In this document: positions 1 through 51,811 of the stretch, in pieces | How the letters are laid out: each line of letters opens with the position of its first letter | Position numbering within the stretch: the stretch's first letter is position 1 | From: Escherichia phage SECphi27 | Sequence record: LT961732 | Length of the DNA stretch: 51,811 bases | Direction: 5' to 3' (one strand) | Position numbers and translations under genes: made by a program | Notes under the pieces: model-generated | Seen by the model: the letters and a program-made list of their open reading frames with translations, nothing else | Databases searched by the model: none | Told to the model about the DNA's origin: nothing

Positions 1-55
1 AAATGGCTAAAGATATTTTAGATAAAGACACCCATGACGCATTCGTTAGCTTTGA
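1..55. repeat. Terminal direct repeat: 1-55 is identical to 51757-51811 (circular or permuted genome overlap)
   Basis: Exact 55-nt identity between window start and end; the dam start codon and its upstream region are duplicated. Confidence 0.9.
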
Positions 56-728
56 GCAGTTGGAGAGAGAAACGTTTATAGGAAATGCTCTTGCAACTGG
101 AGGCCATTACCAGGCAGTAAAGCCAAATCAATATTATAAGGTAAGCGGCAACCGATACGCTGGAAGCACTACGCCGGACGTTGTGCGCGATATGTGGAGC
201 ACGCCTCAAGAGATCGTGGAGTGGATGGAATCAGAATTTGGTGAATACGATCTCGACGCGGCAGCAAGCCAGGAAAACTCAGTTTGCGAGAAGTTCTACA
301 GCAAGGAAACAAATTGCTTAAAGCGTTGGTGGGGTAGCAACAAGCACGTATGGCTTAACCCGCCGTACAGCAACCCAACTCCATTTATCAAGAAAGCAAT
401 TGAGCAAATGGAGCACAACAACCAAATTGATGTTTTGTTGCCAGCCGACAACTCTACAGCATGGTTTTATGAGGCGCAGAAAAACGCGGCTGAAATCATC
501 TGGATCACTGGCGAGGTTTACGAAGAGGGTGGAGTAGAATACTCCCGCACCGGAAGAATCGCCTTTGTGTCTGGATTGACTGGCGAGCCTGTACAGGGCA
601 ACAACAAGGGAAGCGTGATTTTTGTCATGCGCAAACTTAAAGAAGGCGAGGAGCAGAAAACGCGATACGTTAAGATCAGCGATATTTGCCCATCTGTAAC
701 CGAACGCCGCGCGCGCAAACGGAGCTAA
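3..728 (+). CDS. dam: DNA N6-adenine methyltransferase (Dam-like)
   Basis: 241 aa; NPPY catalytic motif (WLNPPYS); RBS GGAG upstream (seen at 51745-51756). Confidence 0.8.
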   Translation: MAKDILDKDTHDAFVSFEQLERETFIGNALATGGHYQAVKPNQYYKVSGNRYAGSTTPDVVRDMWSTPQEIVEWMESEFGEYDLDAAASQENSVCEKFYSKETNCLKRWWGSNKHVWLNPPYSNPTPFIKKAIEQMEHNNQIDVLLPADNSTAWFYEAQKNAAEIIWITGEVYEEGGVEYSRTGRIAFVSGLTGEPVQGNNKGSVIFVMRKLKEGEEQKTRYVKISDICPSVTERRARKRS

Positions 729-732
729 CACG

Positions 733-990
733 ATGAAAAAAGAGAGAAGCGTTTATTTAAATGAAACTGGCGAGTGGTTGTTATTTCGCGCTATGGTGTG
801 CGATGCAATTGATAAAAACCCTAACGTGAAAAAGATGATTGATTGCGATCCGTGGGAATTTTCAAGCGCATTAGATATGAGCTTTGATGAGACAAGAAAA
901 CTCCCTCTTGAAAAATGGCACGAACAAATCAGAAATGATATGCAAGATTTTGTAGATTCGTGGAATTTTCAGAACGGAATGATCCACTAA
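733..990 (+). CDS. hypothetical protein
   Basis: 85-aa ORF; stop abuts conserved intergenic motif. Confidence 0.5.
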   Translation: MKKERSVYLNETGEWLLFRAMVCDAIDKNPNVKKMIDCDPWEFSSALDMSFDETRKLPLEKWHEQIRNDMQDFVDSWNFQNGMIH

Positions 991-1009
991 TAGCACTTTT
1001 TGTTAAAAC
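991..1009 (+). promoter_or_regulatory. Conserved intergenic motif TAGCACTTTTTGTTAAAAC, forward class, followed by hairpin, CATAAT and CATCGAAACGA
   Basis: Motif directly after TAA stop; hairpin gcccggc/gtcgggc 1010-1028; cataat about 1029; tcatcgaaacga 1039-1050. Confidence 0.6.
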
Positions 1010-1059
1010 GCCCGGCATTTTGTCGGGCATAATTATTTCATCGAAACGAACGTGAGGAA

Positions 1060-1245
1060 ATGAAAATGGTAGTATATAGCAAGAAAGCATTTGACCAGGC
1101 GCAACAAGTCGCACGCGAGGCGGTAAAAGGTGGAACGAAAAACAATATGCAGCTTGATTGGGGCGCTGCAATGATTCTACTTCGCGTTGCATATGGTCAC
1201 TACCCATTAGAATTTGCGGAGGCATATTATAAGCATGAAGGTTGA
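1060..1245 (+). CDS. hypothetical protein
   Basis: 61-aa ORF after GAGG RBS; downstream of motif unit. Confidence 0.5.
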   Translation: MKMVVYSKKAFDQAQQVAREAVKGGTKNNMQLDWGAAMILLRVAYGHYPLEFAEAYYKHEG

Positions 1246-1477
1246 GCAAGGTAGAGAGGCGGTATGGAATCACGCTAAAGAATGCGGAATAGCCGACGAT
1301 ATAAAGAAGATCGCGCAATACTTTGATATTGCAGATGTGAGCATAATTAGCGGCGATAAGATGACTTTCCTCAAGGAAAGGCCGCGAAAAATGGTAAGAG
1401 TTCCAGCAGTTCCAACAAAAATTGATTTCAAAGAGGCAATGGCTAAAATCCGAGAGCCTCGCAAATATTATAAATGA
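1235..1477 (+). CDS. hypothetical protein (start uncertain)
   Basis: ORF track 1214-1477 begins at TTG; first ATG about 1235. Confidence 0.4.
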   Translation: MKVEQGREAVWNHAKECGIADDIKKIAQYFDIADVSIISGDKMTFLKERPRKMVRVPAVPTKIDFKEAMAKIREPRKYYK

Positions 1478-1571
1478 GGATAGTTATCATGTGGCGCTTG
1501 TTTGTTCTACCGTTACCCGTTATCATCGCTGTTACAGTTATGTACCATATAGTGATGAGATAGGTAGAAGA

Positions 1572-2687
1572 ATGAAAAATGTAAAAATTACAGATGAGCA
1601 ATTCAAGATCGAGCGGGCGGCGGGTAAGACATATAAACAGATCGCTCAAGAGTACGGAATGAATGTGAGAAGCGTCGAGCGTCGCGCGGCGCGTCTTGCA
1701 AAGCAAGGCCAGGTATCCACCATTGGAGCGCCTGGTTTTGGCGTTCATGGTGAGTCAGTAATGACTGACAAAGAAGGCAACATAATCCTAAAGTGGACTA
1801 AAACCAGCAAGGATAAAGAGCAATTAGAAGCATTAATGCGCGCAGCAATGGAGGCATTTAGCGAGGAAGTGCCGAGATTAGATCCGGTCACATTACAGGA
1901 GCGCGACTATAACGAAACGCTTTCCTTGTATCCGATCTTTGACATGCACTTAGGCGCTATGGCCCATAAGCACGAATGCGGCGAAAATTGGGATACTGCC
2001 ACGGCAGAGCGCGTTATGAATAACTTTATCGACTATGCTTTAATGTGCGCACCGGATAGCGAAAAGGCTGTCATCCTGATTGGTGGCGATATGCTACATA
2101 GCGACGGCCTGGAGGCGGTTACACCTGCAAGCGGTCACGTACTGGATCAAGATAGTCGATATGCAAAATTGGTTTACGTTGCCATCCGTGCAATGCGACG
2201 CGCAATCAATAAAATGTTGTTAAAGCATAAACATGTTGAAGTCCAGATCGTAGAGGGCAATCATGACCAATCAGGAATGATTTGGCTACGCGCAGCAATG
2301 GCGGCAGCATATGAAAACGAGCCGCGAGTTTACGTTGATGTTTCCCCTCGCGTTGTGCACCACACGCAATACGGAAAAACTTTCCTTGCGTACCATCACG
2401 GGCACACAGTGCGTAAACCGGAGACTTTGCTAATGATGTGCGCGTCAGATTGGCGGGAGGACTTCGGAAACTCAAAAACGATGTATGCGCACGTAGGGCA
2501 CTGGCATCACCAGACCGTGACAGAAACGTCGCTTGGCATCGTTGAGGTGCATAGCACCCTGGCGGCAAAAGACGCATACGCCGCGCGAGGTGGCTGGAGA
2601 TCTCGACGCCGTGCGGCGGTTATCATTTACGACAAAGAGCATGGAGAAGTGGGGCGATTTGTTCACTATCCAGAAATGATGAATTGA
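1572..2687 (+). CDS. HTH domain fused to calcineurin-like metallophosphoesterase
   Basis: N-terminal helix-turn-helix-like segment (KTYKQIAQEYGMNVRSVERRAARL); phosphoesterase motifs GDMLHSDG, EGNHDQ, YHHGH, GHWHH; start moved to ATG 1572 after RBS. Confidence 0.6.
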   Translation: MKNVKITDEQFKIERAAGKTYKQIAQEYGMNVRSVERRAARLAKQGQVSTIGAPGFGVHGESVMTDKEGNIILKWTKTSKDKEQLEALMRAAMEAFSEEVPRLDPVTLQERDYNETLSLYPIFDMHLGAMAHKHECGENWDTATAERVMNNFIDYALMCAPDSEKAVILIGGDMLHSDGLEAVTPASGHVLDQDSRYAKLVYVAIRAMRRAINKMLLKHKHVEVQIVEGNHDQSGMIWLRAAMAAAYENEPRVYVDVSPRVVHHTQYGKTFLAYHHGHTVRKPETLLMMCASDWREDFGNSKTMYAHVGHWHHQTVTETSLGIVEVHSTLAAKDAYAARGGWRSRRRAAVIIYDKEHGEVGRFVHYPEMMN

Positions 2688-2734
2688 TGAATTTTTATTT
2701 AAATCAATGACAAATTAAATCAAAAACTTGCAAT

Positions 2735-2762
2735 GGGGCGGCGTTTGTCGCCTCTTTTTTTT
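2735..2762 (+). terminator. Weak intrinsic terminator-like hairpin plus T8
   Basis: GC hairpin followed by tttttttt after the phosphoesterase gene. Confidence 0.4.
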
Positions 2763-2833
2763 GTTTAATTTTTTTACCATGTACGTTTATCATGCGGTCA
2801 ATATATTGACTTTAATTAATATGGAGAATAAAA

Positions 2834-3049
2834 ATGAAAGATTTTATTAACGCAGCTACCGCCGGATCTGGCGGTTCATCTATCGCAAGCGCCGCTACAG
2901 GGCAGTTAACCATTGCTATTGCCAGCTTTGTTTTAATGGCTGCATTCGGTGCATGGGGCGCTTACCTTCGCTGGCGTGATAGTAAAAAATTCCACGAGGC
3001 GATCGAAAAAGGTGATATTCAAAAAGCTATTGAAATCAGGGGCAAGTAA
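2834..3049 (+). CDS. holin (single-TMD, pinholin-like)
   Basis: 71 aa; one hydrophobic helix with charged C-terminus; immediately upstream of endolysin with TAATG overlap. Confidence 0.6.
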
Positions 3050-3540
3050 TGAGCATAAAGAACAGGGTAGCGGCGGCGGCCTTTGGAGTTGCGGTTGCCT
3101 TGACTTCTCCACTTCTTGAAGAGATCGAAGGGGTAAGATACAAGCCATACAAAGATATTGCGGGAGTATGGACGGTTTGCGCAGGAATCACCGGACCAGA
3201 TGTTATCCTGGGGAAAACGTACACTAAAAAAGAGTGTGATGCTTTGTTGGCTAAGCATATCCAGGTTGCTAAAAAGGAAGTTGACAAGCAAGTTAAGGTT
3301 GACATTCCTGATAGTATGCGTGCAGCAATGTACTCATTCACTTACAATGCAGGTGTGGGAGCTTTCAGAAATTCAACAATGCTGAAACTCATCAACCAGG
3401 GGAAATTAAACGAGGCTTGCGATCAGCTTTATCGTTGGACTTATTACCATAACCCAAAAACAGGAAAGCGCGAGAAGTCTAAAGGCTTATTTAACAGGCG
3501 CAAGGTCGAATACAAATATTGCACAATGGATCTTAAATGA
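3049..3540 (+). CDS. SAR endolysin (T4/P21-type lysozyme)
   Basis: N-terminal Gly/Ala-rich weakly hydrophobic SAR-like helix; E-x8-D-x5-T catalytic triad pattern ([16 protein letters not shown]). Confidence 0.75.
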
Positions 3541-3932
3541 TGAAGAAATTTTTACTTACACCAATCGCAATGGCGGTGATCTTGTCTGGATGTTCAAGCG
3601 TTACGCCACTGACCGGATTAATCGGTAGAAAGCCGGAAATCACAGCACAGGCTGGCGCGGAGAACGTGAAGCAGACAGTTGGCATTACAGCAAAGCAGGA
3701 CGCCAGCACAAAACAGGAAACCACAATAAAGGAATCTGCGGTTGACAAGGTGGACACGTCAAGCAAGAAGGATTTCACAACATCAACCATTCAGGCCAAT
3801 ACCATCAAGGCAGACAAAATTCAGGTCGTGCAGGGTAATAACGGCAGATGGTACGATCCAGTAATCATATGCGTGGTTGTGTTAATTGTGCTGATTTGTC
3901 TTTACTGGAGAGAAAAGAAAAAGGAGGCTTAA
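3537..3932 (+). CDS. unimolecular spanin (u-spanin)
   Basis: N-terminal lipoprotein signal with lipobox LSGC plus C-terminal TMD ([16 protein letters not shown]); ATGA overlap with endolysin. Confidence 0.7.
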
Positions 3933-3949
3933 TGCCTCCTTTATTTTTA
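3922..3949. terminator. Bidirectional intrinsic terminator
   Basis: aggaggc-ttaat-gcctcct hairpin flanked by T-runs on both strands, between convergent genes. Confidence 0.65.
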
Positions 3950-4171
3950 TGCGTCGGGCCACATATGAGTTTCGTTTGTTGGCTTGTTCGATTCGTCGTA
4001 CTGCCTTACTTCAATGCTGCAAGTGTCGCCGTACATTTCTGCAATCTTGCGCTCATTTTCAACCGCCGATTGCTCACTCCAGCCTGAATCCTTATCGTAA
4101 ACTGTCGGGATTTCAGAAGAAGATCCATTTGCATGATTGTATACGCGAACTACTAAAAACTTGCTGGACAT
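3947..4171 (-). CDS. hypothetical protein
   Basis: ORF track 3947-4222; start moved to the Met preceded by an AAGGA RBS and a motif unit. Confidence 0.5.
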   Translation of the reverse strand: MSSKFLVVRVYNHANGSSSEIPTVYDKDSGWSEQSAVENERKIAEMYGDTCSIEVRQYDESNKPTNETHMWPDA

Positions 4172-4233
4172 AATTTTTCCTTTTTTGTTGTTTCGTTTCG
4201 ATGAAACAAATATACCCGACACAAGGTCGGGAG

Positions 4234-4253
4234 TTTTAACAAAAAATGCTATT
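4234..4253 (-). promoter_or_regulatory. Conserved intergenic motif (variant TAGCATTTTTTGTTAAAAC), forward class
   Basis: Followed on minus strand by hairpin cccgac/gtcggg (4216-4232), tatatt, catcgaaacga (about 4186-4198), RBS, ATG. Confidence 0.55.
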
Positions 4254-4369
4254 CCATACGCTTTACTGTAACCAATAACACACCATCATCATTGCATAAA
4301 ACGTGTTCATTGGTGCTAAAAGCGCGCATATCTGAATAAAGCAGCGTAAGTAACGCATGAATAAAATCC

Positions 4370-4765
4370 TCATGTGATATTGAATTTACGGCGCAGTGCT
4401 TCAAGATCTTGTCTATTAGCTTTTGCCTGGAACAATTCATCATCGCCCATCTCCCCTATTCTAGCCATATCCCTGATCCAGTCGTTGCGCATACCATCCA
4501 GGCTATACAATTCGAATCCGAAAGGCCGCTTTGACGATCCTTTGGACCAGTATTTACCGCAGACCCCATCTATATAACCAGCCGTCATCATTCTTGCGCA
4601 AAATTCCTTAGATGCAAGGCTGGCGAACATTCGCGGCGTAAGTCCGGCGGCCCGTGCGAGCCGCTCACATTCTCTATGCTGATAGATAAATTTGGCTATG
4701 TGCTGCCTGTTAAACCAGTCGTATGACTCACACCATTTATACAGATCAAGCAAAAACATAATCAT
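4370..4765 (-). CDS. hypothetical protein (cotranscribed with NTPase)
   Basis: 131 aa; ATGA start/stop overlap with upstream 526-aa gene. Confidence 0.55.
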   Translation of the reverse strand: MIMFLLDLYKWCESYDWFNRQHIAKFIYQHRECERLARAAGLTPRMFASLASKEFCARMMTAGYIDGVCGKYWSKGSSKRPFGFELYSLDGMRNDWIRDMARIGEMGDDELFQAKANRQDLEALRRKFNIT

Positions 4766-6342
4766 CCCAGCAGTATTGGATTGACAAAAATAACACCATT
4801 AATCACGCAAACATAATTTCTTTCTTCCAGCATTGGCAGCAAGTGCCCCTCTATCCTCTTCATTACGCCAGCCTGACCAACGAAAGGTTTTACCTTTCTC
4901 GCTGATTCGTACAGGGCGCGAATATTCAGGATCCCTTTGTTAGCCTTGCCGTGCCTCGTGATCAATTCAATCAATTTACCCATTTCAGCATCATCACCAG
5001 CATAACCAGAAGCATTGGCGGCGCTAATGTATGTTTTGCTCAATTCCTGAAACATGATCAACGCCTCTTGCATTGTTTCCACGTCGATCTCTTTCGACTT
5101 CTGCGGGTATCCGGCAGGATTAAACCAGTTACGGATAACATGCAGGACGGAAGCAAGCCTGATCACCTGTTTATCCATTTTACCCAGCGCACCGCGTAAC
5201 ATTGTATGAGAATACTTTCCGCCGTCTGCAAGATGCGGTTCCATATCCTGGCGAGCAATGTTGAGCACTCGCATAGCTGAACGGCTTATTTTCAGCGATA
5301 TATTTGATTCGCTCATGATGTTATGCACCAATTGATAATATTGGGCTTTCAATTCAGAATCCACCGCCTCATAGGTAGAATCACCATTTTCATCAATGAA
5401 TGAGCGACGGCCTAAGAATGATTCCTCGCGGACCAACAAAAAACGCTCACTAACACCGATGCCTCGCGATCCAGCGTCCATGATTCCGCTTATCGTTTCA
5501 TCCTGGGCTATAACGCTCATGCATCCAAGCGCGCGAAAACTCATATTATTGTCAGCATTAGCACGGGCAATTGATACGTGACCATTATCCCACGCCTTAA
5601 GCACTAACTCACTGTTAGTCTTCCTTTCGCTATTTGCATAGGTCAAGCCTAACAGACTGTTAATACTTGTTGCTTCATCAGATATTACGGCAAAGTTACC
5701 TTGCTTGTTGTTGATTTTCGCCAAGCCTTCTGGAGTTGTATCTGAAACAGGAAAAGTTATATCACACATTTTTTCCAGCTTTTCCTCCAGATCCTCTTTT
5801 TCCTGGTATAGAGATTCCATATCAGCGCCGGATCTTTCGCTTTTCATCTCCTTTGCAAGACCTGCCAGCTTTGCCTGTATTTTCTTTCTTTCCTTGCGGC
5901 GTTGCTCGTTGATCTTCTCAACTTCCGCAATCATCGGAGCAATAGCCATGCTGTTGATCGCAGATTTACCAGTTGACGGCGGCTGGCTTGTAACGACGTA
6001 AAGCGCAGTCGGCTGATCGGTTCCGTGATAGTCAACCGTAAAGCGTCCAAGCATAGCGGCAGAAATGCAGCCGATAAAGTGCATGTAAGCCGATGATTCA
6101 GGGAATTGAACGGATCGCGCAATGCTGCGTGATAACTTGCCGACAACATCAATATCATTACCAAGAGAAATAACGGGGTAGCGATCGTGACCGCTATTCA
6201 CATCCTTTACGTCGCCCCAAAAGCTGGACGACTGGCGATAGCCGTTAGCCTGAATTGATACGCGAACTGGTGAAAGGTTCTGGCTTTCAGCCATAGCGAT
6301 TATTTGCTGTGGAGTTAATTTGTTTGTTTCTAATGAAAACAT
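4762..6342 (-). CDS. P-loop NTPase of unknown function
   Basis: 526 aa; Walker A-like PPSTGKS and Walker B-like FAVISDE separated by a charged coiled-coil insert; RBS AAGGAGAAG. Confidence 0.65.
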   Translation of the reverse strand: MFSLETNKLTPQQIIAMAESQNLSPVRVSIQANGYRQSSSFWGDVKDVNSGHDRYPVISLGNDIDVVGKLSRSIARSVQFPESSAYMHFIGCISAAMLGRFTVDYHGTDQPTALYVVTSQPPSTGKSAINSMAIAPMIAEVEKINEQRRKERKKIQAKLAGLAKEMKSERSGADMESLYQEKEDLEEKLEKMCDITFPVSDTTPEGLAKINNKQGNFAVISDEATSINSLLGLTYANSERKTNSELVLKAWDNGHVSIARANADNNMSFRALGCMSVIAQDETISGIMDAGSRGIGVSERFLLVREESFLGRRSFIDENGDSTYEAVDSELKAQYYQLVHNIMSESNISLKISRSAMRVLNIARQDMEPHLADGGKYSHTMLRGALGKMDKQVIRLASVLHVIRNWFNPAGYPQKSKEIDVETMQEALIMFQELSKTYISAANASGYAGDDAEMGKLIELITRHGKANKGILNIRALYESARKVKPFVGQAGVMKRIEGHLLPMLEERNYVCVINGVIFVNPILLG

Positions 6343-6399
6343 TCGTTAGCTTCTCCTTTGTGGGCCGTAAATTTTAACGGCCCAATACTACCCCGTTTT

Positions 6400-6416
6400 G
6401 TCAAAAAGTGCTATTT
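6400..6416 (-). promoter_or_regulatory. Conserved intergenic motif (variant ...TTTTTGAC), forward class
   Basis: aaatagcactttttgac on minus strand, followed by hairpin gggccgt/acggccc 6362-6383 and RBS of the NTPase gene. Confidence 0.5.
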
Positions 6417-6632
6417 GATCCGCTCTATTGCAACCAGAAGTCGATCAGGCTGGCGGTCGCTGTAGCATTCTCCTGTAATCCCATCTTTAAACGTAAAGTA
6501 AAGCGCCTTATGATATGAAAAACCAATCAGCCAACCTACCGCCGTTTTTTTGATGGGCCTGACTATATCGCCAGGCTTGAAAGTCTTTGTGGTAGAATGC
6601 GTTACTTTGTAACGGTTTTCACTGTTTATCAC
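6411..6632 (-). CDS. hypothetical protein
   Basis: 73-aa ORF in early minus-strand block. Confidence 0.5.
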   Translation of the reverse strand: MINSENRYKVTHSTTKTFKPGDIVRPIKKTAVGWLIGFSYHKALYFTFKDGITGECYSDRQPDRLLVAIERIK

Positions 6633-7015
6633 AGATATTTACCCTCAAAAAGATAACAGCCGCCAGCAGAGAATCCGACCTCTTCACGGTACAGGTTCCA
6701 GCGGTCGCCGCACTCATCAAAAACATAACCCGCAACGCTTCCAAGCGGTCGCCCTTTCTCGATCTGGTATCGCTTGCCCTGCTTAAAGTGCTTTTTGCAC
6801 GGCATGTTATGATCTACAAACGTGCAAAGAACGGTTTTTGTGTTAATGGCGCGGTAATCATCTCGGTTTGCTGGAAGCCAGCGGCTACCCTTAACAAGCG
6901 TCTTAACCTGGAACTCTTCCACCTCGATCACATCATCACTTCCTGCAATCTTCTGATAAACCGTTTTAAAACGGCCTTTCATCAATACGTTGGTTTCATT
7001 ACAGATAACATTCAT
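6629..7015 (-). CDS. hypothetical protein
   Basis: 128-aa ORF; 4-nt overlap with downstream gene. Confidence 0.55.
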   Translation of the reverse strand: MNVICNETNVLMKGRFKTVYQKIAGSDDVIEVEEFQVKTLVKGSRWLPANRDDYRAINTKTVLCTFVDHNMPCKKHFKQGKRYQIEKGRPLGSVAGYVFDECGDRWNLYREEVGFSAGGCYLFEGKYL

Positions 7016-7069
7016 GATCAGATCTCCTTTGTTTGTTCGATGTGATTATGCCAGGTTTTTACACCTGGC

Positions 7070-7090
7070 TTTTAACAAAAAGTGCTATTT
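7070..7090 (-). promoter_or_regulatory. Conserved intergenic motif, forward class
   Basis: Minus-strand read: aatagcactttttgttaaaa, hairpin gccaggt/acctggc, cataat, catcgaacaaac, RBS, ATG at 7015. Confidence 0.6.
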
Positions 7091-7801
7091 TGAGTTTGAC
7101 TCAAAGACGGCGCGAGCAAATCCGCGCGGAGTGAGGGAGCGGATCATCTTTGTGCGCGATGACTTACCGCCAGTTTTGGCCCAGCCTGGATTATCTTTGT
7201 CTTCCTCTTTCGGCAGGATTAAAGCGCGCGGAGGAATAACAAAGCCGTTGCCAGTCCAGAGGCACGTTTTCTTAAAATAGCGATCCCGTGCCGGAATAAT
7301 ATCAGGGAAGTCGGGATGTTTATCATCTTCCGGCAGATAGCCAGCGTAATCGCACGGATGGAACGTATAATCAGGCTTTCGCCATAACGTTGACAACTTG
7401 CCAACCGGATTTTCGATCATGTAAGGAACACCGAAATAATCAGCTATATCAGCCGCGATTCTGCAAGTGTCGGCGGCCTCATCCTGGAACGATGGATTCT
7501 CAAGGCGTTTTTTGGCCCAATGGCGAGATCCGCTATTTGCAAGGTCGGTGCACGGCGGAAATGCCATAATAAAGTCAGGAATGACCCATTCCTCCCAGCG
7601 CGCGCGGTGGTAAAATCTTTCATCAATCCAGACGTTAACGTATTCGATATTCTCATGCTGTATGCGCACTGACTGGTAATCACCGTGATCGCCACCGTCA
7701 GCATTAAAGCAAATGCACTTATATCCATTATCAGCCCAATCTTTAACGGCTTTACCAGATCCATCAAATAGGGAGAATATTAAACCTTTATACATCGTCA
7801 T
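7085..7801 (-). CDS. minimal C5-cytosine DNA methyltransferase-like protein
   Basis: About 238 aa; motif I FSLFDGSG, motif IV PPCTDLANSGS, motif VI ENPVG in canonical order; start moved to ATG after GAGG RBS. Confidence 0.55.
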   Translation of the reverse strand: MTMYKGLIFSLFDGSGKAVKDWADNGYKCICFNADGGDHGDYQSVRIQHENIEYVNVWIDERFYHRARWEEWVIPDFIMAFPPCTDLANSGSRHWAKKRLENPSFQDEAADTCRIAADIADYFGVPYMIENPVGKLSTLWRKPDYTFHPCDYAGYLPEDDKHPDFPDIIPARDRYFKKTCLWTGNGFVIPPRALILPKEEDKDNPGWAKTGGKSSRTKMIRSLTPRGFARAVFESNSK

Positions 7802-7805
7802 TACC

Positions 7806-8030
7806 TCAAAACGGAAAACAGCGCGGACAACTAGGATCGAAATCGCATCCACAATCATTAACAATCATAGTGGGATCTGCAAATATTGCGCTTGATTCAA
7901 GATCCATATCCATATCACCTAAAGCCTCATCAAGAGTCTTAATTTTATATGCCACTTCAAGCGCCGCCTCTTTATTTAGTCCGGCATCTTCTGCCATTTG
8001 AAGGCGCTCAAAAAAACCGTCCTGACTCAT
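7806..8030 (-). CDS. small acidic protein with C-terminal Cys cluster
   Basis: 74 aa; about 16 Asp/Glu against 5 Lys/Arg; C-terminus CGCDFDPSCPRC; immediately upstream of the MTase-like gene. Confidence 0.55.
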   Translation of the reverse strand: MSQDGFFERLQMAEDAGLNKEAALEVAYKIKTLDEALGDMDMDLESSAIFADPTMIVNDCGCDFDPSCPRCFPF

Positions 8031-8143
8031 CGCATAACTCCCTTAATAACAGCCAAGATAATAGCCAGGCCAGCAGCAGTAACCAAAAAACCAACCGCGC
8101 CAATAATCGAATAAAAAAAGAAATCAATAGCTTTATCTATCAT
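8027..8143 (-). CDS. hydrophobic micropeptide (about 38 aa)
   Basis: Not in ORF track (under 60 aa); RBS GAGGTGG; single TMD; ATGA overlap with downstream acidic gene. Confidence 0.4.
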   Translation of the reverse strand: MIDKAIDFFFYSIIGAVGFLVTAAGLAIILAVIKGVMR

Positions 8144-8162
8144 TTTCCACCTCATTTAAAAG

Positions 8163-8179
8163 GCGGCAAAACGCCGCCA
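8163..8179 (-). other. GC hairpin (ggcggc-gttt-tgccgcc) between early genes
   Basis: Perfect 6-7 bp stem; short T-run on minus strand; possible attenuator or processing site. Confidence 0.4.
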
Positions 8180-8185
8180 GATTAA

Positions 8186-8413
8186 TTAAAGAGCGCGCCA
8201 ACTTTGAATATAGAAAGCGTTTTCTTCCAGTAATTCTTTTACCTGATCTTTATTGTATTTGCGCACCTTGCCGCCTGGATGGATACCAATAAGATAGCCG
8301 CCTTTGCCCTCGGTGATAGTGATTTGGCTAATTCCGCAGGACTTATCAAGTTTTACAGCCACGCGGTGATGAGCGTCAATAGTTGCCATAATGTTTAAAA
8401 CTTTTGCTTTCAT
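8186..8413 (-). CDS. hypothetical protein
   Basis: 75-aa ORF; GAGGAT RBS upstream. Confidence 0.5.
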   Translation of the reverse strand: MKAKVLNIMATIDAHHRVAVKLDKSCGISQITITEGKGGYLIGIHPGGKVRKYNKDQVKELLEENAFYIQSWRAL

Positions 8414-8568
8414 TTAAATATCCTCAATTGAAATATGAATGACGTGGCGCTCTTTTTCCGTCGCCGCCGTAATGGTCATTTGCAACCGCCACCATCCAGG
8501 CATTTTTGAATATAAAAAGCCTCATTTCTTATTTTTCAGCTTAAATTTATGAAATGGAATACCCGCCA

Positions 8569-8850
8569 TTATGCGATCCCAGTTACGTTAAAACTTACAG
8601 CCTTTGTTGCGCTAAATACATAAGCATCAACAGCGCCGCCAAATACACGAATTTTACCCTGGCCGTACTGCGCATTCATATTTCGCCAAACCGTTCTATT
8701 AGAACAGAATGCGCTACCAGTCTTAATAAGCGTATCCATCTCTTTTCTTAGACCGCGATAGTCCAGCCAGAATCTAAAGGCGCGCTGTTTAATTCGCGCC
8801 GCCTTGATTTTTTCTCTTGCGCTATTGAAATCATTCTTTTCGTATGCCAT
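8569..8850 (-). CDS. hypothetical protein
   Basis: 93-aa basic ORF. Confidence 0.5.
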   Translation of the reverse strand: MAYEKNDFNSAREKIKAARIKQRAFRFWLDYRGLRKEMDTLIKTGSAFCSNRTVWRNMNAQYGQGKIRVFGGAVDAYVFSATKAVSFNVTGIA

Positions 8851-9047
8851 TAAATGATCTCCATGTATGTTTCAAAGCCATTTAACTTAAACAGGCCGTT
8901 TTCACATTTGCGCACGTTCCAAGTTAGCCCTGAGTGGTACGCCTCCATATCATCAAGGTCAATGGTGATTTCAGCGCCTTTCTTAAACAAACCTTTTTCG
9001 TGAGACTTGTCGCGCTTAACAACTTTAACATCAACCTGATTTTCCAT
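8850..9047 (-). CDS. hypothetical protein
   Basis: 65-aa ORF; start/stop overlap with next gene; motif unit upstream. Confidence 0.5.
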   Translation of the reverse strand: MENQVDVKVVKRDKSHEKGLFKKGAEITIDLDDMEAYHSGLTWNVRKCENGLFKLNGFETYMEII

Positions 9048-9103
9048 CTTTAAATCCTCGCTTGTTGTCGATGCGGTAAATATACCAACTTACCGCATAC
9101 GAC

Positions 9104-9125
9104 TTTTAACAAAAAGTGCTTTTTA
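9104..9125 (-). promoter_or_regulatory. Conserved intergenic motif, forward class
   Basis: Follows TAA stop of 9123-9530 gene; hairpin atgcggtaa/ttaccgcat with tatatt in the loop; catcgacaacaa; RBS; ATG 9047. Confidence 0.55.
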
Positions 9126-9530
9126 TTCCGTGGTGTCGATAGTGATTGGCCGCAACTCCTGGAGCGTCACACGATGATCGCGAATAATTGATTCTTTATC
9201 TTTCAGGCCATTGTAGCAATTTTGCGCTCTCTTTTTAAAATGGCCTGCATAACAAAGGGTGGCCCGTCCATTCTCGCGATTCGTTGCAATTACGCGGTAA
9301 ATAGGCCGTAATTCCTCTTCAAATACTGGTCGGAAAGCGTAACTTTCAAAGCCAGTGCCATAGAATCGGTTATCATCGTCACGCGAGATGTAAAGTGGTT
9401 CGCGATAATCATCAAGAACATACTCATCGCCATATTTTTCATCTCGCAATACGGCGTATTCAGCGCCTTTTGTGAAAGTCCATGCGTGAGAGGTGTTTTC
9501 GCCAATGAATTTAATATTCTGCGATACCAT
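9123..9530 (-). CDS. hypothetical protein
   Basis: 135-aa ORF. Confidence 0.55.
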   Translation of the reverse strand: MVSQNIKFIGENTSHAWTFTKGAEYAVLRDEKYGDEYVLDDYREPLYISRDDDNRFYGTGFESYAFRPVFEEELRPIYRVIATNRENGRATLCYAGHFKKRAQNCYNGLKDKESIIRDHRVTLQELRPITIDTTE

Positions 9531-9544
9531 TTTGTGATCTCCTG

Positions 9545-9772
9545 TTAGTAAGTGATTGAAGAAATATCGTCAAAGCCCTGGAATTCCGCATTCCATACCA
9601 GGAAGTTTGAGAGATTCTCACAACGATACCAGCCGCCGCTCAATTCCATGTATGTAGCATAACCGCCAGGGATAGCCTTAACAGCGTAGCGCTTATGGTT
9701 GCGAGTGATGAAAATCGCAAAACGTTTGTCGTTTGTCTGGTCGATTGCTTTCTGGTTGGCGACTACTGACAT
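9545..9772 (-). CDS. hypothetical protein
   Basis: 75-aa ORF after motif unit and AGAGGA RBS. Confidence 0.55.
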   Translation of the reverse strand: MSVVANQKAIDQTNDKRFAIFITRNHKRYAVKAIPGGYATYMELSGGWYRCENLSNFLVWNAEFQGFDDISSITY

Positions 9773-9828
9773 TTTGAAAATCCTCTGTTTCGTTTCGATG
9801 CGCTTACTATACCAATCAGCAGCGCATC

Positions 9829-9851
9829 GTTTTTAACAAAAAGTGCTATTT
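9829..9851 (-). promoter_or_regulatory. Conserved intergenic motif, forward class
   Basis: Overlaps stop of 9850-10113 gene; hairpin gatgcgc/gcgcatc with tatagt in loop; catcgaaacgaaac. Confidence 0.55.
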
Positions 9852-10113
9852 AGTCCAGGAATTCGATTTCACGCTCTCCAGTTAGCGGATCCACAAGCCA
9901 GAATCCGAGCGGTTCGCCGTGAACACCGCCATAGAATCCAAGCGCCGTCAGATCTTCACCTTTAACGAATACCAGGTTTCCGCTACGGCTTACGTGAGAC
10001 ACGTTAACGATAACCGGAAATGTGCGATCCTTAAATGCAGGCCGCAGGGCGTAACATCCGTTGTTGAGCAAACGTGCTTTGCGCTTAACTGGAATAGGTG
10101 CATTAATTTTCAT
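9850..10113 (-). CDS. hypothetical protein
   Basis: 87-aa ORF. Confidence 0.5.
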   Translation of the reverse strand: MKINAPIPVKRKARLLNNGCYALRPAFKDRTFPVIVNVSHVSRSGNLVFVKGEDLTALGFYGGVHGEPLGFWLVDPLTGEREIEFLD

Positions 10114-10339
10114 GGTTATTACTCCTTATCGTAAAGATTTAAAGACGTATAGTTTATTGCGGTAACTATATATCCGCATTGTTATTTCTCGAAGTGCAAT
10201 ATATTCCTTCCTGTTTTCCGGCAGACTGGCGAGCAATAACAGGCAGTATTTATAAGCGCGGTCAAGATTCCTTTCCGTGCCCCTGCAATATCCCTTGTTG
10301 CTCCTGGAGCGGTACAGCCATAACAATTTCTTGAACATT

Positions 10340-10573
10340 TCAGATACGCCCATACAGATCACAGACTTCGTTGATAAAACAGCGTTGAGACTCTTTATCC
10401 TGCTTCTCAAACATCGCACGGCACTCATAGCGGTGATTATGCACGATGACAACAACCATATTTTCAGGCGCTGACGGGTGACGCGCGGAAGCGTCGCAGA
10501 TTGAAACATCCATACCCATCTCATGTGCTTTCTTGATCACATCCAACATTTTTTCTTCTCCTGCAATAAGCAA
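10340..10573 (-). CDS. hypothetical protein
   Basis: 77-aa ORF. Confidence 0.45.
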   Translation of the reverse strand: MLIAGEEKMLDVIKKAHEMGMDVSICDASARHPSAPENMVVVIVHNHRYECRAMFEKQDKESQRCFINEVCDLYGRI

Positions 10574-10803
10574 ACATCATTGATAAAATCAGCACGGCCC
10601 TTAATGTTGCTGATGTGGAACGTCTTTTCAGCGTACAGGCCATCACCTTCAATCACGATCATTACGCGAGTCGGTTTATTCACGGGCGCACACGAAAAGA
10701 GTGGTCGCACCGGAAGAAATTTAGTAGCCACATCCAGGTTAGCCCTGGCGGCCCTGCAAAATGCCTCCGCCAGATCCAAATCATTTTCGGTAATCACCGC
10801 CAT
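10537..10803 (-). CDS. hypothetical protein
   Basis: 88-aa ORF; overlaps neighbour by 37 nt. Confidence 0.45.
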   Translation of the reverse strand: MAVITENDLDLAEAFCRAARANLDVATKFLPVRPLFSCAPVNKPTRVMIVIEGDGLYAEKTFHISNIKGRADFINDVCLLQEKKKCWM

Positions 10804-11075
10804 TACTTCTTGATCTCCTCACTGATAAATTTCAGCACCTGACGCAAGAAAACCTCGTTGTTGATAGTCGCTGGCAATTCTTCTTTCACTTCTTGCGGCA
10901 GATAGATATTGCCGTGCCAGGTCAAGCAATCGTAGTTGATACGATAAGAGCAAAGCCACTCGCAATCGTTATCTGCTTCCCAAATACAGAGTTGCAGAAC
11001 ATCGCCAAAATCTTCAACAGTCAGATCCAGACCGTGACGCTTAGCGAAATTGAAAGTGGTTTTGCTGATGTTCAT
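10803..11075 (-). CDS. hypothetical protein (first gene of minus-strand early block)
   Basis: 90-aa ORF; AGGAGA RBS; motif unit upstream. Confidence 0.55.
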   Translation of the reverse strand: MNISKTTFNFAKRHGLDLTVEDFGDVLQLCIWEADNDCEWLCSYRINYDCLTWHGNIYLPQEVKEELPATINNEVFLRQVLKFISEEIKK

Positions 11076-11135
11076 TGCTATCTCCTGAGCGGTTCGTTTC
11101 GATGTGTGTAATGTACCCGATCAGACGGCCTGAGT

Positions 11136-11156
11136 TTTAACAAAAAGTGCTATTTG
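11136..11156 (-). promoter_or_regulatory. Conserved intergenic motif, forward class, heading the minus-strand early block
   Basis: tagcactttttgttaaaac followed by catcgaaacgaacc (about 11091-11104), RBS and ATG at 11075. Confidence 0.55.
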
Positions 11157-11164
11157 ACGGTTAG

Positions 11165-11290
11165 CGCCAGGATTGTGATCGAAATAATCAAAAGTAATCA
11201 TTCGTAATCAAATCACGTCAAAATGATGATTGCCTTTGCAAATTTGATGAGAAAAGTAATCACGTTTAATCATTGGTTGCATGGGAGATA
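11165..11290. repeat. Iteron-like cluster of TAATCA repeats
   Basis: At least five (A/G)TAATCA copies within about 110 bp in a noncoding divergent region. Confidence 0.5.
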
Positions 11291-11708
11291 GTGAAACCTT
11301 CCCCTCTTGCCTCACTTTTCCGCCTGGCTGTCAGTGGTTGTTGTCTTTTGTTCACCCCTGTTACCGATTTCAGGCGGCGTGTTTCCGCGCGGTTTTCCGG
11401 TGTAGCGAAAACGGAAAAAACAAAGAAAATCCTCTATAATACATTGAAAATAAAGATTATTTATTTATATATATCTATAATGTTTTCTTTTTGTTCTCAC
11501 TGTTACAGTGCTTTTTGTTGGTTATGGTGTGGTTGTGTGTGGGCATATATGGATAGTTGCGCGCGCGGCGGATTGCATATGTATATATACTTTTTCCGGC
11601 GGATTGCGTTAACAGCGTGAACAGAAAAATAACAGCCGCGAAATCAATAACTTGCGCATGATTTTGTAGTTTTTCGATATTGGTAACGTTTTGAATACAA
11701 CAAAAACA

Positions 11709-11736
11709 TTGACACGCACCAAATAGCTTTTATAAT
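11709..11736 (+). promoter_or_regulatory. Near-consensus sigma70 promoter (TTGACA, 16 nt, TATAAT)
   Basis: ttgacacgcaccaaatagcttttataat; about 30 nt upstream of RBS GGAGG and ATG 11768. Confidence 0.65.
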
Positions 11737-11767
11737 GCGCCAACAGTCAACAACTGGAGGAAAGGAA

Positions 11768-12232
11768 ATGGAACAGAAGACCACTAAGGACTATTGCGAT
11801 TGGCTTCGCGAGCTTGGTCGCCGCCTGGCTAGTGGCGATATTGAAGAGTATAAAATGTCACTAATTGACCTGGCCGGAATGTTAAGCGGTGATGACTGCT
11901 ACAAGATCACGCGCAGTTCATCCTACAGCCGGACCATTATCAACCGCGTTCCAGAAGTAAGGGCCGCAGGTCGGGTAAGCATCAAGGTAGAGGAAACGGA
12001 AGATGATAAATTTTACGTTTTCCGCATGGTGCGCGAATCGAAAAGGAAAATCATCACACCCGAAGAATTGCCAGCAATCAAGGCAAGGGCGATCAAAAAG
12101 TTTGCCGATCGCTTACTGGCAGCAATCCCGAACATCGTGGACCTGGAAGGGGATAAACTGGCTGGGGCTTGCGAGGGCGTAAGCCGCTACCAGGATATGA
12201 TCCGCGAAATCATCAAAGAGGAAGAGCAATGA
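11768..12232 (+). CDS. hypothetical protein (first gene of plus-strand block)
   Basis: ORF track 11735-12232; start moved to ATG after GGAGG RBS, because 11735 lies inside the promoter. Confidence 0.55.
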   Translation: MEQKTTKDYCDWLRELGRRLASGDIEEYKMSLIDLAGMLSGDDCYKITRSSSYSRTIINRVPEVRAAGRVSIKVEETEDDKFYVFRMVRESKRKIITPEELPAIKARAIKKFADRLLAAIPNIVDLEGDKLAGACEGVSRYQDMIREIIKEEEQ

Positions 12233-12501
12233 AAAAGGCATTAATCAGCGTTTTGGCGGCAATGGCATTCCTGACCGGATGCAAAGAAGATGGCGCGCAT
12301 GTTGGCAATGTGCAGATGGCTAACCCTGGCGATGACTACAGCGTAAGGGAGCTATTCACCGCTGACGGTTGCACCGTTTACCGATTCTATGACGATCGCA
12401 CTGTTTACTTCACCAACTGTAAGGGCGCTACTAGCTGGGAAGTGTCGAAAAGCAATGGCAAAGGCACGAAGACAGAACATATGACCGTCGAGACAAAATA
12501 G
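12229..12501 (+). CDS. putative lipoprotein
   Basis: Signal peptide with lipobox LTGC; ATGA overlap with upstream gene. Confidence 0.55.
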   Translation: MKKALISVLAAMAFLTGCKEDGAHVGNVQMANPGDDYSVRELFTADGCTVYRFYDDRTVYFTNCKGATSWEVSKSNGKGTKTEHMTVETK

Positions 12502-12517
12502 CACTTTTTGTTAAAAC
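12499..12517 (+). promoter_or_regulatory. Conserved intergenic motif, forward class
   Basis: Begins with TAG stop of upstream gene; hairpin gccaggc/gcctggc; ataat; tcatcgaaacga; RBS; ATG 12574. Confidence 0.6.
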
Positions 12518-12573
12518 GCCAGGCGCGAAGCCTGGCATAATAGCCTCATCGAAACGATATTGGGGAAACAAAA

Positions 12574-12759
12574 ATGGCACGTCGCATCACCAAAGACCTT
12601 AAAGTCCTGAACAAAGAAAACGTAGTTAAAATCCTGGTTATCTGGGGCTACAACGAAGAAACAGCAAAGCAGAAGGTAGAGGCAGGTTATGACCTGGCTG
12701 TAAAAGCAATGCCAAACGATGACGCCAAAGGCATTGCAAACTATGTAGCGTTCTTTTAA
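12574..12759 (+). CDS. hypothetical protein
   Basis: 61-aa ORF after motif unit. Confidence 0.5.
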   Translation: MARRITKDLKVLNKENVVKILVIWGYNEETAKQKVEAGYDLAVKAMPNDDAKGIANYVAFF

Positions 12760-12774
12760 TTAGCAGGTGAATAA

Positions 12775-12960
12775 ATGAAAACGAAATTAGTCCATAAATC
12801 AGAAATCAAGATCGGCGATACTGTGATTCACAACGGCGAGCTTAGAACGGTTGGCAAAGAGTCAATAAGCCACGATGAATTTATGGGGATCTTGTTGTTC
12901 GGTGACTCTTATCGTCTTGGTTACAAGATGGTTGAGCTTGTGGAAGAGGTAAAATTCTAA
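12775..12960 (+). CDS. hypothetical protein
   Basis: 61-aa ORF. Confidence 0.5.
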   Translation: MKTKLVHKSEIKIGDTVIHNGELRTVGKESISHDEFMGILLFGDSYRLGYKMVELVEEVKF

Positions 12961-12961
12961 A

Positions 12962-12980
12962 TAGCACTTTTTGTTAAAAC
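12962..12980 (+). promoter_or_regulatory. Conserved intergenic motif, forward class
   Basis: Follows TAA stop; cataat downstream; RBS GGAG before ATG 13061. Confidence 0.55.
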
Positions 12981-13060
12981 TCAAAAGCGATAACCAGGCA
13001 TAATACACACATAGACGGGCGGCGCGGTGTCGCCCACTAAAACCAATCAGGAGAAATACC

Positions 13061-13954
13061 ATGTTAAAACTTGCTGACATTAAATTCCCGATCACCTTCG
13101 AATCTCGCGGCATTGGTCACTACATTTTTACTGATGAAAAAACATGCCATAAGGTTGATTTGCATAGCTACAAGCGTGCTCCATCAGACATGGATATTGA
13201 TCACTTCATTGATGCACATAACAAGCACTACAACTCGCTTAAAGACTACGGCTACGCAATGCCAGGATATACCAGCTTCCACTACAAGCCATATAAAGGC
13301 CAGGTATTGCCAGTGCGATCGCCGCAGCGCGCAGAGATTCCGATGGTCAACATGAAAACATGCGACTACAAAAAGCTGTGGTGCTTAAGTGTGGACAATA
13401 TCAAGTATCCGATCACGTTCCACACAACTGGTAATTCAACGATTCGCTTCACATCGCGCGACAATGGCGTTTATAGCGATGGTCAGAAATCAGAGTTGAA
13501 AGTTGATTTCTTTGTCAATGCTCACAACGATTTCAATCCGCACAACGAAAAAGATAAAGTGTACTACGTGGAAGACATTACAAAACACTTATTTGGAGAA
13601 ACTCCATTCGGCGGCGGTAAGACGTCAATTCAGAAAATCATTGGCGATGAGATCCACAAAGCGGTTTCCGAAATGAAAGCGCCTGGAGGCTGGCGTATTG
13701 ATAAGAGCGCCTTTGCCAATCAAGAAATCGTAACGCAGGGCGCAATTGAAGATATGCCAGTTGCAGCCACACTAAAAGGAGTCCGGCTTGATGACGGCAC
13801 CTGGTATGAACTAACAGCGAAACCAAAGACGATCGAAATTCATGATGACGTTGTTATCCTCCTGCTTCACTATGGCAGCACAAAAAACCGTACCGTTGCG
13901 GGTGAGATCAACATCAAGCGCGGAACGATGGTTAAGTGGAAGGTCAAAGTGTAA
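13061..13954 (+). CDS. hypothetical protein with internal tandem duplication
   Basis: 297 aa; two related segments (IKFPITFESRG...FIDAHNKHYN and IKYPITFHTTG...FVNAHNDFN). Confidence 0.6.
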   Translation: MLKLADIKFPITFESRGIGHYIFTDEKTCHKVDLHSYKRAPSDMDIDHFIDAHNKHYNSLKDYGYAMPGYTSFHYKPYKGQVLPVRSPQRAEIPMVNMKTCDYKKLWCLSVDNIKYPITFHTTGNSTIRFTSRDNGVYSDGQKSELKVDFFVNAHNDFNPHNEKDKVYYVEDITKHLFGETPFGGGKTSIQKIIGDEIHKAVSEMKAPGGWRIDKSAFANQEIVTQGAIEDMPVAATLKGVRLDDGTWYELTAKPKTIEIHDDVVILLLHYGSTKNRTVAGEINIKRGTMVKWKVKV

Positions 13955-13955
13955 A

Positions 13956-13974
13956 TAGCACGAATTGTTAAAAC
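13956..13974 (+). promoter_or_regulatory. Conserved intergenic motif (variant TAGCACGAATTGTTAAAAC), forward class
   Basis: Follows TAA stop; hairpin gggcc/ggccc with tataat in loop. Confidence 0.5.
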
Positions 13975-14027
13975 TCAAATGTGGGGCCAGGTATAATGGC
14001 CCTACTTTCAACGAAGGAGATAAAACG

Positions 14028-14246
14028 ATGTACATTAAAAAGAAGATGAAATGCGTTTCCGTTAACTATGCTTGCTCTGGCATGTTCAAGCCTGGCGAAA
14101 TCTATACAGCGCAAAAACTGAAATCATCAACCGGATCTTTTTACGTGAGCAATAGTAAGGGGCATCGCATGTTCCTGAACGGCGGCGAAGGCACTAAGGT
14201 TATGGCACACGCTATGGTAATGGCTGAATTTGAGGAAGTGAAATAA
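14028..14246 (+). CDS. hypothetical protein
   Basis: Start moved to ATG after AAGGAGA RBS. Confidence 0.5.
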   Translation: MYIKKKMKCVSVNYACSGMFKPGEIYTAQKLKSSTGSFYVSNSKGHRMFLNGGEGTKVMAHAMVMAEFEEVK

Positions 14247-14248
14247 TC

Positions 14249-14458
14249 ATGGACCAGAACAAAACAGCAAAATATAAATTCACCGACGACTACGGCGACA
14301 CTATCGACGTTTATCAGCGTGGAAATCAGATCTTCATAGATGGCACTTTCGAATATGGTCGGATGCCAGACTTTCGGGGAATACTTTCGGCGGAGAGCGC
14401 GCGACGCATGGCGAACGTGTTAAATAAACTGGCGGCAAATATTGAGCAGTTGCAGTAA
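14249..14458 (+). CDS. hypothetical protein
   Basis: 69-aa ORF. Confidence 0.5.
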   Translation: MDQNKTAKYKFTDDYGDTIDVYQRGNQIFIDGTFEYGRMPDFRGILSAESARRMANVLNKLAANIEQLQ

Positions 14459-14479
14459 AATTCAACAAGAGAGAATGCA

Positions 14480-14659
14480 ATGGAAGATTTTACTATTATT
14501 GTGTTGTGCTGGGCGTTATTCATTTCTGTGTGGCTTATCCACGCGGCGCGGCATAGATTCCGGCTGAATTACGACAATTCGTTTGCGGAGGTGATTTGGA
14601 GCATTCCAGCATTTTCCTTACTAATCGTTATCACGGCTGAATATATCCATAGAGCATAA
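14480..14659 (+). CDS. small membrane protein (about 59 aa)
   Basis: Not in ORF track; two hydrophobic segments; fills intergenic gap. Confidence 0.35.
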   Translation: MEDFTIIVLCWALFISVWLIHAARHRFRLNYDNSFAEVIWSIPAFSLLIVITAEYIHRA

Positions 14660-14671
14660 CAGGGGCGATAG

Positions 14672-15208
14672 ATGAAAAAGTATACTTTCGAACTGTGGGG
14701 CAAGAAGTACGAATTAATCACCAGCAAGCCTATTGTTGTGTGCGATCTCGACGGCACACTATCGGACGGATCGCATCGTTTGCATTTGCTGCCAACTGAA
14801 AACTTGCACCTTACGGAATCGTGGCGCGAGTTTAACAGGGCCGCCGCCGGAGATTCACCAATTAAAAGCACTATCGCGGTTATTAACGGTTTATGGGTGT
14901 CGGGATTTGCCATCGTCATCTTGACCGGACGCAGCGACGAGGTTCGCTATGAAACCTGCAAATGGTTGAATGAGAACGGCGTGAAGTTTGACGAAATCAT
15001 CATGCGCCGCCAGGAGGACAACCGAAAGGATACGGTTATTAAAGAAGAATCCTTGCGCGCTATTGGCCTGGACAACATTGTTTGCGCCTTTGACGATTCG
15101 CCTAACGTGGTTAAGCACTTCCGCAGCTTGGGGATCACAACCTATCAGGTCACGGAATACGACAATCCACACGCTCATATACAATCTCACGGCGTGGAGA
15201 AATTATAG
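14672..15208 (+). CDS. HAD-family phosphatase (polynucleotide 3'-phosphatase-like)
   Basis: HAD motif I CDLDGTLSDG near N-terminus; 178 aa. Confidence 0.6.
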   Translation: MKKYTFELWGKKYELITSKPIVVCDLDGTLSDGSHRLHLLPTENLHLTESWREFNRAAAGDSPIKSTIAVINGLWVSGFAIVILTGRSDEVRYETCKWLNENGVKFDEIIMRRQEDNRKDTVIKEESLRAIGLDNIVCAFDDSPNVVKHFRSLGITTYQVTEYDNPHAHIQSHGVEKL

Positions 15209-15400
15209 ATGGCTGACTTTATGCATCAAATGATTGTTGTATTTAAGGGCAGTGAAGATGAAGAGGTTCGCGAATGCTTCACCATTGAGAAATCATACAG
15301 CGCATCTTTAACCAGTTTTGGCAACATATCTATGATTGATGATAATGGCGATCCGTGGATTTTTGAAGATGATACGGATTGCTTTGAGATTAAAGAATAG
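15209..15400 (+). CDS. hypothetical protein
   Basis: 63-aa acidic ORF; stop abuts motif. Confidence 0.45.
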   Translation: MADFMHQMIVVFKGSEDEEVRECFTIEKSYSASLTSFGNISMIDDNGDPWIFEDDTDCFEIKE

Positions 15401-15416
15401 CACTTTTTGTTAAAAT
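15398..15416 (+). promoter_or_regulatory. Conserved intergenic motif, forward class
   Basis: Begins with TAG stop; tatagt downstream; RBS GAGGA before ATG 15472. Confidence 0.55.
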
Positions 15417-15471
15417 CAACTTTACGGCCTGCGGTATAGTAAGCCCATCAACAACAAACGAGGATTAAATC

Positions 15472-15735
15472 ATGGCTAACAAGATCGAGTTTTTCAAAGC
15501 GGTAGACATTATTGATGGCGCGCATAGCTTCTTTGCCATCCATTCTATTGACGGCAAGGATATTGGGCACAACGTTATCCGTCGAGATGGAATCTCAAAA
15601 CTTAGTGACCTGGTAGGCTATATTGTGTCAAACGGGAAATGCGCATGGCCCGATTCGCCACGAGAGCCACGCCGCCGCGACATGGTAGATCCTGTTCTGC
15701 TTTACACTCTGGTAGTAGAAGGAGAAAATAAATGA
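15472..15735 (+). CDS. hypothetical protein
   Basis: 87-aa ORF. Confidence 0.5.
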   Translation: MANKIEFFKAVDIIDGAHSFFAIHSIDGKDIGHNVIRRDGISKLSDLVGYIVSNGKCAWPDSPREPRRRDMVDPVLLYTLVVEGENK

Positions 15736-15917
15736 TTTGGTTACTTGCTTTTTTGGTTGTTTTTCTTTACATTTCAGGCTTGTTTACGTTCCGCGCGTTG
15801 GTGAAATATTCTGACACGACAGACAAAGACGATAAAATCGTTCTCGCTTTCTGGTTTGTTTGGGTGTGGTTAGCAATTTACGAGATCATCAGAGACAAAC
15901 AGAAATTTGAGTGGTGA
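15732..15917 (+). CDS. small membrane protein
   Basis: 61 aa with two hydrophobic helices; ATGA overlap. Confidence 0.5.
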   Translation: MIWLLAFLVVFLYISGLFTFRALVKYSDTTDKDDKIVLAFWFVWVWLAIYEIIRDKQKFEW

Positions 15918-15972
15918 TTCTTGCTATGGCGCATTCATGCAGTGCGCCATGTTGAGAAAACCTAAAGGGGGA

Positions 15973-16116
15973 ATGATGCGTAACTTTGAAAAAATCATTA
16001 CCAAAAAGAAGCGTCGCGGGTACGATGAGCATGTGGAGTTTGTGAACAAACAGCGCAAGAAGCGCCATAGACGCGAAATGCTGCATAATATAAACTCACG
16101 CTATGGAGAAAAATAA
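15973..16116 (+). CDS. small basic protein (start uncertain)
   Basis: Lys/Arg-rich; AAGGGGG RBS. Confidence 0.4.
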   Translation: MMRNFEKIITKKKRRGYDEHVEFVNKQRKKRHRREMLHNINSRYGEK

Positions 16117-16308
16117 ATGCAATTGCCACCATTTGACAAAAAAAGCGAAGAGATTGCCAAAACTGCATGTCACCTTCGAGACCTTGCCGACATGATAGAG
16201 CGCGGTCAGGTCATGATTGTCAATATGACGATTAAAAGCGAGAATAGAAATTTCAAGGTTTTAAGCGAGACAACAGAAATTACTGTCTTGAAAGCAAGAG
16301 GTGAATAA
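16117..16308 (+). CDS. hypothetical protein
   Basis: 63-aa ORF. Confidence 0.45.
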   Translation: MQLPPFDKKSEEIAKTACHLRDLADMIERGQVMIVNMTIKSENRNFKVLSETTEITVLKARGE

Positions 16309-16310
16309 AT

Positions 16311-16901
16311 ATGAAACGAGACATTATCATCCTTAATGGGCCGCCAGGCTGCGGGAAGGACACTATTGCAGCTTACCTAACGGGCCATCGTTACCCAGCG
16401 GTTAAGGCGTCATTCAAACAGCCGATGTTCGATATTGCGTTTTCCATGCTGGGCGTGTACCGATACGATGAATTTATGGACCTGTACAACGACCGAGAGC
16501 AAAAAGAAAAGCCTCAAGTTATCTTAGGCGGCAAGTCACCTCGACAATTCATGATCTGGATTAGTGAGGATGTAATGAAGCCAGTTTTTGGGGAGCAGTA
16601 TTTCGGGCGTCGAATGGTTGAAGAGATTAACGAGATGTACCGAGATTTGGCGGTTGTGATCAGTGATGGCGGATTCCCCGAAGAAATCAAGCCGCTTGTT
16701 AAGGCAGGGCATGAGGTGCATATTTGCCGATTGCATCGCGACGGCTTCACGTTTGCTGGAGATTCGAGAGACTACATTGACCTGAGCGGTTATCACTATC
16801 GAATCCATCACTATGATTTCCACTTGCAGGAAGGTAAGCCGGAACTGGCTGTAAGCGAGATCGTCAATGCAGTCAAATGGAAGCACACACAGATTAAATA
16901 G
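16311..16901 (+). CDS. P-loop kinase, dNMP kinase-like
   Basis: Walker A NGPPGCGKDT resembling T4 dNMP kinase SGxxxSGKDT. Confidence 0.6.
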   Translation: MKRDIIILNGPPGCGKDTIAAYLTGHRYPAVKASFKQPMFDIAFSMLGVYRYDEFMDLYNDREQKEKPQVILGGKSPRQFMIWISEDVMKPVFGEQYFGRRMVEEINEMYRDLAVVISDGGFPEEIKPLVKAGHEVHICRLHRDGFTFAGDSRDYIDLSGYHYRIHHYDFHLQEGKPELAVSEIVNAVKWKHTQIK

Positions 16902-16917
16902 CACGAATTGCTAAACG
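16899..16917 (+). promoter_or_regulatory. Conserved intergenic motif (variant TAGCACGAATTGCTAAACG), forward class
   Basis: Begins with TAG stop; hairpin gcgggg/ccccgc; tataat; cacatcaaca; RBS GAGGA. Confidence 0.55.
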
Positions 16918-16971
16918 CGGGGTTATCGGCCCCGCTATAATGCTCACATCAACAAGTAAGAGGAAATCACA

Positions 16972-17352
16972 ATGGTTAACATCCGAAAAATCCGCGTCGG
17001 CACTAAATTCTTAGTTACTTACGCAATTCCAGATAGCGGAATGAAGAAGGGCCAGATTGTTAAGGTTGATAGCAAAAGATTCGGAATCCCTGGTATCAAT
17101 GGCTATCTAATCAATAAAGATCTTGGATTCGGCGGCTTCGCTATCCGCTCGCTTGAGGGTATTGTTGTTACCCTCAAGCAAATCACTAACCATCGCGGCT
17201 GCCCAATCAAGACGATTAAAGCGCCAACCAATTACGGCAAACTGGATAATCGTCGAATCCGCCGCCTGGCGCGTAACGCGTTAAAATTCCGTGGCGTAGG
17301 CGATGATTTCTACTATGGATACAAGAGGATTGCGCGCAATGCTGGGAAATAA
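16972..17352 (+). CDS. hypothetical protein
   Basis: 126-aa ORF. Confidence 0.55.
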   Translation: MVNIRKIRVGTKFLVTYAIPDSGMKKGQIVKVDSKRFGIPGINGYLINKDLGFGGFAIRSLEGIVVTLKQITNHRGCPIKTIKAPTNYGKLDNRRIRRLARNALKFRGVGDDFYYGYKRIARNAGK

Positions 17353-17451
17353 CAATAACGCAACGAATCCTAAGCCACCTTTTGATTTTCATTCCGCAAT
17401 GATTGCGGTATTATCAATGCTACTTTTTCTTTATAGCATGAGGGCGCTACT

Positions 17452-17700
17452 ATGGTTTTTAACGCATTGAAACGACTGTTTAAGCCGGAATACCGGATCG
17501 TATTTTGCCGCGACTGTTCTACTTATCATGTGCAGCGACGCAGCTTAGGCGGCAATTGGCACTATGTTACAGACGACTTTTTCGGCATCATTGCCACTGA
17601 ATTTAAGTATTACAGCGATGCTTATATGTACGTCAAGAAGCGCCACCGCTTACGCAAGTGTCGTTTTTCCGTACTGATTCACGTTAATGATTGTTACTGA
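17452..17700 (+). CDS. hypothetical protein
   Basis: 82-aa basic ORF. Confidence 0.45.
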   Translation: MVFNALKRLFKPEYRIVFCRDCSTYHVQRRSLGGNWHYVTDDFFGIIATEFKYYSDAYMYVKKRHRLRKCRFSVLIHVNDCY

Positions 17701-17707
17701 GGTGAAA

Positions 17708-17890
17708 ATGAAGACTGGTATTATTATTCTTTTCCTGATCCTTTTCGGCAGCCATTTAACCATTAACTATGAGGGCATTATGGCCTTTTGGGGCAACTTG
17801 ATGATGTTTGCCGCTGGTTCGATTGCTGGCTACTCTGACGGGAAAAAGGATGGCGTTCGCAAGATGCTGATGGGGCTTAAACAAAAATAA
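17708..17890 (+). CDS. small membrane protein
   Basis: Two hydrophobic helices; start moved to ATG 17708. Confidence 0.45.
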   Translation: MKTGIIILFLILFGSHLTINYEGIMAFWGNLMMFAAGSIAGYSDGKKDGVRKMLMGLKQK

Positions 17891-17901
17891 GGGGATCTGA
17901 A

Positions 17902-18192
17902 ATGGCAAACAAAACTTACCGCAAACTACTGGTTAACGCTTTTGAAAACATCGCGCAGTCTAACAAGTGGAACGACTCTAAACATTCACCAGTCACAATG
18001 AAGCGCGCTGGATTCAAAAATGCTCGTTCATGGGCGCGAGCTTTCGCATCTTGCTATATGCCGGATGGCGGATTAGGAGCGATGAACGAGTTTTTGATCA
18101 ACATGATAGAGGAAGCTGCGCGAGAGGATCGACCGCTGACACAGCGAGATTTTGACGACTTCGCGCGCGATGAGCTTTACTATCTGAGCTAA
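17902..18192 (+). CDS. hypothetical protein
   Basis: 96-aa ORF; stop followed by motif. Confidence 0.5.
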   Translation: MANKTYRKLLVNAFENIAQSNKWNDSKHSPVTMKRAGFKNARSWARAFASCYMPDGGLGAMNEFLINMIEEAAREDRPLTQRDFDDFARDELYYLS

Positions 18193-18211
18193 TAGCACTT
18201 TTTGTTAAAAC
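18193..18211 (+). promoter_or_regulatory. Conserved intergenic motif, forward class
   Basis: Follows TAA; hairpin aagggca/tgccctt 18219-18241; RBS GAGGAAAG before ATG 18268. Confidence 0.55.
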
Positions 18212-18267
18212 TTCCGCAAGGGCATTTGGTAAAGTGCCCTTATTGAAGCGAAACAGAGGAAAGCGCA

Positions 18268-18480
18268 ATGAAAATCAAAATCACCAAAATCGACACTATC
18301 AACGGCGACGGATCAATCACTCTTGAGCAATGTGGCTTGGTTGTTGGTGATGTGCTGGAAGTTGACGGACATTTCAGCGACGGATCTTATTGTGTTATTG
18401 CGCCGCGTAACAGCGAGTTTATCAAGGCTGGCGACAATATTAGTGTTAACCATGACGAATGCGAGGTAGTAGAAGAATGA
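18268..18480 (+). CDS. hypothetical protein
   Basis: 70-aa acidic ORF. Confidence 0.5.
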   Translation: MKIKITKIDTINGDGSITLEQCGLVVGDVLEVDGHFSDGSYCVIAPRNSEFIKAGDNISVNHDECEVVEE

Positions 18481-18740
18481 TCACGATTAACCTGTCAGAG
18501 CAGCAAGCGCGCATTATGTTAGCGGCCTTTGGCTGGCGAGATGATGACGGCATCCAGGCAACGGTTAAAATTCCTGAGCCAGTGGCGCGTGAAGTTTTCA
18601 GCCAGCTAGAACACGCATTTGATCCTGCTGGGACTGAGCAAGCGGAAACTGCCGCATGGTTCGGAGAGAACGGATACAGAGATCAGCAAGTCGAAAACTG
18701 GAAGCGCATAAACGAGACTATGGAGGAATCAGGTTTATGA
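18477..18740 (+). CDS. hypothetical protein
   Basis: ATGA overlap with upstream gene. Confidence 0.5.
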   Translation: MITINLSEQQARIMLAAFGWRDDDGIQATVKIPEPVAREVFSQLEHAFDPAGTEQAETAAWFGENGYRDQQVENWKRINETMEESGL

Positions 18741-19051
18741 TTTATATTCACTACTACCAAATCGGAACGAACGAGAACAAAAAAGAGCATCGTTTCATCC
18801 ATGATGATTTGGACAAGGCAAAGGCACAGCAACAGGTTTTAGGCGGTGTCATTCAGGCTTTTGAGCCTGTAGAAGATATTGAGTACCGCGAGCATTTAAA
18901 AGATGTTGTTATTGATGAGATCTCTTGCTTGATTGATGATATGACAAATCACGGCCCTGGTTCCCCGTGGGAAGACGCAGGATCTGTAACGTGGGATAAG
19001 GCCAAAGTTAAGACGCTAAACAACTTTCGAGAGATTCTCGACGGTTTTTAA
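18737..19051 (+). CDS. hypothetical protein
   Basis: ATGA overlap; about 104 aa. Confidence 0.5.
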   Translation: MIYIHYYQIGTNENKKEHRFIHDDLDKAKAQQQVLGGVIQAFEPVEDIEYREHLKDVVIDEISCLIDDMTNHGPGSPWEDAGSVTWDKAKVKTLNNFREILDGF

Positions 19052-19121
19052 TTAAAAACGCATAGCCGTTAGAGCGCCTCAATCGCATTCTAACGAGCTA
19101 TTTTTCTGGTAAGGTGATTTA

Positions 19122-19250
19122 ATGGATGAGTACAAACAACCTTCGCAATGGTGCAAAGAGAAGCAGGAGGAAGCACTTGAGCGCGGAGATGTAGAAGAAG
19201 CTATGAACTATTTCAAACTTGCGGAAGAATGGAAGGGGAGAGGGTACTGA
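19122..19250 (+). CDS. hypothetical small protein (about 42 aa)
   Basis: Not in ORF track; AAGGTGA RBS; stop overlaps next start. Confidence 0.4.
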   Translation: MDEYKQPSQWCKEKQEEALERGDVEEAMNYFKLAEEWKGRGY

Positions 19251-19480
19251 TGTTCGGCATGAACGAGGCGCAATTCAACGCAGCTAAACGCCAGGCTAAA
19301 AAGTGCGGCGAGGCAATGAAAGCGGATGTGGAAAAGCGCGGGAAGTATGTTGATGAAGTAATGAAGGGCATCATTGCAGAACACTACCAGCCAATCGCGC
19401 CAATGTTGACGATCACTCAATTCATTTGGCTATGTGGTTACTTGCGTGGACGTTGGGGGAACGCTTTCGACAGGGAATGA
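19250..19480 (+). CDS. hypothetical protein
   Basis: Start moved to ATG overlapping upstream stop. Confidence 0.45.
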   Translation: MFGMNEAQFNAAKRQAKKCGEAMKADVEKRGKYVDEVMKGIIAEHYQPIAPMLTITQFIWLCGYLRGRWGNAFDRE

Positions 19481-19509
19481 TTGACAACTCTTTCCTGATT
19501 GGTTAGCAT
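19481..19509 (+). promoter_or_regulatory. sigma70-like promoter (TTGACA, 17 nt, TAGCAT) preceding a structured leader
   Basis: ttgacaactctttcctgattggttagcat; followed by about 130-nt leader with hairpin and T6 at 19571-19629. Confidence 0.5.
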
Positions 19510-19643
19510 GGCGTCGTTTACATAAGAGCGGCTTAGTCCGAACGCGTGACGCGATAGTCACACAACAACGGCGATATGCAGGAGGTTTTTTGCAACGCAA
19601 AATAATCCATAAGACGTATCGCCTTTTTTAATGGAGATCCAAA

Positions 19644-19877
19644 ATGATTAAATACAAATTAACCGTTTCTTTCCGTGATACCGTTATTCATCCTTTCCTA
19701 AAGAGCTTCGTTAAATGCTTTACGGTAGAGGCGACAGAGGGTCAGCTAGACGGTAACGAAACTTGCATTTCTATCGGTAATGTTGCTTACCCGATTCACA
19801 ACATTACCAGCATTAAGCGTGAGGTTGTCGCTGATGAATTACAAAGTGAAGATGACGATCCGGCGAATGGGGCGTAA
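19644..19877 (+). CDS. hypothetical protein
   Basis: 77-aa ORF; GGAG RBS. Confidence 0.5.
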   Translation: MIKYKLTVSFRDTVIHPFLKSFVKCFTVEATEGQLDGNETCISIGNVAYPIHNITSIKREVVADELQSEDDDPANGA

Positions 19878-20019
19878 TTGCCAATCATGCAAACAGGAAT
19901 ATGAATGCGTAGTTGATGCTCTTGATGAACTGGAAGCAGTAGCAAAAGCAAAAGAGCAATCGGGCGCTAATCCTGAAACACATCAATTTTCAATTAATCT
20001 TGTGAGGGCTTTACAATGA
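19867..20019 (+). CDS. hypothetical protein (start uncertain)
   Basis: ORF track 19780-20019; several in-frame ATGs. Confidence 0.35.
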   Translation: MGRNCQSCKQEYECVVDALDELEAVAKAKEQSGANPETHQFSINLVRALQ

Positions 20020-20240
20020 TCGCATTATCTTTCTGCATTGGTTTTATCATGGCTATCATTATCTTTTCCGTTGTCATGCGCTTTGCTTATAAGTTCGTGA
20101 TTAATAAAGGTTGGTACGCTTCTGCCATCTGGAGCGAAAAACAAAAGAAATGGCTTGTACGTGGTCAATACCTGATGATCGGCAGCAAGATCCTAAATTC
20201 CATTCGAGCCAAAGATGGAAAAGTAAAATATACAGCTTAA
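20016..20240 (+). CDS. small membrane protein
   Basis: N-terminal TMD (IALSFCIGFIMAIIIFSVV); ATGA overlap. Confidence 0.5.
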   Translation: MIALSFCIGFIMAIIIFSVVMRFAYKFVINKGWYASAIWSEKQKKWLVRGQYLMIGSKILNSIRAKDGKVKYTA

Positions 20241-20245
20241 AAATT

Positions 20246-20270
20246 ACCCGCCGCACGGCGGGTTTTTTAT
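20246..20270 (+). terminator. Intrinsic terminator
   Basis: cccgccg-cac-cggcggg hairpin followed by T6. Confidence 0.65.
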
Positions 20271-20281
20271 TGCCCGTTGTC

Positions 20282-20290
20282 TGGTATAAT
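20282..20290 (+). promoter_or_regulatory. Extended -10 promoter (TGgTATAAT) upstream of terS
   Basis: tggtataat about 28 nt upstream of terS ATG; no obvious -35. Confidence 0.45.
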
Positions 20291-20318
20291 CAGGCATCTA
20301 ACCAAAGGAGGATTAATA

Positions 20319-20846
20319 ATGGCTAAAAATGTTGAGCCTGCTGTAAAGGCATTAAATTTCAAAGAGTTATACAATAAAACTTATGGCGATATTGTCACGC
20401 TAAACAACCGCCACAAGTACACGCCGGAACAGGTTTTTGATATGGCGATCCGCTATTTCACTTGGGCCGAAGAGAATCACATCCAGGCGGCTGAAACTGC
20501 TTCCTTTCAGGGTGACGTGTACGAGAGCAGAGTTTACAAGCCTCGCGTTTTCACGGTTAACGGATTCAGCTTGTATCTCGGCGTGACTGAGGCTGCCGTA
20601 AGCAAATGGCGTAAAGAGCCTGGATTCTGCGATGTGATGGAGTTTGTTGATAAAGTAATTTACGAGCAAAAATTCCAGCTTGCGGCAAATAACATGATTA
20701 ACGCTGGATTTATCGGTAAAGAGATCGGAGTAGAGAAGCCAGCAACAGTGAGCGTTGAAGCTAGCTCGGCAGCTAATGCAAGCATTGACGCAGTAACTGC
20801 CGATGAGGTGAAAGAGGCTGTTATTGATATTCTGGAGCAACTTTAA
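20319..20846 (+). CDS. terS: terminase small subunit
   Basis: About 175 aa immediately upstream of terL with overlapping stop/start; strong RBS AAGGAGG. Confidence 0.7.
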   Translation: MAKNVEPAVKALNFKELYNKTYGDIVTLNNRHKYTPEQVFDMAIRYFTWAEENHIQAAETASFQGDVYESRVYKPRVFTVNGFSLYLGVTEAAVSKWRKEPGFCDVMEFVDKVIYEQKFQLAANNMINAGFIGKEIGVEKPATVSVEASSAANASIDAVTADEVKEAVIDILEQL

Positions 20847-22414
20847 TGATCATATGGGAAGATTTGACGGCGGCGCAAAAGCGAGCCATTAAAGAAATCA
20901 GTGAGCATTCATTCGAAAAGATGATCAGAATCTGGTTTCAGTTATTGCAGGGGCAAAAATTCCAGAGCAACTGGCATTTTAGCTTATTGTGCAGTGAGGT
21001 AGAGAAAATCATCAATGGAGAGTCGCAGAATGTTATTTTCAACATTACGCCAGGTAGCGGTAAGACTGAGATTTTCTCGATCCACATGTCACCCTACGCG
21101 TCATTGAAAAGTCGTAAGGTGAGAAACCTTAACCTTTCGTTTAGTGATGGACTTGTCCAGCAAAACAGCAACAGGATAAAGGAGATTATCGGTTCTCCTG
21201 AGTGGCAAGAGCTATGGCCAGGAAAACTGGCAAAGGCGAGCGCAAAAGATCTCATAGTTACGGATGGCGGCAAGGTTAAATTGCAAGTTAACTCACGTTC
21301 TATTGGCGGACAGGTAACAGGTTTGCGTGGCGGCTATATGGATGATGGTTTTACTGGTATGCTGGTTCTGGACGATCCAGACAAGCCTGATGATATGCTT
21401 TCTAAGGTCAAGCGTGAGGCGATCCACATGAGGTTAAAAAACACAGTGCGTTCTCGTCGAATGAAAGACACCACGCCAATTGTTATGGTGCAACAGCGAC
21501 TACACGTTAATGATTCCACCTGGTTCATGCTTAATGGCGGGATGGGCGGTATTGAGTTTAAAGTTGTGAGCATTCCTGCGCTGGTTACGAAAGAATACCG
21601 CGAAACGCTTCCTGATTGGTTGAAGCCTGAATTTGATCGTGATGTGTTGTCAAGTAAGCCAGTGATGATAGATGGAGTTGCTCATTATTCATTTTGGCCT
21701 GCAAAGGAAAGCGCGGAGGAATTGCTTGCATTGCGCAATGCAGATCCTTACACGTTCGCCAGCCAATACCAACAACAACCCATCGCGCTTGGCGGCAACG
21801 TGTTTAAAACAGAGTGGTTCCAGTATTACGGCAGCGGCGAAAAATGCGCACTTCCTAAACCGGATCGCTTTGAATACACATTTATTACTGGAGATACAGC
21901 ACAGAAGGCCGGAGAGCTTAACGACTATTCAGTTTTTTGTTATTGGGGGATGTATAAAAATCGCGTTTACTTCATTGATGGCATTCGCGGCAAGTGGGAA
22001 GCGCCAGATCTTGAATTAAATTTTATTGCCTTCGTTAATCAGTGCTGGAAGCGCAATAAGGAGTGTGGCAGCTTGCGACGTATTCACATTGAGGATAAGG
22101 CCAGCGGCACGGGTTTGATTCAGGGGGCCAAAAAGAAGATCCCGATTGATATAAATCCCGTTCAGCGAAGCAATGACAAGGTAACGCGAGCAATGGACGC
22201 CGCGCCAGTAATGAGGGCAGGACGTGTGGCACTGCCAGAAAGTCATCCCATGTTACCTGAGATACTGGCAGAGGTTGCAGCGTTCACTTTTGACGATTCT
22301 CATCCCCATGATGATATTGTCGATAATATAGTTGATGCTGTTAACGTCGAAATGAACTTGGCAGATGATCCGGTAGCAAGGATGAAAAAGCTGGCTGGTC
22401 TACGCAATAAATAG
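20846..22414 (+). CDS. terL: terminase large subunit
   Basis: 522 aa; ATPase-like motifs (PGSGKTE; VLDDPD) and C-terminal nuclease-like acidic residues; gene order terS-terL-portal. Confidence 0.85.
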   Translation: MIIWEDLTAAQKRAIKEISEHSFEKMIRIWFQLLQGQKFQSNWHFSLLCSEVEKIINGESQNVIFNITPGSGKTEIFSIHMSPYASLKSRKVRNLNLSFSDGLVQQNSNRIKEIIGSPEWQELWPGKLAKASAKDLIVTDGGKVKLQVNSRSIGGQVTGLRGGYMDDGFTGMLVLDDPDKPDDMLSKVKREAIHMRLKNTVRSRRMKDTTPIVMVQQRLHVNDSTWFMLNGGMGGIEFKVVSIPALVTKEYRETLPDWLKPEFDRDVLSSKPVMIDGVAHYSFWPAKESAEELLALRNADPYTFASQYQQQPIALGGNVFKTEWFQYYGSGEKCALPKPDRFEYTFITGDTAQKAGELNDYSVFCYWGMYKNRVYFIDGIRGKWEAPDLELNFIAFVNQCWKRNKECGSLRRIHIEDKASGTGLIQGAKKKIPIDINPVQRSNDKVTRAMDAAPVMRAGRVALPESHPMLPEILAEVAAFTFDDSHPHDDIVDNIVDAVNVEMNLADDPVARMKKLAGLRNK

Positions 22415-22430
22415 CACTAATTGCTAAAAA
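22412..22430 (+). promoter_or_regulatory. Conserved intergenic motif (variant TAGCACTAATTGCTAAAAAG), forward class
   Basis: Begins with TAG stop of terL; followed by tatataat. Confidence 0.5.
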
Positions 22431-22443
22431 GTTATATAATCAA

Positions 22444-22468
22444 GGCTGGATTTTTCCAGCCTTTTTAT
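22444..22468 (+). terminator. Intrinsic terminator-like hairpin between terL and portal
   Basis: ggctgga-tttt-tccagcc followed by T5. Confidence 0.5.
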
Positions 22469-22483
22469 TATGGAGATTTGACG

Positions 22484-23776
22484 ATGAGCGAAAAAACAAG
22501 GCTAGTTAAGGCCGATGGATACAACGAGATTTTCAAGGGTAGTAATGGCAATGGGCGTGTAGAGTTGCCTTTCTTTATGCAGGGGTTCGAATACACCACG
22601 CACGCTGATTTTTACATTCGTGACGGCCTAGCAAAACGAATCATCGACGTTGTTCCAGAAGAAATGGTGACGCCTGGATTTAATATTGATGGCGTGGAAG
22701 ATGAGGAAAGTTTTAGATCTTTGTGGGATGAGAAGCGACTAAACGATAAAATCATTGATGCGCTTTGCTGGTCGCGTCTTTTTGGTGGCGCTGCAATCGT
22801 GGCAATCGTCCAGGATGGCAGGTCGTTAAAGTCACCTGTAGCGCCTGGTGCAATCCTTGAAGATGTTCGCGTTTACGATCGCTTTCAGGTTAGGGTAGAA
22901 AAGCGCGAAACTAATCCACGCAAGGTAAGATATGGTGAGCCATTAATTTACACCATTTCACCTGGTGTCGACTTGCCAGAATACCAGGTTCACTATTCGC
23001 GAGTCTGTATTATCGACGGTGAGCGGCTACCAAATCAGCGGCGTCAATCAAATGATGGGTGGGGTGAGTCGATCCTGAATAAGGGACTTGTTGAGGCTAT
23101 TTGTGATTATAACTACTGCGAAAACTTAGCAACTCAATTGTTGCGACGTAAGCAACAGGCGGTATGGAAAGTTAAAGGTCTTGCTGATCTTTGTGATGAT
23201 GATGATGGTGTTAGTGCCGCACGTTTGCGACTTGCTCAAGTTGATGATGAGGGTGGCGTAGGCCGTGCGATCGGCATTGATGCGGAAGATGAGGAATATG
23301 ATGTTTTAAATTCTGATATTTCTGCCGTCGATTCGTTCTTGGAAAAGAAGATGGATCGCATTGTATCTCTTTCCGGCATCCATGAAATCATCCTCAAAAA
23401 CAAGAACGTTGGCGGTGTTAGCGCGAGCCAAAACACGGCGCTTGAAACCTTCTACAAGCTGATCGACCGAAAGCGAAAGGAAGAATACAAACCAATCCTT
23501 GAATTTCTGATCCCGTTCCTTATTCAAGAGGAAGAATGGAGCATTCAGTTTGCGCCGTTAAGCGTTCCAAGCGAAAAGGACCAGGCCGAAATCTTGAACA
23601 AGAACATTGATTCTTTGAGTAAGGCTATTGACGGTCAATTCATGGATGCAGAAGAGGCGCGCGACACATTGCGAGCCATTGCGCCTAACGTTAAACTAAA
23701 AGACGGCAATGACATTAAATTACCTGAGCAAGACGTAGAGCCGGAGCCAGGAACAACCGAGGGTAGCAATCAATGA
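22484..23776 (+). CDS. portal protein
   Basis: About 430 aa directly after terL; acidic C-terminus; start moved to ATG after GGAG. Confidence 0.8.
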   Translation: MSEKTRLVKADGYNEIFKGSNGNGRVELPFFMQGFEYTTHADFYIRDGLAKRIIDVVPEEMVTPGFNIDGVEDEESFRSLWDEKRLNDKIIDALCWSRLFGGAAIVAIVQDGRSLKSPVAPGAILEDVRVYDRFQVRVEKRETNPRKVRYGEPLIYTISPGVDLPEYQVHYSRVCIIDGERLPNQRRQSNDGWGESILNKGLVEAICDYNYCENLATQLLRRKQQAVWKVKGLADLCDDDDGVSAARLRLAQVDDEGGVGRAIGIDAEDEEYDVLNSDISAVDSFLEKKMDRIVSLSGIHEIILKNKNVGGVSASQNTALETFYKLIDRKRKEEYKPILEFLIPFLIQEEEWSIQFAPLSVPSEKDQAEILNKNIDSLSKAIDGQFMDAEEARDTLRAIAPNVKLKDGNDIKLPEQDVEPEPGTTEGSNQ

Positions 23777-24528
23777 TAGTGAAAGGCGTCGTTAAACAAT
23801 GGCGCTTTCCTGAAGCAAGTGAGCGGCAATTGCGCCGCTCAATTCAGGAGGCGATAAGGGATCTTGTTGTGCTGATGCGCAGCAAAACAAAGGAAATGAA
23901 ATTTGACGCGGACACCGAAGAAATCAACGCCGCAGAGGATGAGATTAGTAGCTTCGCGTTAAAGCTAATAGCTGGCATCGCCGCATCACTTCCGGCTATC
24001 GGTCTTGCTGTTTATAAATTCAACGCGAAGCAATTTATTAACGTAGCCAAATCAACGGGAGGCAAGTCAAATTCAGCCGTTATCATCCTTATGGCTATTG
24101 GGGCCAATGCGAATGAGAGTTGGTATAGGACGCTATACGGTCAATGGCATGACATGACGATCGCATCTCTTCAAAAGCTATTTGGAAACATCGTGTCTGA
24201 CTGGTCAACCAATATTAGATTGGCAAACTTTCGCGGAATGAGAGATAGCCAGGTTAATGAATTGGCTGGTAAGAGGTTCGCAGTGTATAGCTCTTGGGGT
24301 AAGACAAGGGCGGAAAACATCATAGGCGCTTGGAATAGTAGACTCATGCGCCAGCGTCTTTATGATTCAAAAGTAACTCATTATTTTTGGCATGGTATGC
24401 TTGATGACAGAGAGCGATTGCAGCATGTACAATGGGAAGGTAAGCGCATTGCGCTAGATTCTGAACATGATTTTCCTGGTGAGCCTTTCGGTTGTCGTTG
24501 TTGGGCCATACCAGATTGGAACAGTTAA
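23773..24528 (+). CDS. head morphogenesis / minor capsid protein (SPP1 gp7 or Mu F-like)
   Basis: 251 aa immediately after portal with ATGA overlap. Confidence 0.6.
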   Translation: MIVKGVVKQWRFPEASERQLRRSIQEAIRDLVVLMRSKTKEMKFDADTEEINAAEDEISSFALKLIAGIAASLPAIGLAVYKFNAKQFINVAKSTGGKSNSAVIILMAIGANANESWYRTLYGQWHDMTIASLQKLFGNIVSDWSTNIRLANFRGMRDSQVNELAGKRFAVYSSWGKTRAENIIGAWNSRLMRQRLYDSKVTHYFWHGMLDDRERLQHVQWEGKRIALDSEHDFPGEPFGCRCWAIPDWNS

Positions 24529-24538
24529 GAGGTATTAA

Positions 24539-25654
24539 ATGAAGGCAAAACAAAGATTTGATAGCGCCAAAGTAAAGGCGCACTTTGATGATAACGGGTT
24601 TTTAGTTGATCGCCCTATCGTGGCGCGAATTGGTTTACAAGTCTATCAGACTCCTTTTGGTGAGCGCCGAGAATTTCGCCCTGCGTCAGAAGTATTCAAG
24701 GCCGACTCGCTCGCCACATTTGCAGGGAAGCCGGTCACGGTTGGTCACGTCACGGTAACTCCAGAAAACGCCGAAAAGGTTGTAGTTGGTTCTTGTGCTG
24801 GCGCTGGTGTGCCGAACGGGATCGGCGTAGAGGTTCCGTTAAGCATTTACTCAAAACGAGCAATCGAAAGCGCAAAGAAGCGAGACACGGCGGAAATTTC
24901 AGTTGGTTATACATCGGTTGATATTGATAAACCAGGCTGGGGCAATAATAAAACTGGTGAGTACGTTTTCGATGAGGACGTTAGCGAAGACTGGAAACCT
25001 GATTCTCCTGATTGGGTTAAGTTTGATGCAATCCAGACTGAAATCAAGGTAAACCACATCGCGTTAGTTTTCCGAGGTCGAGCTGGCATTGCAAAATTAA
25101 ACCTTGATAGCCAGCAAGATTTTCCGTATAGTGACGACGTTATTAACAACAAAGAGGATCAAATCATGATTGTAAAAATTAAACTGGATGGCGCTGTAGA
25201 GTTTGACGTGCCGAAAGCGGTTGCGGATCACATTGAATCACTGAAAGCTGATACCAAAGCGCAGAAAGAAAAGGCTGACAGCCTGGAAGCTGAGCGAGAC
25301 GCACTGAAAACCAAAGTAGATGGCATTCAGGATCAGATTGATGCCGCAGTCAAGAAGGCCAAAGAAGATGCCGAGCAATATGCTCAATTAGTGGCAGACG
25401 CTAAAGAGTTAGGCATCAAGTGCGACGGCCTGGATGCGAAAGCAATCAAGGTTGCATGCATCAAGGAAGTTATGGGCAATGACGTTTCTGATAAAACTGA
25501 TGCCTATATCGAAACAGCTTTCGACATCGCCAAAAACTCTGATAAAATGGCGGCGCAGCGTAAGAGCATTAAAGGTGACTCTTTCGCGAATGAAAAGCAG
25601 GATGACGCAGGTTCTAAGCTGAATCCTAACGCTCGTTTTGAGAAACTGAAATAA
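24539..25654 (+). CDS. capsid scaffolding protein
   Basis: 371 aa; long charged coiled-coil C-terminal half; located between portal/morphogenesis and capsid genes. Confidence 0.6.
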   Translation: MKAKQRFDSAKVKAHFDDNGFLVDRPIVARIGLQVYQTPFGERREFRPASEVFKADSLATFAGKPVTVGHVTVTPENAEKVVVGSCAGAGVPNGIGVEVPLSIYSKRAIESAKKRDTAEISVGYTSVDIDKPGWGNNKTGEYVFDEDVSEDWKPDSPDWVKFDAIQTEIKVNHIALVFRGRAGIAKLNLDSQQDFPYSDDVINNKEDQIMIVKIKLDGAVEFDVPKAVADHIESLKADTKAQKEKADSLEAERDALKTKVDGIQDQIDAAVKKAKEDAEQYAQLVADAKELGIKCDGLDAKAIKVACIKEVMGNDVSDKTDAYIETAFDIAKNSDKMAAQRKSIKGDSFANEKQDDAGSKLNPNARFEKLK

Positions 25655-25666
25655 GGAGTAATTAAA

Positions 25667-26176
25667 ATGGCTAAAATTGGAGCAAGTTATTTTGACACTA
25701 TGGCGCGTGCGCTTCCTGGTCAGGTATCCGACACGTCTGCATATAACATCGACGGCGCCTGCGTTCTTGACAAGGAAGACGGCATCCCAATCCTGGTTGG
25801 CGTGGCTGTTAAGCTAAAAGGCGTTGACTCAATGGGTAATAAGCTGATCGACGCTATTTCTGGTAGTGGTGATGTTCCTTATGGCGTTGGCATCCGTTCG
25901 CACTTTCAAACTACGGCTGATAATGGACGAATGGTTTATGAGGCTGGCGGCGGAATCAACGTTATGACAGAGGGCCGCGTTTGGATGGTTGGCGATGATA
26001 CCGACAAGAGCAAAAAACCATCGTATCGTGAGCCTGTAAAAATTGATGAAAACACTGGCAAGGTGAAAAGTGCTGGCACTATCAATACCAACTGGATTTA
26101 CACGGGAGATAAAACCACATTTGGAACTGGCGATGGTGTGTTGACTTTGTTTGAAGTTCAGGTCTTCCCAAGCTAA
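25667..26176 (+). CDS. head auxiliary/decoration-like protein (paralogue 1)
   Basis: 169 aa; shares YNIDG and TEGRVWMV-type segments with the next gene. Confidence 0.5.
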   Translation: MAKIGASYFDTMARALPGQVSDTSAYNIDGACVLDKEDGIPILVGVAVKLKGVDSMGNKLIDAISGSGDVPYGVGIRSHFQTTADNGRMVYEAGGGINVMTEGRVWMVGDDTDKSKKPSYREPVKIDENTGKVKSAGTINTNWIYTGDKTTFGTGDGVLTLFEVQVFPS

Positions 26177-26182
26177 AATTAA

Positions 26183-26208
26183 GGCGCTCGCTTGAGCGCC
26201 TTTTTTAT
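26183..26208 (+). terminator. Intrinsic terminator
   Basis: ggcgctc-gctt-gagcgcc followed by T6. Confidence 0.65.
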
Positions 26209-26226
26209 TATGTAAGGAGAAATGAA

Positions 26227-27015
26227 ATGGCTAAAGATTATTCATCTGTTATGGGTCTTTCTTGCCCTGGTTGTTTGGTTGATTCTACTCGCTACAATAT
26301 TGATGGAACTGGTGTTTGCGGATCTGAGTCGATCATTGCTGGCAAGGTTGTTTTCTTCAAAGAGAGAGTAGAAGGTTATAACATATTTGTTGATCAAAAA
26401 GAGGATGATGCAGTAGTTGCTGGTATTGCGCTAAGGAGCAACATAACAACAACAGTTAACCAGGATGGCGGCTACTCTGACTACAAAGAAGGTGATCCTA
26501 TTAGCGTTGTAACTCGTGGTCGCGTGTGGGTGTTAACTGAAAGTATTGATGAAGCTCCTTCACACGGTGAAAAAGTATATGTTAATAACGATGGATTTGT
26601 TGGTAAGTCCGGCGACCAGGTTGTTGATGGGTGGATTTTTACAGGTGATTTTATGAAATTTGACAGTAGCATTAACATTGTAGGGATTCATATCAAACCT
26701 GTAATAGTACATGTTCAAAAGTTAACAGCGGCTATTATTGAAGATGTTGATGGTAACAAGCCTGATGGAAACAGACCAAACAATGAGCCTGTTAATCTAA
26801 AGGTTACTGTAGATCCTGAATATGCAACAGATAAAACTGGAACATGGGAGATTTCATTAGGAGGAGAATACGCATCAATTTCGCCAAGTGGTGACACGGC
26901 GCAAGTAACGCCATCAAGCAATGGTGATGTATATGTAAACTGGGTGGCAAATGACGGATCTGGTGTATCTGACACATTTATCATCAACTTTGTAGATCCA
27001 GAGCCTGGCCCTTAA
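26227..27015 (+). CDS. head auxiliary/decoration-like protein (paralogue 2) with C-terminal Ig-like domain
   Basis: N-terminus paralogous to 25667-26176; C-terminal Ig-like (Big_2-type) segment. Confidence 0.5.
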   Translation: MAKDYSSVMGLSCPGCLVDSTRYNIDGTGVCGSESIIAGKVVFFKERVEGYNIFVDQKEDDAVVAGIALRSNITTTVNQDGGYSDYKEGDPISVVTRGRVWVLTESIDEAPSHGEKVYVNNDGFVGKSGDQVVDGWIFTGDFMKFDSSINIVGIHIKPVIVHVQKLTAAIIEDVDGNKPDGNRPNNEPVNLKVTVDPEYATDKTGTWEISLGGEYASISPSGDTAQVTPSSNGDVYVNWVANDGSGVSDTFIINFVDPEPGP

Positions 27016-27033
27016 CATAAAAACATCTTGCAC

Positions 27034-27054
27034 GTTTAACAAAAAGTGCTATCA
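27034..27054 (-). promoter_or_regulatory. Conserved intergenic motif, inverted class, upstream of major capsid gene
   Basis: Plus strand reads gtttaacaaaaagtgctatca, the reverse complement of the motif, although flanking genes are on plus strand. Confidence 0.55.
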
Positions 27055-27057
27055 TCT

Positions 27058-27085
27058 AGGCCGTTACATTTAACGGCCTTTTTTA
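27058..27085 (+). terminator. Intrinsic terminator immediately upstream of capsid gene RBS
   Basis: aggccgtta-catt-taacggcct followed by T6. Confidence 0.6.
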
Positions 27086-27098
27086 TGGAGGAAGCAAA

Positions 27099-28070
27099 AT
27101 GGCTAAAAAATATGATGAACTAGATGCTACGATTGTAGCGAATCATTTGCAGATTCAGGGTGTCAAGACCGACGCTTCTGATATGGGTATTTGGACCGCT
27201 CAAGAGCTACACAAGATCCGCTCAACCGCATACGAGAAAGAATATCCGGCAGGTTCCGCGCTTCGCGTATTCCCTGTAACAAACGAGCTTTCTGATACTG
27301 ATAAGACTTTTGAGTATCAGACTTTTGATAAGGTTGGCTACGCGAAAATTATCGCCGACTACACCGACGATCTGCCGACCGTGGACGCGCTGATGACTTC
27401 TGAATTTGGCAAGGTGTTCCGCCTGGGTAACGCTTTTCTGATCTCCATTGATGAGATTAAAGCAGGTCAGCGAACTGGCAAGAGCCTGTCAACTCGCAAG
27501 GCTAACGCCGCGCAAAATGCACATGATCAGCTGATTAACTTCCTGGTGTTCAAAGGTTCCAAGCCTCATAAGATCGTTTCCGTTTTCGATCATCCTAACC
27601 TTACGAAAATTGTTTCTAAAGGATGGATGAGCCAGGATGGAAACACCAAGTTCCCTGATGTGGCAAGCGATGAACTGGAGGCTGCAATCGAAACGATCGA
27701 GGAAGTAACCAAAGGTCAGCACCGAGCGACTAACATCCTGATCCCGCCGTCCATGCGCAAAGTCCTGACGGTTCGAATGGAAAATACCACTGAAAGTTAT
27801 CTGGAATACTTCCAGAAGCAAAACGGCGGCATCACTATCGACTCTATCGCAGAGCTTGAGGATATTGACGGCAAAGGTACTAAAGGTTGCTTGGTTTACG
27901 AAAAAGATCCAATGAACATGAGCATTGAGATTCCAGAAGCGTTTAACATGCTTCCGGCGCAGCCAAAAGACCTTCATTTCAAGGTTCCTTGCACTTCCAA
28001 GTGTACTGGCCTTACGATTTACCGTCCGTTTACGATGGTGCTTATTACTGGCTTGAAAAAGTCAGTTTAA
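27099..28070 (+). CDS. major capsid protein
   Basis: 323 aa; follows scaffold; strong RBS GGAGG; bracketed by terminators. Confidence 0.75.
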   Translation: MAKKYDELDATIVANHLQIQGVKTDASDMGIWTAQELHKIRSTAYEKEYPAGSALRVFPVTNELSDTDKTFEYQTFDKVGYAKIIADYTDDLPTVDALMTSEFGKVFRLGNAFLISIDEIKAGQRTGKSLSTRKANAAQNAHDQLINFLVFKGSKPHKIVSVFDHPNLTKIVSKGWMSQDGNTKFPDVASDELEAAIETIEEVTKGQHRATNILIPPSMRKVLTVRMENTTESYLEYFQKQNGGITIDSIAELEDIDGKGTKGCLVYEKDPMNMSIEIPEAFNMLPAQPKDLHFKVPCTSKCTGLTIYRPFTMVLITGLKKSV

Positions 28071-28081
28071 TTAGATAACAT

Positions 28082-28110
28082 GGGGAGCCTTAAGGGTTCC
28101 CCTTTTTTTA
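28082..28110 (+). terminator. Strong intrinsic terminator after major capsid gene
   Basis: ggggagcc-ttaa-gggttcccc (one G-U pair) followed by T7. Confidence 0.75.
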
Positions 28111-28127
28111 TTTACGGAGTACACAAA

Positions 28128-28394
28128 ATGAGCAAAAACTTAAAACTTAAAGTAACTGGCGTTTGCATGATCATTATGAACGGTAAGCGTTATCATCCTG
28201 GTGATGAAATTGAAATTGAATCCGATCGCATTAATGATTCCGCAATTGAATACCTGATCGCTCGCGGCGATGTGGAAGTTAAAGACAATTCCGAAATTAA
28301 CGAGCAAATCAAGGAGAAAGCGGAGAAGAAGCGCAAAAAAGATCCTGCAGAGGGCAAGAGCCGCAAAGAGCTAGAGGATGGCGGCGAATATTAA
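28128..28394 (+). CDS. hypothetical head-associated protein
   Basis: About 88 aa; Lys/Glu-rich C-terminus. Confidence 0.5.
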
Positions 28395-28440
28395 TAATTG
28401 GGGCGCTTATGCGCCCCTTGTCATATCTGGAGAAAACAAA

Positions 28441-28860
28441 ATGGTAGATGAATTTTACACAGACGCTGAAATCGTTCAGCAAATCGTAAAGTTGGCCCCA
28501 CCAATGCAGCAGGTTGATCCCGATTTAATTGTGGCATGGATTGAGCTTGCTAAAGAATTTGTTTGCAAAAAACGGTTTAAAAACTCATACCCGAAAGCGG
28601 TTGCGCTTTACACTCTTCACCTTATGACCTTAGACGGGGCAATGAAACAGGAAGGTGAAAGCGTAGAAAGCTACTCCCGCCGCGTTGCTTCGTTCACTCT
28701 GACTGGTGAGTTTAGTCAGACGTTTGATAGAATTTCTTCCGATGCAAGCGGAAAGCAGATCCGACAAACGCCGTGGGGCAAAGTGTACGAAGTGTTAAAC
28801 CGTAAGCACGGTGGCGGCTTTGGCCTTGTAACTGGATTGCGCCGGAGATGTTGCCGATGA
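28441..28860 (+). CDS. head-tail connector / head completion protein
   Basis: Position between capsid and tail genes; start moved to ATG after GGAG. Confidence 0.5.
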
Positions 28861-29231
28861 ACTACAATGAGATTGCAAGAATGGCTACGGCTGGGATTAA
28901 CTTTTTCAGCGACGCTAACGGTATGTTTAAGTGCATCACGCAGCAGGGAGGGGTTGAGATTATCGGCGGAGAGGAAGTTACCAAGCCGGAGATTTCAGTG
29001 ATGATAAAGGGGCTTGTTAGATCCCCGAAAACTAGAGAGGTTGACGGTGAAACAATCAGAGTAACCGACAAGTTGGGGATATTCACCAATGAAACTGAGA
29101 TCAAAAATGGTTATCAGATTGAAATTGATGGCGATCGTTACGTTGTCGTTGAAGCAAGACCAGTCAGGCAGACTAACATCACGGCAGCTTATCGTCCGAT
29201 ATTAAGGAGGATTGCAGTGCATGGCGGATAA
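28857..29231 (+). CDS. head-tail joining protein
   Basis: ATGA overlap; position. Confidence 0.5.
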
Positions 29232-29664
29232 TTATAAGATCAGGGAATTTCACGGTGATATAAGCAGGTGGATTGATTCAGTAAGCAGCGGCCTTGTTGA
29301 TTGCGTTGAAATGTTCGCGACAAACGTCCACGAGGATCTTGTAAAGCGTTCGCCAGTTGATACGGGCCGATATAAAGCTAACTGGCAGGTAACAGCAAAC
29401 AAGCCGCCGCTATATGCTCTCAATCAATACGATCGCGATGGTAGTAAAACAATTGCAGAAGGCAAGCGAGCAATATATGCAATCATGCGGGGCGGTGGCG
29501 CGGTGCGGTCAATCTATTTTTCAAACATGCTTATTTACGCCAATGCGCTTGAATACGGGCATTCAAAACAAGCGCCGTCCGGCGTGCTGGGAATCGTGGC
29601 GGTAAAGCTGCGATCCTATATGACTAAGGCAATAAAGGATTCGAGGGCAAAAAATGCACTATGA
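29221..29664 (+). CDS. tail completion / neck protein
   Basis: About 147 aa; overlapping gene train. Confidence 0.5.
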   Translation: MADNYKIREFHGDISRWIDSVSSGLVDCVEMFATNVHEDLVKRSPVDTGRYKANWQVTANKPPLYALNQYDRDGSKTIAEGKRAIYAIMRGGGAVRSIYFSNMLIYANALEYGHSKQAPSGVLGIVAVKLRSYMTKAIKDSRAKNAL

Positions 29665-30055
29665 TTTAATGTTAGCGGCAAGAAAGGCGCTGGCGGAGGA
29701 ATATGAATCACGATTCAAGATCGCCTATGAAAACGTTGATTTTGTTCCGCCTGGTGATGGTTCGATGTGGTTAAAATTTGACTACATGGAAGCCGACACA
29801 GATCGCATATCTCTTGATAGAAAATGCGTTTCTTATATCGGATTGGTTCAGGTTGGAATTGTTATGCCTCCTGGCGGCGGCACTGATAAAGCGCGTTTGC
29901 TGGCTAAAGAGATTGCGAGATTTTTCTATGATGGTAGAATGTTTGAAACTGGCTATATTAGCGAGGGGGCAAACGTCCACGCATTACTAAAAAGTGAAAC
30001 AGGTTGGTTCTTACCGATCCGTTTCAGTGTTAGGCTTGACACAAAGGAGGAATAA
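29654..30055 (+). CDS. tail terminator-like protein
   Basis: 133 aa immediately upstream of major tail gene. Confidence 0.45.
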   Translation: MHYDLMLAARKALAEEYESRFKIAYENVDFVPPGDGSMWLKFDYMEADTDRISLDRKCVSYIGLVQVGIVMPPGGGTDKARLLAKEIARFFYDGRMFETGYISEGANVHALLKSETGWFLPIRFSVRLDTKEE

Positions 30056-30057
30056 TA

Positions 30058-30720
30058 ATGCACTTGCCTAATGGTTCTCAAATTTTCATCGGCGTTAATA
30101 TGGGTGAGCCAATTAGCGCAACTCAAATCACCAATGCTGATAATCCTGTTTTTACAGCTACAAACACTCAAAGCATCAAAAAAGGCGCTTATGTTCTTAT
30201 TGAAACATCTTCTTGGGGCAAACTTGTTAGTCGAGTGCTTCGAGTTAAGGAAGTATCAGATAACGTAAGTGTTACTCTTGAAGGTGTTAGCACTAAAGAT
30301 ACAAACGTATTTCCAGAAGGAGAGAACACAGCAACTTTCCGAGAAGTGAAATCTTGGGTGGAGGTTCCTTGCGTACAGGATCTTGCGCAGGACGGCGGCG
30401 AGCAACAGTATTACACTTATCAGTGTTTGGCTGATGACCAGGAGCAGCAGTTACCGACCTACAAGAGCGCGGTTTCTCTTACCTACACTTTCGCTCATGA
30501 ATATGATAACCCGATTTATCCGATCTTGCGCGAGGCTGAGGAATCCGGCGACGTAACCGCTTTGCGTATGTACGTGCCGAAAGCTAAAGAGATGCGTTGC
30601 TGGGCTGGCGTATTGTCTTTTAATGACATTCCGCAAACAACTATGAACGAAATGGAAACTGTTTCCCTTTCTGTATCTCTGAAAGGCCGATTCACGTTCT
30701 TACCTTCCGACGTTAAGTAA
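30058..30720 (+). CDS. major tail protein
   Basis: 220 aa; followed by strong terminator, then chaperone pair and tape measure. Confidence 0.7.
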   Translation: MHLPNGSQIFIGVNMGEPISATQITNADNPVFTATNTQSIKKGAYVLIETSSWGKLVSRVLRVKEVSDNVSVTLEGVSTKDTNVFPEGENTATFREVKSWVEVPCVQDLAQDGGEQQYYTYQCLADDQEQQLPTYKSAVSLTYTFAHEYDNPIYPILREAEESGDVTALRMYVPKAKEMRCWAGVLSFNDIPQTTMNEMETVSLSVSLKGRFTFLPSDVK

Positions 30721-30725
30721 AACAA

Positions 30726-30747
30726 GGGGCGTTGCGCCCCTTTTTTC
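30726..30747 (+). terminator. Intrinsic terminator after major tail gene
   Basis: ggggcg-ttgc-gcccc followed by T6. Confidence 0.75.
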
Positions 30748-30786
30748 ATTCCTGTAAAATCAATCTATCAAATAAATTAATTCCAC

Positions 30787-30805
30787 TTTTAACAAAAAGT
30801 GCTAT
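30787..30805 (-). promoter_or_regulatory. Conserved intergenic motif, inverted class, directly upstream of chaperone RBS
   Basis: Plus strand reads ttttaacaaaaagtgctat followed by AAGGAG and ATG 30820. Confidence 0.55.
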
Positions 30806-30819
30806 AAGGAGATCTTAAG

Positions 30820-31137
30820 ATGGCAAAGATGAAACTAACGTTAGGCCCACTGCCTGATTTTAAGCTGCCTGTTTCTTTCGTGCTTCCAAATGGTGATGAG
30901 CAAGTTATTGTTTTTACCGTGCGCCACAAGAAGGCAAGCGAAATTCACGAACGATACACGGCAGAAAAGCCGATGAGCGACGTAGAAATGATCACCTTCC
31001 TTGCTTCCGGTTGGGATCTGGAAGATGAATTTAACGAGGAAAACGTTGCTAAATTGCTGGATTATTACCCGTCTGCGTCATTATCGCTGACTGGTCATTA
31101 TATGAAAGCACTTGCGGGGCAGCGGGTAAAAAACTAA
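30820..31137 (+). CDS. tail assembly chaperone (G-like)
   Basis: 105 aa between major tail and tape measure; ends at slippery site. Confidence 0.7.
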   Translation: MAKMKLTLGPLPDFKLPVSFVLPNGDEQVIVFTVRHKKASEIHERYTAEKPMSDVEMITFLASGWDLEDEFNEENVAKLLDYYPSASLSLTGHYMKALAGQRVKN

Positions 31138-31454
31138 AGCGGGCGGTTTACCTGTTTTACCTCAAGCCGCCAACTGACGCACAATTAGAGGCCGTCGGCC
31201 TATCCCGTTCAGACTACGAAGGGGAGGATCCGCCGGAGGTAATTTTTGATGAATCAATGTTTCAATCTTGGGATCTATTTTGCGCCATGCAGACGCAATG
31301 GAGATCGACTAGCGGCAGTGTGTATGGGTTCGACTATAACGTTTTGCCTATGCTTTTTGACATTTACAAGATTGAGGATCGGGAGATGGCGCTAAATGAT
31401 TTGCGCATCATGGAACAAAAGGCGCTAGAAATGATTCATTCAAACAAAACATAA
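31128..31454 (+). CDS. tail assembly chaperone -1 frameshift extension (T-like)
   Basis: Slippery heptamer A_AAA_AAC at 31128-31134 just before the G stop; the -1 frame is open from 31128 to 31454. Confidence 0.65.
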   Translation, partial: KKLKRAVYLFYLKPPTDAQLEAVGLSRSDYEGEDPPEVIFDESMFQSWDLFCAMQTQWRSTSGSVYGFDYNVLPMLFDIYKIEDREMALNDLRIMEQKALEMIHSNKT

Positions 31455-31476
31455 GCGCCGAGAGGCGCTTTTTTAA
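31454..31476 (+). terminator. Intrinsic terminator-like hairpin before tape measure gene
   Basis: agcgcc-gaga-ggcgct followed by T6. Confidence 0.55.
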
Positions 31477-31493
31477 TATCTGGAGGTTTTAAA

Positions 31494-34175
31494 ATGGCTG
31501 AAAAATACGCTGGCCTAACGCTAGGCGTTGACGTGTCGCAGGTCAACAATGCTGTTAAATCATTGCAGCAATTCAAGAAGGCAAACGACGACGCAAAAAA
31601 AAGCGTTAATGAATTTGTTGATTCTGAGGTTGTGGCGCGACAGCAAGCAAAACAGTTTGCCGAAGAACTGGCGCGCCAGAAAGCAGAATTTAAGAAAATC
31701 CAGGAGTCAATTGATCCCACCGCGTCAAAGATGGATAAGCTGCGAAAGGCAGCGACACAGCTTGATGCGCTATGGAAAAAGGGCATTGTTCCTGATGAGA
31801 CTTTTTTTGAGCTTGGATCAATTCTTGAGACGCAGCAAAACAAGCTGATCGCAACAAAAAAAGCGATGACGGAGGAAGGCCGCGCGGCGCTTGAGGAATC
31901 AAAGAACAAAGCGCGTGCAGCGGAAGAGGCTAAAAAATTCGTCCAGGCTTTGCGTGAGCAGGAAGAAGCAGCCGGAAAAAGCAAGTCTGAATTGCTGGAA
32001 ATGAAAGCGGCACAGCTTGGTGTTAGCCAGGAGGCAGCGCCTTACATCGCAAGGCTGAAAGAGCAGGAAAAGCAGATCCAAAAACTTGGAATTTCTACGG
32101 GCCAATACAAACAAGCAATGGCGCAATTGCCAATGCAGATCACAGACGTGGTGACTTCACTTGCTTCTGGAATGCCTGTTTGGTTGGTCGCAATCCAGCA
32201 GGGCGGACAGATTAAGGATTCTTTTGGTGGCGCATCCAATGCTTTAAAAGCGTTGCTATCTTTCCTGAATCCGGTAAACGTGGCGTTTGGCTTGCTTTCC
32301 GGTACGCTGGCAATTGCTGCATATAATGCCTACAAAACACAGACAGAGTTTGAGGCAATTAAAAAAACCGTTCAGGAAACAACTGGCTTGACTGGTGATT
32401 TTGCCGAAAAGATTGCTACCGGAATCCAGGAGCTTTCCGACAAGACAGGAGAAAGCGCCGAAGATCTGGCAAAGGCTTACATCACCACGAAAGACGGCGC
32501 GAGCGAGGCGATTAAAAAACTGGTTGACGTTGGCATGACTTATGATGATGCAAAAAAGAAAGTCAACGAGTACAAAGGCGCGTCTAGCTTTGTCAGCTTG
32601 AATAACGAAATTGCAAACCACAAAAACAAAGTCCTTGAGTTGGGCGACTCGTGGTATGAAGTTTTGAAAGCGAAGCGTGATTACGCTTCCCCGTCCGGCG
32701 GCCTGTTAGGTAAAGAGCTTGGCTATGTTAATCCTATGCTTAAGTTTGCACTTAACACTTATGAAGACATTGGAAAGGTCGTAAAAGATGCGAATAAGGA
32801 CATGGCTGAACGAGCGGAGCGAATCGACAAAGAAAACCTTGCCTTGAACAGAGTGAGAGCAGCGCAGGAGGCTTTAAACAAAGCCATTGAGGATCAGAAG
32901 GGCGTGGCGCGTTCGGCTGATGAAGAACTGAAAAAGCGTGCGGCTGAGAACGTGGAGTTCAGGCGCAAAGAGCTTGAGGAGATCAAGAAGCAGGAGCAGA
33001 AAAAGAAAGAGGCTAAAGGCGGAATAGTTCGCGGCCCAACTGAGCAGCTTGATAAAGAGTTGTACGTTTTAAAAGCGCAACTGGAAACGCTTAAAGAGCA
33101 TCGCACTGTTAACGATGTTATTTCTCGCCAGCGTAAATCTTTATGGAGCATCGAAAAGCAGATCGAGATCCTGGAGGATGCGCAGAGCAAGCGTAAATTG
33201 ACCGGAGCGGAACAGGCGCTACTAAACGAGCAAAAAGCCGTTCTTGAAATGGCAAGGCAAAAAGCGGAGCTAGGGGATCAGATTGTTTTGCAGGAGCGCA
33301 AAAACAAGCTGGAGCAAGATAGCATTAAGTTTATCCGTGAAACGCAGGCGGCTATTGATGTGCTTGGCCTTAAGCAACTTGGCTACACTGAAAAGCAGAT
33401 CGAGCGTGAGCTAGAGTTACGCAAGCTGCGCACCGACTACGAGGCGCAAGGAGGAAGCGTTAGCGATGAAGTTTTTCAGCAAATGGAGTCGAAACTTAAG
33501 CTGTATTACCAGACACAAGACGAGGCGCAAAGCAACTGGTTAGCTGGAGCAAAGAACGCATGGGAGCTATTTGCGGAAGATGCAAACAATGCCTATGGTA
33601 ATGTTCAGCAGATAGCAAGCGAGGCGTTAAACGGCCTTACAAACCAATTAGCGAATTTTATCGCTACTGGCAAGGCAAACTTTAAAGACTTCTCGACGGC
33701 TATCATCAAAATGATTATTCAGATGATCACGAAAATGGTTGTCTTTAATGCTTTATCTGGCCTGATGGGCGGTCAAACCTGGACGATAGGGAGCTTGCTT
33801 AAGAACATTGGCGGATTTGCTGGCGGTGGATACACTGGCGACGGCGGTAAGTATGAGCCAGCCGGAATTGTCCATAAAGGTGAATTTGTCATGACTAAGG
33901 AGGCGACGCAGCGTATCGGGGTAGGCAACTTGTACCGCATGATGAGAGGCTATGCTAACGGCGGCGTTGTTGGTAGTTCCGGCTATACTGGCGGTGGCGC
34001 TGTCACTGGTGGAACACCTCAGTTTAACATTGGTGGGATTGATGTTAGCATCAATAACGGCAGCGATCCGAAGGGCATCGAAACTGGCGTTAAGATGATC
34101 TTTACTGATATGATTAAACGTTCCTGTATGCAGGGCGGGGAGGTTTACGAATTTGTTATGAGCAAGCGAGGTTGA
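31494..34175 (+). CDS. tail tape measure protein
   Basis: 893 aa; long helical charged N-terminal region; Gly-rich C-terminus; position after chaperone pair. Confidence 0.85.
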   Translation: MAEKYAGLTLGVDVSQVNNAVKSLQQFKKANDDAKKSVNEFVDSEVVARQQAKQFAEELARQKAEFKKIQESIDPTASKMDKLRKAATQLDALWKKGIVPDETFFELGSILETQQNKLIATKKAMTEEGRAALEESKNKARAAEEAKKFVQALREQEEAAGKSKSELLEMKAAQLGVSQEAAPYIARLKEQEKQIQKLGISTGQYKQAMAQLPMQITDVVTSLASGMPVWLVAIQQGGQIKDSFGGASNALKALLSFLNPVNVAFGLLSGTLAIAAYNAYKTQTEFEAIKKTVQETTGLTGDFAEKIATGIQELSDKTGESAEDLAKAYITTKDGASEAIKKLVDVGMTYDDAKKKVNEYKGASSFVSLNNEIANHKNKVLELGDSWYEVLKAKRDYASPSGGLLGKELGYVNPMLKFALNTYEDIGKVVKDANKDMAERAERIDKENLALNRVRAAQEALNKAIEDQKGVARSADEELKKRAAENVEFRRKELEEIKKQEQKKKEAKGGIVRGPTEQLDKELYVLKAQLETLKEHRTVNDVISRQRKSLWSIEKQIEILEDAQSKRKLTGAEQALLNEQKAVLEMARQKAELGDQIVLQERKNKLEQDSIKFIRETQAAIDVLGLKQLGYTEKQIERELELRKLRTDYEAQGGSVSDEVFQQMESKLKLYYQTQDEAQSNWLAGAKNAWELFAEDANNAYGNVQQIASEALNGLTNQLANFIATGKANFKDFSTAIIKMIIQMITKMVVFNALSGLMGGQTWTIGSLLKNIGGFAGGGYTGDGGKYEPAGIVHKGEFVMTKEATQRIGVGNLYRMMRGYANGGVVGSSGYTGGGAVTGGTPQFNIGGIDVSINNGSDPKGIETGVKMIFTDMIKRSCMQGGEVYEFVMSKRG

Positions 34176-34528
34176 TAATGAAGCTGGATCAGTTTAAGTG
34201 GTGTACGCAGGTTCAGAACGGCGGCGGGTCCATGACGTCATCAAATAACGATCGAGAGATTGCATTCGGTAACGGATACACACAGGTAGCATCTGGAGGC
34301 TTTAACACAATCCGGCGAGAGTTTAGCATTGTTTACGCTGGGCTTGATTACAGAGATGTTGTCAAGTTCCTGAATGAGCACAGGCTAAAACCTTTCTTGT
34401 GGATCATGCCAGATGGAAGCCCTGGATTGTTTAGGGTTAAAAGCGGTAGCGTCGGGCTTACCCCATTGTCGCCAACCGTTCAGGAAGTAAAAGCCACTTT
34501 TACGGAACAATTTACATCAATGCAGTAA
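34172..34528 (+). CDS. minor tail protein (lambda gpM-like)
   Basis: 118 aa; ATGA overlap with tape measure gene. Confidence 0.55.
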   Translation: MIMKLDQFKWCTQVQNGGGSMTSSNNDREIAFGNGYTQVASGGFNTIRREFSIVYAGLDYRDVVKFLNEHRLKPFLWIMPDGSPGLFRVKSGSVGLTPLSPTVQEVKATFTEQFTSMQ

Positions 34529-34532
34529 TTTA

Positions 34533-34558
34533 AAGCCGCCTTTGTGCGGCTTTTTTCT
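34533..34558 (+). terminator. Intrinsic terminator
   Basis: aagccgc-ctttgt-gcggctt followed by T-run. Confidence 0.6.
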
Positions 34559-34590
34559 TGATGTTACAATGAGCAAAAAGGAGGTAGAAA

Positions 34591-35352
34591 ATGGCTAATA
34601 AAGAATCAGGTAGAGTTGAATTTGAGAACTGCCTACAAAGTTTGTACCCAGGCGAAATTATAACGCTTGTAGAGATTGACGGGACGAAGTTCGGAGCAAA
34701 TATTTACCGATTTCACAATGAGAACATCTCTTATACTGCCGAGGAATTAATGCAAGCGCAGCAAACCGGAATCTTGCCGCCGAAAGATATTATTTTTCAG
34801 GGTGAGGTTTACGGAGCGCGGCCTTTCGGTGTGAGCGGGATTAACTTCACAAGTAACGGCAGGGCAGATAAGCCTCAGCTTATAGTGTCAAACCTTGACA
34901 GCAGGGTTAGCGCAATGATCAGAAATTACAATGGCATGATGCAAGCAAAGGTGACTTTCTGGATCACGGCAAAGGAATTTATCGGAGAAGGCGGAGCAAT
35001 CAAAGATGGCGCTTACAGAAAATTGGTTTATTACATTGAGCGCCCAAGCCAGTATAATAGAGAGGTGGCGAAATTTGATCTGACATCGCCTTACGATATG
35101 GATGGATTAATGATCCCGCCGCGCATCACTCAAAGCGTTTGCTATTGGGCGCAAAGGGGGTGGTACAGGAGCGGAAAGGGTTGCTCTTATAACGGATCGG
35201 CAATGTTCGATAAAGACAATAAGCCAGTAACAGATCCATCACAAGACTATTGCGCCGGAACTGTAACGGCTTGCAAATTGAGGTTCGGTCAGCAAAACGA
35301 GTTGGATTTCGGCGGTTGCGCGGTGGCGTCACTGCTACGGAGGAATCAATAA
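34591..35352 (+). CDS. minor tail protein (lambda gpL-like)
   Basis: 253 aa; C-terminal Cys cluster. Confidence 0.6.
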   Translation: MANKESGRVEFENCLQSLYPGEIITLVEIDGTKFGANIYRFHNENISYTAEELMQAQQTGILPPKDIIFQGEVYGARPFGVSGINFTSNGRADKPQLIVSNLDSRVSAMIRNYNGMMQAKVTFWITAKEFIGEGGAIKDGAYRKLVYYIERPSQYNREVAKFDLTSPYDMDGLMIPPRITQSVCYWAQRGWYRSGKGCSYNGSAMFDKDNKPVTDPSQDYCAGTVTACKLRFGQQNELDFGGCAVASLLRRNQ

Positions 35353-36083
35353 TGATTAGTGCAAAAATTAAACTTGAAATAATGCAGCACGTTAAAGAGG
35401 AATACCCTAAAGAGGCTTGCGGCGTCATAACTCAAAAGTCACGGGTACAGAAATATCACCGCATAACCAACGTGCATGACGATCCAGAAAATCACTTTGA
35501 AATGGACGCCGTAGAATACGCTGAATCGCTCGACAAAGGCGAATTAATCGCGGTGGTGCATTCCCATTGCGGGGATGGTGCTAGTACGATACCGAGCGCG
35601 CACGACTCATGTATGTGCGATGAAATGGGTGTGTCGTGGATTATAGTGTCATGGCCAGAAGGTGATATGAGAATTGTCGAGCCGCAGGAGAGGCCGCTTA
35701 TCGGTCGCCCGTGGTCGCTGGGGTCGTTCGATTGCTGGGGTCTTATCATGGCATGGCATAAACAGCACGGAGTAGTATTGAATGACTTCCGAAAGCCTTA
35801 CGAGTGGTGGAAGTCAGAATATGGTGAAAATCTTTACCAGGATAATTATTTGAAAGAGGGATTTGTTGAAACTAACGAGCCTCCAAAACCTGGTGATATG
35901 GTGATTATGCAACTATCATCACCAGTCTGGAATCATGCGGGAATTTATTTGGGTAACAACCAGCTATTACATCATGCGTTTGGAAAGCTATCTCGCATCG
36001 ACTTGTATTCTGGATGGTATCAGGAGCACACTGTAAAAATTTGCCGACATAAGGATCTGAAATATGACATTGAAAGTAATTAA
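35352..36083 (+). CDS. tail assembly protein (lambda gpK-like; JAB/MPN plus NlpC/P60)
   Basis: JAMM-like HSHCGDG...SAHD motif and NlpC/P60-like FDCWG Cys; ATGA overlap. Confidence 0.7.
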   Translation: MISAKIKLEIMQHVKEEYPKEACGVITQKSRVQKYHRITNVHDDPENHFEMDAVEYAESLDKGELIAVVHSHCGDGASTIPSAHDSCMCDEMGVSWIIVSWPEGDMRIVEPQERPLIGRPWSLGSFDCWGLIMAWHKQHGVVLNDFRKPYEWWKSEYGENLYQDNYLKEGFVETNEPPKPGDMVIMQLSSPVWNHAGIYLGNNQLLHHAFGKLSRIDLYSGWYQEHTVKICRHKDLKYDIESN

Positions 36084-36660
36084 GCTATCTGGTTCCCTGG
36101 GGCGTAGATTTGGCGTCTTTCACAAAATGGCGGTTGACTCATACCCCGAAGCAATACGTGCGTTATCTTCCCAGGTTGAAGGGTTCAAAGACTACATGCA
36201 AAGCGAAGTAGGATCGCGCATGAAGTACGCTGTATTCGTTGACGGTAAAAACGTTGGTCAGCATGATGAAAAATCATGGAAGTGCGCGCGAGAGGTTCGA
36301 ATAGTTCCCGTTCCAACTGGTTCTAAGTCCGGCGGCCTGTTTAATGTTGTTCTTGGCGCTGCAATTATGGCTACTGCGTTCTTTACTGGCGGTGGAAGCC
36401 TGGCGCTTATGGGCGCTTTTGCATCTTCCGCATTTATGATGGGTGGTGCTATCGCGCTTGGCGGTGTCATGCAAATGATCTCGCCGCAGCAGGGAGGAAT
36501 GAAACTGCAAAGCCAATCAGCAGAAAACAAGCCTTCTTACGCTTTCGGCGGTGCTGTAAATACCACGGCGGCAGGTTATCCGGTTCCTTTGCCATATGGA
36601 TATAGGACAGTAGGCGGCGCAATCTGGTCGGCTGGCAGCTACGCAGAAGATAAAGCATAA
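36064..36660 (+). CDS. tail assembly protein (lambda gpI-like)
   Basis: 198 aa; Gly/Ala-rich hydrophobic C-terminal half; position before J-like gene. Confidence 0.6.
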   Translation: MTLKVIKLSGSLGRRFGVFHKMAVDSYPEAIRALSSQVEGFKDYMQSEVGSRMKYAVFVDGKNVGQHDEKSWKCAREVRIVPVPTGSKSGGLFNVVLGAAIMATAFFTGGGSLALMGAFASSAFMMGGAIALGGVMQMISPQQGGMKLQSQSAENKPSYAFGGAVNTTAAGYPVPLPYGYRTVGGAIWSAGSYAEDKA

Positions 36661-36667
36661 AAAAATA

Positions 36668-36690
36668 CCCGCCTTGCGCGGGTTTTTTTG
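36668..36690 (+). terminator. Intrinsic terminator
   Basis: cccgc-cttgc-gcggg followed by T7. Confidence 0.65.
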
Positions 36691-36738
36691 TGCATTTATA
36701 ATGTGCAAACCAAGAAACAGCACAAAAGGTTAAAAGTC

Positions 36739-39700
36739 ATGGCTAAATATATGATAAGCGGCAGTAAGGGCGGAAGCAAAAAGCCATACGTGCCAAAAGA
36801 GATGGAAGATAACCTGATCTCGATAAACAAGATTAAAGTTTTGCTGGCTGTATCTGATGGCGAGTGCGATCCAGATTTCACGTTGCGCGATCTTTATCTT
36901 GATGATGTTCCGGTTATTGCCAGCGATGGCACTGTTAACTACGAGGGAGTTACGGCTGAATATCGACCGGGTACGCAGACGCAAGATTACATCCAGGGTT
37001 TTACTGACACATCAAGTGAGGTGACAGTTGCAAGAGATATTACCGGAGACAATCCTTATGTTATTTCTGTTACAAATAAAAATCTATCTGCGGTAAGAAT
37101 AAAGATCCTGATGCCAGTAGGCATTAAAACAGAGGATAACGGCGATCTTGTTGGCGTAAGGGTTGAGTATGCCGTAGATATGGCTATTGATGGCGGTTCT
37201 TATAGCGAGGTTATGAGAGATGTAATTGACGGCAAGACAAGATCAGGATACGACCGCAGCAGAAGGATTGATCTTCCTAAGTTTGATGAGCGCGTTTTAA
37301 TCCGAGTAAAGCGACTGACTCCAGACAGCACATCTTCAAAGGTGACTGATAAAATCAAGCTGCAAAGTTACGCTGAGGTTGTTGATGCAAAATTCCGCTA
37401 TCCTCTGACTGGCCTTGTATTCGTAGAATTTGACAGCGAATTGTTTCCTACGCAAATCCCTAACATTTCTATAAAAAAGAAATGGAAGATTATTAATGTG
37501 CCAAGCAACTATGATCCAATATCAAGAGAATATCACGGGTCATGGGATGGGACTTTTAAAAAAGCGTGGTCAAATAATCCCGCTTGGGTTCTTTATGATC
37601 TGGTGACAAATCAGCGTTATGGACTTGATCAGCGAGAGTTAGGAATACAGATCGACAAGTGGAGCTTATACGAGGCGGGCGTTTACTGTGATCAGAAAGT
37701 TCCAGACGGTAAGGGCGGTACTGAGCCTCGCTACCTATGCGATGTGGTGATTCAGAATCAAGTTGAGGCTTATCAGCTAATCCGTGACATTTGCTCAATC
37801 TTTCGCGGAATGAGTTTTTGGAATGGTGAGAGCTTATCAATCGTGATTGATAAGCCACGCGATCCATCATACGTGTTTACTAATGAAAACGTCATCAACG
37901 GTGATTTTCAGTACACAACCGCAAGCGAAAAAAGCATGTACACGCAGTGTAACGTGACGTTTGACGACGAACAAAACATGTATCAGCAGGACGTAGAGGG
38001 GGTTTTTGATACTGAGGCGGCATTACGATTTGGATACAATCCAACAAGCATTACAGCGATCGGGTGTACACGCAGGAGCGAAGCGAATCGTCGCGGTCGG
38101 TGGGTTTTGAAAACAAACCTTAGAAGCACTACTGTAAACTTTGCTACCGGACTAGAGGGGATGATTCCATCAATAGGTGATGTGATTGCTATCGCTGATA
38201 ATTTTCAGAGTAGCAACCTAACGTTAAACCTATCGGGCCGAGTAATGGAAGTTTCAGGATTGCAGGTTTTCGTTCCGTTTAAGGTTGATGCTCGCCCTGG
38301 TGATTTTATTATCATCAACAAGCCGGACGGCAAGCCAGTTAAGCGCACGATCTCAAAGGTTAGCGCAGACGGAAAAACAATTGAGTTAAATATCGGATTT
38401 GGTTTTGATGTTAAGCCTGATACTGTTTTTGCGATTGACCGTACTGACCTTGCGTTGCAGCAATACGTTGTGACAACTATCAGCAAGGGTGATGACGAAA
38501 ACGAGTTTACCTATTCAATCACGGCTGTGGAGTACGATCCGAACAAATACGACGAGATTGATTATGGCGTAAACATTGATGACAGGCCGACTTCAATTGT
38601 TCAGCCTGACGTGATGGCAGCGCCTGAGAACGTTAAGATCTCATCTTATTCTCGCGTCGTGCAGGGTGTTAGCGTTGAGACTATGGTTGTTTCATGGGAT
38701 AAGGTTCCTTACGCATCGCTTTATGAAATGCAGTGGCGAAAAGGTGATGGTAACTGGCTGAATACGCCGCAGACCGCTAACAAAGAGATAGAGGTAGAAG
38801 GGATTTACTCTGGCAACTACCAAGTAAGGGTGAGATCCGTTTCTGCAAGCGGTAACGCTTCCCCGTGGTCAAAGATTGCAACCGCCACTCTGACAGGTAA
38901 AGTTGGCGAGCCAGGAGCGCCGATTAATCTTACTGCTTCTGATAATGAAGTTTTTGGCATTCGTGTCAAATGGGGTATGCCGGAAGGATCAGGCGATACG
39001 GCTTACATTGAGCTTCACCAATCGCCAGACGGAACGGTTGAAAACTCAAGTCTGCTTACGCTGATTCCATATCCTCAATATGAGTATTGGCATAGCACGT
39101 TACCAGCGGGGCAAGTTGTATGGTATAGAATCCGCAGCGTTGACAGAATAGGCAACGTTTCCAGTTGGACTGACTTTGTTCGCGGTATGGCGTCAGATGA
39201 TGTTGAATCTGTTTTGGGCGACATTCTGGACAAGATTTTTGATACAGAAGCTGGTCAAGAAATCAAAGAGAACGCCATAGACAGCGCCAATAAAATCAAA
39301 GACCAGGCACAATCAATCATACAGAACGCGTTGGCAAATGATGCAGATGTGAAGTGGACGAGAGTGCAAAACGGAAAGCGCAAGGCTGAATATGGTCATG
39401 CTCTTGAGCTTATCGCCAATGAAACAGAAGCGCGCGTAACTCAAATCGAAGAGTTAAGGGCATCAATTGATGGCGAGATAACATCAAGCATCAAGACAGT
39501 GCAGGAGGCAATTGCCACTGAATCAGAGACGCGAGCGACTCAAATTCAGCAGCTTGATTCTAAATTCACAAAAGAAATCGACGGCGTGCGCAAGGATACT
39601 TCTGCAAGCATTAGCGATGTAAGGCAGACAATCACTAACGAGTCAGAAGCGCGCGCTCAGGCCGTTCAGCAGCTTGACGCTAAGTTCACGAAAGAGATAA

Positions 39701-40317
39701 ACGACCTTGACGGAGTTATCAAAACAGAAGTCGAGGCTAACATCTCAGAAGTGAAACAGGCGATCGCCAATGAGACAGAGGCAAGGGTTCAGGCTGACCA
39801 GGCATTAACAGCACGATTTGGCGACGTTGAATCTGCATTGGTTGAAAAGTTGGATTCTTGGGCGAGCGTTGATTCAGTTGGCGCTAAATACGCTATGAAA
39901 CTTGGCCTTACTTACAAAGGCCAGCAATACAGCGCAGGAATGGTGATGCAGCTTTCGCAGGGTTCATCCGGCCTTATCTCGCAAATTTTGTTTGATGCTA
40001 ACAGGTTCGCCATTATGACTAGCTCTACTGGAGGGACTTTTACTTTGCCTTTCGTGGTTGAGAATAATCAGGTTTTCATTAATAGTCTTTTGGTGAAGAA
40101 CGGTTCAATCACTAATGCGATGATTGGTAATGTGATTCAGTCAAACAACTTTGTTCAAAACCAGCAAGGATGGAGGCTTGATAAAAACGGAATCTTTGAG
40201 AATTACGGATCAACGCCAGGAGAAGGAGCTACTAAATTCACCAATGAGGGATTGAAGGTAAAAGATGCAAACGGAGTATTGAGGGTTGAAGTCGGAAGGA
40301 TTACCGGAAGCTGGTAA
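36739..40317 (+). CDS. host specificity protein / central tail fibre (lambda gpJ-like)
   Basis: About 1192 aa; fibronectin-III-like segments; repeated ETEARxxQxxQL heptad-like units near C-terminus. Confidence 0.8.
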   Translation: MAKYMISGSKGGSKKPYVPKEMEDNLISINKIKVLLAVSDGECDPDFTLRDLYLDDVPVIASDGTVNYEGVTAEYRPGTQTQDYIQGFTDTSSEVTVARDITGDNPYVISVTNKNLSAVRIKILMPVGIKTEDNGDLVGVRVEYAVDMAIDGGSYSEVMRDVIDGKTRSGYDRSRRIDLPKFDERVLIRVKRLTPDSTSSKVTDKIKLQSYAEVVDAKFRYPLTGLVFVEFDSELFPTQIPNISIKKKWKIINVPSNYDPISREYHGSWDGTFKKAWSNNPAWVLYDLVTNQRYGLDQRELGIQIDKWSLYEAGVYCDQKVPDGKGGTEPRYLCDVVIQNQVEAYQLIRDICSIFRGMSFWNGESLSIVIDKPRDPSYVFTNENVINGDFQYTTASEKSMYTQCNVTFDDEQNMYQQDVEGVFDTEAALRFGYNPTSITAIGCTRRSEANRRGRWVLKTNLRSTTVNFATGLEGMIPSIGDVIAIADNFQSSNLTLNLSGRVMEVSGLQVFVPFKVDARPGDFIIINKPDGKPVKRTISKVSADGKTIELNIGFGFDVKPDTVFAIDRTDLALQQYVVTTISKGDDENEFTYSITAVEYDPNKYDEIDYGVNIDDRPTSIVQPDVMAAPENVKISSYSRVVQGVSVETMVVSWDKVPYASLYEMQWRKGDGNWLNTPQTANKEIEVEGIYSGNYQVRVRSVSASGNASPWSKIATATLTGKVGEPGAPINLTASDNEVFGIRVKWGMPEGSGDTAYIELHQSPDGTVENSSLLTLIPYPQYEYWHSTLPAGQVVWYRIRSVDRIGNVSSWTDFVRGMASDDVESVLGDILDKIFDTEAGQEIKENAIDSANKIKDQAQSIIQNALANDADVKWTRVQNGKRKAEYGHALELIANETEARVTQIEELRASIDGEITSSIKTVQEAIATESETRATQIQQLDSKFTKEIDGVRKDTSASISDVRQTITNESEARAQAVQQLDAKFTKEINDLDGVIKTEVEANISEVKQAIANETEARVQADQALTARFGDVESALVEKLDSWASVDSVGAKYAMKLGLTYKGQQYSAGMVMQLSQGSSGLISQILFDANRFAIMTSSTGGTFTLPFVVENNQVFINSLLVKNGSITNAMIGNVIQSNNFVQNQQGWRLDKNGIFENYGSTPGEGATKFTNEGLKVKDANGVLRVEVGRITGSW

Positions 40318-40346
40318 AAAAGGGGGCATAGCCCCCTTTAATTTTA
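40314..40346. terminator. Bidirectional intrinsic terminator
   Basis: gggggc-ata-gccccc hairpin; T7 on minus strand and a T-rich run on plus strand. Confidence 0.7.
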
Positions 40347-40970
40347 ATCATAGTGTGATGCATTTATAACCAAAACAGATGAAGCGGTGTAAATACCAAC
40401 AGGTCCAGGAGTTTGTGCAACCTGCCTAGAAAAAGAGTAGATCCCGTTACCATACGCGGCAGCTTGAGACTCAAAAATCATGAATCCACCTAAAGCCGGA
40501 TTAGGAACAGAGTTTAATGCTGTCAGTGATGGCATTATGGCGCAAGGATAGCCCATGTTAACATCAAATGCGATCCCGCTTACGCCTACTTGCTTTGCAT
40601 CTAGCGGCCTCATTTTTCCATGATAAACCATTTCACCATGAGCATTATAAAACGCTATGCCGTGACTACCTGGGGGAGTCACCATATTACTAAAAGCATA
40701 AACAATAACCTCACCCTGATTATCAGATCTATCAAGTCTTATTGCGTGCCTTCCACCATTGTTAAATTGCGTGAATGATATGTATGATTTAGCGGTCAAT
40801 CTAACAAAGAAAAAACATACCCTATCAACAGGAATTGACGAAGTAAAAACGGTTCCGGTATTAGCAGATATTACGGCCCGATCAATTAGATTAACTGGAG
40901 TGAAATCTGGACTTAACCATAACGATCCGTCTGATTTTTTTATACTCATCCCGTACATTATCACCCCCAA
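40344..40970 (-). CDS. hypothetical protein (downstream half of homopolymer-split gene)
   Basis: 208-aa ORF beginning at TTG within a C5A5 run; contains GIAFYNAHGEMV repeat related to upstream ORF. Confidence 0.5.
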   Translation of the reverse strand: MGVIMYGMSIKKSDGSLWLSPDFTPVNLIDRAVISANTGTVFTSSIPVDRVCFFFVRLTAKSYISFTQFNNGGRHAIRLDRSDNQGEVIVYAFSNMVTPPGSHGIAFYNAHGEMVYHGKMRPLDAKQVGVSGIAFDVNMGYPCAIMPSLTALNSVPNPALGGFMIFESQAAAYGNGIYSFSRQVAQTPGPVGIYTASSVLVINASHYD

Positions 40971-41239
40971 AAAGTATATATATATCTTGAATCAGATCCA
41001 GAAAGCCCACTCCATGTAACGGTGTCGCCACTTACCCCTAAGTTTGGTGCGCCAGGGTCGCCACCACGCCAGGAATTCATGCCAACATATATTGCTTTCA
41101 ATGATTTACCTGGCGGCCTGTTTTGGTAAGTCTTGCTACCTGATGGCTGAGTGAATTTATCAAGGAAGAAAACAGGCGTTAAAAGTCCTGTAACTTCCCT
41201 TCCTCGATCGTCATATATTGCATAACCATATTGCGCCAT
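40961..41239 (-). CDS. hypothetical protein (upstream half of homopolymer-split gene)
   Basis: 92 aa; YGYAIYDDRGREV YD-like repeat; stop lies in homopolymer run overlapping the next ORF. Confidence 0.5.
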   Translation of the reverse strand: MAQYGYAIYDDRGREVTGLLTPVFFLDKFTQPSGSKTYQNRPPGKSLKAIYVGMNSWRGGDPGAPNLGVSGDTVTWSGLSGSDSRYIYTFWG

Positions 41240-41508
41240 TAATTACACCTCAAATCAATAAATTTACTTTCATTTTGCCAACGGTTGATAAATTTAACTT
41301 CTTTATTGTCAACGCTCAACCTGTATTGCTTTTGGCTGAATCTGTTTTCGCGGACTGCATTAATTTTGACTTCATGGAATCCGTTAACAGGGAATGTTTT
41401 AACGTTAAATTTTGCCGTGCAATCGATCTCCTTGAAGTTTCCAGTAGGCGACGCTGCGCACCCTGTCAGAGCGGCTACAGTGGCGATAACTGCGATTAAC
41501 TTTTTCAT
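41239..41508 (-). CDS. cor: small lipoprotein, Cor-like superinfection-exclusion candidate
   Basis: Signal peptide plus lipobox LTGC; about 89 aa; location beside tail fibre genes as in T1/phi80-type phages (inference). Confidence 0.5.
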   Translation of the reverse strand: MKKLIAVIATVAALTGCAASPTGNFKEIDCTAKFNVKTFPVNGFHEVKINAVRENRFSQKQYRLSVDNKEVKFINRWQNESKFIDLRCN

Positions 41509-41564
41509 CTTTATATCTCCTTAGTTGTTGTTGTTTTCAACTATACACGATCTTGGGCATCGCG

Positions 41565-41585
41565 TTTAGCAAAAAGTGCTATTTG
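41565..41585 (-). promoter_or_regulatory. Conserved intergenic motif (variant ...TTGCTAAACG), forward class
   Basis: Minus-strand read: tagcactttttgctaaacg, tatagt, RBS TAAGGAG, ATG 41508. Confidence 0.55.
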
Positions 41586-41589
41586 TTAT

Positions 41590-41850
41590 TTTTTGTTTTC
41601 CGGTGTTATCGAATTTAAGGCGGCGTAAATTTAGAGCAAATTTTATACAACATAAGATCAATAAACAATCAATAAAATAGATATATACATATAAAATCAA
41701 TAGTTTATTTATTTATGTATGTATATTTGTTTTTTCTTGTTATCTGCGTTTCTTGTGGTTTTGGTTGTTTGTGGTGATTTTTCTTTCTGAGTATCTGTAT
41801 GTGCCATCATTCATGTGTATGTATATAATCCGGCGTATCTGAGAGAACAG
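41590..41850. other. AT-rich noncoding element, paralogous to 11380-11640
   Basis: Shared blocks ttttccggtgt, ggcggcgt, tttatttatttat, T/G-rich gttt..gtggtt and gtatgtatata with the region at 11380-11640. Confidence 0.55.
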
Positions 41851-41951
41851 GGGAACAAGAAAAATAACACATATTAATCATTAACTTATGAGTCAAATCT
41901 GTTTTCTTGCCATCTGAGAACGTTTAGAAAACAGAAAAAACAAAACAGCTA

Positions 41952-41979
41952 TTGACTAAATCAACCAAATGGCTACAAT
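41952..41979 (+). promoter_or_regulatory. sigma70 promoter (TTGACT, 16 nt, TACAAT)
   Basis: ttgactaaatcaaccaaatggctacaat about 30 nt upstream of AAGGAG and ATG 42010. Confidence 0.6.
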
Positions 41980-42009
41980 GCACGCATAAAGCAACAAGGA
42001 GCATTAAAG

Positions 42010-43077
42010 ATGAGTGATTTTAACGCCTACACTAGCGAAGAAATGAGCAACGAGCTTTATCATGATCCTAACGCGTGGACGGCTGAATATGTCAGCGGTT
42101 CCAGCCTGGCGGAGATTTACAGCACTTGCCCGGCGTACTGGAAGTACAAGCCGCGCCAGGAAACTAAAGCACTTGTTTTCGGTACGCAGTCGCATACCAA
42201 CTTTGAAAGCAAGGAGCTATTCGAAAAAACATATCGCCGCGCACCGTCGCAGGATGATTTTAAAGATCTGATCACTAGCCAAACGGCGTTAGCATCAAAG
42301 CTGAAATCTTTTGGCCTGAAAGGTACGACGGGTAAACAATACCCTGAATTACTGGAAATGCTGTACAAGTGCGGCGAGGATCTCAATGTGTGGTGGCTTA
42401 TCGAAATGATGGCAGAATGCCAGGCCGCAGCGGACGGAGTGCAGTTAATAGACGCTAAAGATTATGATGCCTGTGTAGCGATGCGGCGCGTACTTGAGGC
42501 CATACCGGAGCATAACGCTTGCATGAACAGCCCAACCGCGCAGCGTGAAATGTCAATATTTGGGATCATCAACGGCGTAAAAGTAAAAGTGCGTCTTGAT
42601 CACGTTGACGTAAACAAGGATGTAAAGGCAACAATCATTAACGGTTACGACGAAAAAGGCAGGCCGATTTATGAAGAAGTCACCTATCCAGAAGCGGTGA
42701 TTATCACTGACTACAAAACAACGGTTAGCGCAAATCCGGTTGACTTCCAGCGCCTGGCTTACAATCACGGCTATTATCTTAAAATGGCTTTGCAACATGA
42801 CTTATTCAAAAAGGCGTATCCAGACGAGGAAAGGCCAGTAATTGTAAGATTGCTTGCGCAGGAGAAGAAAGAGCCTTACTTGCCGCTCGCATTCCGCATG
42901 AACATTGAGCAATTGAAGATTGGGCGCATCCAGTACATGAGCGTGATCAACAAGTTCAACGTTTGCCAGCAGTTAGATGAATGGCCTTCGTATGCAAACG
43001 GACAACCAGAAATTGATCTTGATACTCCTGATTGGGTTCGTGCTCAATTCAGGCAGTATCTGTGGCAAACTAAATAA
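42010..43077 (+). CDS. PD-(D/E)XK family exonuclease (RecB/RecE-like)
   Basis: 355 aa; RecB-family nuclease motif IITDYKTT; part of exonuclease/annealase/SSB module. Confidence 0.7.
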   Translation: MSDFNAYTSEEMSNELYHDPNAWTAEYVSGSSLAEIYSTCPAYWKYKPRQETKALVFGTQSHTNFESKELFEKTYRRAPSQDDFKDLITSQTALASKLKSFGLKGTTGKQYPELLEMLYKCGEDLNVWWLIEMMAECQAAADGVQLIDAKDYDACVAMRRVLEAIPEHNACMNSPTAQREMSIFGIINGVKVKVRLDHVDVNKDVKATIINGYDEKGRPIYEEVTYPEAVIITDYKTTVSANPVDFQRLAYNHGYYLKMALQHDLFKKAYPDEERPVIVRLLAQEKKEPYLPLAFRMNIEQLKIGRIQYMSVINKFNVCQQLDEWPSYANGQPEIDLDTPDWVRAQFRQYLWQTK

Positions 43078-43140
43078 ATAGCTAAACTTTTATAATGGTT
43101 GGTGATATAATTCACCAACCAGATAACGGGAGAATGATAA

Positions 43141-43398
43141 ATGACAGACAAAGACAATTACACATTATTGCATTTAGAACGATTCATTGATCGAGTAACC
43201 ATTGCAATGAAAGAATTTATTAAGCCGATGAACATTAAAGAGTCGGAAGAAATGAAGACTTATATCAAGGACGTGGTTGCATCCATTGACAACGTTATCC
43301 TTGTTGCAACGATGAGCAAGGGAAACAAAGAGCGCGAGAGGTTGGTTGCTGAATCAACAGAAGAATTTATTAAAATGCTTGAAAGCGAGAAGGAATAA
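43141..43398 (+). CDS. hypothetical protein
   Basis: 85-aa ORF. Confidence 0.5.
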   Translation: MTDKDNYTLLHLERFIDRVTIAMKEFIKPMNIKESEEMKTYIKDVVASIDNVILVATMSKGNKERERLVAESTEEFIKMLESEKE

Positions 43399-44055
<657 letters not shown>

Positions 44056-44060
44056 TAAAC

Positions 44061-44082
44061 GGGGCGCTTGCGCCCCTTTTGT
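44061..44082 (+). terminator. Intrinsic terminator-like hairpin
   Basis: ggggcg-cttg-cgcccc followed by T4. Confidence 0.5.
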
Positions 44083-44099
44083 CATAGGAGAAAACAAAA

Positions 44100-44552
44100 A
44101 TGCACGTTATTACCGGTGAGATCCGAAAAGAGCCAAAAGTAAAGCAAATGCCTAACGGCAGTACGCTATATGTTGTTGAGCTTTCCGAACGATATAAAGA
44201 TCGTGAAGGAAATTGGCAGTATACAAACTATGTGTTTTTCTTTAACGCGAAAACAGACGGCCTGAATGGTTGGTATGCTGAGGCATTCCAGGTAGGCAAG
44301 GTTATTTCTGTTTCCTGCGATACCTTGCGAGTTGAAACGCGAGAATACAACGGAAAGATTTACAGCACCGTGCAGCCTGGCGGATTTGCAAACTTGCTAT
44401 TTAGCCAGAGAGGTGAAAGCCAGCAACAATATCAGCAGCGAACGCAAGGAGGATGGGGGCAACCACAACAGCAACAGCAACAAAATACTCAACAGCAGCC
44501 GCAGCAAAGCAATCAGCCTCCGATTGACTTTGACGACGATATACCATTCTGA
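44100..44552 (+). CDS. ssb: single-stranded DNA-binding protein
   Basis: 150 aa; Gln/Gly-rich linker; acidic C-terminal tail DFDDDIPF. Confidence 0.85.
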   Translation: MHVITGEIRKEPKVKQMPNGSTLYVVELSERYKDREGNWQYTNYVFFFNAKTDGLNGWYAEAFQVGKVISVSCDTLRVETREYNGKIYSTVQPGGFANLLFSQRGESQQQYQQRTQGGWGQPQQQQQQNTQQQPQQSNQPPIDFDDDIPF

Positions 44553-44556
44553 TAAC

Positions 44557-44587
44557 AAAATGCCCCGCATATGCGGGGCATTTTTTA
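44557..44587. terminator. Bidirectional intrinsic terminator between convergent genes
   Basis: tgccccgc-atat-gcggggca flanked by A4 and T6. Confidence 0.8.
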
Positions 44588-44619
44588 GTCTAACGTGGTT
44601 GGTTTGTTTACCAGTGCCG

Positions 44620-45327
44620 CTACAACCGCTTTAGCTCGTCAATTTCTTTTCTCATCTCATCGTTTTCCGCTTTCAGTTTCTTAACGTGGTGAATCAGTGG
44701 AACAGTGAGGCGGTCATACATAACGCCTTCCGCCACCATGCCATTACTTGAAGCAATGGCAGGATCTTCTCCTTCTTGCAGCGGTCGCCAGTGAACGTAC
44801 TCCGGCGCAACCTCTCCAACTTCCTCTGCAATCAGTCCGTACCATCCCCAATCTTTACGGTCGCTTTCACAGGTTGACCGATACCACACAGGACGCATTT
44901 CAAGCATCAGATCCGCATATTCATCAATAACCGATTCTACGCTGCGCTTATAACGAGAAGAGGAAGTGGAGCGTAAAACTTGCGACACTCCAGCATTTGG
45001 ATCAAGCCATAAGTTTGCTGATTGAGCGGTTGTGTTGAGTCTAAACAAATAAAATGCATCGTTACCAGTCAGGGGGTAAAAATTGCCACCATACCTTCCG
45101 CTATCCAACTCGGACGATAGATCATTTTGTTTTAGATACAACTTCAACTTATTGTCAACATCAGTAGTTGATGCTTTTCCTGCAACATCCTGTTTTAGTG
45201 TCGAAACATCACTTTTCAGCTTCGTTATATCACCAGGAATAGTAGCAACATCCTGTTTTAGTGTTGAAACGTCATTTTTAAGATTCGTTATATCACCAGG
45301 AATATTAGTAACTGTAGCCATTTTCAT
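44620..45327 (-). CDS. short tail fibre/spike protein with C-terminal intramolecular chaperone-like domain
   Basis: 235 aa; N-terminal tandem repeat IPGDITxLKxDVSTLKQDVA x2; C-terminal segment resembling peptidase S74 chaperone domain. Confidence 0.55.
   Translation of the reverse strand: MKMATVTNIPGDITNLKNDVSTLKQDVATIPGDITKLKSDVSTLKQDVAGKASTTDVDNKLKLYLKQNDLSSELDSGRYGGNFYPLTGNDAFYLFRLNTTAQSANLWLDPNAGVSQVLRSTSSSRYKRSVESVIDEYADLMLEMRPVWYRSTCESDRKDWGWYGLIAEEVGEVAPEYVHWRPLQEGEDPAIASSNGMVAEGVMYDRLTVPLIHHVKKLKAENDEMRKEIDELKRL
45182..45307. repeat. Tandem direct repeat, 2 x 63 bp, inside short fibre gene
   Basis: Two about 90 percent identical 63-bp units encoding the duplicated N-terminal peptide. 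Confidence 0.8.
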
Positions 45328-45333
45328 AACTCC

Positions 45334-45612
45334 TTAAGCCCATTCTCTAATCGGCTGATCCAACTCAACAACATAATCATTAAAAATTACGGAATCAAAC
45401 TTATTATCAATGATTCGAACATTGACAAAATAACCGTCGTTCTTTTGTGCAATCTCATCGCCATCGTCAGATCGCGCAACTACTGTGTAAGTAGTACCGA
45501 TTACATCGAGCAGGATTGCATTCTGAATATTTTCGTTTTCTTTCCATTCGATTTTTTCAATAAAGGCGGAAAACTCCGCCTTGTCTACAAATTTCAGTGT
45601 TAAATCACGCAT
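45334..45612 (-). CDS. hypothetical protein
   Basis: ORF track 45334-45657; start moved to ATG overlapping stop of upstream fibre gene (TAATG). Confidence 0.5.
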   Translation of the reverse strand: MRDLTLKFVDKAEFSAFIEKIEWKENENIQNAILLDVIGTTYTVVARSDDGDEIAQKNDGYFVNVRIIDNKFDSVIFNDYVVELDQPIREWA

Positions 45613-47605
45613 TATACAATTTCCCCCATTTGGTGATCTGTTAGTGTCTTGTGCCATATGCGGAAGTTTCTTAAGTGTCCGAAAAAGTGACGAGAACCAT
45701 CAGATCCTGCACCACCGAATCTTATTGTCTTACTGGTTGTTGGCTTAAAACCATGCTTAACCTCTGCTTTGTTCCCTTTTACGGAATTTGAAAAGATATA
45801 CGCATAACTCCCGTCGTATACTCCGCCAACTGTTATTGCTCCCTGAGCAGAATCATAATTATTCTTTATTTCAGTGGAAATGTGTACGGTTGGTGACTCG
45901 CCATATCTAGCAATATTCCAGTATGTTGAATGTCTATCGCTTCTTATTGAGCATACCATTGACTCACCAACATCAGGCGCACCAATATCCCATATCCTCG
46001 GCGCTGAATTTGGTAAGGTAGTCCATGTTTTATTTACCTCAAGCAAAAAACTAAGCGGGTGAGATATTAAATTATTAAATGACACGACATTAACTAAGTC
46101 ACTAGCCCTTGTCGCAGGGGTTCCCTCTGTGACGATAAATGACGACGAGCACGCACCACCTTCCACTTGAGGTGTTGAGATGTATATGTAATCATCAACT
46201 TCTGTGCTTCCTCCTTTTCGCGGGGCATATTGCACCATTGCACCAATCATGCTTTCCTGTTCTAATGCTGTGATCGTAGCCTCAAAAAATATCCATTTGC
46301 TTGACTCATCCCTTACCGCTCTTGCTGTTATCCTGTTTGCAGCGCCGCCGGTTTTTTCTATTGACAAATCCTCAAGACCGAGGTAAGCATCACCTAGAAA
46401 GGTATATCCGCTATCATTATAACTTTCAAATCTAAGTCTGCATCTTATGTTTCCTTTACCACCCTTGACTCTGCATGAGATTGTTACTCTTTTTTCTTCA
46501 CCAGTAACATCAAAACCCTTATTACCAGATACTGTAACTATGTTAATAGCCGATGTTTGCCCTACCATTTCTGGCTTCAATGTAAACTTGCCAAATGAAA
46601 AACCGAAATCATCAACTCCTGATTGGTTTAACACCATGTTTGATGACTTGTTCCATTTTGAAGGATTGGTACTATTTATGAGAAGGTTTGTTCTCTGCCC
46701 CTCAATTAGCAAGCCTTCACGTTCAAAACGCGGTTCGTCAATGTCAGCATCAGTAAGAAATCCTGACTTATTAATGTATGTCGCCTTTGATGCTCGCTTA
46801 AAATTTACAACTTTATCCGACGGCATATTGATCACATCATCACCAACTTTTATCTTTTTATACCCAGGCGCAAAACCAGTTATCATATCAAGCGAATCAT
46901 TAAACGGTATCCACACGTCCGGCAACGGTTGCAATAAGTCTTTGTAAGGTTCTGCGGCCTGTTTTGCGTATTCCTCCGCTTGATCTCGCGCGATTTCAGC
47001 ACCTGCCTTTGCGGTGTTCGCAGCATCACGCGCAGTTTCAGCGCCTTCTCTTGCTGTTTCAGCGCCAGCCTTTGCAGTGTTTGCAGCGTCGCGCGCGGAT
47101 TCAGCGGCAGCCTTTGCAGTATCAGCACCTTTCTTGCTATTCGCTGCATTTGTTGCGCTTGTCTTCGCGTTATTCTCGCTGGTTTTAGCTGCCTGCTGGC
47201 TTGCTGCTGCTGCGTCAGCATTTGTCTTTACGTCTTCCTGGATCTTCTGTAGCTTATCCCAATCAAAATCCTTGATGATCTCAATAAATCCAGCAAACTC
47301 CGATTCCTTTCCCTGGTAATAACGCAGCGTTTCCGCTACGTCTTGCGCAAGACCATCAACCGTTAATGAGTCATGAAGCAAGATCAGGTAATTTGTCTTC
47401 TGGACTACCGCGCCGCCAGTAGTAATTGCGCGAATGCTTGTATCGCTAATCACTTCTGTAATCACAGCAGCTTGCAAAGGTTGAGCAAGAAAGAAAATAG
47501 TTGCGCCTGGGCGAATCAAGGTTAATTGCTCACGCCATTTTGTACCGTAACCAGTTACATAACCTTGCGCGTCCATAGACGCTTGGCCTTGTCTGTAAAT
47601 TGCCA
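45612..47605 (-). CDS. tail fibre protein with Ala-rich repeat region
   Basis: About 664 aa; repeats AKAGAETARDAANT; ORF track start 47630 is GTG, ATG 47605 follows AGGAGG RBS. Confidence 0.7.
46970..47230. repeat. Imperfect tandem repeats (about 45 bp units) encoding Ala-rich fibre segment
   Basis: Repeated ttcagcRcc...ctttgcRgt...cgcgc units; also yields long spurious antisense ORFs. Confidence 0.7.
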
Positions 47606-47624
47606 TTTGTAAAATCCTCCTAAA

Positions 47625-47644
47625 TAGCACTTTTTGCTAATGAC
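47625..47644 (+). promoter_or_regulatory. Conserved intergenic motif, inverted class, directly upstream of minus-strand tail fibre RBS
   Basis: Plus strand reads tagcactttttgctaatgac while flanking genes are on minus strand. Confidence 0.5.
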
Positions 47645-47671
47645 AATGCAGATAATAGCATTTTCAAATGC

Positions 47672-47696
47672 AAAAAAAAACCCCGCATAAGCGGGG
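47672..47696 (-). terminator. Intrinsic terminator after primase gene
   Basis: ccccgc-ttat-gcgggg followed by T9 on minus strand. Confidence 0.8.
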
Positions 47697-47713
47697 TAAA
47701 TACTAGCGGAGTT

Positions 47714-48643
47714 TTATAGCAGTGATTCGGGCTTGTAGAGTTTTCTTTCTACGCCCTGTTTAAAATTATCGTTAACAGGCATCATTATGTCAAGACCTCT
47801 TTCCTCTGCCGCGATTATCACATCACGATCATCTTTCCGGCAGACTACGCGCATCCTTCTTTCTCCTTTATATCTATGCGCAACCATTTCAAGATTTGAA
47901 GGGGTAAAGCAAGCCCACACCTCTTGACCAGTTGATAAATGAACATGCTGGGAATCAACCCAATCAAGGCACAAATAGATCGTCTTATCCGTGCTACCTG
48001 TTTTAACAACAGATCCGCGCGTGTAGTCGCGAGCTAAAAACCAATCCTTTCCATCCTCATCAATGAAAAGCACGTTACACATTTCATCATCCAGCCCGTC
48101 ATCATGCACCAGGTGACAAGGTAGCGCGTGAATGTATCGACCATCCTTGACGCCGCAATCATAATGACAATCTTCCGGCGGATATATCCCCTCATAAACG
48201 CTTAAAGGTGTGCGATCGAATTTTAATGTTTTTGCCATCACTTTTTCGCAACATTCATGACTTGCCTGTTTCCCGAACGAGTAACCAGAAGAACGCGAAG
48301 CGCGTTTGTTTGCTCTGATCCTGTAATCTTGTGGCACTTTTCCGAGGAAGCGGCCCAAAATGTTGATGGCCTCGCTGTAAGGTTCGCCAGTTAATTTCAT
48401 TAACCAACCGATCCCCGTGTCGTTGCCGCATACGTTGCAGATCGCGCCGCCGTCGCCCTCTTCATTTAGCTTATCAGTCCATCTAAAACGATCCTTACCG
48501 CCGCAGTGTGGGCAAGGTTGATGCTTTTTGTTGAAAACATCGCTATGCAGTCCGCAAATGCTTTGTAGTGCTTCACGCCATAACCCCTTCATATATGGCA
48601 AAACATCTTCTTTCTGATAGGTCATAAAGTTTTCAGTATTCAT
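47714..48643 (-). CDS. DNA primase (zinc-finger plus TOPRIM-like)
   Basis: CxxC...CxxC zinc-binding segment (CPHCGGKDRF...CNVCG) and acidic TOPRIM-like motifs; start moved to ATG 48643 after GAGG RBS. Confidence 0.65.
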   Translation of the reverse strand: MNTENFMTYQKEDVLPYMKGLWREALQSICGLHSDVFNKKHQPCPHCGGKDRFRWTDKLNEEGDGGAICNVCGNDTGIGWLMKLTGEPYSEAINILGRFLGKVPQDYRIRANKRASRSSGYSFGKQASHECCEKVMAKTLKFDRTPLSVYEGIYPPEDCHYDCGVKDGRYIHALPCHLVHDDGLDDEMCNVLFIDEDGKDWFLARDYTRGSVVKTGSTDKTIYLCLDWVDSQHVHLSTGQEVWACFTPSNLEMVAHRYKGERRMRVVCRKDDRDVIIAAEERGLDIMMPVNDNFKQGVERKLYKPESLL

Positions 48644-48697
48644 GGCAAACCTCAATAAAAAGCCCAGCAAATATTATCATTTCGCTGGGCCTTATCA

Positions 48698-49174
48698 TTA
48701 GCTATTCGTGCTGTTATCACCTTTGTAGAATCGTCCGCCTGGTTCGTAGTCTGAATTTTTGACTACGCGCAACATCTCGTATTTGTCGCAACGGGTAGTA
48801 AGAGGCTTACCGTTAGAATCAAACCGAAGATCTGGACGACAAAATGATGCGCGGTATCCTTTGCATCCATTATATTTGTAGTCGTTATGCACCTTTTGTG
48901 CTCCAGCGGCTGAAATCATACCACGCTTTCGCCACTGGTTAACGACTTGCTGAGATACGCGCAGACGTCGAGCCATAGCAGGAACGCCGCCGTAATACTC
49001 GATCAGAATGTCAAGGCGAGATTTCAGGCTTGCTTTTACCTCATCTCGCAGGATAAGAAATCCGGTTCGGTGTTTTCGTGGTTTTTTGTCTTTACCTCGT
49101 CGCGTTCCGTTGTTACCGTTAATAGTGCGCTTGTCGATCTCACCCGTAGATACTGCAATTCGTGCATCTTTCAT
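48698..49174 (-). CDS. HTH DNA-binding protein (putative regulator)
   Basis: 158 aa; helix-turn-helix-like AMARRLRVSQQVVNQWRKRG; basic N-terminus; divergent from helicase gene. Confidence 0.55.
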   Translation of the reverse strand: MKDARIAVSTGEIDKRTINGNNGTRRGKDKKPRKHRTGFLILRDEVKASLKSRLDILIEYYGGVPAMARRLRVSQQVVNQWRKRGMISAAGAQKVHNDYKYNGCKGYRASFCRPDLRFDSNGKPLTTRCDKYEMLRVVKNSDYEPGGRFYKGDNSTNS

Positions 49175-49186
49175 CTAGTCACCTCA

Positions 49187-49205
49187 TAGCATTTTTTGTT
49201 AAAAC
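49187..49205 (+). promoter_or_regulatory. Conserved intergenic motif (variant TAGCATTTTTTGTTAAAAC), forward class
   Basis: In 88-bp divergent region; tattatatact downstream; precedes helicase ATG 49262. Confidence 0.55.
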
Positions 49206-49261
49206 AGTTTATTGTAATGAGTCTATTATATACTCCAAATGGCATTTTTTAAAGGTTTAAG

Positions 49262-51259
49262 ATGATTCCAAATATCGAAAAACAAATATCAGCATTAGGC
49301 GAGGCAGTAATAAAAAGCATCCAAGAGCGATTCACGGTTGGCAATATAGTGCCTTATCCTTATCAGTGCGTTGCGTATGCAGAGATCGCAAAGCGCATGA
49401 AAAACTATGAGCATCCTTTCTTTGTTAAGGCTTCTGTGTCGGCTGGCAAAACATTGATGTTTGCTATGGTTGCGGCGCAATGCCGCAAAATGGGATTGAA
49501 AATGATGGTCCTTGCTCGCCAGGCTGAAATTGTTGATCAGGATTCGGAAGAGATCAGCAATCTTGGCGTGCCAAACTCAATCTATTGCGCCGGACTGAAA
49601 ACAAAAAGCGCATACTTTCCGATCGTGGTCGGTTCTGAGGGCACTGTAGTAAACGGATTGTTTAAGTCGTTAGGTGATTATGTTCCGCACGTTATCGGTA
49701 TTGATGAATGTCACCAGGTGGATTGGGAGGATCTCGCGGACGCGATAGAAAATAATGAATCTTACCAGCAGATGACCACTAAGAAGGATTTGCCAGTACT
49801 GATTGGAGAAGAACAGCAATTTGATTCCAATGGCGATCCAATGTTCGGAACAGGGCGCACACAGTACACCGTAATAATCATGGAAATGATGCGCAGGTGT
49901 CGCGAGGCATACGGGCACGAATTGCGAATATTCGGTATGACTGGATCTGAATTTCGCGGCGTGGTTCCAATACTGGTTGAAGATAAGAACAAAAAGGGAT
50001 TCTGGCGTGAGCAGGTGACTAACATAGATACAAACTACTTAATCAAATTCGGTTCGGTAGTGCCAACAAACTTCGGCGACGTAGGCGACCTGGGTTATGA
50101 CCTTTCAGAGTTCGAAGCCAGTAGCGAGGATGGCGTTTCAGACTTTGACGCTAAAACATTGCGCAAGATGGAAGAAAAGATCCATCAAGACGCAACAATG
50201 ACACAGAAAATCATGGCTAAAGTCCATGAGATATGCAAAGACAGGAACGGAGTTTTAGTTACATGCGCAGGGGAAAGGCACTGCAAGGAGGCCGCAGCCG
50301 CACTGCCGCCAGGCGTTGAATACAGGATCATAACTGGCAAGACTGGAGATAATCAGCGTAAAGAGTGGCTGAGGGAGGCATACGAGGGAAAAGTAAAATA
50401 CATCTTCCAGGTACAGGCGCTTACCACTGGCGTTAACGTTCCGTTTTGGGATACTTCGGTAATACTGAGAAAGATAGGATCTCTAACATTGCTCATCCAG
50501 CTTTTGGGGCGCGGTATGCGACTGCTTAAGCAATGGCACATTGAGCAGGGATTCAAGAAAAAAGATCATCTTGTATTGGATTTTGCAGGTACTATGGATG
50601 AGTTAGGTGATTTGTATTTCGATCCAATCCTTGAGCAAGCGCAATTCCAAAAGAGATTTACAAACGGGAAAGAGCCTAAGACTTGTCCGATATGTGGAAC
50701 GCTAAACAGTTTTTACGCTCGCCGATGTATGCACGTAGACGATAACGGGAAGCGATGCGAGCATTTTTGGACTTACAGAATTTGCGAGGATCAGGTAGAT
50801 CCGAGAACGAAAAAGATAATCAAGCGCGGTTGCGGAACAAAAAACGACGTAGTGGCGAGAGTATGCCGTTGTTGCGATATTTCTCTTGTCGATCCTAACG
50901 AGAAGTTAAGCGGTAAGCACTACACCAAAAACGATTGGTGCAACGTTAAATCTTTCCGCGTTGATATGACGAAAAACCAGAAAGGAATTATTTTTTGCTA
51001 TGAGCTTGAGGCCAACGGCGACACGTTCAAGGCATACGAAAGATTTTTCCCTGAGTCAGAAAGCAACATTTGCCGGACGATATGGAGAAAAATAGCATTG
51101 CAGCACATAACGGATCGCAAGATTGCTGGTATGGTGGCGAGCTATAGAAATGCGCGTAAAATAATGTCATACGCTCATCACATCATGCCTCCTGTACGCG
51201 TAACGCATCGCAAAAACGGCAAAGGTGAGGATAACATTGCAAAACGGGAGTTTGTTTAA
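49262..51259 (+). CDS. SF2 DNA helicase
   Basis: 665 aa; Walker A SAGKT; DExH box GIDECHQ; Cys-rich zinc-ribbon-like C-terminal segments. Confidence 0.8.
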   Translation: MIPNIEKQISALGEAVIKSIQERFTVGNIVPYPYQCVAYAEIAKRMKNYEHPFFVKASVSAGKTLMFAMVAAQCRKMGLKMMVLARQAEIVDQDSEEISNLGVPNSIYCAGLKTKSAYFPIVVGSEGTVVNGLFKSLGDYVPHVIGIDECHQVDWEDLADAIENNESYQQMTTKKDLPVLIGEEQQFDSNGDPMFGTGRTQYTVIIMEMMRRCREAYGHELRIFGMTGSEFRGVVPILVEDKNKKGFWREQVTNIDTNYLIKFGSVVPTNFGDVGDLGYDLSEFEASSEDGVSDFDAKTLRKMEEKIHQDATMTQKIMAKVHEICKDRNGVLVTCAGERHCKEAAAALPPGVEYRIITGKTGDNQRKEWLREAYEGKVKYIFQVQALTTGVNVPFWDTSVILRKIGSLTLLIQLLGRGMRLLKQWHIEQGFKKKDHLVLDFAGTMDELGDLYFDPILEQAQFQKRFTNGKEPKTCPICGTLNSFYARRCMHVDDNGKRCEHFWTYRICEDQVDPRTKKIIKRGCGTKNDVVARVCRCCDISLVDPNEKLSGKHYTKNDWCNVKSFRVDMTKNQKGIIFCYELEANGDTFKAYERFFPESESNICRTIWRKIALQHITDRKIAGMVASYRNARKIMSYAHHIMPPVRVTHRKNGKGEDNIAKREFV

Positions 51260-51678
51260 TGGCTATAACTGATAAAGGAGATTATCTTGAGTTTTACGAA
51301 AGAGATCCAACCGACACGAGAAAGGAAGTTAATCACCAGATAGATAGCTTTCAGTGGTTGACTTATGCTCATCCTTATTTGCTAGCGTGGCATACGGTAA
51401 ACGAGAATGAGAAGTCGAAAGTAACGGCGATGATTGATCAGCAGTCCGGCTTGGTTAAGGGGGTAAGCGATTTCATCATCCTGATTGGTTCAAACGGAAA
51501 ATACCCCTTTGCAGCGATTGAGATCAAACGAGTGAATAAATCAGGCAAGGGGAAAGCATCACCAGTCAGCGATGAACAAAAGGCTTTTTTGCGTCGCGTT
51601 CGCAGCTTAGGAGGATTCGCTGCGGTCGCCTACGGATTTAATCAGTTTAAGTTAGCTATTGAATACATGCTTAAATAG
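51259..51678 (+). CDS. VRR-NUC domain nuclease
   Basis: 139 aa; D...E-x-K motif (SDFIILIG...AIEIKR) typical of VRR-NUC PD-(D/E)XK nucleases; ATGA overlap with helicase. Confidence 0.65.
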   Translation: MAITDKGDYLEFYERDPTDTRKEVNHQIDSFQWLTYAHPYLLAWHTVNENEKSKVTAMIDQQSGLVKGVSDFIILIGSNGKYPFAAIEIKRVNKSGKGKASPVSDEQKAFLRRVRSLGGFAAVAYGFNQFKLAIEYMLK

Positions 51679-51694
51679 CACTTTTTGTTAAAAC
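51676..51694 (+). promoter_or_regulatory. Conserved intergenic motif, forward class, upstream of dam
   Basis: Begins with TAG stop; hairpin tggcgc/gcgcca 51695-51714; taattc; RBS GGAG; dam ATG at 51759. Confidence 0.6.
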
Positions 51695-51756
51695 TGGCGC
51701 GATGGATTGCGCCATAATTCAATAACACGAGATGGCTTTTAATAGCGGAGAAATGA

Positions 51757-51811
51757 AAATGGCTAAAGATATTTTAGATAAAGACACCCATGACGCATTC
51801 GTTAGCTTTGA
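51757..51811. repeat. Second copy of the terminal direct repeat (same as 1-55)
   Basis: Exact identity with window start. Confidence 0.9.

What the first reader, a model, noticed from the sequence alone, without database searches (positions are those of the whole stretch)
1572..2687. HTH domain fused to a metallophosphoesterase
The N-terminus of this roughly 372-aa protein has a helix-turn-helix-like segment resembling sigma region 4 or terminase-type DNA-binding domains, fused to a calcineurin-like phosphoesterase core (GDxxH, GNHD, GHxH motifs). This could be a DNA-tethered phosphatase or nuclease. The ORF track extends the frame to 1422, but that part overlaps the previous gene and has no RBS.
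Basis: partly seen in the sequence, partly recalled or inferred. Interest (0 to 1): 0.35.

Follow-up and report, generated by a model that had tools for sequence, protein, structure and literature searches.

The report
T1-type phage HTH-metallophosphoesterase (gp16 family)
This gene really does encode a DNA-binding helix-turn-helix domain fused to an intact metal-dependent phosphoesterase, but it is the ordinary, very widespread phage T1 gp16-type protein, probably a DNA-bound nuclease, whose biochemistry nobody has yet tested.

Summary
Window 1572-2687 (+) encodes a 371-aa protein with three parts: an N-terminal LuxR/sigma-region-4-type HTH (res 8-44), a conserved beta-hairpin/helix connector (56-97), and a C-terminal binuclear metallophosphoesterase (114-366). 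All five catalytic motifs are present. The ATG at 1572 is the true start.

The window is a Warwickvirus (Drexlerviridae, T1-like). The protein is the ortholog of T1 gp16 (PHROG 704, usually annotated 'DNA repair exonuclease' or 'phosphoesterase'). Homologs occur in 2046 phage records and about 4600 protein clusters. The HTH and the metal ligands are kept across the whole family.

Fold and profile searches place it in the metallophosphoesterase superfamily. Mre11/SbcD and PolD-DP1 nucleases are the closest hits, but only marginally (TM about 0.4). The genome has no Rad50/SbcC partner.

Neighbouring genes in diverse phages are mostly DNA replication, recombination, repair or nucleotide-salvage genes: helicase, VRR-NUC, DnaB, SSB, Endo VII, ligase, PNKP-type phosphatase, dNMP kinase, ThyX.

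Best reading: a stand-alone, DNA-tethered nuclease of phage DNA metabolism, possibly the unidentified host-DNA-degrading activity of T1-like phages. No evidence supports cyclic-nucleotide or phosphoprotein substrates. It is a member of a known but uncharacterised family, of modest interest.

The parts
990..1033 (+). Probable promoter of the transcription unit that ends with the HTH-MPE gene. It consists of the 19-nt direct-repeat element ATAGCACTTTTTGTTAAAA (990-1008), a 19-nt GC-rich dyad spacer (1009-1027) and a -10-like CATAAT (1028-1033).
   Evidence: One of 22 copies with up to 3 mismatches in the window, against 2.6 expected. In most copies the element is followed, after a 19-nt spacer, by a TATAAT-like hexamer and then a gene start. 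The same repeat was described for phage TLS (PMC11447400). Promoter function is inferred, not shown.
1474..1563 (+). Unannotated conserved micro-ORF directly upstream of the gene. It encodes a 29-aa hydrophobic peptide, MRIVIMWRLFVLPLPVIIAVTVMYHIVMR. Its ATG overlaps the stop codon of the preceding gene (ATGA).
   Evidence: Equivalent 23-29-codon hydrophobic ORFs, each with the same ATGA overlap, sit at the same position in Hanrivervirus Fulano1, Tlsvirus Mishu and T1. It is read in a different frame from the 1422/1491 extension of the MPE ORF.
1562..1565 (+). Shine-Dalgarno-like AGGT, 6 nt upstream of the ATG at 1572.
   Evidence: Read directly from the sequence.
1572..2687 (+). CDS of the HTH-metallophosphoesterase, 371 aa plus stop. 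It is the ortholog of phage T1 gp16 (ST16) and a member of PHROG 704.
   Evidence: PHROG 704 E=2.4e-148, full length. 99% nucleotide identity to Warwickvirus phages. T1 ST16 shares the synteny. Homolog N-termini support this start.
1593..1703 (+). N-terminal tri-helical HTH (residues 8-44) of the LuxR/GerE / sigma-70 region 4 type.
1737..1862 (+). Conserved connector (residues 56-97): a beta-hairpin (56-65, 71-80) plus a helix (82-97). G69 and W75 are nearly invariant. The element is also present in relatives that lack this HTH (PHROG 284, Vibrio phages).
1911..2669 (+). Binuclear metallophosphoesterase domain (residues 114-366). Motifs: I 1941-1949, II 2082-2099, III 2256-2267, IV 2394-2405, V 2496-2510. 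A family-specific conserved insert, HSDGLEAVTPASGHVLDQDSRYAK (residues 176-199, with invariant T184), follows motif II.
   Evidence: Pfam Metallophos below threshold. Invariant ligands. Foldseek probability 1.0 to many MPE structures, with Mre11 and PolD-DP1 on top.
2735..2764 (+). Rho-independent terminator (GGGGCGGCGTTTGTCGCCTC followed by a T-run). It ends the transcription unit, ahead of the holin-endolysin-spanin cassette.
   Evidence: T1 has an annotated terminator at the same place after ST16.

Best explanation
The gene encodes the Warwickvirus ortholog of phage T1 gp16. It is probably expressed in the early/middle phase, as the last gene of a unit that follows the helicase, VRR-NUC and Dam genes. 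The N-terminal LuxR/sigma-r4-type HTH holds the protein on double-stranded DNA. The C-terminal two-metal (Mn2+/Mg2+-type) phosphoesterase, whose active site resembles Mre11/SbcD and PolD-DP1, cuts phosphodiester bonds in DNA.

It works alone, without a Rad50/SbcC ATPase. Its likely roles are processing DNA ends or structures for recombination-dependent replication, and/or breaking down host DNA so that nucleotides can be salvaged.

**Shown:** domain architecture, intact and invariant catalytic residues, family membership, transcription-unit anatomy, gene neighbourhoods.

**Inferred:** DNA as the substrate, nuclease activity, expression timing, physiological role.
For: 1. The full catalytic motif set is invariant across 141 representatives at 32-57% identity, so the enzyme activity is under selection.
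2. Motif II reads GDxxH, as I recall for Mre11 (from memory). The only MPE entries that the family profile finds in PDB sequences are SbcD/Mre11 and 'Nuclease MPE', weakly at E about 1. The Foldseek top hits for both models are Mre11, followed by PolD-DP1.
3. The HTH is a family-wide feature, which argues for DNA as the binding partner.
4. Neighbouring genes are DNA-metabolism genes in most contexts examined:
   - SF2 helicase, VRR-NUC and Dam in the window and in T1.
   - DnaB helicase immediately downstream in an E. coli lambdoid prophage.
   - SSB and an N-deoxyribosyltransferase-like gene in Vibrio phage F27.
   - 5'-3' exonuclease, Endo VII, a kinase and a PNKP ligase-domain protein in Klebsiella phage Roth32.
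   - DNA ligase and a Holliday-junction resolvase in Campylobacter phage F365.
   - ThyX and dCMP deaminase in an N4-like Ruegeria phage.
   - A translationally coupled HAD-PNKP phosphatase and dNMP kinase in Kagunavirus K1ind2.
5. There are precedents for stand-alone phage MPEs. [quoted passage not shown] A10ZJ24 gp48 disrupts host DNA (PMC12287305).
6. T1 and TLS degrade host DNA and reuse the nucleotides, and the responsible gene is still unidentified (PMC11447400).
Against: - Similarity to nucleases is only at superfamily level (TM about 0.4, 10-15% identity). Non-nuclease MPEs (Rv0805, GpdQ, Vps29, SMPDL3A) score almost as well.
- No biochemical or genetic data exist for any family member.
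- Context is heterogeneous. In several phages the gene sits next to lysis or terminase genes rather than replication genes.
- The family also occurs in temperate prophages, which I would not expect to destroy host DNA. Host-DNA degradation therefore cannot be its universal role.
- In Guernseyvirinae the gene lies in a reverse-oriented, accessory-looking cassette with a superinfection-immunity gene.
Confidence: 0.55

Rival explanations
1. Transcription factor with an attached enzyme. The sigma-r4/LuxR-type HTH binds the roughly 20 copies of the phage-specific promoter element ATAGCACTTTTTGTTAAAA, centred about 41 bp upstream of the start site. It would activate or time the phage's early/middle transcription units, with the phosphoesterase domain serving a regulatory or second function.
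For: - The HTH type is the one used by promoter-binding activators.
- The window holds 22 copies of the repeat against 2.6 expected. Each lies 19 nt upstream of a -10 hexamer with no properly spaced -35, which is the layout of an activator-dependent promoter.
- T1 has the same repeat, and no factor has been assigned to it (PMC11447400).
- In several phages the gene sits at the early/late boundary, directly before lysis or terminase genes.
Against: - The phage also encodes a dedicated Cro/YdaS-type regulator (48698-49174, minus strand), which is an equally good or better candidate.
- The exact repeat was absent from every non-Drexlerviridae locus held at that point, including the Kagunavirus and Dhillonvirus loci that carry a 46-48% identical HTH-MPE. 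Those two loci were only 11 kb each.
- The gene itself lies behind such a promoter.
- Invariant catalytic residues show that the enzyme is the conserved core. Relatives exist with the MPE but a different N-terminus.
Confidence: 0.12
2. Nucleic-acid end-healing enzyme. The phosphoesterase would remove 3'-phosphate or 2',3'-cyclic phosphate ends, as the metallophosphoesterase domain of bacterial Pnkp does. It would work with phage PNKP-type phosphatase, kinase and ligase proteins to repair DNA or RNA damaged by host nucleases.
For: Direct adjacency to a HAD-PNKP phosphatase and a P-loop kinase in K1ind2. Proximity to a kinase and a 'PNKP adenylyltransferase (ligase) domain' protein in Roth32. 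A DNA ligase immediately upstream in Campylobacter phage F365.
Against: - In the window and in T1 the PNK-like phosphatase and the dNMP kinase are encoded about 14-17 kb away in a different unit.
- An HTH is not expected for a tRNA-repair enzyme.
- The K1ind2 kinase matches dNMP kinase rather than polynucleotide kinase, which fits nucleotide salvage at least as well.
Confidence: 0.12
3. Anti-defence phosphodiesterase that destroys cyclic (oligo)nucleotide immune signals (CBASS, Pycsar, type III CRISPR, Thoeris).
For: Some MPE-fold enzymes are cyclic-nucleotide phosphodiesterases. Rv0805 is among the structural hits. The gene lies in an accessory-looking cassette in Guernseyvirinae.
Against: - No hit to any PADLOC model.
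- From memory, the known phage signal-degrading enzymes, Acb1 and Apyc1, use other folds.
- A DNA-binding HTH has no obvious role for a small-molecule substrate.
- The gene is found across Drexlerviridae genera and in temperate prophages, with DNA-metabolism neighbours.
Confidence: 0.06
4. Accessory superinfection-exclusion or inter-phage competition nuclease, working with the small membrane protein encoded just upstream: the Imm-like protein in Guernseyvirinae, or the 23-29-aa hydrophobic peptide in Drexlerviridae.
For: A small hydrophobic ORF lies immediately upstream in both phage groups. The Guernseyvirinae cassette is reverse-oriented inside the tail operon, in the manner of a moron.
Against: The association is absent in most other contexts. 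The gene is conserved across all four Drexlerviridae genera examined, and its neighbours are DNA-metabolism genes. There are no data on exclusion.
Confidence: 0.05

Closest known systems
Phage T1 gp16 (ST16, YP_003929.1) / PHROG 704 'DNA repair exonuclease' family
   Same: Full-length homology (PHROG 704 E=2.4e-148). Same synteny: helicase - VRR-NUC-position gene - Dam - small genes - gp16 - terminator - lysis cassette. Same HTH + connector + MPE architecture.
   Different: Nothing of substance. This is the family the protein belongs to. Its function is only a homology-derived label and has never been tested.
Mre11 / SbcD nuclease (e.g. PDB 4o43, 4tug, 2q8u)
   Same: MPE fold. All five motifs are present, including GDxxH in motif II. 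It is the top Foldseek hit for both models, and among the only MPE hits of the family profile in PDB sequences.
   Different: - Only 12-15% identity, TM about 0.4-0.46, sequence-profile E about 1.
- No Rad50/SbcC partner anywhere in the phage.
- Carries an N-terminal HTH and beta-hairpin/helix connector instead of Mre11's C-terminal capping and Rad50-binding domains.
- Has a family-specific conserved insert after motif II.
Archaeal PolD small subunit DP1 (proofreading 3'-5' exonuclease; PDB 5ihe, 8ppt)
   Same: MPE nuclease preceded by an extra N-terminal nucleic-acid-binding module. Ranks 2-17 in Foldseek. Some database entries for this family are named 'DNA polymerase II small subunit', and the TLS paper lists a 'proof-reading exonuclease (gp66)' that I take, unverified, to be the TLS ortholog.
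   Different: No OB fold and no DP2 polymerase partner. As far as the annotations of JK16 and T1 show, T1-like phages encode no DNA polymerase at all.
Mycobacteriophage Bxb1 gp47 / A10ZJ24 gp48 metallophosphoesterase
   Same: Stand-alone phage MPE with an Mre11/DP1-like fold, encoded among replication genes. Required for phage DNA replication, with weak exonuclease activity (PMC11795197). Reported to disrupt host genomic DNA and so evade defence (PMC12287305).
   Different: 255 aa, no HTH, no connector. Related only at superfamily level (hhalign probability 3.6%, BLASTP E=0.3). gp47 also moonlights as a recombination directionality factor for a serine integrase.
Bacterial 'Nuclease MPE' / PdeM of Lhr-MPE-ligase repair clusters (PDB 6nvo; NCBIfam TIGR04123)
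   Same: Stand-alone MPE named as a nuclease in the PDB entry, and (from memory) encoded beside an SF2 helicase and a ligase. Here an SF2 helicase lies in the preceding unit, and a ligase or ligase-domain gene neighbours the homolog in two other phages. Weak motif-level hits.
   Different: About 216 aa, no HTH. The hits cover only the GNHD motif region (16.6 bits against a cut-off of 150).

Membership tests
Calcineurin-like metallophosphoesterase superfamily (Pfam PF00149 clan) | Five motifs that supply the two-metal site: DxH, GD, GNH[D/E], H, GHxH | tested here: met
   D124xH126, GGD173, GN230H231D232, H276(G)H278 and GH310xH312 are present. The seven key residues are invariant in 141 divergent representatives.
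Calcineurin-like metallophosphoesterase superfamily (Pfam PF00149 clan) | Score above Pfam's gathering threshold for PF00149 or PF12850 | tested here: not met
   16.8 bits against a cut-off of 21.5. Only 26 of 116 homologs match PF00149 at E<0.01. The family is a divergent branch that the Pfam models do not capture.
Calcineurin-like metallophosphoesterase superfamily (Pfam PF00149 clan) | MPE fold | tested here: met
   The AlphaFold model (pLDDT 85.5) matches over 100 MPE structures at Foldseek probability 1.0 and E down to 4e-8.
PHROG 704 / T1 gp16 family | Full-length match to the family profile and conserved synteny in Drexlerviridae | tested here: met
   E=2.4e-148 over residues 5-370 and profile positions 3-389 of 390. 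Synteny with T1 ST16 and JK16 gp09.
Mre11/SbcD nucleases | Sequence-profile membership | tested here: not met
   The family profile hits SbcD/Mre11 PDB sequences only at E=1.2-2.7, over motifs I-II. There are no Pfam or NCBIfam SbcD/Mre11 hits.
Mre11/SbcD nucleases | Partner Rad50/SbcC-type SMC ATPase encoded alongside | tested here: not met
   None is annotated in the near-identical JK16 genome or in T1. The only large P-loop protein with a coiled-coil-like stretch is a DUF3987 helicase-type protein.
Mre11/SbcD nucleases | C-terminal capping domain after the MPE core | tested here: inconclusive
   The protein ends about 5 residues after the last core strands, so there is no room for a capping domain. 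Foldseek alignments cover about 290-300 columns at TM about 0.4-0.46. No residue-level superposition was available.
Mre11/SbcD nucleases | Mn2+-dependent exo/endonuclease activity on DNA | not testable with these tools
   Requires biochemistry.
LuxR/GerE / sigma-70 region 4 HTH | HTH profile match and a helical DNA-binding fold | tested here: met
   Below threshold in this protein (18.4 bits against 25.7). Clear in homologs: Sigma70_r4_2 1.5e-9, GerE 2.4e-8. The family profile hits GerE at E=0.023. Three helices are modelled at pLDDT about 86-91. DNA binding itself was not tested.
Bxb1 gp47-type phage MPE (RDF / replication factor) | Detectable homology beyond the shared catalytic motifs | tested here: not met
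   hhalign probability 3.6% over motifs III-V only. BLASTP E=0.32.
Known anti-phage defence or counter-defence protein families (PADLOC-DB) | Match to any model | tested here: not met
   No hit for the window protein or for two homologs (P0056, P0299). The fourth query, P0340, gave only weak N-terminal HTH-region hits at E>=0.02.
PolD DP1-type proofreading exonuclease | OB-fold plus MPE, with a cognate DP2 polymerase | tested here: not met
   The region N-terminal of the MPE is an HTH plus a hairpin/helix element, not an OB fold. No polymerase gene is annotated in the phage.

The most novel reading that the evidence does not exclude
The HTH-MPE (T1 gp16 family) is the long-unidentified nuclease behind host-chromosome degradation and nucleotide reuse in T1-like phages. 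Classical T1 mutants with this defect show raised generalized-transduction frequency. The HTH might target the enzyme, or might spare phage DNA by docking on the roughly 20 phage-specific promoter repeats. One protein would then couple host-DNA destruction to phage promoter recognition.
Probability: 0.15. Interest if true: 0.55.

Novelty: new member of a known kind. Interest (0 to 1): 0.3.

Why it matters
The gene is ordinary for this genome. Near-identical copies are already deposited and annotated.

The family is nonetheless large: 2046 phage records and about 4600 clusters at 50% identity, spanning Drexlerviridae, Guernseyvirinae, Dhillonvirus, Vibrio, N4-like and Campylobacter phages and many prophages. 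It is strictly conserved at its active site, and it has never been characterised.

Assigning its activity would:
- replace thousands of inconsistent annotations ('DNA repair exonuclease', 'phosphoesterase', 'DNA polymerase II small subunit', 'Rrf2 family transcriptional regulator', 'HTH luxR-type domain-containing protein', 'hypothetical protein');
- possibly identify the host-DNA-degrading enzyme of T1-like phages, which is relevant to transduction risk in therapeutic Drexlerviridae;
- show how an Mre11-like nuclease core can work without a Rad50/SbcC partner by using an HTH tether.

Tried and rejected
- **Single-sequence phmmer against PDB sequences:** only chance hits.
- **PADLOC:** no hits for the window protein.
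- **An operator for the HTH in the 94-nt upstream region:** only short GTTATCAT repeats were found. CCGTTAYC is enriched genome-wide (9 copies against 1.8 expected) but scattered inside genes. This region turned out to encode the micro-ORF, so the repeats are best read as coding sequence.
- **An RNA hairpin pairing 1502-1511 with the SD/start at 1563-1572:** MFE -29.5 kcal/mol, z = -2.08, 6 of 200 shuffles as good. Too weak to claim.
- **The idea that the protein replaces the small terminase subunit:** prompted by L019, where the gene overlaps the TerL start. Rejected as a general role, because T1-like phages and Dhillonvirus Lust have a recognisable TerS as well.
- **Same family as the characterised mycobacteriophage MPE (Bxb1 gp47 / A10ZJ24 gp48):** rejected. 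The relationship is only at superfamily level.
- **A universal small-membrane-protein partner upstream:** holds only in Drexlerviridae and Guernseyvirinae.
- **Literature searches for functional data on T1 gp16 or its homologs:** nothing found. The PUA-Cal-HAD paper and the Avs paper were checked and are unrelated.
Full report
**What the window is.** The 51.8-kb window is essentially a complete T1-like phage genome of the genus Warwickvirus (Drexlerviridae, Tempevirinae). Region 1200-2900 is 99% identical to phages ExeQuayColi, Tuinin, JLBYU01, JK16, tonn and others. In those records the gene under study is called 'DNA repair exonuclease', 'putative phosphoesterase' or 'hypothetical protein'.

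**Checking the observation: the ORF and its start.** The ORF 1422..2687 (+) exists. Database records disagree on its start. RefSeq JK16 uses the TTG that corresponds to window 1422, and JLBYU01 uses the GTG at 1491.
- In an alignment of 22 homologs at 60-92% identity, 20 begin within three residues of this Met.
- PHROG 704 aligns from residue 5 to profile position 3.
- An AGGT Shine-Dalgarno sequence lies 6 nt upstream.
- The 94-nt 'spacer' upstream is not empty. It holds a conserved micro-ORF in a different frame: 1474-1563, encoding the 29-aa peptide MRIVIMWRLFVLPLPVIIAVTVMYHIVMR. Its ATG overlaps the stop of the preceding gene (ATGA). Equivalent 23-29-codon hydrophobic ORFs with the same ATGA overlap occur at the same place in Hanrivervirus Fulano1, Tlsvirus Mishu and T1, although the nucleotide sequences have diverged.

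**Checking the observation: the domains.**

The HTH is real.
- In this protein the Pfam hits are below threshold: Sigma70_r4_2 at 18.4 bits against a cut-off of 25.7, plus HTH_28 and HTH_23.
- In 116 divergent family members, HTH models hit repeatedly and well: Sigma70_r4_2 1.5e-9, GerE 2.4e-8, HTH_8 2.6e-7, HTH_1 4e-6.
- A family profile matches the GerE and RhlR HTH among PDB sequences.
- 138 of 141 representatives align over residues 8-45.
- AlphaFold2 with an 84-sequence alignment (mean pLDDT 85.5) gives three helices (8-16, 21-28, 32-44) at pLDDT about 86-91.

The phosphoesterase is also real.
- The five motifs are D124-x-H126, GGD173-x-x-H176, GN230H231D, H276-G-H278 and GH310-x-H312.
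- D124, H126, D173, N230, H231, H276 and H312 are invariant in 141 representatives that share only 32-57% identity with the query.
- The Pfam Metallophos model itself scores below threshold (16.8 against 21.5 bits). The family is therefore a divergent branch of the superfamily.

Two further conserved elements are family-specific. One is a beta-hairpin plus helix connector (residues 56-97, with G69 and W75 nearly invariant). The other is an insert after motif II (HSDGLEAVTPASGHVLDQDSRYAK, with invariant T184). The insert is modelled with the lowest confidence in the protein.

**What family it is.** The protein matches PHROG 704 ('DNA repair exonuclease') over its full length at E=2.4e-148. It is the ortholog of T1 gp16 (ST16), which has identical synteny: helicase, ST21, Dam, three small genes, ST16, terminator, then the lysis genes.
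- tblastn finds homologs in 2046 of 50,697 phage records. These include Drexlerviridae of Escherichia, Klebsiella and Salmonella, Guernseyvirinae (Jerseyvirus, Kagunavirus), Dhillonvirus, and Vibrio, Rhizobium, N4-like Ruegeria, Campylobacter and Flavobacterium phages.
- An exhaustive HMMER scan of 1.84 billion representatives gives 4605 clusters at E<=1e-3 and 1039 at E<=1e-30.
- Prophage copies occur in E. coli and Paraburkholderia.
- The fusion is therefore not a peculiarity of this genome. It is the hallmark of a very large family that has been catalogued but never characterised.

**Relation to solved structures.**
- A single-sequence search against PDB sequences finds nothing.
- The family profile finds, for the enzyme part, only SbcD/Mre11 and the bacterial 'Nuclease MPE', all weakly at E about 1-3.
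- Foldseek with both models puts Mre11 first (M. jannaschii 4tug, then T. maritima 4o43). PolD-DP1 is close behind. Rv0805, GpdQ, Vps29, YfcE and SMPDL3A lie within one or two orders of magnitude, and TM-scores are only about 0.4-0.46.
- In the viral structure library the best matches are uncharacterised phage proteins.
- The fold therefore places the protein in the superfamily and leans toward the nuclease branches, but it does not decide the substrate.
- Motif II reads GDxxH, which is the Mre11-type spacing as I recall it.
- The phage has no Rad50/SbcC-like partner. The only candidate large P-loop protein is a DUF3987 helicase-type protein.

**Anatomy of the locus.** The gene is the last cistron of a short transcription unit.
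- A 19-nt repeat element, ATAGCACTTTTTGTTAAAA, lies at 990-1008. It is followed by a 19-nt GC-rich dyad and a CATAAT -10 at 1028-1033.
- Next come two small genes of unknown function (PHROGs 2180 and 2817), the micro-ORF, and the HTH-MPE gene.
- A strong rho-independent terminator at 2735-2754 closes the unit ahead of holin, endolysin and spanin.
- The preceding units encode an SF2 helicase, a VRR-NUC nuclease and Dam methylase.
- The repeat element occurs 22 times in the window against 2.6 expected. It nearly always has the same 19-nt spacing to a TATAAT-like hexamer and no properly spaced -35.
- It is the repeat already described for phage TLS, whose binding factor is unknown (PMC11447400). 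T1 has it too.

**Gene neighbourhoods elsewhere.** Two kinds of context recur.

DNA replication, recombination, repair and nucleotide-salvage genes:
- E. coli lambdoid prophage: repressor / cro / replisome organiser / ANT / HTH-MPE / DnaB helicase, with an 18-nt gap before DnaB.
- Vibrio phage F27: SSB / MPE / nucleoside-2-deoxyribosyltransferase-like.
- Klebsiella phage Roth32: 5'-3' exonuclease / Endo VII / HTH-MPE / hypothetical / kinase / PNKP ligase-domain protein.
- Campylobacter phage F365: Holliday-junction resolvase ... DNA ligase / MPE.
- N4-like Ruegeria phage: dCMP deaminase ... ThyX / MPE.
- Kagunavirus K1ind2: a reverse-oriented, translationally coupled cassette inside the tail operon, made of an Imm-like membrane protein / HTH-MPE / HAD-PNKP 3'-phosphatase / dNMP kinase.

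Module boundaries next to lysis or terminase genes:
- Dhillonvirus Lust (lysin, hypothetical, HTH-MPE, TerS, TerL), a Paraburkholderia prophage, a Rhizobium phage and several metagenomic contigs.
- Contig L019, where the gene overlaps the TerL start.

**Mechanism.** The most economical reading has three parts. The HTH docks the protein on duplex DNA. The binuclear centre hydrolyses DNA phosphodiester bonds. The enzyme then serves phage DNA metabolism, either through end or structure processing for recombination-dependent replication or through host-DNA breakdown that feeds nucleotide salvage.

T1-like phages appear to rely on the host polymerase. They encode RecE/Erf/SSB, helicases, a primase and VRR-NUC. 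The salvage link comes from the dNMP kinase, the PNKP-type phosphatase, ThyX and the deoxyribosyltransferase-like gene seen next to homologs.

Published precedents for stand-alone phage MPEs point the same way.
- Bxb1 gp47 is needed for phage DNA replication, has an Mre11/DP1-like predicted fold and shows weak exonuclease activity (PMC11795197).
- A10ZJ24 gp48 disrupts host genomic DNA (PMC12287305).
- Those proteins are related to the present family only at superfamily level (hhalign probability 3.6%). They are analogies, not orthologs.
- The TLS re-annotation paper states that T1 and TLS degrade the host genome and reuse its nucleotides, and that the responsible gene products have not been identified. 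T1 gp16 is a reasonable candidate for this.

That narrower idea has a clear weakness. The family is also common in temperate prophages, so host-DNA destruction cannot be its general role.

I put about 0.55 on 'DNA-bound nuclease of phage DNA metabolism'. The specific host-degradation role gets about 0.15.

**Rivals.**
- *Regulator reading (about 0.12).* The sigma-r4/LuxR-type HTH, the roughly 20 orphan activator-style promoter repeats, and the frequent position at the early/late boundary allow a reading in which the protein is, or is also, the factor that binds those promoters. Three points count against it. The phage has a separate Cro/YdaS-type regulator. The exact repeat was not found in the Kagunavirus and Dhillonvirus loci held at that point, although only 11 kb of each was searched. 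The enzyme core, not the HTH, is the most conserved part of the family.
- *Pnkp-like end-healing role (about 0.12).* This is suggested by the PNKP-type neighbours.
- *Superinfection-exclusion role with the upstream small membrane protein (about 0.05).* The association is limited to two phage groups.

**Verdict.** The feature is a member of a known, heavily populated and already annotated phage family, the T1 gp16 / PHROG 704 family. Within the characterised MPE nucleases it is a distinct architecture: an HTH-tethered enzyme with no Rad50/SbcC partner. Its biochemistry is unknown.

Interest is modest at 0.3. A specialist would not be surprised by the gene. The size and conservation of the family, the open question of the T1 host-DNA nuclease, and the unassigned promoter repeats still make it a reasonable target for a simple biochemical and genetic test.

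Noticed in passing
window 1474-1563 (+): Unannotated micro-ORF encoding a 29-aa hydrophobic peptide, MRIVIMWRLFVLPLPVIIAVTVMYHIVMR. Its start overlaps the stop of the preceding gene (ATGA). It is conserved in position, hydrophobicity and the ATGA overlap in Hanrivervirus (L021:499), Tlsvirus (L022:502) and T1 (L020:40740, between ST17 and ST16). It has no PHROG match.
   Followed up: partly
window 990, 4234(-), 6396(-), 7070(-), 9104(-), 9831(-), 11135(-), 12498, 12961, 13955, 15397, 16898, 18192, 22411, 27034(-), 30787(-), 41564(-), 47624, 49186, 51675: About 20 copies of ATAGCACTTTTTGTTAAAA. Most are followed by a 19-nt spacer that is often a GC-rich dyad differing in sequence between copies, and then by a TATAAT-like -10 and a gene start. 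The element would be centred near -41, which is the layout of an activator-dependent promoter. The repeat is known from phage TLS (PMC11447400) and is also present in T1. Its binding factor is unknown. The spacer dyads were also flagged as terminator-like, for example 1010-1028.
   Followed up: partly
window 1422-1571; NC_049814.1 5466 and OK272478.1 5535: Public records give three different starts for this gene: TTG at 1422, GTG at 1491 and ATG at 1572. The two long versions overlap the upstream gene and the micro-ORF, and are very likely mis-annotations. A 193-member protein cluster (P0001, 398 aa) carries the GTG-start extension.
   Followed up: yes
L024 (Kagunavirus K1ind2) 11381-13777, minus strand; L025 (Jerseyvirus demigod) 2747-5131: In Guernseyvirinae the HTH-MPE gene lies in a reverse-oriented cassette inserted in the middle of the tail-gene operon. 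It is preceded by an Imm-type superinfection-immunity membrane protein. In K1ind2 it is followed by a translationally coupled HAD-PNKP 3'-phosphatase and a dNMP kinase.
   Followed up: partly
L026 (Klebsiella phage Roth32) 1512-6297: The gene string is 5'-3' exonuclease, Endo VII, HTH-MPE, hypothetical, P-loop kinase, 'PNKP adenylyltransferase (ligase) domain' protein. It resembles a bacterial Pnkp repair enzyme split into separate genes.
   Followed up: no
L019 7001-9816 (marine metagenome contig): The HTH-MPE gene overlaps by 4 nt the start of the large terminase subunit gene, in the position usually held by the small terminase subunit. No TerS was recognisable nearby.
   Followed up: partly
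window 1502-1511 and 1563-1572: A 10-nt inverted repeat (TTGTTCTACC / GGTAGAAGAA) would pair with the Shine-Dalgarno sequence and start codon of the HTH-MPE gene. The RNA fold of 1478-1600 gives -29.5 kcal/mol, z = -2.08. This is weak evidence for translational occlusion.
   Followed up: partly
window 1200-2900: Megablast listed 20 Campylobacter phage records among 45 hits in the 60-80% identity band. This is unexpected for a coliphage segment. It may reflect the A/T-rich stretch around the terminator. It was not examined.
   Followed up: no
window 48698-49174 (-): A 158-aa Cro/YdaS-type HTH protein lies between the primase and helicase genes and is divergent from the helicase. It is the phage's other HTH protein and an alternative candidate for binding the promoter repeats.
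   Followed up: partly

What the first reader, a model, noticed from the sequence alone, without database searches (positions are those of the whole stretch)
4370..6342. Early-block P-loop NTPase with coiled-coil insert and a coupled 131-aa partner of unknown function
The 526-aa protein has Walker A-like (PPSTGKS) and Walker B-like (FAVISDE) motifs separated by a charged coiled-coil segment of about 50 aa, an arrangement seen in some ABC-like and replication-associated NTPases, but no recognisable helicase or primase signature. Its stop overlaps the start of a 131-aa Cys/Trp-containing protein. This roughly 2-kb pair is the largest unassigned block in the early region and may account for part of the size excess over a basic T1-type genome. 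It could be a replication initiator or loader, or a host-takeover or anti-defence ATPase.
Basis: partly seen in the sequence, partly recalled or inferred. Interest (0 to 1): 0.55.

Follow-up and report, generated by a model that had tools for sequence, protein, structure and literature searches.

The report
T1-family MCM-like helicase and partner
The "unassigned" ATPase is the already-annotated DUF3987 (MCM-like) DNA helicase found in essentially all T1-type phages including T1 itself, and the only open question is the role of its small winged-helix partner, which is just as conserved but uncharacterised.

Summary

The pair is not accessory and does not explain any size excess. T1 carries it in the same position (ST9/ST10), and tblastn finds helicase and partner in 924 and 833 phage records across all Drexlerviridae subfamilies. 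There are no defence or anti-defence profile hits.

The 131-aa partner is a basic winged-helix domain followed by an invariant acidic D-x-x-x-F motif. The family is small (22 representatives among 1.84 billion proteins) and has no Pfam match or characterised relative. My best inference, at low confidence, is a DNA-binding adaptor or loader for the helicase.

Verdict: the helicase is ordinary and already known, and the partner has modest residual interest.

The parts
4762..6342 (-). Gene for the 526-aa DUF3987-family, MCM-like (SF6) AAA+ DNA helicase; orthologue of T1 ST9
6043..6342 (-). Helicase N-terminal helical domain (residues 1-100). It is not the OB-fold and zinc-finger domain of true MCMs
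   Evidence: only helices in residues 11-96; residues 1-77 recur in the motor-less paralogue SU57_0002.
5962..5985 (-). Walker A / P-loop, residues 120-127 (QPPSTGKS)
   Evidence: Q120, P121, P122, S123, G125, K126 and S127 are invariant in 22 homologues down to 36% identity. Position.
5770..5967 (-).
   Evidence: helices 126-168 and 172-191; present in all homologues; the Pfam model aligns across it in one stretch (protein 81-430 to HMM 3-350), so it belongs to the DUF3987 family model.
5674..5694 (-). Walker B strand, residues 217-223 (FAVISDE)
   Evidence: S221 and E223 are invariant. D222 is Ala in five homologues. Strand 217-221 in the model.
5533..5580 (-). Beta-hairpin (residues 255-270) between Walker B and the next core strand, with invariant R260. 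Candidate pre-sensor-1 hairpin (DNA-contacting loop)
   Evidence: strands 255-258 and 267-270. R260 invariant. Equivalence to the MCM PS1 hairpin is inferred from its position only.
5497..5511 (-). Invariant IAQDE motif (residues 278-282) at the end of the core strand; candidate sensor 1
   Evidence: invariant; strand 273-279; position.
5440..5451 (-). SERF motif (residues 298-301). Invariant R300 is the candidate arginine finger (compare the MCM 'SRF' motif, from my own knowledge)
   Evidence: E299 and R300 invariant, S298 and F301 at least 90% conserved. Role inferred.
5173..5196 (-). Invariant R383-G-x-x-G-K388-x-D390 motif in the helical lid; candidate sensor 2
   Evidence: Role inferred.
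4765..5007 (-). Helicase C-terminal winged-helix domain (residues about 446-526)
4370..4765 (-). Gene for the 131-aa partner (phrog_2794; orthologue of T1 ST10; the legacy label 'YdbL' is a misnomer)
   Evidence: (833 phage records), and 63 (only 22 representatives among 1.84e9 proteins).
4532..4765 (-). Partner winged-helix domain (residues 1-78), basic (pI 9.4)
4430..4447 (-). Partner acidic motif G-D-D-E-L-F (residues 107-112), with D108 and F112 invariant. It lies at or within four residues of the C-terminus in short homologues
   Evidence: the SU57 partner ends ...DDELFS. A docking-peptide role is only an idea.
6353..6384 (-). Helicase translation-initiation region: hairpin 6361-6384 followed by the RBS AAGGAG at 6353-6358
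   Evidence: sequence; inverted repeat I5. Function of the hairpin untested.
4215..4231 (-). Terminator-like hairpin downstream of the leftward gene block; a bidirectional one follows at 3920-3942
47714..48670 (-). Stand-alone zinc-ribbon DNA primase, about 7.9 kb from the helicase across the window ends; presumed working partner of the helicase
   Evidence: PF08273 Zn_Ribbon_Prim, E = 5e-15; annotated as DNA primase in tonn and T1; the primase is adjacent to the DUF3987 gene in the distant phages pIS4-A and Avpx2. The functional link is inferred.
44100..44552 (+). Phage SSB ending in DFDDDIPF; presumed replisome component
   Evidence: translation; annotation in tonn.

Best explanation
The 526-aa protein is the replicative-type DNA helicase of the T1 family (Drexlerviridae). 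It belongs to the DUF3987 family, a divergent branch of MCM-like (superfamily 6) AAA+ ATPases. It has four parts: a small N-terminal helical domain; an AAA+ core whose Walker A helix is extended into a long charged helical hairpin; a helical lid; and a C-terminal winged helix. By analogy with MCM and with the one characterised DUF3987 helicase, it most likely forms a ring. ATP would be hydrolysed at subunit interfaces (Walker A K126, Walker B E223, arginine finger R300) to move the ring along one DNA strand and open the fork. It would act together with the phage's separate zinc-ribbon primase, the phage SSB and the host DNA polymerase, since the phage encodes no polymerase. The 131-aa protein is a lineage-specific partner. 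It is made from the same transcript, usually with overlapping or abutting stop and start codons. It consists of a basic winged-helix domain and an acidic tail with an invariant D-x-x-x-F motif. My best inference is that it is a DNA-binding adaptor that helps place or regulate the helicase on phage DNA, in a loader- or initiator-like role. Shown here: family membership, fold, motif conservation, core distribution and conserved gene order. Inferred: ring assembly, the roles of individual residues, the replicative role, and everything about what the partner does.

For: Literature: phage DUF3987 proteins are classed as SF6 helicases related to MCM, with a C-terminal wHTH, and are predicted to be replicative helicases (PMC4889955). 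The DUF3987 protein AgaPH is an oligomeric 5'->3' helicase that depends on its Walker A and B motifs and binds its primase (PMC11724360).

Core status: T1 ST9 and ST10 lie in the same position, just past the lysis cassette. The helicase is in 924 phage records and the partner in 833, spanning Tempevirinae, Tunavirinae, Braunvirinae, Rogunavirinae and Webervirus. In the distant phages pIS4-A and Avpx2 the DUF3987 gene is adjacent to the primase.

Partner: confident winged-helix model; basic wH domain, pI 9.4; invariant R58, D108 and F112; always immediately downstream of the helicase in the records sampled, separated at most by an inserted HNH endonuclease.
Confidence: 0.8

Rival explanations
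1. The helicase assignment is right, but the 131-aa protein is simply a small winged-helix transcription factor for phage gene timing. It would share an operon with the helicase without acting on it.
For: The closest folds are overwhelmingly transcription regulators (MarR, ArsR, PadR, Fur, IclR, MecI). The wH domain is basic. The partner is absent next to distant DUF3987 helicases. An HNH endonuclease can sit between the two genes in SU57, so translational coupling is not obligatory.
Against: Gene order next to the helicase is conserved across all subfamilies down to 47% partner identity. The conserved acidic D-x-x-x-F tail is not a feature of MarR-type repressors. No palindromic operator candidates were found. 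It matches no Pfam regulator family.
Confidence: 0.3
2. The DUF3987 protein is a recombination or branch-migration motor, like ComM or MCM8/9. It would serve recombination-dependent replication and concatemer formation together with the phage Erf, exonuclease and SSB, rather than acting as the fork helicase.
Against: Replicative MCM2-7 and archaeal MCMs score higher than ComM. The DUF3987 gene is adjacent to the primase in pIS4-A and Avpx2, and DUF3987 domains are often fused to primases (PMC4889955, PMC5862659). AgaPH binds its primase. The SF2 helicase is co-transcribed with a VRR-NUC nuclease, which suits fork processing better than fork unwinding.
Confidence: 0.15
3. One reading: the pair is an accessory host-takeover or anti-defence ATPase module that is variably present and adds to genome size.
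For: It lies in a leftward block of small genes of unknown function. HNH endonucleases and variable small ORFs surround it in relatives.
Against: It is present in T1 and in about 900 records across the family. There are no PADLOC hits. The fold is MCM-like and the family is a helicase family. It is syntenic in every subfamily sampled.
Confidence: 0.03

Closest known systems
DUF3987 (PF13148) helicases, e.g. AgaPH of Seonamhaeicola (PMC11724360), phage N4 dns, Mycobacterium phage Corndog helicase (PMC4889955), E. coli YfjI
   Same: Full-length match to the family model; Walker A and B motifs; the helical hairpin is part of the model; C-terminal winged helix; occurs in a genome that also encodes a primase.
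   Different: There is no fused PriCT or primase domain; the N-terminus is a small helical domain. The primase gene is about 7.9 kb away rather than adjacent. Activity and polarity are untested for the T1-family clade.
T1 gene products ST9 ('DNA helicase') and ST10 (hypothetical), NC_005833
   Same: Orthologues: the helicase is 58% identical and the partner 49% identical. Same order, strand and position just past the lysis cassette.
   Different: In T1 the genes are separated by 4 nt rather than overlapping, and an HNH endonuclease (ST8) sits directly upstream of the helicase. The window adds small ORFs downstream of the partner.
Archaeal and eukaryotic MCM helicases (SF6)
   Different: Only 12-18% identity and no Pfam MCM match. 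It lacks the N-terminal OB/zinc-finger tier, shows no evident helix-2-insert hairpin, and carries a long helical hairpin on the Walker A helix that MCMs lack.
MCM-like helicases of bacterial mobile elements (SCCmec Cch, Bacillus cereus prophage BcMCM, ComM)
   Different: They score lower than true MCMs, belong to different families, and have different N-terminal domains.
Winged-helix helicase-loading or origin-binding factors (Cdt1, the Orc1/Cdc6 wH, plasmid RepA-type initiators)
   Same: By analogy only: a winged-helix protein working with a ring helicase that has its own C-terminal wH.
   Different: The partner has no sequence or specific structural similarity to any of them. It is much smaller and has no AAA+ module. 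No origin repeats were found.

Membership tests
Pfam DUF3987 (PF13148) | Match to the family HMM above the gathering score | tested here: met
   152.9 bits against a cut-off of 27, E = 1.7e-44, HMM positions 3-350 of 364. All 22 homologues match.
Pfam DUF3987 (PF13148) | [quoted passage not shown] | tested here: met
   QPPSxGKS and S221/E223 are invariant. D222 is replaced by Ala in five homologues.
Pfam DUF3987 (PF13148) | [quoted passage not shown] | tested here: met
Pfam DUF3987 (PF13148) | Fused to a primase, or encoded immediately next to one (a frequent rather than strict feature) | tested here: not met
   The primase at 47714..48670 is about 7.9 kb away, in another transcription unit. 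It is adjacent in the distant phages pIS4-A and Avpx2.
Pfam DUF3987 (PF13148) | ATP-dependent DNA unwinding | not testable with these tools
   Shown only for AgaPH (PMC11724360).
SF6 / MCM-like AAA+ helicases | AAA+ core and lid superimpose on MCM | tested here: met
SF6 / MCM-like AAA+ helicases | Arginine finger in an SRF-type motif after the sensor-1 strand | tested here: met
   The SERF motif at 298-301 has invariant R300. Positional equivalence is inferred, not superposed residue by residue.
SF6 / MCM-like AAA+ helicases | Pre-sensor-1 beta-hairpin | tested here: inconclusive
   A hairpin at 255-270 lies in the right place and carries invariant R260. There was no residue-level superposition.
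SF6 / MCM-like AAA+ helicases | Helix-2 insert hairpin | tested here: not met
   The DSSP string shows only helices between Walker A and Walker B (126-168, 172-191, 204-214).
MCM family proper (PF00493) | Match to the MCM Pfam model, and an N-terminal OB/zinc-finger tier | tested here: not met
   No PF00493 hit at E <= 1. The N-terminus is all-helical.
SF3 D5-like, VirE or P4-alpha helicases | Profile match, or best structural match, to SF3 helicases | tested here: not met
ABC/SMC/OLD-type ATPases (coiled coil between Walker A and B) | ABC-type fold or profile match | tested here: not met
Known defence or anti-defence proteins (PADLOC-DB) | Profile match | tested here: not met
   No hits for either protein at E <= 1.
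Winged-helix fold (partner) | alpha-beta-alpha-alpha-beta-beta winged-helix topology | tested here: met
Named wH regulator families (MarR, ArsR, PadR, Fur) | Profile match | tested here: not met
E. coli YdbL (DUF1318), the legacy label on the partner | Match to the YdbL/DUF1318 Pfam model (family assignment from my own knowledge) | tested here: not met
   No Pfam family at all at E <= 1. The label traces back to annotations of phages Jk06 and SP126.
Known helicase loaders (DnaC, lambda P, SPP1 G39P, Cdc6, Cdt1) | Sequence or specific structural similarity | tested here: not met
Known helicase loaders (DnaC, lambda P, SPP1 G39P, Cdc6, Cdt1) | Physical and functional interaction with the helicase | not testable with these tools

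The most novel reading that the evidence does not exclude
The 131-aa winged-helix protein is a dedicated loader or adaptor for an MCM-like ring helicase in a bacterial virus. Its basic wH domain would bind phage DNA or the helicase's own C-terminal wH. Its acidic Phe-containing tail would dock onto another replisome protein, helping to couple a non-DnaB helicase to the host polymerase. The motor-less helicase paralogue seen in some relatives (phrog_7327: N-terminal domain plus C-terminal wH) would belong to the same loading or regulatory circuit.
Probability: 0.25. Interest if true: 0.55.

Novelty: already known. Interest (0 to 1): 0.2.

Why it matters
For a genome scan the result is a clean-up. 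The biggest "unknown" in this block is the family's core helicase, which is already labelled in RefSeq and discussed in the literature on viral replication modules. It is not an accessory or counter-defence module.

Two points have some wider value. First, T1-type phages replicate with an MCM-like helicase rather than a DnaB-like one, while borrowing the host polymerase. How such a helicase is loaded and coupled to Pol III is not known. The conserved winged-helix partner, and the motor-less paralogue in Braunvirinae, are the obvious candidates to test. Second, the "YdbL" label on the partner is a propagated misnomer that should be dropped.

Tried and rejected
- Sequence searches of both proteins and their profiles against PDB sequences gave only noise.
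- NCBIfam and PADLOC gave nothing for either protein.
- I tested whether the small ORFs flanking distant DUF3987 helicases (pIS4-A, Avpx2, BUCT006) are diverged partners. hhalign probabilities were below 1%.
- I tested whether the partner is a diverged copy of the helicase's C-terminal winged helix. It is not.
- I looked for iterons, palindromes or tandem repeats near the pair and in the AT-rich non-coding regions as candidate binding sites. Only weak two-copy AT-rich matches turned up.
- I tried the primase and the SF2 helicase as denominators for "core gene". Both families extend well beyond Drexlerviridae (1363 and 1859 records). So only host-genus counts and spot checks (T1, SU57, Rao1, KL) could be used.
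- I guessed that the ORF between helicase and partner in SU57 was the phrog_7327 paralogue. That was wrong: it is an HNH endonuclease.
- I considered phage KL as a natural helicase-less relative. Its record has a helicase remnant abutting a terminase fragment, so a rearrangement or assembly artefact is more likely.
- Literature searches for T1-family genetics or defence-escape mutations in this gene found nothing relevant.
BFVD returned only uncharacterised orthologues.
- The similarity of the partner's SDDELF motif to SSB-type tails is only loose. The phage SSB carries the real DFDDDIPF tip.

Full report
**Observation.** The stop of the first overlaps the ATG of the second as ATGA. Most homologues of the small protein begin two codons later, at MFLLDL, so the real start may be 4759. 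The genes are then either overlapping or 3 nt apart.

PPSTGKS lies at residues 121-127 and FAVISDE at 217-223. The segment between them includes a 66-residue stretch with 15 K/R and 14 D/E. An AAGGAG ribosome-binding site precedes the helicase ATG, and a 7-bp GC-rich hairpin sits just upstream of it.

**Where the window comes from.** The region is about 99% identical to Escherichia phages XY3, tunus, tonn and swan01, which belong to Drexlerviridae, Tempevirinae, Warwickvirus. In those records the large gene is already annotated "DNA helicase" or "putative helicase". The small one is labelled "YdbL" or hypothetical.

**The large protein.** It matches Pfam DUF3987 (PF13148) at E = 1.7e-44, with 152.9 bits against a cut-off of 27. 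The match is a single stretch covering residues 81-430 and HMM positions 3-350 of 364. It also matches PHROG 2373 "DNA helicase" end to end, E = 2.6e-244. NCBIfam and PADLOC give nothing.

I aligned 22 homologues spanning 36-100% identity. The following are invariant:
- the P-loop, Q120-P-P-S-x-G-K-S127;
- S221 and E223 of Walker B (D222 is Ala in five members);
- an I278-A-Q-D-E282 motif;
- E299-R300 within S-E-R-F;
- R383-G-x-x-G-K388-x-D390.

The charged helical segment is present in every member. The Pfam model also spans it without a gap. It is therefore a hallmark of the family and not an insert peculiar to this phage.

The AlphaFold2 model is confident (pLDDT 87.3, pTM 0.84) and has four parts:
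- an all-helical N-terminal region;
- a beta-strand core whose Walker A helix runs on into an antiparallel helical hairpin (126-168 and 172-191);
- a helical lid;
- a C-terminal winged helix.

The protein is not an MCM proper. There is no PF00493 hit, no OB/zinc N-terminal tier, and no helix-2-insert hairpin in the model.

**What is already published.** Kazlauskas et al. 2016 (PMC4889955) identified bacteriophage DUF3987 proteins as divergent SF6 helicases. They found them distantly related to MCM, carrying a C-terminal wHTH and often fused or adjacent to AEP or DnaG primases, and predicted them to be replicative helicases. A related analysis predicted the same for the DUF3987 domains of mobile-element primases (PMC5862659).

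In 2025 a PriCT-DUF3987 protein, AgaPH, was purified. It is an oligomeric, ATP/dATP-dependent 5'->3' helicase that depends on its Walker A and B motifs and binds its cognate PrimPol (PMC11724360). My fold result independently agrees with the SF6 assignment.

I found no experimental work on any T1-family orthologue. The 2024 TLS re-annotation discusses the SF2 helicase beside the primase as "the" helicase and does not discuss the DUF3987 gene (PMC11447400).

**Distribution.** T1 itself (NC_005833) carries ST9 "DNA helicase" (522 aa) and ST10 (135 aa). They are in the same order and on the same strand, immediately beyond the holin-endolysin-spanin cassette and 4 nt apart. tblastn finds the helicase in 924 phage records (910 at 80% coverage or more) and the partner in 833 (821 at 80% or more).

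The records span all the main groups:

| Group | Helicase identity | Partner identity |
|---|---|---|
| Tempevirinae | 79-100% | 57-100% |
| Braunvirinae/Rogunavirinae-type | about 70% | about 58-61% |
| Webervirus | about 63% | about 47% |
| Tunavirus | about 58% | about 52% |

Counts for host genera whose hits are essentially all Drexlerviridae agree with two other family markers. The counts are helicase / partner / primase / SF2 helicase: Campylobacter 21/21/20/20, Shigella 37/35/37/39, Citrobacter 18/18/19/19.

Spot checks of SU57 (Braunvirinae) and Rao1 found both genes. The pair is therefore a core module of the family. It contributes nothing to a "size excess over T1".

The one apparent exception is the Klebsiella phage KL record. 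It retains the partner but only the last 93 codons of the helicase, and these abut a fragment of the large terminase on the other strand. That looks like a rearrangement or assembly junction.

**The small protein.** It belongs to phrog_2794 (unknown function). It has no Pfam, NCBIfam, PADLOC or PDB-sequence match, either alone or as a 28-member profile. An exhaustive profile search of 1.84 billion representative proteins found only 22 at E <= 0.001. Twenty are short stand-alone proteins or fragments. Two are weak hits to long proteins (E about 1e-4) that look spurious. There are no informative fusions. The family is thus narrow and lineage-restricted.

The wH part is basic (pI 9.4) and the tail is acidic (pI 4.9). 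Across the most divergent members, down to 33% identity, nine residues are invariant: C12, E13, A37, E54, R58, Y64, P81, D108 and F112. D108 and F112 belong to an S/T-D-D/E-E-L-F motif. In 5 of the 15 aligned sequences, and in the SU57 partner, the motif lies within four residues of the C-terminus.

This recalls the acidic Phe-ending docking tails of SSB-type proteins. The resemblance is loose, and the phage's own SSB carries the canonical DFDDDIPF. I record it as a lead only. The "YdbL" label has no support.

**Is the partner tied to the helicase?** In favour: its position directly downstream of the helicase is conserved in every subfamily sampled, and the stop and start codons usually overlap or are within 6 nt (coordinates). 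Against an obligate link:
- in SU57 an HNH homing endonuclease lies between the two genes;
- the small ORFs next to distant DUF3987 helicases in pIS4-A, Avpx2 and BUCT006 are unrelated to the partner;
- the partner is not a diverged copy of the helicase's own wH;
- I found no iterons or palindromes that could serve as binding sites.

**Mechanism I commit to.** The 526-aa protein is the T1-family fork helicase. It would be a ring-forming MCM-like AAA+ motor using K126, E223 and R300 at subunit interfaces. It would work with the stand-alone zinc-ribbon primase (47714..48670; PF08273), the phage SSB and the host polymerase. The phage encodes no polymerase, as PMC11447400 notes for TLS and T1. My confidence in the family and fold assignment is about 0.95, and in a role at the replication fork about 0.7.

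The partner is most likely a DNA-binding adaptor, loader or regulator of that helicase (about 0.35). The main rival is an ordinary small transcription factor (about 0.3). A recombination or branch-migration role for the motor, as for ComM or MCM8/9, remains possible (about 0.15). The anti-defence or host-takeover reading is effectively excluded (about 0.03). Polarity cannot be inferred, because MCMs and AgaPH move in opposite directions.

**A by-product.** Braunvirinae-type relatives encode a 174-aa protein (SU57_0002, phrog_7327). It combines the helicase's N-terminal ~77 residues (34% identity) with its C-terminal winged helix (39% identity; hhalign 98.2%) and has no AAA+ core. This explains two earlier puzzles: the secondary PHROG hit and the "2 places" rows. 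The window has no such gene. It suggests that the N- and C-terminal domains act together as a binding module, and it is a second candidate regulator of helicase loading.

**Verdict.** Residual interest lies only in the uncharacterised winged-helix partner. Interest 0.2; novelty: already known.

Noticed in passing
window 4249..4443 (-): A 64-aa ORF matching phrog_9539 (E = 8e-26) overlaps the last 74 nt of the 131-aa gene in another frame. It is not annotated in phage tonn. The overlapped part encodes the partner's variable C-terminal extension, which 111-116-aa homologues lack.
   Followed up: partly
window 6361..6384 (-): A GC-rich hairpin (GGGCCGT / ACGGCCC, no T-run) lies 3 nt upstream of the helicase ribosome-binding site. 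It could be a processing or translational-control element.
   Followed up: no
L006 (Escherichia phage SU57, MT511058) 1005..1529 (+): A motor-less paralogue of the helicase (174 aa, phrog_7327). It has the N-terminal ~77 residues plus the C-terminal winged helix and no AAA+ core. It is present in Braunvirinae-type relatives and absent from the window.
   Followed up: partly
L002 (T1) 46085..46624; L006 (SU57) 41856..42371; phage tonnikala: HNH homing endonuclease genes are repeatedly inserted beside the helicase or between the helicase and its partner, as is typical around conserved essential genes.
   Followed up: partly
L007 (Klebsiella phage KL, NC_049838) 2900..3800: Only the last 93 codons of the helicase remain, next to an N-terminal fragment of the large terminase on the opposite strand. 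The partner gene is intact. This is probably a rearrangement or assembly artefact in the record.
   Followed up: partly
window 44100..44552 (+): The phage SSB ends in DFDDDIPF, and T1's ends in FDDDIPF. From my own knowledge this matches the E. coli SSB C-terminal tip, which suggests the phage SSB recruits host SSB-interacting proteins.
   Followed up: no
window 40970..42010 and 11100..11735: Two long AT-rich non-coding stretches (GC 0.37 at 41-42 kb) contain only weak two-copy repeats. They could hold promoters or the origin, which is still unknown. A perfect sigma-70 consensus (12 of 12) lies at 11709..11736 (+).
   Followed up: partly
window 7085..7864 (-) and 3..728 (+): The phage has two DNA methyltransferase genes. 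The one at 7085..7864 matches phrog_757 (E = 4e-85) but no Pfam family at E <= 1.
   Followed up: no
window 45182..45312 and 46996..47142: 63-nt tandem repeats (about 2 copies, 77-89% matches) lie inside genes on the minus strand in the tail-fibre region.
   Followed up: no
Vibrio phage Vc1 proteins A0A6M5CCU5 and A0A6M5CB08, P0112: In the Vc1 record, proteins annotated 'DNA primase' (529 aa) and 'Helicase' (345 aa) contain short partner-like segments with 46-49% identity. This points to frameshifted or fused ORF calls in that record.
   Followed up: no
window 4370..4765 (-) and relatives: The 'YdbL' name on the partner in many GenBank and RefSeq records is a legacy label (from Jk06 and SP126 annotations) with no profile support.
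   Followed up: yes

What the first reader, a model, noticed from the sequence alone, without database searches (positions are those of the whole stretch)
7085..8143. Candidate anti-restriction module: hydrophobic micropeptide, acidic Cys-cluster protein, minimal m5C-methyltransferase-like enzyme
Three translationally coupled minus-strand genes. A roughly 38-aa single-TMD micropeptide (8027-8143) overlaps by ATGA a 74-aa strongly acidic protein (7806-8030; about 16 D/E against 5 K/R; C-terminal CGCDFDPSCPRC). That is followed by a roughly 238-aa protein with m5C-MTase motifs I (FSLFDGSG), IV (PPCTDLANSGS) and VI (ENPVG) but almost no target-recognition domain. Small acidic proteins of this kind are typical DNA mimics that inhibit restriction enzymes, and pairing one with an orphan-like cytosine methyltransferase would be a two-layer anti-restriction strategy. 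The truncated enzyme could also modify something other than DNA.
Basis: inference. Interest (0 to 1): 0.6.

Follow-up and report, generated by a model that had tools for sequence, protein, structure and literature searches.

The report
Known phage Dcm methylase plus SSB-tailed protein
The three genes are real, but they are not a dedicated anti-restriction module: the enzyme is an already studied T1-type phage cytosine methyltransferase, and the acidic protein belongs to an independent phage family whose conserved feature is a tail tip like that of single-stranded-DNA-binding protein.

Summary
The window is a Warwickvirus-like T1-type coliphage: 99% identical to phage atuna and 97.6% to BASEL phage FritzSarasin/Bas04 over window 6500-9000.

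**Observation.** All three minus-strand genes exist as described.

**Methyltransferase.** It most likely starts at 7795 (236 aa). It is 90% identical to the KarlJaspers (Bas06) Dcm. A preprint shows that the Dcm of the related strain K42 makes 5mC and triggers retron Ec86. The fold is DNMT3-like with a small target-recognition region. This part is already known.

**Not a unit.**
- The methyltransferase occurs in 1497 phage records, the acidic protein in 448.
- T1, Bas01 and Bas03 have the acidic family and no such methyltransferase.
- The micropeptide occurs only in close relatives.

**No broad protection.** BASEL phages that carry the acidic protein and the methyltransferase are still restricted by EcoRI, EcoRV and type III systems. 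Bas04's "resistance" to EcoKI, EcoCFT_I and EcoRV matches zero recognition sites.

**Acidic protein.** No support for a DNA mimic. It has a short helical N-terminus and a tail with no predicted structure. The tail has four invariant cysteines and ends in a family-wide hydrophobic-Pro-Phe/Trp tip (mostly IPF), like the SSB tip DDDIPF. Docking into SSB-tip pockets is my inference, untested.

The parts
7085..7795 (-). Dcm-like C5-cytosine DNA methyltransferase, 236 aa. An in-frame ATG at 7801 would give 238 aa. Many GenBank records use an upstream TTG giving 257-259 aa, which is probably an over-extension.
   Evidence: phrog_757 'DNA methyltransferase', E 1.6e-84. No Pfam or NCBIfam hit for this protein; 14 of 26 relatives hit PF00145 below threshold. 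AlphaFold pLDDT 88. Top Foldseek PDB hits are DNMT3A/3B. 90% identical to Bas06 Dcm. C82, E128, K175 and K176 of K42 Dcm correspond in numbering.
7804..7807 (-). Shine-Dalgarno GAGG for the methyltransferase. It overlaps the last two bases of the acidic gene's TGA stop codon.
   Evidence: Sequence. The K42 escape mutants mut#2 and mut#3 carry a change 9 bp upstream of the dcm start, which is the first G after the stop codon within GAGG when mapped on the Bas06 sequence.
7806..8030 (-). 74-aa acidic protein: an N-terminal helical module (residues about 4-38) followed by an acidic tail with no predicted structure.
   Evidence: pI 4.05. phrog_9323, E 2.2e-37, function unknown. AlphaFold pLDDT 62 with helices at 4-15, 20-27 and 33-38 and none after. 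Only 42 clusters at 50% identity among 1.8 billion proteins.
7809..7853 (-). C-terminal 15 residues, CGCDFDPSCPRCFPF: four invariant cysteines (CxC-x5-CxxC) followed by the terminal Phe-Pro-Phe tip.
   Evidence: C60, C62, C68, C71, P73 and F74 are invariant or nearly so, with synonymous codon variation at each. 23 of 30 short family representatives end in hydrophobic-Pro-Phe/Trp, in three of them followed by one more residue.
8027..8143 (-). 38-aa hydrophobic micropeptide with one predicted membrane span. It is a lineage-specific insertion.
   Evidence: GRAVY 1.63. Ribosome-binding site GAGGTGG at 8147-8153. Homologs in only 8 of 55 related loci. Bas06 has a 37-aa version at 58% identity. No PHROG, Pfam or NCBIfam hit.
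8162..8178 (-). Terminator-like GC-rich hairpin followed by a T run, just upstream of the micropeptide gene.
   Evidence: 7 pairs, 6 of them G-C, loop of 3, then TTTT.
8186..8413 (-). 75-aa gene, the conserved upstream neighbour of the acidic gene across the Drexlerviridae. Function unknown.
   Evidence: phrog_4344, E 6.3e-27. A homolog lies upstream of the acidic gene in 54 of 55 loci, directly adjacent in nearly all.
44100..44552 (+). The phage's own SSB, ending ...PPIDFDDDIPF. Listed as the comparator for the tail tip, not as part of the locus.
   Evidence: The canonical SSB-Ct motif DDDIPF is described in PMC5872125 and PMC3632105.

Best explanation
The stretch is part of the leftward early operon of a T1-type phage. 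It holds three tightly packed but functionally separable genes.

1. **Methyltransferase.** The 236-aa enzyme belongs to a compact, phage-borne Dcm-like C5-cytosine methyltransferase family. It has a DNMT3-like catalytic core and a target-recognition region of about 65 residues. It most likely methylates phage DNA, probably at CCWGG, so that this site need not be purged from a genome that otherwise relies on restriction-site avoidance. The same activity is what retron Ec86/Eco1 detects as an infection signal.

2. **Acidic protein.** The 74-aa protein is not tied to the methyltransferase. Its family spans the Drexlerviridae and has a small helical module, an acidic flexible tail and an invariant extreme C-terminal hydrophobic-Pro-Phe/Trp tip, here preceded by a probable Zn(Cys)4 knuckle. 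I infer that the tip is a docking peptide of the SSB C-terminal (DDDIPF) type. It would engage a pocket that normally binds SSB tails, in a host or phage DNA-metabolism protein, either as a competitor or as an adaptor.

3. **Micropeptide.** It is a lineage-specific membrane peptide inserted between two conserved genes.

Shown: gene reality, family membership, fold, distribution, and conservation of the tip. From the literature: 5mC formation and retron triggering. Inferred: CCWGG specificity in this phage, zinc binding, and SSB-pocket docking.
For: **Methyltransferase**
- Family and fold.
- Orthology to the KarlJaspers (Bas06) enzyme, with the same residue numbering as K42 Dcm.
- 5mC formation and the Ec86 trigger.
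- CCWGG and GATC are exempt from strong palindrome avoidance.

**Independence of the genes**
- The methyltransferase is in 1497 phage records; the acidic protein is in 448.
- T1 has the acidic gene and no C5 methyltransferase.
- In eleven Tunavirus-type loci the methyltransferase lies 2.2-3.2 kb upstream instead of downstream.
- In ESCO41 two genes separate the acidic gene and the methyltransferase.
- Bas01 and Bas03 have Cys-tailed members and no methyltransferase next to them; a tblastn of the whole Bas03 genome finds none.
- The micropeptide is in 8 of 55 loci.

**Tail tip**
- P73 is invariant and the last residue aromatic across otherwise unalignable tails: DDYIPW, FDDGIPF, CxxCIPF, KDEIPF, CFPF.
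- Purifying selection acts at the protein level.
- No secondary structure is predicted for residues 39-74.
- Among real genes of this window, only the phage SSB (...DFDDDIPF) and this protein end in hydrophobic-Pro-Phe/Trp.
- In the SSB tip, the terminal Pro and Phe fill a hydrophobic pocket and the acidic residues and the carboxylate meet basic residues (PMC3632105).
Against: - No binding data exist, and no complex could be modelled.
- In this window's protein the residues just before the tip are C-P-R-C, not D-D-D. The nearest acidic run (DFD) is 9-11 residues from the end.
- Webervirus, Enterobacter-phage and Bas03 members carry one extra residue after the Phe (IPFW, VPFL, LPFI). That would displace the terminal carboxylate that SSB-tip pockets read.
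- In all 40 IMG/VR loci with a Cys4 tail the methyltransferase lies 10-244 nt downstream. Some functional link therefore cannot be excluded.
- The CCWGG specificity of the phage enzyme was assumed by the K42 authors by analogy with host Dcm and supported only by msDNA mutants.
- The methyltransferase-less relatives T1 and Bas03 show only mild CCWGG depletion (0.83 and 0.89). The k-mer argument is therefore weak, and host Dcm could explain it.
Confidence: 0.55

Rival explanations
1. One reading: a two-layer anti-restriction module. The acidic protein is a DNA mimic that blocks restriction enzymes (like Ocr or ArdA), the methyltransferase protects by methylation, and the micropeptide is an accessory.
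For: - Net charge about -11 in 74 aa, pI 4.05.
- Early-gene position and tight coupling to a methyltransferase.
- Bas04, which has the same genes, plates at 0.09-1 on EcoPI despite 28 sites, whereas Bas06 and Bas09 are hit 300- to 3000-fold.
- Inhibition of type I systems cannot be assessed in Bas04, Bas05 and Bas06, which have 0-1 sites.
Against: - No match to any anti-restriction family or solved structure.
- The model has low confidence and its acidic half has no predicted structure. As far as I know, Ocr and ArdA are compact folds.
- Conservation sits on Cys, Pro and Phe and on the helical core, not on an acidic pattern.
- Carriers are restricted by EcoRI, EcoRV, EcoCFT_II and EcoPI in line with their site counts.
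- Bas01 (EcoKI efficiency of plating 1.9e-4, 3 sites) and Bas03 (EcoCFT_I 0.0025, 5 sites) carry divergent family members.
- Bas04's resistance to EcoKI, EcoCFT_I and EcoRV coincides with zero sites.
- The genes are not a conserved unit.
Confidence: 0.08
2. The Cys4-tailed form of the acidic protein is a dedicated partner of the methyltransferase, for example a zinc-knuckle subunit that tunes specificity, stability or timing of an enzyme with a minimal target-recognition region.
For: - In all 40 IMG/VR loci with a Cys4 tail the methyltransferase is the next or next-but-one gene (gap 10-23 nt in 27 loci, 111-244 nt in 13).
- None of the 13 loci with an intact Cys-less tail has it immediately downstream.
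- The stop codon and the Shine-Dalgarno sequence overlap, which suggests coupled translation.
Against: - Bas01 and Bas03 have Cys-tailed members (CCDGLGCEECLPW, CCDGLGCDECLPFI) with no methyltransferase next to them; Bas03 has none in its whole genome.
- The methyltransferase occurs in about 1000 more phage records than the acidic protein, including rV5-like, Dhillonvirus, Jersey-like and Vibrio phages.
- K42 Dcm expressed alone from a plasmid methylated DNA and triggered Ec86.
- The correlation rests on few independent lineages.
Confidence: 0.12
3. The acidic protein acts through its conserved helical module (AGLNxE...ALGDMDMDxES) on some other target, for example as an inhibitor of a non-restriction defence system or a host takeover factor. 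The C-terminal tip would then be a stability, degradation or localisation signal rather than an SSB-type docking peptide.
For: - The helical module is the most widely shared part. It also occurs in longer proteins with quite different C-termini, such as a CPxC zinc ribbon or a GGEDDxTPPLEV tail.
- The neighbourhood is rich in small early genes that interact with host immunity: the Dcm retron trigger, and a Gp54-type trigger at 8850-9047.
Against: - The tip is retained in 23 of 30 short representatives across very divergent tails, which argues for a specific binding role.
- K42, whose close relative Bas06 carries this gene, is still sensitive to Ec86. It therefore does not block that system.
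Confidence: 0.2

Closest known systems
Phage K42 / KarlJaspers (Bas06) Dcm, the trigger of retron Ec86 (Retron-Eco1); bioRxiv 10.1101/2023.08.16.553469
   Same: - A 711-bp gene with the same start context.
- 90% amino-acid identity to the Bas06 enzyme.
- The same catalytic and substrate residues: C82, E128, K175, K176.
- The same three-gene layout (bas06_0055 to 0057).
   Different: - A different genus (Warwickvirus-like rather than Hanrivervirus).
- Nothing has been measured for this phage.
- The target motif is not rigorously determined even for K42.
Canonical bacterial and eukaryotic C5-cytosine DNA methyltransferases (Pfam PF00145; M.HhaI, M.HaeIII, E. coli Dcm, the DNMT3A/3B catalytic domain)
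   Same: - Class I methyltransferase fold.
- Motif I (FDGSG), motif IV (PPC, with the catalytic Cys) and motif VI (ENP).
- Best structural matches are DNMT3A/3B.
   Different: - Only 236 aa.
- Does not reach the Pfam threshold.
- A target-recognition region of about 65 residues.
- C-terminal motifs diverged (GGKSxRTKxIRSLTPRGFAxAV).
- TM-score to DNMT3 only about 0.45-0.5.
C-terminal tip of bacterial and phage SSB (SSB-Ct, DDDIPF)
   Same: - At the extreme C-terminus, after a flexible acidic segment.
- Invariant Pro followed by a terminal aromatic residue. Most family members end in exactly IPF, and T1-type members end in DDYIPW.
- The phage's own SSB ends in DFDDDIPF.
   Different: - No OB fold and no DNA-binding domain.
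- In this window the tip is FPF, preceded by a Cys4 cluster and Arg rather than Asp-Asp-Asp.
- Some members have an extra residue after the Phe.
- Binding is untested.
DNA-mimic anti-restriction proteins (T7 Ocr, ArdA, T4 Arn)
   Same: Small, strongly acidic, and encoded among phage early genes.
   Different: - No sequence or profile similarity.
- No confident compact fold.
- A conserved Cys4 cluster and a Pro-Phe tip.
- Carriers are restricted by the restriction systems tested in BASEL.

Membership tests
C5-cytosine DNA methyltransferase | Class I (Rossmann-like) SAM-methyltransferase fold | tested here: met
   AlphaFold pLDDT 88, pTM 0.88. All 35 top Foldseek PDB hits are DNMT3A/3B catalytic domains, E 1e-6 to 4e-5, probability 1.00.
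C5-cytosine DNA methyltransferase | Motif I (FxGxG, SAM binding), motif IV (PC, catalytic cysteine) and motif VI (ENV-type glutamate) | tested here: met
   FSLFDGSG, FPPCTDLA and ENPVG are present. D13, G14, S15, G16, P83, C84, E130, N131 and P132 are invariant in 26 homologs. Motifs I and IV align to DNMT3B.
C5-cytosine DNA methyltransferase | Scores above the Pfam PF00145 gathering threshold | tested here: not met
   No hit for this protein even at E<=1. 14 of 26 relatives hit PF00145 only weakly (best E 0.0014). No NCBIfam hit.
C5-cytosine DNA methyltransferase | A sizeable target-recognition domain between motifs VIII and IX | tested here: inconclusive
   Only about 65 residues (about 145-210) lie there, with conserved H162, P163, F165, D173, Y175, K177, K178 and W182. 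This is small but comparable in spirit to DNMT3.
C5-cytosine DNA methyltransferase | Forms 5-methylcytosine in DNA | not testable with these tools
   LC-MS showed more 5mC on msDNA when K42 Dcm was expressed, and the effect was lost in the C82A/E128A/K175A/K176A mutant. This window's enzyme is 90% identical to that of Bas06, the sequenced relative of K42.
Retron Ec86/Eco1 trigger (phage Dcm) | Orthology to the K42 / KarlJaspers dcm gene that is disrupted in Ec86 escape mutants | tested here: met
   90% identity over all 236 residues to Bas06, with the same gene length and synteny. Triggering by this particular allele is untested.
DNA-mimic anti-restriction protein (Ocr/ArdA type) | Sequence or profile homology to a known anti-restriction family | tested here: not met
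   No Pfam or NCBIfam hit. PHROG hits are all 'unknown function'. A PDB profile search gave only a chance hit at E 0.74.
DNA-mimic anti-restriction protein (Ocr/ArdA type) | Compact fold that displays carboxylates in a DNA-like pattern | tested here: inconclusive
   AlphaFold pLDDT 62. There are three short helices, and no structure is predicted for residues 39-74, where most of the acidic residues lie. A low-confidence model cannot exclude a fold.
DNA-mimic anti-restriction protein (Ocr/ArdA type) | Carriers escape restriction | tested here: not met
   Published BASEL efficiencies of plating: Bas04 EcoRI about 0.01 and EcoCFT_II about 3e-4; Bas06 EcoPI about 1e-3; Bas09 EcoRI 2e-6 or lower. 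Bas01 EcoKI 1.9e-4. For the closest relatives type I systems are untestable, because they have 0-1 sites.
SSB C-terminal tip-like docking peptide | Hydrophobic-Pro-aromatic at the extreme C-terminus, conserved | tested here: met
   FPF here. 23 of 30 short family representatives end in [ILVFM]-P-[FW], in three of them followed by one more residue. The rest are truncated or near misses (EPF, ISF). P73 is invariant.
SSB C-terminal tip-like docking peptide | Acidic residues immediately before the tip (D-D-D) | tested here: inconclusive
   Met in T1-type (DDDDYIPW), ESCO41 (FDDGIPF) and KDEIPF/LDEIPF members. In this window's protein the preceding residues are C-P-R-C, with DFD further upstream.
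SSB C-terminal tip-like docking peptide | Binds the hydrophobic and basic pocket of SSB partner proteins | not testable with these tools
   No complex prediction or binding assay was available. The pocket is described in PMC3632105.

The most novel reading that the evidence does not exclude
The acidic protein family is a phage-encoded stand-alone SSB-tail mimic. A small helical body carries a flexible acidic tail whose IPF-type tip, in many members stiffened by a four-cysteine zinc knuckle, plugs the SSB-Ct pockets of host DNA-repair or replication-restart enzymes or of defence sensors. T1-type phages would thereby be able to disconnect host SSB from its partner network, or to shield their own SSB. 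I found no such stand-alone SSB-tip decoy in the searchable literature.
Probability: 0.25. Interest if true: 0.7.

Novelty: new member of a known kind. Interest (0 to 1): 0.38.

Why it matters
The methyltransferase part matters mainly as annotation. This phage carries the known Dcm-type enzyme that retron Eco1 senses, so it should be sensitive to that retron. Many GenBank records also mis-start the gene or mislabel its small neighbour.

The useful new lead is the acidic protein. It is a family conserved across the Drexlerviridae and of unknown function, and its one universally conserved feature copies the tip of SSB. If it does compete for SSB-tip pockets, it would be a simple, testable way for a phage to rewire host DNA repair, replication or SSB-sensing immunity, and a natural peptide scaffold against a recognised antibacterial target.

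The analysis also shows that the restriction resistance reported for Bas04 and Bas05 is largely explained by missing recognition sites rather than by these genes.

Tried and rejected
- **Family scans.** Pfam and NCBIfam gave nothing for any of the three proteins.
- **PDB by sequence.** Only marginal DNMT3B or M.HaeIII hits for the methyltransferase and a chance hit for the acidic protein.
- **Model of the acidic protein.** Too low in confidence (pLDDT 62) to justify a fold search.
- **BASEL restriction resistance as support for anti-restriction.** Rejected. Bas04's resistance to EcoKI, EcoCFT_I and EcoRV coincides with zero recognition sites. Bas05 and Bas06 also have 0-2 sites for EcoKI, EcoCFT_I, EcoRI and EcoRV. 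Where many sites exist, the phages are restricted.
- **Cys4 tail as marker of a methyltransferase partnership.** Weakened by Bas01 and Bas03, which have Cys-tailed members without a methyltransferase next to them, and by the much wider spread of the methyltransferase.
- **Cys codons conserved because of an overlapping methyltransferase reading frame or an RNA element.** Rejected. The upstream extension of the methyltransferase ORF is not conserved between lineages, and the Cys, Pro and Phe codons vary synonymously.
- **Comparative CCWGG avoidance, phages with versus without the methyltransferase.** Not discriminating: 1.0 against 0.83-0.89.
- **Literature search for phage SSB-tail mimics.** Found none.
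- **Details of the 2,262-bp K42 deletion.** Which four genes were lost could not be retrieved.
Full report
**What the window is.** The region 6500-9000 is 99.1% identical to Escherichia phage atuna. It is 97.6% identical to BASEL phage FritzSarasin (Bas04; Drexlerviridae, Tempevirinae, Warwickvirus). The finding lies in the leftward early operon, upstream of a DUF3987 helicase-like gene at 4762-6342.

**Checking the observation.** All three minus-strand ORFs are present.
- The micropeptide (8027-8143) has 38 aa and GRAVY 1.63. The ribosome-binding site GAGGTGG precedes it. Its stop codon overlaps the start of the acidic gene, giving ATGA.
- The acidic protein (7806-8030) has 74 aa, pI 4.05, and 16 D/E against 5 K/R.
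- The methyltransferase carries FSLFDGSG, PPCTDLANSGS and ENPVG.

The true methyltransferase start is most likely ATG 7795, giving 236 aa and a 711-nt gene.
- GAGG lies 8 nt upstream of 7795 and only 2 nt upstream of the ATG at 7801.
- The orthologue in KarlJaspers is annotated as 711 bp beginning MYKGL.
- The retron-escape mutation in the related strain K42 lies 9 bp upstream of that start. Mapped on the Bas06 sequence it falls in the GAGG.
- The 257-259-aa versions in many GenBank records extend upstream over the acidic gene in another frame. That extension is not conserved between lineages.

**The methyltransferase.**
- Neither Pfam nor NCBIfam recognises it. It matches phrog_757 'DNA methyltransferase' at E 1.6e-84.
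- It has more than 2000 homolog clusters of about 225-260 aa, none with a precomputed Pfam domain.
- Fourteen of 26 aligned relatives touch PF00145 below threshold.
- In the alignment, the motif I, IV and VI residues are invariant, as is a C-terminal block GGKSxRTKxIRSLTPRGFAxAV.
- The AlphaFold model is confident (pLDDT 88, pTM 0.88).
- Its best PDB matches are all DNMT3A/3B catalytic domains (E about 1e-6, TM about 0.45-0.5). Sequence-profile hits to DNMT3B and M.HaeIII are marginal.
- The region between the WRKP stretch and the C-terminal motifs is about 65 residues. 'Minimal target-recognition domain' is a fair description.

**The enzyme is already in the literature.** A preprint (10.1101/2023.08.16.553469) isolated mutants of phage K42 that escape retron Ec86. 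K42 is a KarlJaspers strain whose genome is 95.4% identical to Bas06.
- All four escape mutants hit a 711-bp dcm gene.
- Expressing Dcm alone was toxic only in cells that carried Ec86.
- LC-MS showed raised 5mC on msDNA, and the effect was lost in a C82A/E128A/K175A/K176A mutant.
- 34 of 35 Ec86-sensitive phages encode such a Dcm.

The window's enzyme is 90% identical to the Bas06 enzyme and has those residues at the same numbers. BASEL annotates the gene as 'Dcm-like C5 cytosine methyltransferase'. The CCWGG specificity was assumed by analogy with host Dcm. It is supported by msDNA motif mutants but was not mapped directly.

**Is it a module?** No.
- By tblastn the methyltransferase is in 1497 phage records across many groups: Drexlerviridae, Dhillonvirus, rV5-like, Jersey-like, Vibrio phages and others. 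The acidic protein is in 448 records.
- Among 55 IMG/VR loci with an acidic-protein homolog, the 75-aa gene at 8186-8413 lies upstream of the acidic gene in 54. That pair is the conserved core.
- The micropeptide is present in only 8 close relatives. Elsewhere the 75-aa and acidic genes abut, as in T1.
- T1 has the acidic gene and no C5 methyltransferase.
- Eleven Tunavirus-type loci have the methyltransferase 2.2-3.2 kb upstream instead.
- In ESCO41 two genes lie between the acidic gene and the methyltransferase.
- The T1 backbone runs 75-aa gene, acidic gene, then a homolog of window 6629-7015. Here, therefore, the methyltransferase looks like an insertion into a conserved backbone.

**Does it protect against restriction?** The BASEL raw data answer this for near-identical gene sets.

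| Phage | Genes carried | System (sites) | Efficiency of plating |
|---|---|---|---|
| Bas04 | all three, 96-100% aa identity | EcoKI, EcoCFT_I, EcoRV (0 each) | about 1 |
| Bas04 | | EcoRI (4 palindromic sites) | 0.004-0.012 |
| Bas04 | | EcoCFT_II (52) | 1.6e-4 to 1e-3 |
| Bas04 | | EcoPI (28) | 0.09-1 |
| Bas06 | same three-gene layout | EcoRV | 0.02-0.2 |
| Bas06 | | EcoCFT_II | 0.002-0.03 |
| Bas06 | | EcoPI | 3e-4 to 3e-3 |
| Bas09 | Cys-tailed acidic protein and adjacent methyltransferase | EcoRI | 2e-6 or lower |
| Bas09 | | EcoRV | about 1e-5 |

The genome's main defence is site avoidance.
- 19 of 50 six-base palindromes have observed/expected below 0.3, against 0.66% of non-palindromic hexamers.
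- EcoRV is 0/14.4, HindIII 0/16.3 and CCSGG 3/19.9.
- CCWGG (137/135) and GATC (307/311) are untouched.

This fits protection by the Dcm-like enzyme and by a Dam-like methyltransferase, which is annotated in Bas04. The support is only weak. The methyltransferase-less relatives T1 and Bas03 show just mild CCWGG depletion (0.83 and 0.89), and host Dcm could account for it.

**The acidic protein.** It has no Pfam, NCBIfam or PDB relative. Its PHROG families are of unknown function. An exhaustive profile search of 1.8 billion representatives finds only 42 clusters.
- The model has low confidence: three short helices in residues 4-38 and no structure after residue 38.
- The alignments show two conserved elements.
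- The first is a helical core, AGLNxE..VAY..TLDxALGDMDMDxES.
- The second is the extreme C-terminus. Tails are otherwise unalignable, for example DDINEDVDDYIPW in T1, KFDDGIPF in ESCO41, CGCRGSAYCNECIPF, CHACKDEIPF, and CGCDFDPSCPRCFPF here.
- Even so, 23 of 30 short representatives end in hydrophobic-Pro-Phe/Trp, most often IPF. In three of them one more residue follows. The exceptions are truncated or near misses.
- Most members also carry a CxC-x5-6-CxxC cluster just before the tip.
- Selection acts on the protein. Among 24 distinct gene sequences, each Cys codon occurs as TGT and TGC, P73 as CCG and CCA, and F74 as TTT and TTC.

**Interpretation of the tip.** Bacterial SSB ends in the amphipathic DDDIPF. 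Its Pro and Phe fill a hydrophobic pocket, and its acidic residues and terminal carboxylate meet basic residues, on more than a dozen partner proteins (PMC5872125, PMC3632105).
- The phage's own SSB (44100-44552) ends in PPIDFDDDIPF.
- Among real genes of the window, only SSB and the acidic protein end in hydrophobic-Pro-Phe/Trp.
- I therefore infer that the family is a helical body carrying an SSB-tip-like docking peptide.

This is inference only, and there are counter-indications.
- The C-P-R-C context here replaces D-D-D.
- Webervirus, Enterobacter-phage and Bas03 members carry an extra residue after the Phe.
- I found no published phage SSB-tail mimic.

**Rivals.**
- A DNA mimic is disfavoured by the lack of a confident fold, by the conservation pattern and by the restriction phenotypes. 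Those phenotypes include type I restriction of Bas01 (EcoKI 1.9e-4) and Bas03 (EcoCFT_I 0.0025), which carry divergent Cys-tailed members.
- A methyltransferase-partner role is suggested by the perfect association of Cys4 tails with a downstream methyltransferase in 40 IMG/VR loci.
- That role is weakened by three things: the Cys-tailed members of Bas01 and Bas03, the far wider distribution of the methyltransferase, and the activity of K42 Dcm alone.

**Verdict.**
The enzyme is a real cytosine DNA methyltransferase with a plausible self-protective role. It is already known, chiefly as the retron Ec86/Eco1 trigger.
- The 'module' and 'DNA mimic' readings are not supported.
- The residual interest lies in the acidic family's SSB-like tip and Cys4 knuckle, which are cheap to test.

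Noticed in passing
window 8850-9047 (-): The 65-aa gene three genes upstream of the micropeptide gene matches Pfam PF25180 'Phage antiviral trigger protein Gp54' (E 1.7e-38, full length). This early operon therefore holds at least two proteins of kinds reported to trigger bacterial immunity.
   Followed up: partly
window 8162-8178 (-): A strong terminator-like hairpin (GGCGGCGTTTTGCCGCC followed by TTTT) sits between the conserved 75-aa gene and the micropeptide gene. In phages without the micropeptide the two flanking genes abut, so hairpin and micropeptide may have arrived together as one insertion.
   Followed up: partly
whole window; compared with L005, L061, L064: Extreme avoidance of six-base palindromes: 19 of 50 are depleted more than 3-fold, and many have zero copies against 5-20 expected. 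CCSGG is 3/19.9. Bas03 has no Dam annotated, avoids GATC (0.34) and avoids few other palindromes.
   Followed up: yes
GenBank records MG065643, MG065671-MG065680 (Campylobacter phages), OR786094 (Streptococcus phage MBBL140), Pseudomonas phage Motto, OM735690 (Stenotrophomonas phage BUCT705): Records named for unrelated hosts carry near-identical T1-type genes, up to 97% amino-acid identity for the acidic protein. They look like T1-type contaminants or mislabelled isolates.
   Followed up: no
window 7796-7864 (-) and homologous positions in GenBank records: Many deposited annotations start the methyltransferase CDS about 60 nt too far upstream (774 bp, overlapping the acidic gene). Some label the small acidic gene itself 'putative cytosine DNA methylase', for example XY3, JLBYU16 and Motto.
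   Followed up: partly
proteins P0267, P0269, P0271, P0274, P0275, P0278-P0283: Longer relatives (133-309 aa) embed the same helical module (AGLNxE...ALGDMDxDxE) but end differently. Two have a CPxC...CPxC zinc ribbon, and several have a conserved GGEDDxTPPLEVxMAGGxxxW tail. The module is therefore reused in other contexts.
   Followed up: no
window 8186-8413 (-): A 75-aa protein of unknown function (phrog_4344) lies upstream of the acidic gene in 54 of 55 related loci, directly adjacent in nearly all. It ends in a conserved ...N-S-x-[YF]-I-x-S-W motif in the four sequences I read. It is the real conserved partner of the acidic gene.
   Followed up: partly
window 7050-7069 (-): A 7-bp inverted repeat, GCCAGGT...ACCTGGC, lies just after the methyltransferase stop codon. 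It contains two CCWGG sites and has no T run. Its function is unknown.
   Followed up: no
L065 8191-8364 (Bas01) and L061 39283-39462 (Bas03): Braunvirinae phages without an adjacent C5 methyltransferase encode 57-59-aa acidic proteins ending CCDGLGCEECLPW or CCDGLGCDECLPFI. Their tails match those of other family members (for example P0258), while their N-terminal halves are much more divergent.
   Followed up: partly

What the first reader, a model, noticed from the sequence alone, without database searches (positions are those of the whole stretch)
11160..11740. Large AT-rich noncoding hub with TAATCA iteron-like repeats at the divergence point of early transcription
About 650 bp lie between the minus-strand early block (start 11075) and the plus-strand block (start 11768), which is unusual in a phage where most genes overlap. 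The region holds at least five TAATCA repeats (11165-11290), a T/G-rich tract, a stretch with ATATAT runs, and ends in a near-consensus sigma70 promoter. The only ORF through it (11273-11620) has a low-complexity Cys/Trp-rich translation and looks spurious. Candidate origin of replication, regulator-binding array, or noncoding RNA locus.
Basis: seen in the sequence. Interest (0 to 1): 0.6.

Follow-up and report, generated by a model that had tools for sequence, protein, structure and literature searches.

The report
Phage T1-type packaging and control hub
This 692-bp gap is the noncoding region, present in all phage T1 relatives examined, where DNA packaging is known to start in T1 and TLS; it also holds two diverging promoters and a previously undescribed set of short repeats that changes together with the neighbouring gene and could mark the still-unknown replication origin.

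Summary
A 692-bp gap (11076-11767) separates diverging early operons. It holds five exact TAATCA copies in 10-bp phase, AT runs, a G/T tract and a perfect sigma-70 promoter. ORF 11273-11620 is not conserved.

The window is a T1-like coliphage (Drexlerviridae, Warwickvirus). The gap matches the terminal noncoding region of T1 and TLS, where their pac sites were mapped. Base 1 of the T1 record aligns to about 11276, just right of the TAATCA array.

The hub has two modules that recombine independently.
- **Left module (11154-11338):** the TAATCA array. It stays constant wherever the small terminase is the same. It is most likely the terminase recognition and cutting region.
- **Right module (11339-11767 plus gene 11768-12232):** three phased arrays of TGTTNNC units flank a 10%-GC core. 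The unit sequence changes in all arrays together, lineage by lineage, following the adjacent DUF7174 protein. This fits an origin with its initiator, or an early-gene operator.

The terminase link could not be separated from clade membership, and no function was tested. No RNA signal was found.

The parts
11076..11153 (-). Leftward promoter P_L of the phage's own 'DR' class, plus its leader. The DR element ATAGCACTTTTTGTTAAAA reads on the minus strand from 11153 to 11135. A -10-like TACATT lies at 11115-11110. The conserved leader start CATCGAAACGAA runs from 11104 to 11093.
   Evidence: The 19-mer occurs 20 times in the window against 0.24 expected. An alignment of the 20 copies shows a variable spacer, often a dyad, then a -10-like gtAtAnT and a conserved leader cATCGAAACGAA upstream of the RBS. 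The TLS paper describes the same 21-nt repeat as unexplained. This stretch is the left conserved island in distant blastn.
11165..11272 (+). AATCA-type repeat array. TAATCA lies at 11185, 11195, 11205, 11257 and 11267. An extra AATCA lies at 11211 and an inverted TGATT at 11227. A TGATCG (GATC) lies at 11176-11181. This is the candidate small-terminase recognition part of pac.
   Evidence: It belongs to the left module, which is 95-99.5% identical in exactly 59 GenBank records with nothing weaker. TGATT/AATCA clusters occupy the same position in T1, TLS, W011D, WaterSpirit and the IMG/VR loci.
11276..11291 (.). Position that matches the opening point of reference records. GTTGCATGG (11276-11284) equals bases 1-9 of the T1 record. 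The XY3 record starts at the equivalent of 11291. This is the inferred neighbourhood of the first packaging cut.
   Evidence: The T1 record has repeat_region 1..2800 and starts GTTGCATGG. Joined T1 and TLS ends were compared with the window. In XY3 the match ends at the end of the record. TLS pac was mapped by restriction digests.
11339..11386 (+). Array A of TGTTNNC units: 11339 TGTTGTC, 11349 TGTTCAC and 11359 TGTTACC in 10-bp phase, plus 11380 TGTTTCC. It marks the left edge of the exchangeable right module.
   Evidence: (D1). Homology between window and atuna breaks down here.
11411..11481 (+). Most conserved core of the hub: an A-tract, TATAAT (11435-11440), ACATTGAAAATAAAG, a TTATTTATTTATATATATC run and a second TATAAT (11476-11481). 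GC is 0.10 over 11441-11481. It is a candidate DNA-unwinding or bending element, possibly with a weak promoter that lacks a -35.
   Evidence: Nearly invariant between Warwickvirus and Changchunvirus. It is the only part of the hub that blastn finds in distant genera. Other lineages carry a perfect IHF core, AATCAAnnnnTTA, at this place (read by eye).
11481..11506 (+). Array B of TGTTNNC-type units: 11481 TGTTTTC, 11492 TGTTCTC and 11500 TGTTACA.
   Evidence: Direct repeat of array A (D1) and inverted repeat of array C (I1: 25 nt, 80% complementary).
11506..11592 (+). G/T-rich tract (11506-11545), then a second AT/alternating run ATGTATATATAC (11577-11590). The run is bracketed by the exact direct repeat CGGCGGATTGC (11566-11576 and 11597-11607).
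   Evidence: GC skew +0.23; D12. The same compositional pattern is seen in the hubs shown.
11607..11635 (+). Array C, the same units in inverted orientation: GTTAACAGC, GTGAACAGA and a degenerate ATAACAG.
   Evidence: The tandem pair is unique in the window. At this position most relatives examined carry 2-3 tandem ~9-bp repeats whose unit is lineage-specific.
11642..11654 (+). Match to the IHF core consensus (AATCAATAACTTG), lying between array C and P_R.
   Evidence: five matches in the window against four expected, so it is not significant alone. Similar AATCA(A/G)nnACTTA motifs at the same place in several lineages were read by eye.
11709..11736 (+). Rightward early promoter P_R, TTGACA-16-TATAAT. 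The RBS GGAGG lies at 11756-11760 and the ATG at 11768.
   Evidence: 12/12 match, and the only promoter-like hit in 10500-12500. A TTGAC(A/G)-type -35 and a -10-like hexamer at the same place are seen in the six aligned hubs and in most other hubs shown.
11768..12232 (+). Gene 1 of the rightward operon: Pfam DUF7174 / phrog_4841, 154 aa. It is the candidate binder of the TGTTNNC arrays, acting as initiator or early regulator.
20319..20846 (+). Small terminase subunit (P22 gp3-like), 9 kb downstream. It is the proposed partner of the left module.
   Evidence: The allele (at least 97.7% identical) is present in the same 59 accessions as the left module. The next-best TerS is at most 74% identical.
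11273..11620 (+). Mechanical ORF of 115 aa, judged non-coding.

Best explanation
The gap is the terminal control region shared by the T1-like phages examined. It is built from two modules that are exchanged independently.

**Left module (about 11076-11338).** It carries the leftward promoter of the phage's own DR class. Next to it lies a phased array of AATCA/TGATT motifs, here TAATCA five times. I propose that an oligomer of the small terminase binds this array. The large terminase would then make the first packaging cut nearby, around 11276, and headful packaging would proceed rightwards.

**Right module (11339-11767 plus gene 11768-12232).** Nine or so TGTTNNC units lie in three clusters, most spaced about one helical turn apart. 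They flank a 10%-GC core and a second AT run, and sit upstream of a consensus sigma-70 promoter that drives the DUF7174 gene. I propose that the DUF7174 protein binds these units through a winged-helix-like domain and forms a nucleoprotein complex. That complex most likely marks the replication origin, opening the AT-rich core so that the phage helicase and primase can load. It probably also feeds back on early transcription.

**Shown here:** the anatomy, its conservation, the independent exchange of the two modules, the concerted change of the units, and the positional match to the T1 and TLS genome ends.

**Inferred:** every binding event, the site of the cut, and origin activity.
For: **Identity of the phage.** The window is 98-99% identical to Warwickvirus phages.

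**Positional homology to mapped genome ends.**
- The T1 record starts with 538 nt of noncoding DNA and a 2.8-kb terminal repeat. TLS starts with 588 nt of noncoding DNA.
- T1 bases 1-9 equal window 11276-11284. The joined T1 and TLS ends show the same order of elements as the window.
- TLS pac was mapped by restriction digests to this spot. The SU57 paper states that the pac site of T1-like phages lies in this untranslated region.

**The array is not a chance cluster**.

**Two modules.**
- Window and atuna have nearly all proteins 93-100% identical, including TerS, TerL, both helicases, the primase and the HTH protein. Yet the DNA from about 11339 and the DUF7174 gene (29% identity) are replaced.
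- The same pattern recurs in four TerS clusters. The left half stays 0.90-0.96 identical, while gene 1 falls below 0.65 and the right half falls to 0.60-0.69.
- All 16 pairs with TerS at least 90% identical keep the left half at 80% or more. None of the 234 pairs with TerS below 80% do.

**Iteron-like system.**
- Eight TGTTNNC/GNNAACA units in 360 nt is the maximum in the window (mean 1.09, sd 1.12).
- The arrays are direct and inverted copies of one another.
- The unit changes in all arrays together, lineage by lineage: TGTTCGC/TGTTAGC, TGTTATC (7-11 copies), TGTTACC, TGTTTC, TGTTAAT.
- The unit follows gene 1, not TerS. Atuna and L019 have different TerS and different left halves but the same unit.

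**DUF7174 fold.** The model is winged-helix-like, with weak matches to CtsR and RepE.

**Open question.** Two papers on T1-like phages say the origin has not been found.
Against: **The TerS link is not specific.** The 59 records that carry the left module are simply a clade. The HTH regulator shows the same count of 59, at 99% identity or more, and the dNMP kinase gives 59 at 90% or more. Co-occurrence therefore cannot single out TerS.

**Record starts are not independent evidence.** The opening points of the T1, TLS and XY3 records may follow convention. KanT1 was explicitly oriented to match T1. The TLS base 1 was chosen by its resemblance to P22 within a region that was only restriction-mapped. 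PhageTerm often fails on these phages.

**Adjacency confounds the link between gene 1 and the repeats.**

**Origin features are incomplete.** There are no DnaA boxes in the hub. The units are short (7 bp) and degenerate in the window itself.

**No experimental data of any kind were available here.**
Confidence: 0.5

Rival explanations
1. The hub is purely a transcription-control region. The repeat arrays are operators. DUF7174 would be an autoregulator or early shut-off factor for P_R and P_L. The TAATCA array would be an upstream operator of P_L, bound by another early protein such as the HTH regulator 48698-49174. Packaging and replication would start elsewhere, or without specific sites in this region.
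For: Two promoters diverge here. The TAATCA array lies 60-170 bp upstream of the inferred P_L start. In other lineages a TTATTCC...GGAATAA palindrome abuts the DR element like an operator. The HTH regulator has the same 59-record distribution as the left module. Array C lies upstream of the promoter of its own gene, as autoregulatory sites do. The best fold matches include the repressors CtsR and PurR.
Against: T1 and TLS pac map to this region. Phased direct repeats spread over 300 bp around a 10%-GC core are not typical of a simple operator. None of the arrays overlaps the -35 or -10 of P_R. A Cro-like HTH dimer would be expected to bind palindromes, not five direct repeats (established knowledge).
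Confidence: 0.25
2. One reading: the TAATCA array itself is the iteron set of the replication origin.
For: The copies are phased direct repeats in AT-rich DNA (GC 0.34). The origin of T1-like phages is unknown.
Against: The array sits where the T1 and TLS genome ends map. A more origin-like arrangement lies 70-450 bp to its right: repeats on both sides of a 10%-GC core, next to a co-varying winged-helix-like gene. No candidate initiator varies with the TAATCA allele apart from whole-clade differences.
Confidence: 0.1
3. The hub encodes a small noncoding RNA, for example one starting at the TATAAT at 11435 and ending at the hairpin 11498-11510 with its T run.
For: There is a TATAAT with a terminator-like hairpin downstream, and the core is strongly conserved.
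Against: No Rfam hit was found at the gathering threshold, and only chance-level snoRNA hits at E below 1. For 11285-11430, just upstream of the proposed transcript, folding energy is no better than shuffles on either strand (z +0.62 and -0.41); the transcript interval 11447-11520 itself was not folded. The hairpin is not conserved in WaterSpirit or W011D. There is no -35 element.
Confidence: 0.05
4. ORF 11273-11620 is a real gene for a small membrane protein, as annotated in vB_EcoS-95 gp32.
For: It is annotated in some records, with two predicted transmembrane segments.
Against: The frame is broken by indels in relatives. Amino-acid identity is only 53%. Different, mutually inconsistent small ORFs are called in other records, and none in the curated BASEL record.
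Confidence: 0.03

Closest known systems
pac region of coliphages T1 and TLS (headful packaging with limited permutation)
   Same: The position in the genome is homologous: the untranslated region between the two diverging blocks of small early genes. The order of elements is the same. T1 bases 1-9 are identical to 11276-11284. The TerS belongs to the same P22 gp3-like family.
   Different: No pac sequence has been defined experimentally for any T1-like phage. TLS base 1 was picked by resemblance to P22, and an ATATA motif was proposed for T1. The repeat motif here (TAATCA, direct, 10-bp phase) differs from the TGATTG/GGAATA motifs of T1 and the TGATT runs of TLS.
Phage P1 pac site (seven TGATCA/G hexamers flanking the cut, with an IHF site and Dam control); recalled from memory
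   Same: It uses a short hexamer repeated in two clusters (3 + 2 here) on either side of a spacer of about 45 bp. The motif differs from the P1 hexamer by one base. One true TGATCG lies at the left edge, and the phage encodes its own Dam methylase.
   Different: The TAATCA copies contain no GATC, so Dam control of the repeats is not possible. The P1 terminase (PacA/PacB) is unrelated. The cut here is inferred to lie to the right of both clusters, not between them.
Iteron-type replication origins with an adjacent winged-helix initiator gene (mini-F RepE, pSC101 RepA, R6K pi; lambda O/ori in logic)
   Same: There are multiple repeats, most spaced about a helical turn apart, next to an AT-rich segment. 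Further copies in inverted orientation lie upstream of the promoter of the adjacent gene. That gene encodes a winged-helix-like protein and co-varies with the repeats. An IHF-like core is present.
   Different: The units are about 7 bp, not 17-22 bp. There are no DnaA boxes. The protein has 154 aa with a single winged-helix-like domain plus a helical hairpin, and has no sequence or strong fold match to Rep proteins. Origin activity has not been tested.
Satellite phage P4 ori/crr with TGTTCACC iterons bound by the alpha primase-helicase (recalled from memory; not found in the searchable library)
   Same: The core TGTTCAC/GTGAACA occurs in arrays A and C. The phage encodes P4-alpha-like primase zinc-ribbon and DUF3987 helicase proteins.
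   Different: The helicase and primase are 99-100% identical in atuna, where the units differ (TGTTATC). No P4 alpha origin-binding-domain match was found by sequence in the PDB. The resemblance is therefore probably coincidental.

Membership tests
pac site of a headful-packaging phage | It lies at the physical end created by the first terminase cut. | not testable with these tools
   No virion reads are available. Indirect support only: the window aligns to the opening points of the T1, TLS and XY3 records and to the restriction-mapped pac region of TLS.
pac site of a headful-packaging phage | Its sequence co-varies specifically with the small terminase. | tested here: inconclusive
   The same 59 accessions carry the left module and the TerS allele, and 16/16 versus 0/234 pairs agree. 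However, the HTH regulator and the dNMP kinase give the same 59-record count, so clade membership explains the result equally well.
pac site of a headful-packaging phage | It has repeated recognition motifs suited to an oligomeric TerS. | tested here: met
   Five TAATCA copies in 10-bp phase, a non-random cluster. AATCA/TGATT clusters lie at the same place in the relatives shown.
Iteron-type replication origin | It has several copies of a short repeat at helical phasing. | tested here: met
   TGTTNNC at 11339, 11349 and 11359 (10 bp), at 11481 and 11492 (11 bp), and inverted at 11608 and 11617 (9 bp). This is the highest density in the window.
Iteron-type replication origin | It has an adjacent AT-rich segment that unwinds easily. 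| tested here: met
   11441-11481 has GC 0.10 and lies between arrays A and B. A second AT run at 11577-11590 lies between arrays B and C. Unwinding itself was not tested.
Iteron-type replication origin | It has a cognate initiator whose specificity tracks the repeat sequence. | tested here: inconclusive
   The units change together with gene 1 (DUF7174) across lineages and independently of TerS, helicase and primase. Gene 1 is adjacent, however, so linkage cannot be excluded. DNA binding is inferred only from a weak winged-helix-like fold.
Iteron-type replication origin | It has host-factor sites (DnaA boxes, IHF). | tested here: not met
   There are no DnaA boxes in the hub, and only 2 in the window against 6.3 expected. 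There is one IHF core match at 11642-11654, which is not significant alone.
Iteron-type replication origin | It supports replication initiation. | not testable with these tools
   This needs marker-frequency sequencing, 2D gels or an origin-cloning assay.
Sigma-70 promoter (P_R) | It has -35 and -10 hexamers at 16-18 bp spacing upstream of a gene. | tested here: met
   TTGACA-16-TATAAT, a 12/12 match, conserved in position in the six aligned hubs and most other hubs shown. The transcription start was not mapped.
P4 alpha-type origin | Its iterons are recognised by the phage primase-helicase. | tested here: not met
   The helicase is 100% and the primase 99% identical in atuna, while the units differ. 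No match to an origin-binding domain was found.
Known RNA family / structured small RNA | It matches a covariance model or folds better than shuffled sequence. | tested here: not met

The most novel reading that the evidence does not exclude
The right module (arrays A-C, the 10%-GC core and the DUF7174 gene) is the long-sought replication origin and initiator of T1-like phages. It would be a new family of small winged-helix-like initiators that recognise 7-bp TGTTNNC iterons and move between phages as a self-contained cassette. The left module would be the first sequence-level definition of a T1-type pac site.
Probability: 0.3. Interest if true: 0.65.

Novelty: new variant of a known kind. Interest (0 to 1): 0.5.

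Why it matters
T1 is one of the seven classic T phages and a notorious laboratory contaminant. Even so, neither its packaging signal nor its replication origin has been defined at the sequence level, and recent papers on TLS and SU57 say so explicitly.

This analysis narrows both questions to short motif sets that can be mutated: the AATCA array next to the mapped genome end, and the TGTTNNC arrays together with an uncharacterised 154-aa protein.

It also shows that the two parts are exchanged as separate cassettes. That matters for engineering these phages, for predicting their transduction behaviour, and for annotating about a thousand Drexlerviridae genomes in which spurious ORFs are called across this region.

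Tried and rejected
1. **P4-like origin.** GTGAACA is the reverse complement of the P4 iteron core as I recall it, and the phage has P4-alpha-like primase and helicase parts. I rejected this because both proteins are 99-100% identical in atuna, where the units differ, and because I found no match to an origin-binding domain.

2. **Proving the TerS link by co-occurrence in GenBank.** The 59/59 overlap looked decisive. A control with the HTH regulator gave the same count of 59, so the result reflects a clade and not a specific coupling. Only the gene immediately left of the hub is more widely shared, in 112 records.

3. **Motif class against TerS cluster in 55 IMG/VR loci.** GGAATA-type elements occur with at least six TerS clusters, so that element is not TerS-specific.

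4. **Defining the hub by crude ORF gaps.** This failed because spurious ORFs fill the hub. I anchored on the DR element and on homologues of gene 1 instead.

5. **Noncoding RNA.** There was no Rfam hit and no excess folding stability.

6. **DnaA boxes.** None were found.

7. **Structure prediction and fold searches.** Single-sequence structure prediction of DUF7174 was useless (pLDDT 47). The AlphaFold-database fold library was unavailable. Foldseek against the PDB and the viral library returned only weak or uncharacterised matches.

8. **Key older papers.** The T1 genome paper and the Rtp paper could not be read. What they say about pac is known here only at second hand.
Full report
**What the window is.** The hub and its flanks are 98-99% identical to a group of E. 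coli siphophages: vB_Eco-B1.2, vB_EcoS-95, FritzSarasin (Bas04), tonn and tonijn. These are classified as Drexlerviridae, Tempevirinae, Warwickvirus, that is, T1-like phages. The genome has diverging blocks of small early genes on either side of the finding. The terminase genes lie 9 kb to the right (TerS at 20319-20846). The primase, HTH-protein and helicase cluster lies about 14 kb away on the other side.

**Check of the observation.** The gap is 692 bp (11076-11767).
- TAATCA occurs five times on the + strand, at 11185, 11195 and 11205 and at 11257 and 11267, with exact 10-bp spacing within each group.
- No 6-mer reached five copies in 90 nt in 200 Markov shuffles of the window.
- The promoter at 11709-11736 is a perfect TTGACA-16-TATAAT.
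- The hub is compositionally mixed. GC is 0.34 over the array, 0.54 over 11290-11410, 0.10 over 11441-11481 and 0.40 overall, against 0.447 for the window.
- ORF 11273-11620 does not behave like a gene. Alignment with WaterSpirit and W011D needs indels of 1, 2 and 8 nt inside it. Its translated identity is only 53%. Different records call different small ORFs, or none, across this stretch.

**The region is homologous to the ends of the T1 and TLS genomes.**
- A distant blastn search found two islands conserved outside the genus. In many records the inner island lies 30-250 nt from the start of the record.
- The T1 reference record opens with a 2.8-kb "repeat_region" (its terminal redundancy) and 538 nt of noncoding DNA. 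TLS opens with 588 nt of noncoding DNA.
- After joining the right and left ends of T1 and TLS, the same order of elements appears as in the window, atuna, WaterSpirit and W011D.
- T1 bases 1-9 (GTTGCATGG) are identical to window 11276-11284, immediately right of the last TAATCA. The XY3 record opens at the equivalent of 11291.
- The TLS paper reports restriction mapping of the submolar pac fragment to this spot, although the exact base was chosen by resemblance to P22.
- The SU57 paper states that the pac site of T1 and other T1-like phages lies in this untranslated region between the two blocks of small ORFs.
- A later paper reports that five ATATA repeats had been proposed as the T1 pac motif.
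- The coarse function of the region, the start of headful packaging, is therefore already known for the family.

**The left island is a genome-wide promoter element.**
- The 19-mer TTTTAACAAAAAGTGCTAT at 11135-11153 occurs 20 times in the window against 0.24 expected. It is the 21-nt "direct repeat" that the TLS authors list as unexplained.
- Aligning the 20 copies in the direction ATAGCAC...TAAAA shows a spacer of variable sequence, often with dyad symmetry, followed by a -10-like gtAtAnT, a conserved leader cATCGAAACGAA and the RBS.
- I read this as the phage's own promoter class. The hub copy would be the leftward promoter P_L, with its -10 TACATT at 11115-11110. This is an inference, because no transcription starts were available.

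**Two modules.** I compared the window with the whole genome of atuna.
- Nearly all proteins are 93-100% identical; the exceptions include gene 1, 13965-14246 (60%), 26227-27015 (65%), the tail-fibre region and a few genes absent from atuna. The near-identical set includes TerS, TerL, the DUF3987 helicase, the primase, the HTH regulator and the SNF2-type helicase.
- In contrast, the DNA from about 11339 onward and the first rightward gene (11768-12232) are replaced. That gene is only 29% identical.
- I then fetched 55 IMG/VR loci around TerS homologues with 10-kb flanks, located the hubs and compared 23 complete hubs pairwise.
- In four separate TerS clusters, pairs of phages keep the left half at 0.90-0.96 identity and TerS at 0.93-0.99. 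In the same pairs gene 1 drops below 0.65 and the right half drops to 0.60-0.69.
- All 16 pairs with TerS at least 90% identical share the left half. None of the 234 pairs with TerS below 80% do.

**Is the left module tied to the terminase?**
- In GenBank, the left module (11156-11345) is found in exactly 59 records, all 95-99.5% identical, with nothing weaker.
- The window's TerS allele (at least 97.7% identical) is in exactly the same 59 accessions. The next-best TerS is at most 74% identical.
- The gene directly left of the hub is at least 95% identical in 112 records, and TerL diverges gradually.
- This looked like specific coupling, but a control removes the specificity. The HTH regulator is at least 99% identical in 59 records and then drops to 80%, and the dNMP kinase also gives 59 records at 90% or more.
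- The 59 records are a clade. The data are compatible with TerS recognition but do not single it out.
- The pac assignment therefore rests on three things: positional homology to the mapped T1 and TLS ends; phased direct repeats of the kind expected for a ring-shaped TerS oligomer (established knowledge from SPP1, P22/Sf6 and P1); and the presence of AATCA/TGATT clusters at this position in the lineages examined.

**The right module carries an iteron-like system.**
- The repeat finder had already paired 11339-11364 with 11481-11506 as direct repeats, and 11481-11505 with 11610-11634 as inverted repeats.
- These resolve into TGTTNNC units. Array A lies at 11339, 11349 and 11359 (10-bp phase), plus 11380. 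Array B lies at 11481, 11492 and 11500. Array C is inverted: GTTAACAGC, GTGAACAGA and ATAACAG at 11608-11635.
- Eight strict matches in 360 nt is the maximum for the window (mean 1.09, sd 1.12).
- Arrays A and B flank the most conserved part of the hub, an A-tract plus TATAAT plus a 10%-GC run. Arrays B and C flank the G/T tract and a second AT run.
- In relatives the arrays sit at the same distances from gene 1, but the unit differs: TGTTCGC/TGTTAGC in WaterSpirit; TGTTATC in atuna and L019 (7 and 11 copies); TGTTACC/A in L033 and L036; TGTTTC in L027; TGTTAAT in T1. The change affects all arrays of a hub together.
- The unit follows gene 1, not the terminase or the replication enzymes. Window and atuna share TerS, helicase and primase but differ in unit. 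Atuna and L019 differ in TerS and in the left half but share related gene 1 proteins (60% identical) and the same unit.
- Concerted change across arrays spread over 300 bp argues for a specific binding protein. Gene 1 is the obvious candidate, although its adjacency means that linkage cannot be excluded.

**Gene 1.**
- It is Pfam DUF7174 / phrog_4841, with no known function and no literature.
- With a 14-sequence alignment, AlphaFold2 gives pLDDT 83. The model has an N-terminal helix-strand-helices-hairpin arrangement like a winged helix, and a C-terminal helical hairpin.
- Foldseek finds nothing significant in the PDB, and only uncharacterised Drexlerviridae proteins in the viral library.
- DNA binding is thus plausible but not shown.

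**Origin or operator?**
- Several features match the plan of iteron replicons: phased repeats on both sides of a very AT-rich core; further inverted copies upstream of the promoter of a small winged-helix-like protein; an IHF-core match between them (11642-11654; perfect IHF cores lie in the AT core of other lineages); and a tandem pair that is unique in the genome.
- The origin of T1-like phages is unknown.
- Against this reading, there are no DnaA boxes, the units are short, and a role purely in controlling the two early promoters fits the same anatomy.
- I rate binding of the arrays by DUF7174 at about 0.65, and origin function at about 0.35-0.4.

**Ideas that failed.**
- The resemblance of GTGAACA to the P4 iteron, together with the P4-like primase and helicase parts, suggested a P4-type origin. 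Those proteins do not vary with the units, and no origin-binding domain was found.
- No noncoding-RNA signal was found.

**Verdict.**
- It is right that this is a real, multi-part protein-binding hub and that the ORF is spurious.
- It missed the known packaging role, and it placed the "iterons" in the wrong repeat family.
- At a coarse level the region is already known. The new points are the two-module structure, the family-wide AATCA/TGATT signature beside the mapped end, and the cassette of TGTTNNC arrays plus DUF7174. Together they make the pac and origin questions for T1-like phages directly testable.

Noticed in passing
window, 20 sites (e.g. 990-1008, 7070-7088, 9831-9849, 11135-11153, 12498-12516, 15397-15415, 18192-18210, 51675-51693): The 19-mer ATAGCACTTTTTGTTAAAA (the unexplained 'DR' of the TLS paper) occurs 20 times against 0.24 expected. 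Aligned copies show a spacer, often a GC-rich dyad, a -10-like gtAtAnT about 20 nt downstream, and a conserved leader cATCGAAACGAA. It looks like a phage-specific promoter class with unusual spacing.
   Followed up: partly
window 27034-27052 and 30787-30805: Two DR copies lie just upstream of the major capsid gene and the tail chaperone gene. They point antisense to the late genes, with no RBS or ATG downstream. T1 has matches to the same 19-mer pattern, in the same orientation, at the same two places (15068 and 18832).
   Followed up: no
L058 hub; T1 (L050) about 185 nt upstream of gene 1: Tunavirinae-type hubs carry a LexA-box-like palindrome in the second AT run: CTGTGTATATATACAG in L058, which is a perfect CTGT-N8-ACAG, and ATGTTTATATATACAG in T1. 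The window has ATGTATATATAC without the ACAG half.
   Followed up: no
T1 right end, WaterSpirit, L019, L020, L033, L034, L048, L052, L053, L058, L066: directly beside the hub DR element: Many lineages, but not the window, have a TCATTATTCCA...TGGAATAnnTGGAATAAT inverted and direct repeat that abuts the leftward DR promoter like an operator. It occurs with at least six different TerS clusters.
   Followed up: partly
GenBank MG0656xx 'Campylobacter phage' records and OR786094 'Streptococcus phage MBBL140': About 20 records labelled as Campylobacter phages, and one labelled as a Streptococcus phage, match this coliphage hub and its genes at 80-97% identity. They are probably T1-like contaminants or are mislabelled.
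   Followed up: no
window 10803-11075 (-): The 90-aa protein encoded just left of the hub is at least 95% identical in 112 Drexlerviridae records across genera. It also has 50-65% homologues in large myoviruses (phi92-like, rV5-like, JSE-like). Some records name it a thiol:disulfide interchange protein. It is unusually mobile and well conserved for a small early gene.
   Followed up: no
window 20319-20846 (TerS) versus 20846-22414 (TerL): TerS alleles are discrete: 59 records at 97.7% identity or more, none between 80% and 95%, and 127 at 60-80%. TerL diverges gradually: 53 at 99% or more, 65 at 90-95% and 68 at 80-90%. In mar001J1 TerL is 91.6% identical, and a homing endonuclease is annotated under the match.
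   Followed up: partly
TLS (L006) 412-440: The TLS paper states that no iteron-like repeats exist anywhere in its genome. However, TLS has CGTGAACACGTGAACAGCGATGGAACA at the array C position, with further TGTTC-type units upstream.
   Followed up: partly
window 12229-12501 (+): The second gene of the rightward operon, a small lipoprotein with DUF4884 in vB_EcoS-95, is only about 54% identical even to vB_EcoS-95. It may belong to the exchangeable cassette, or it may vary on its own.
   Followed up: no
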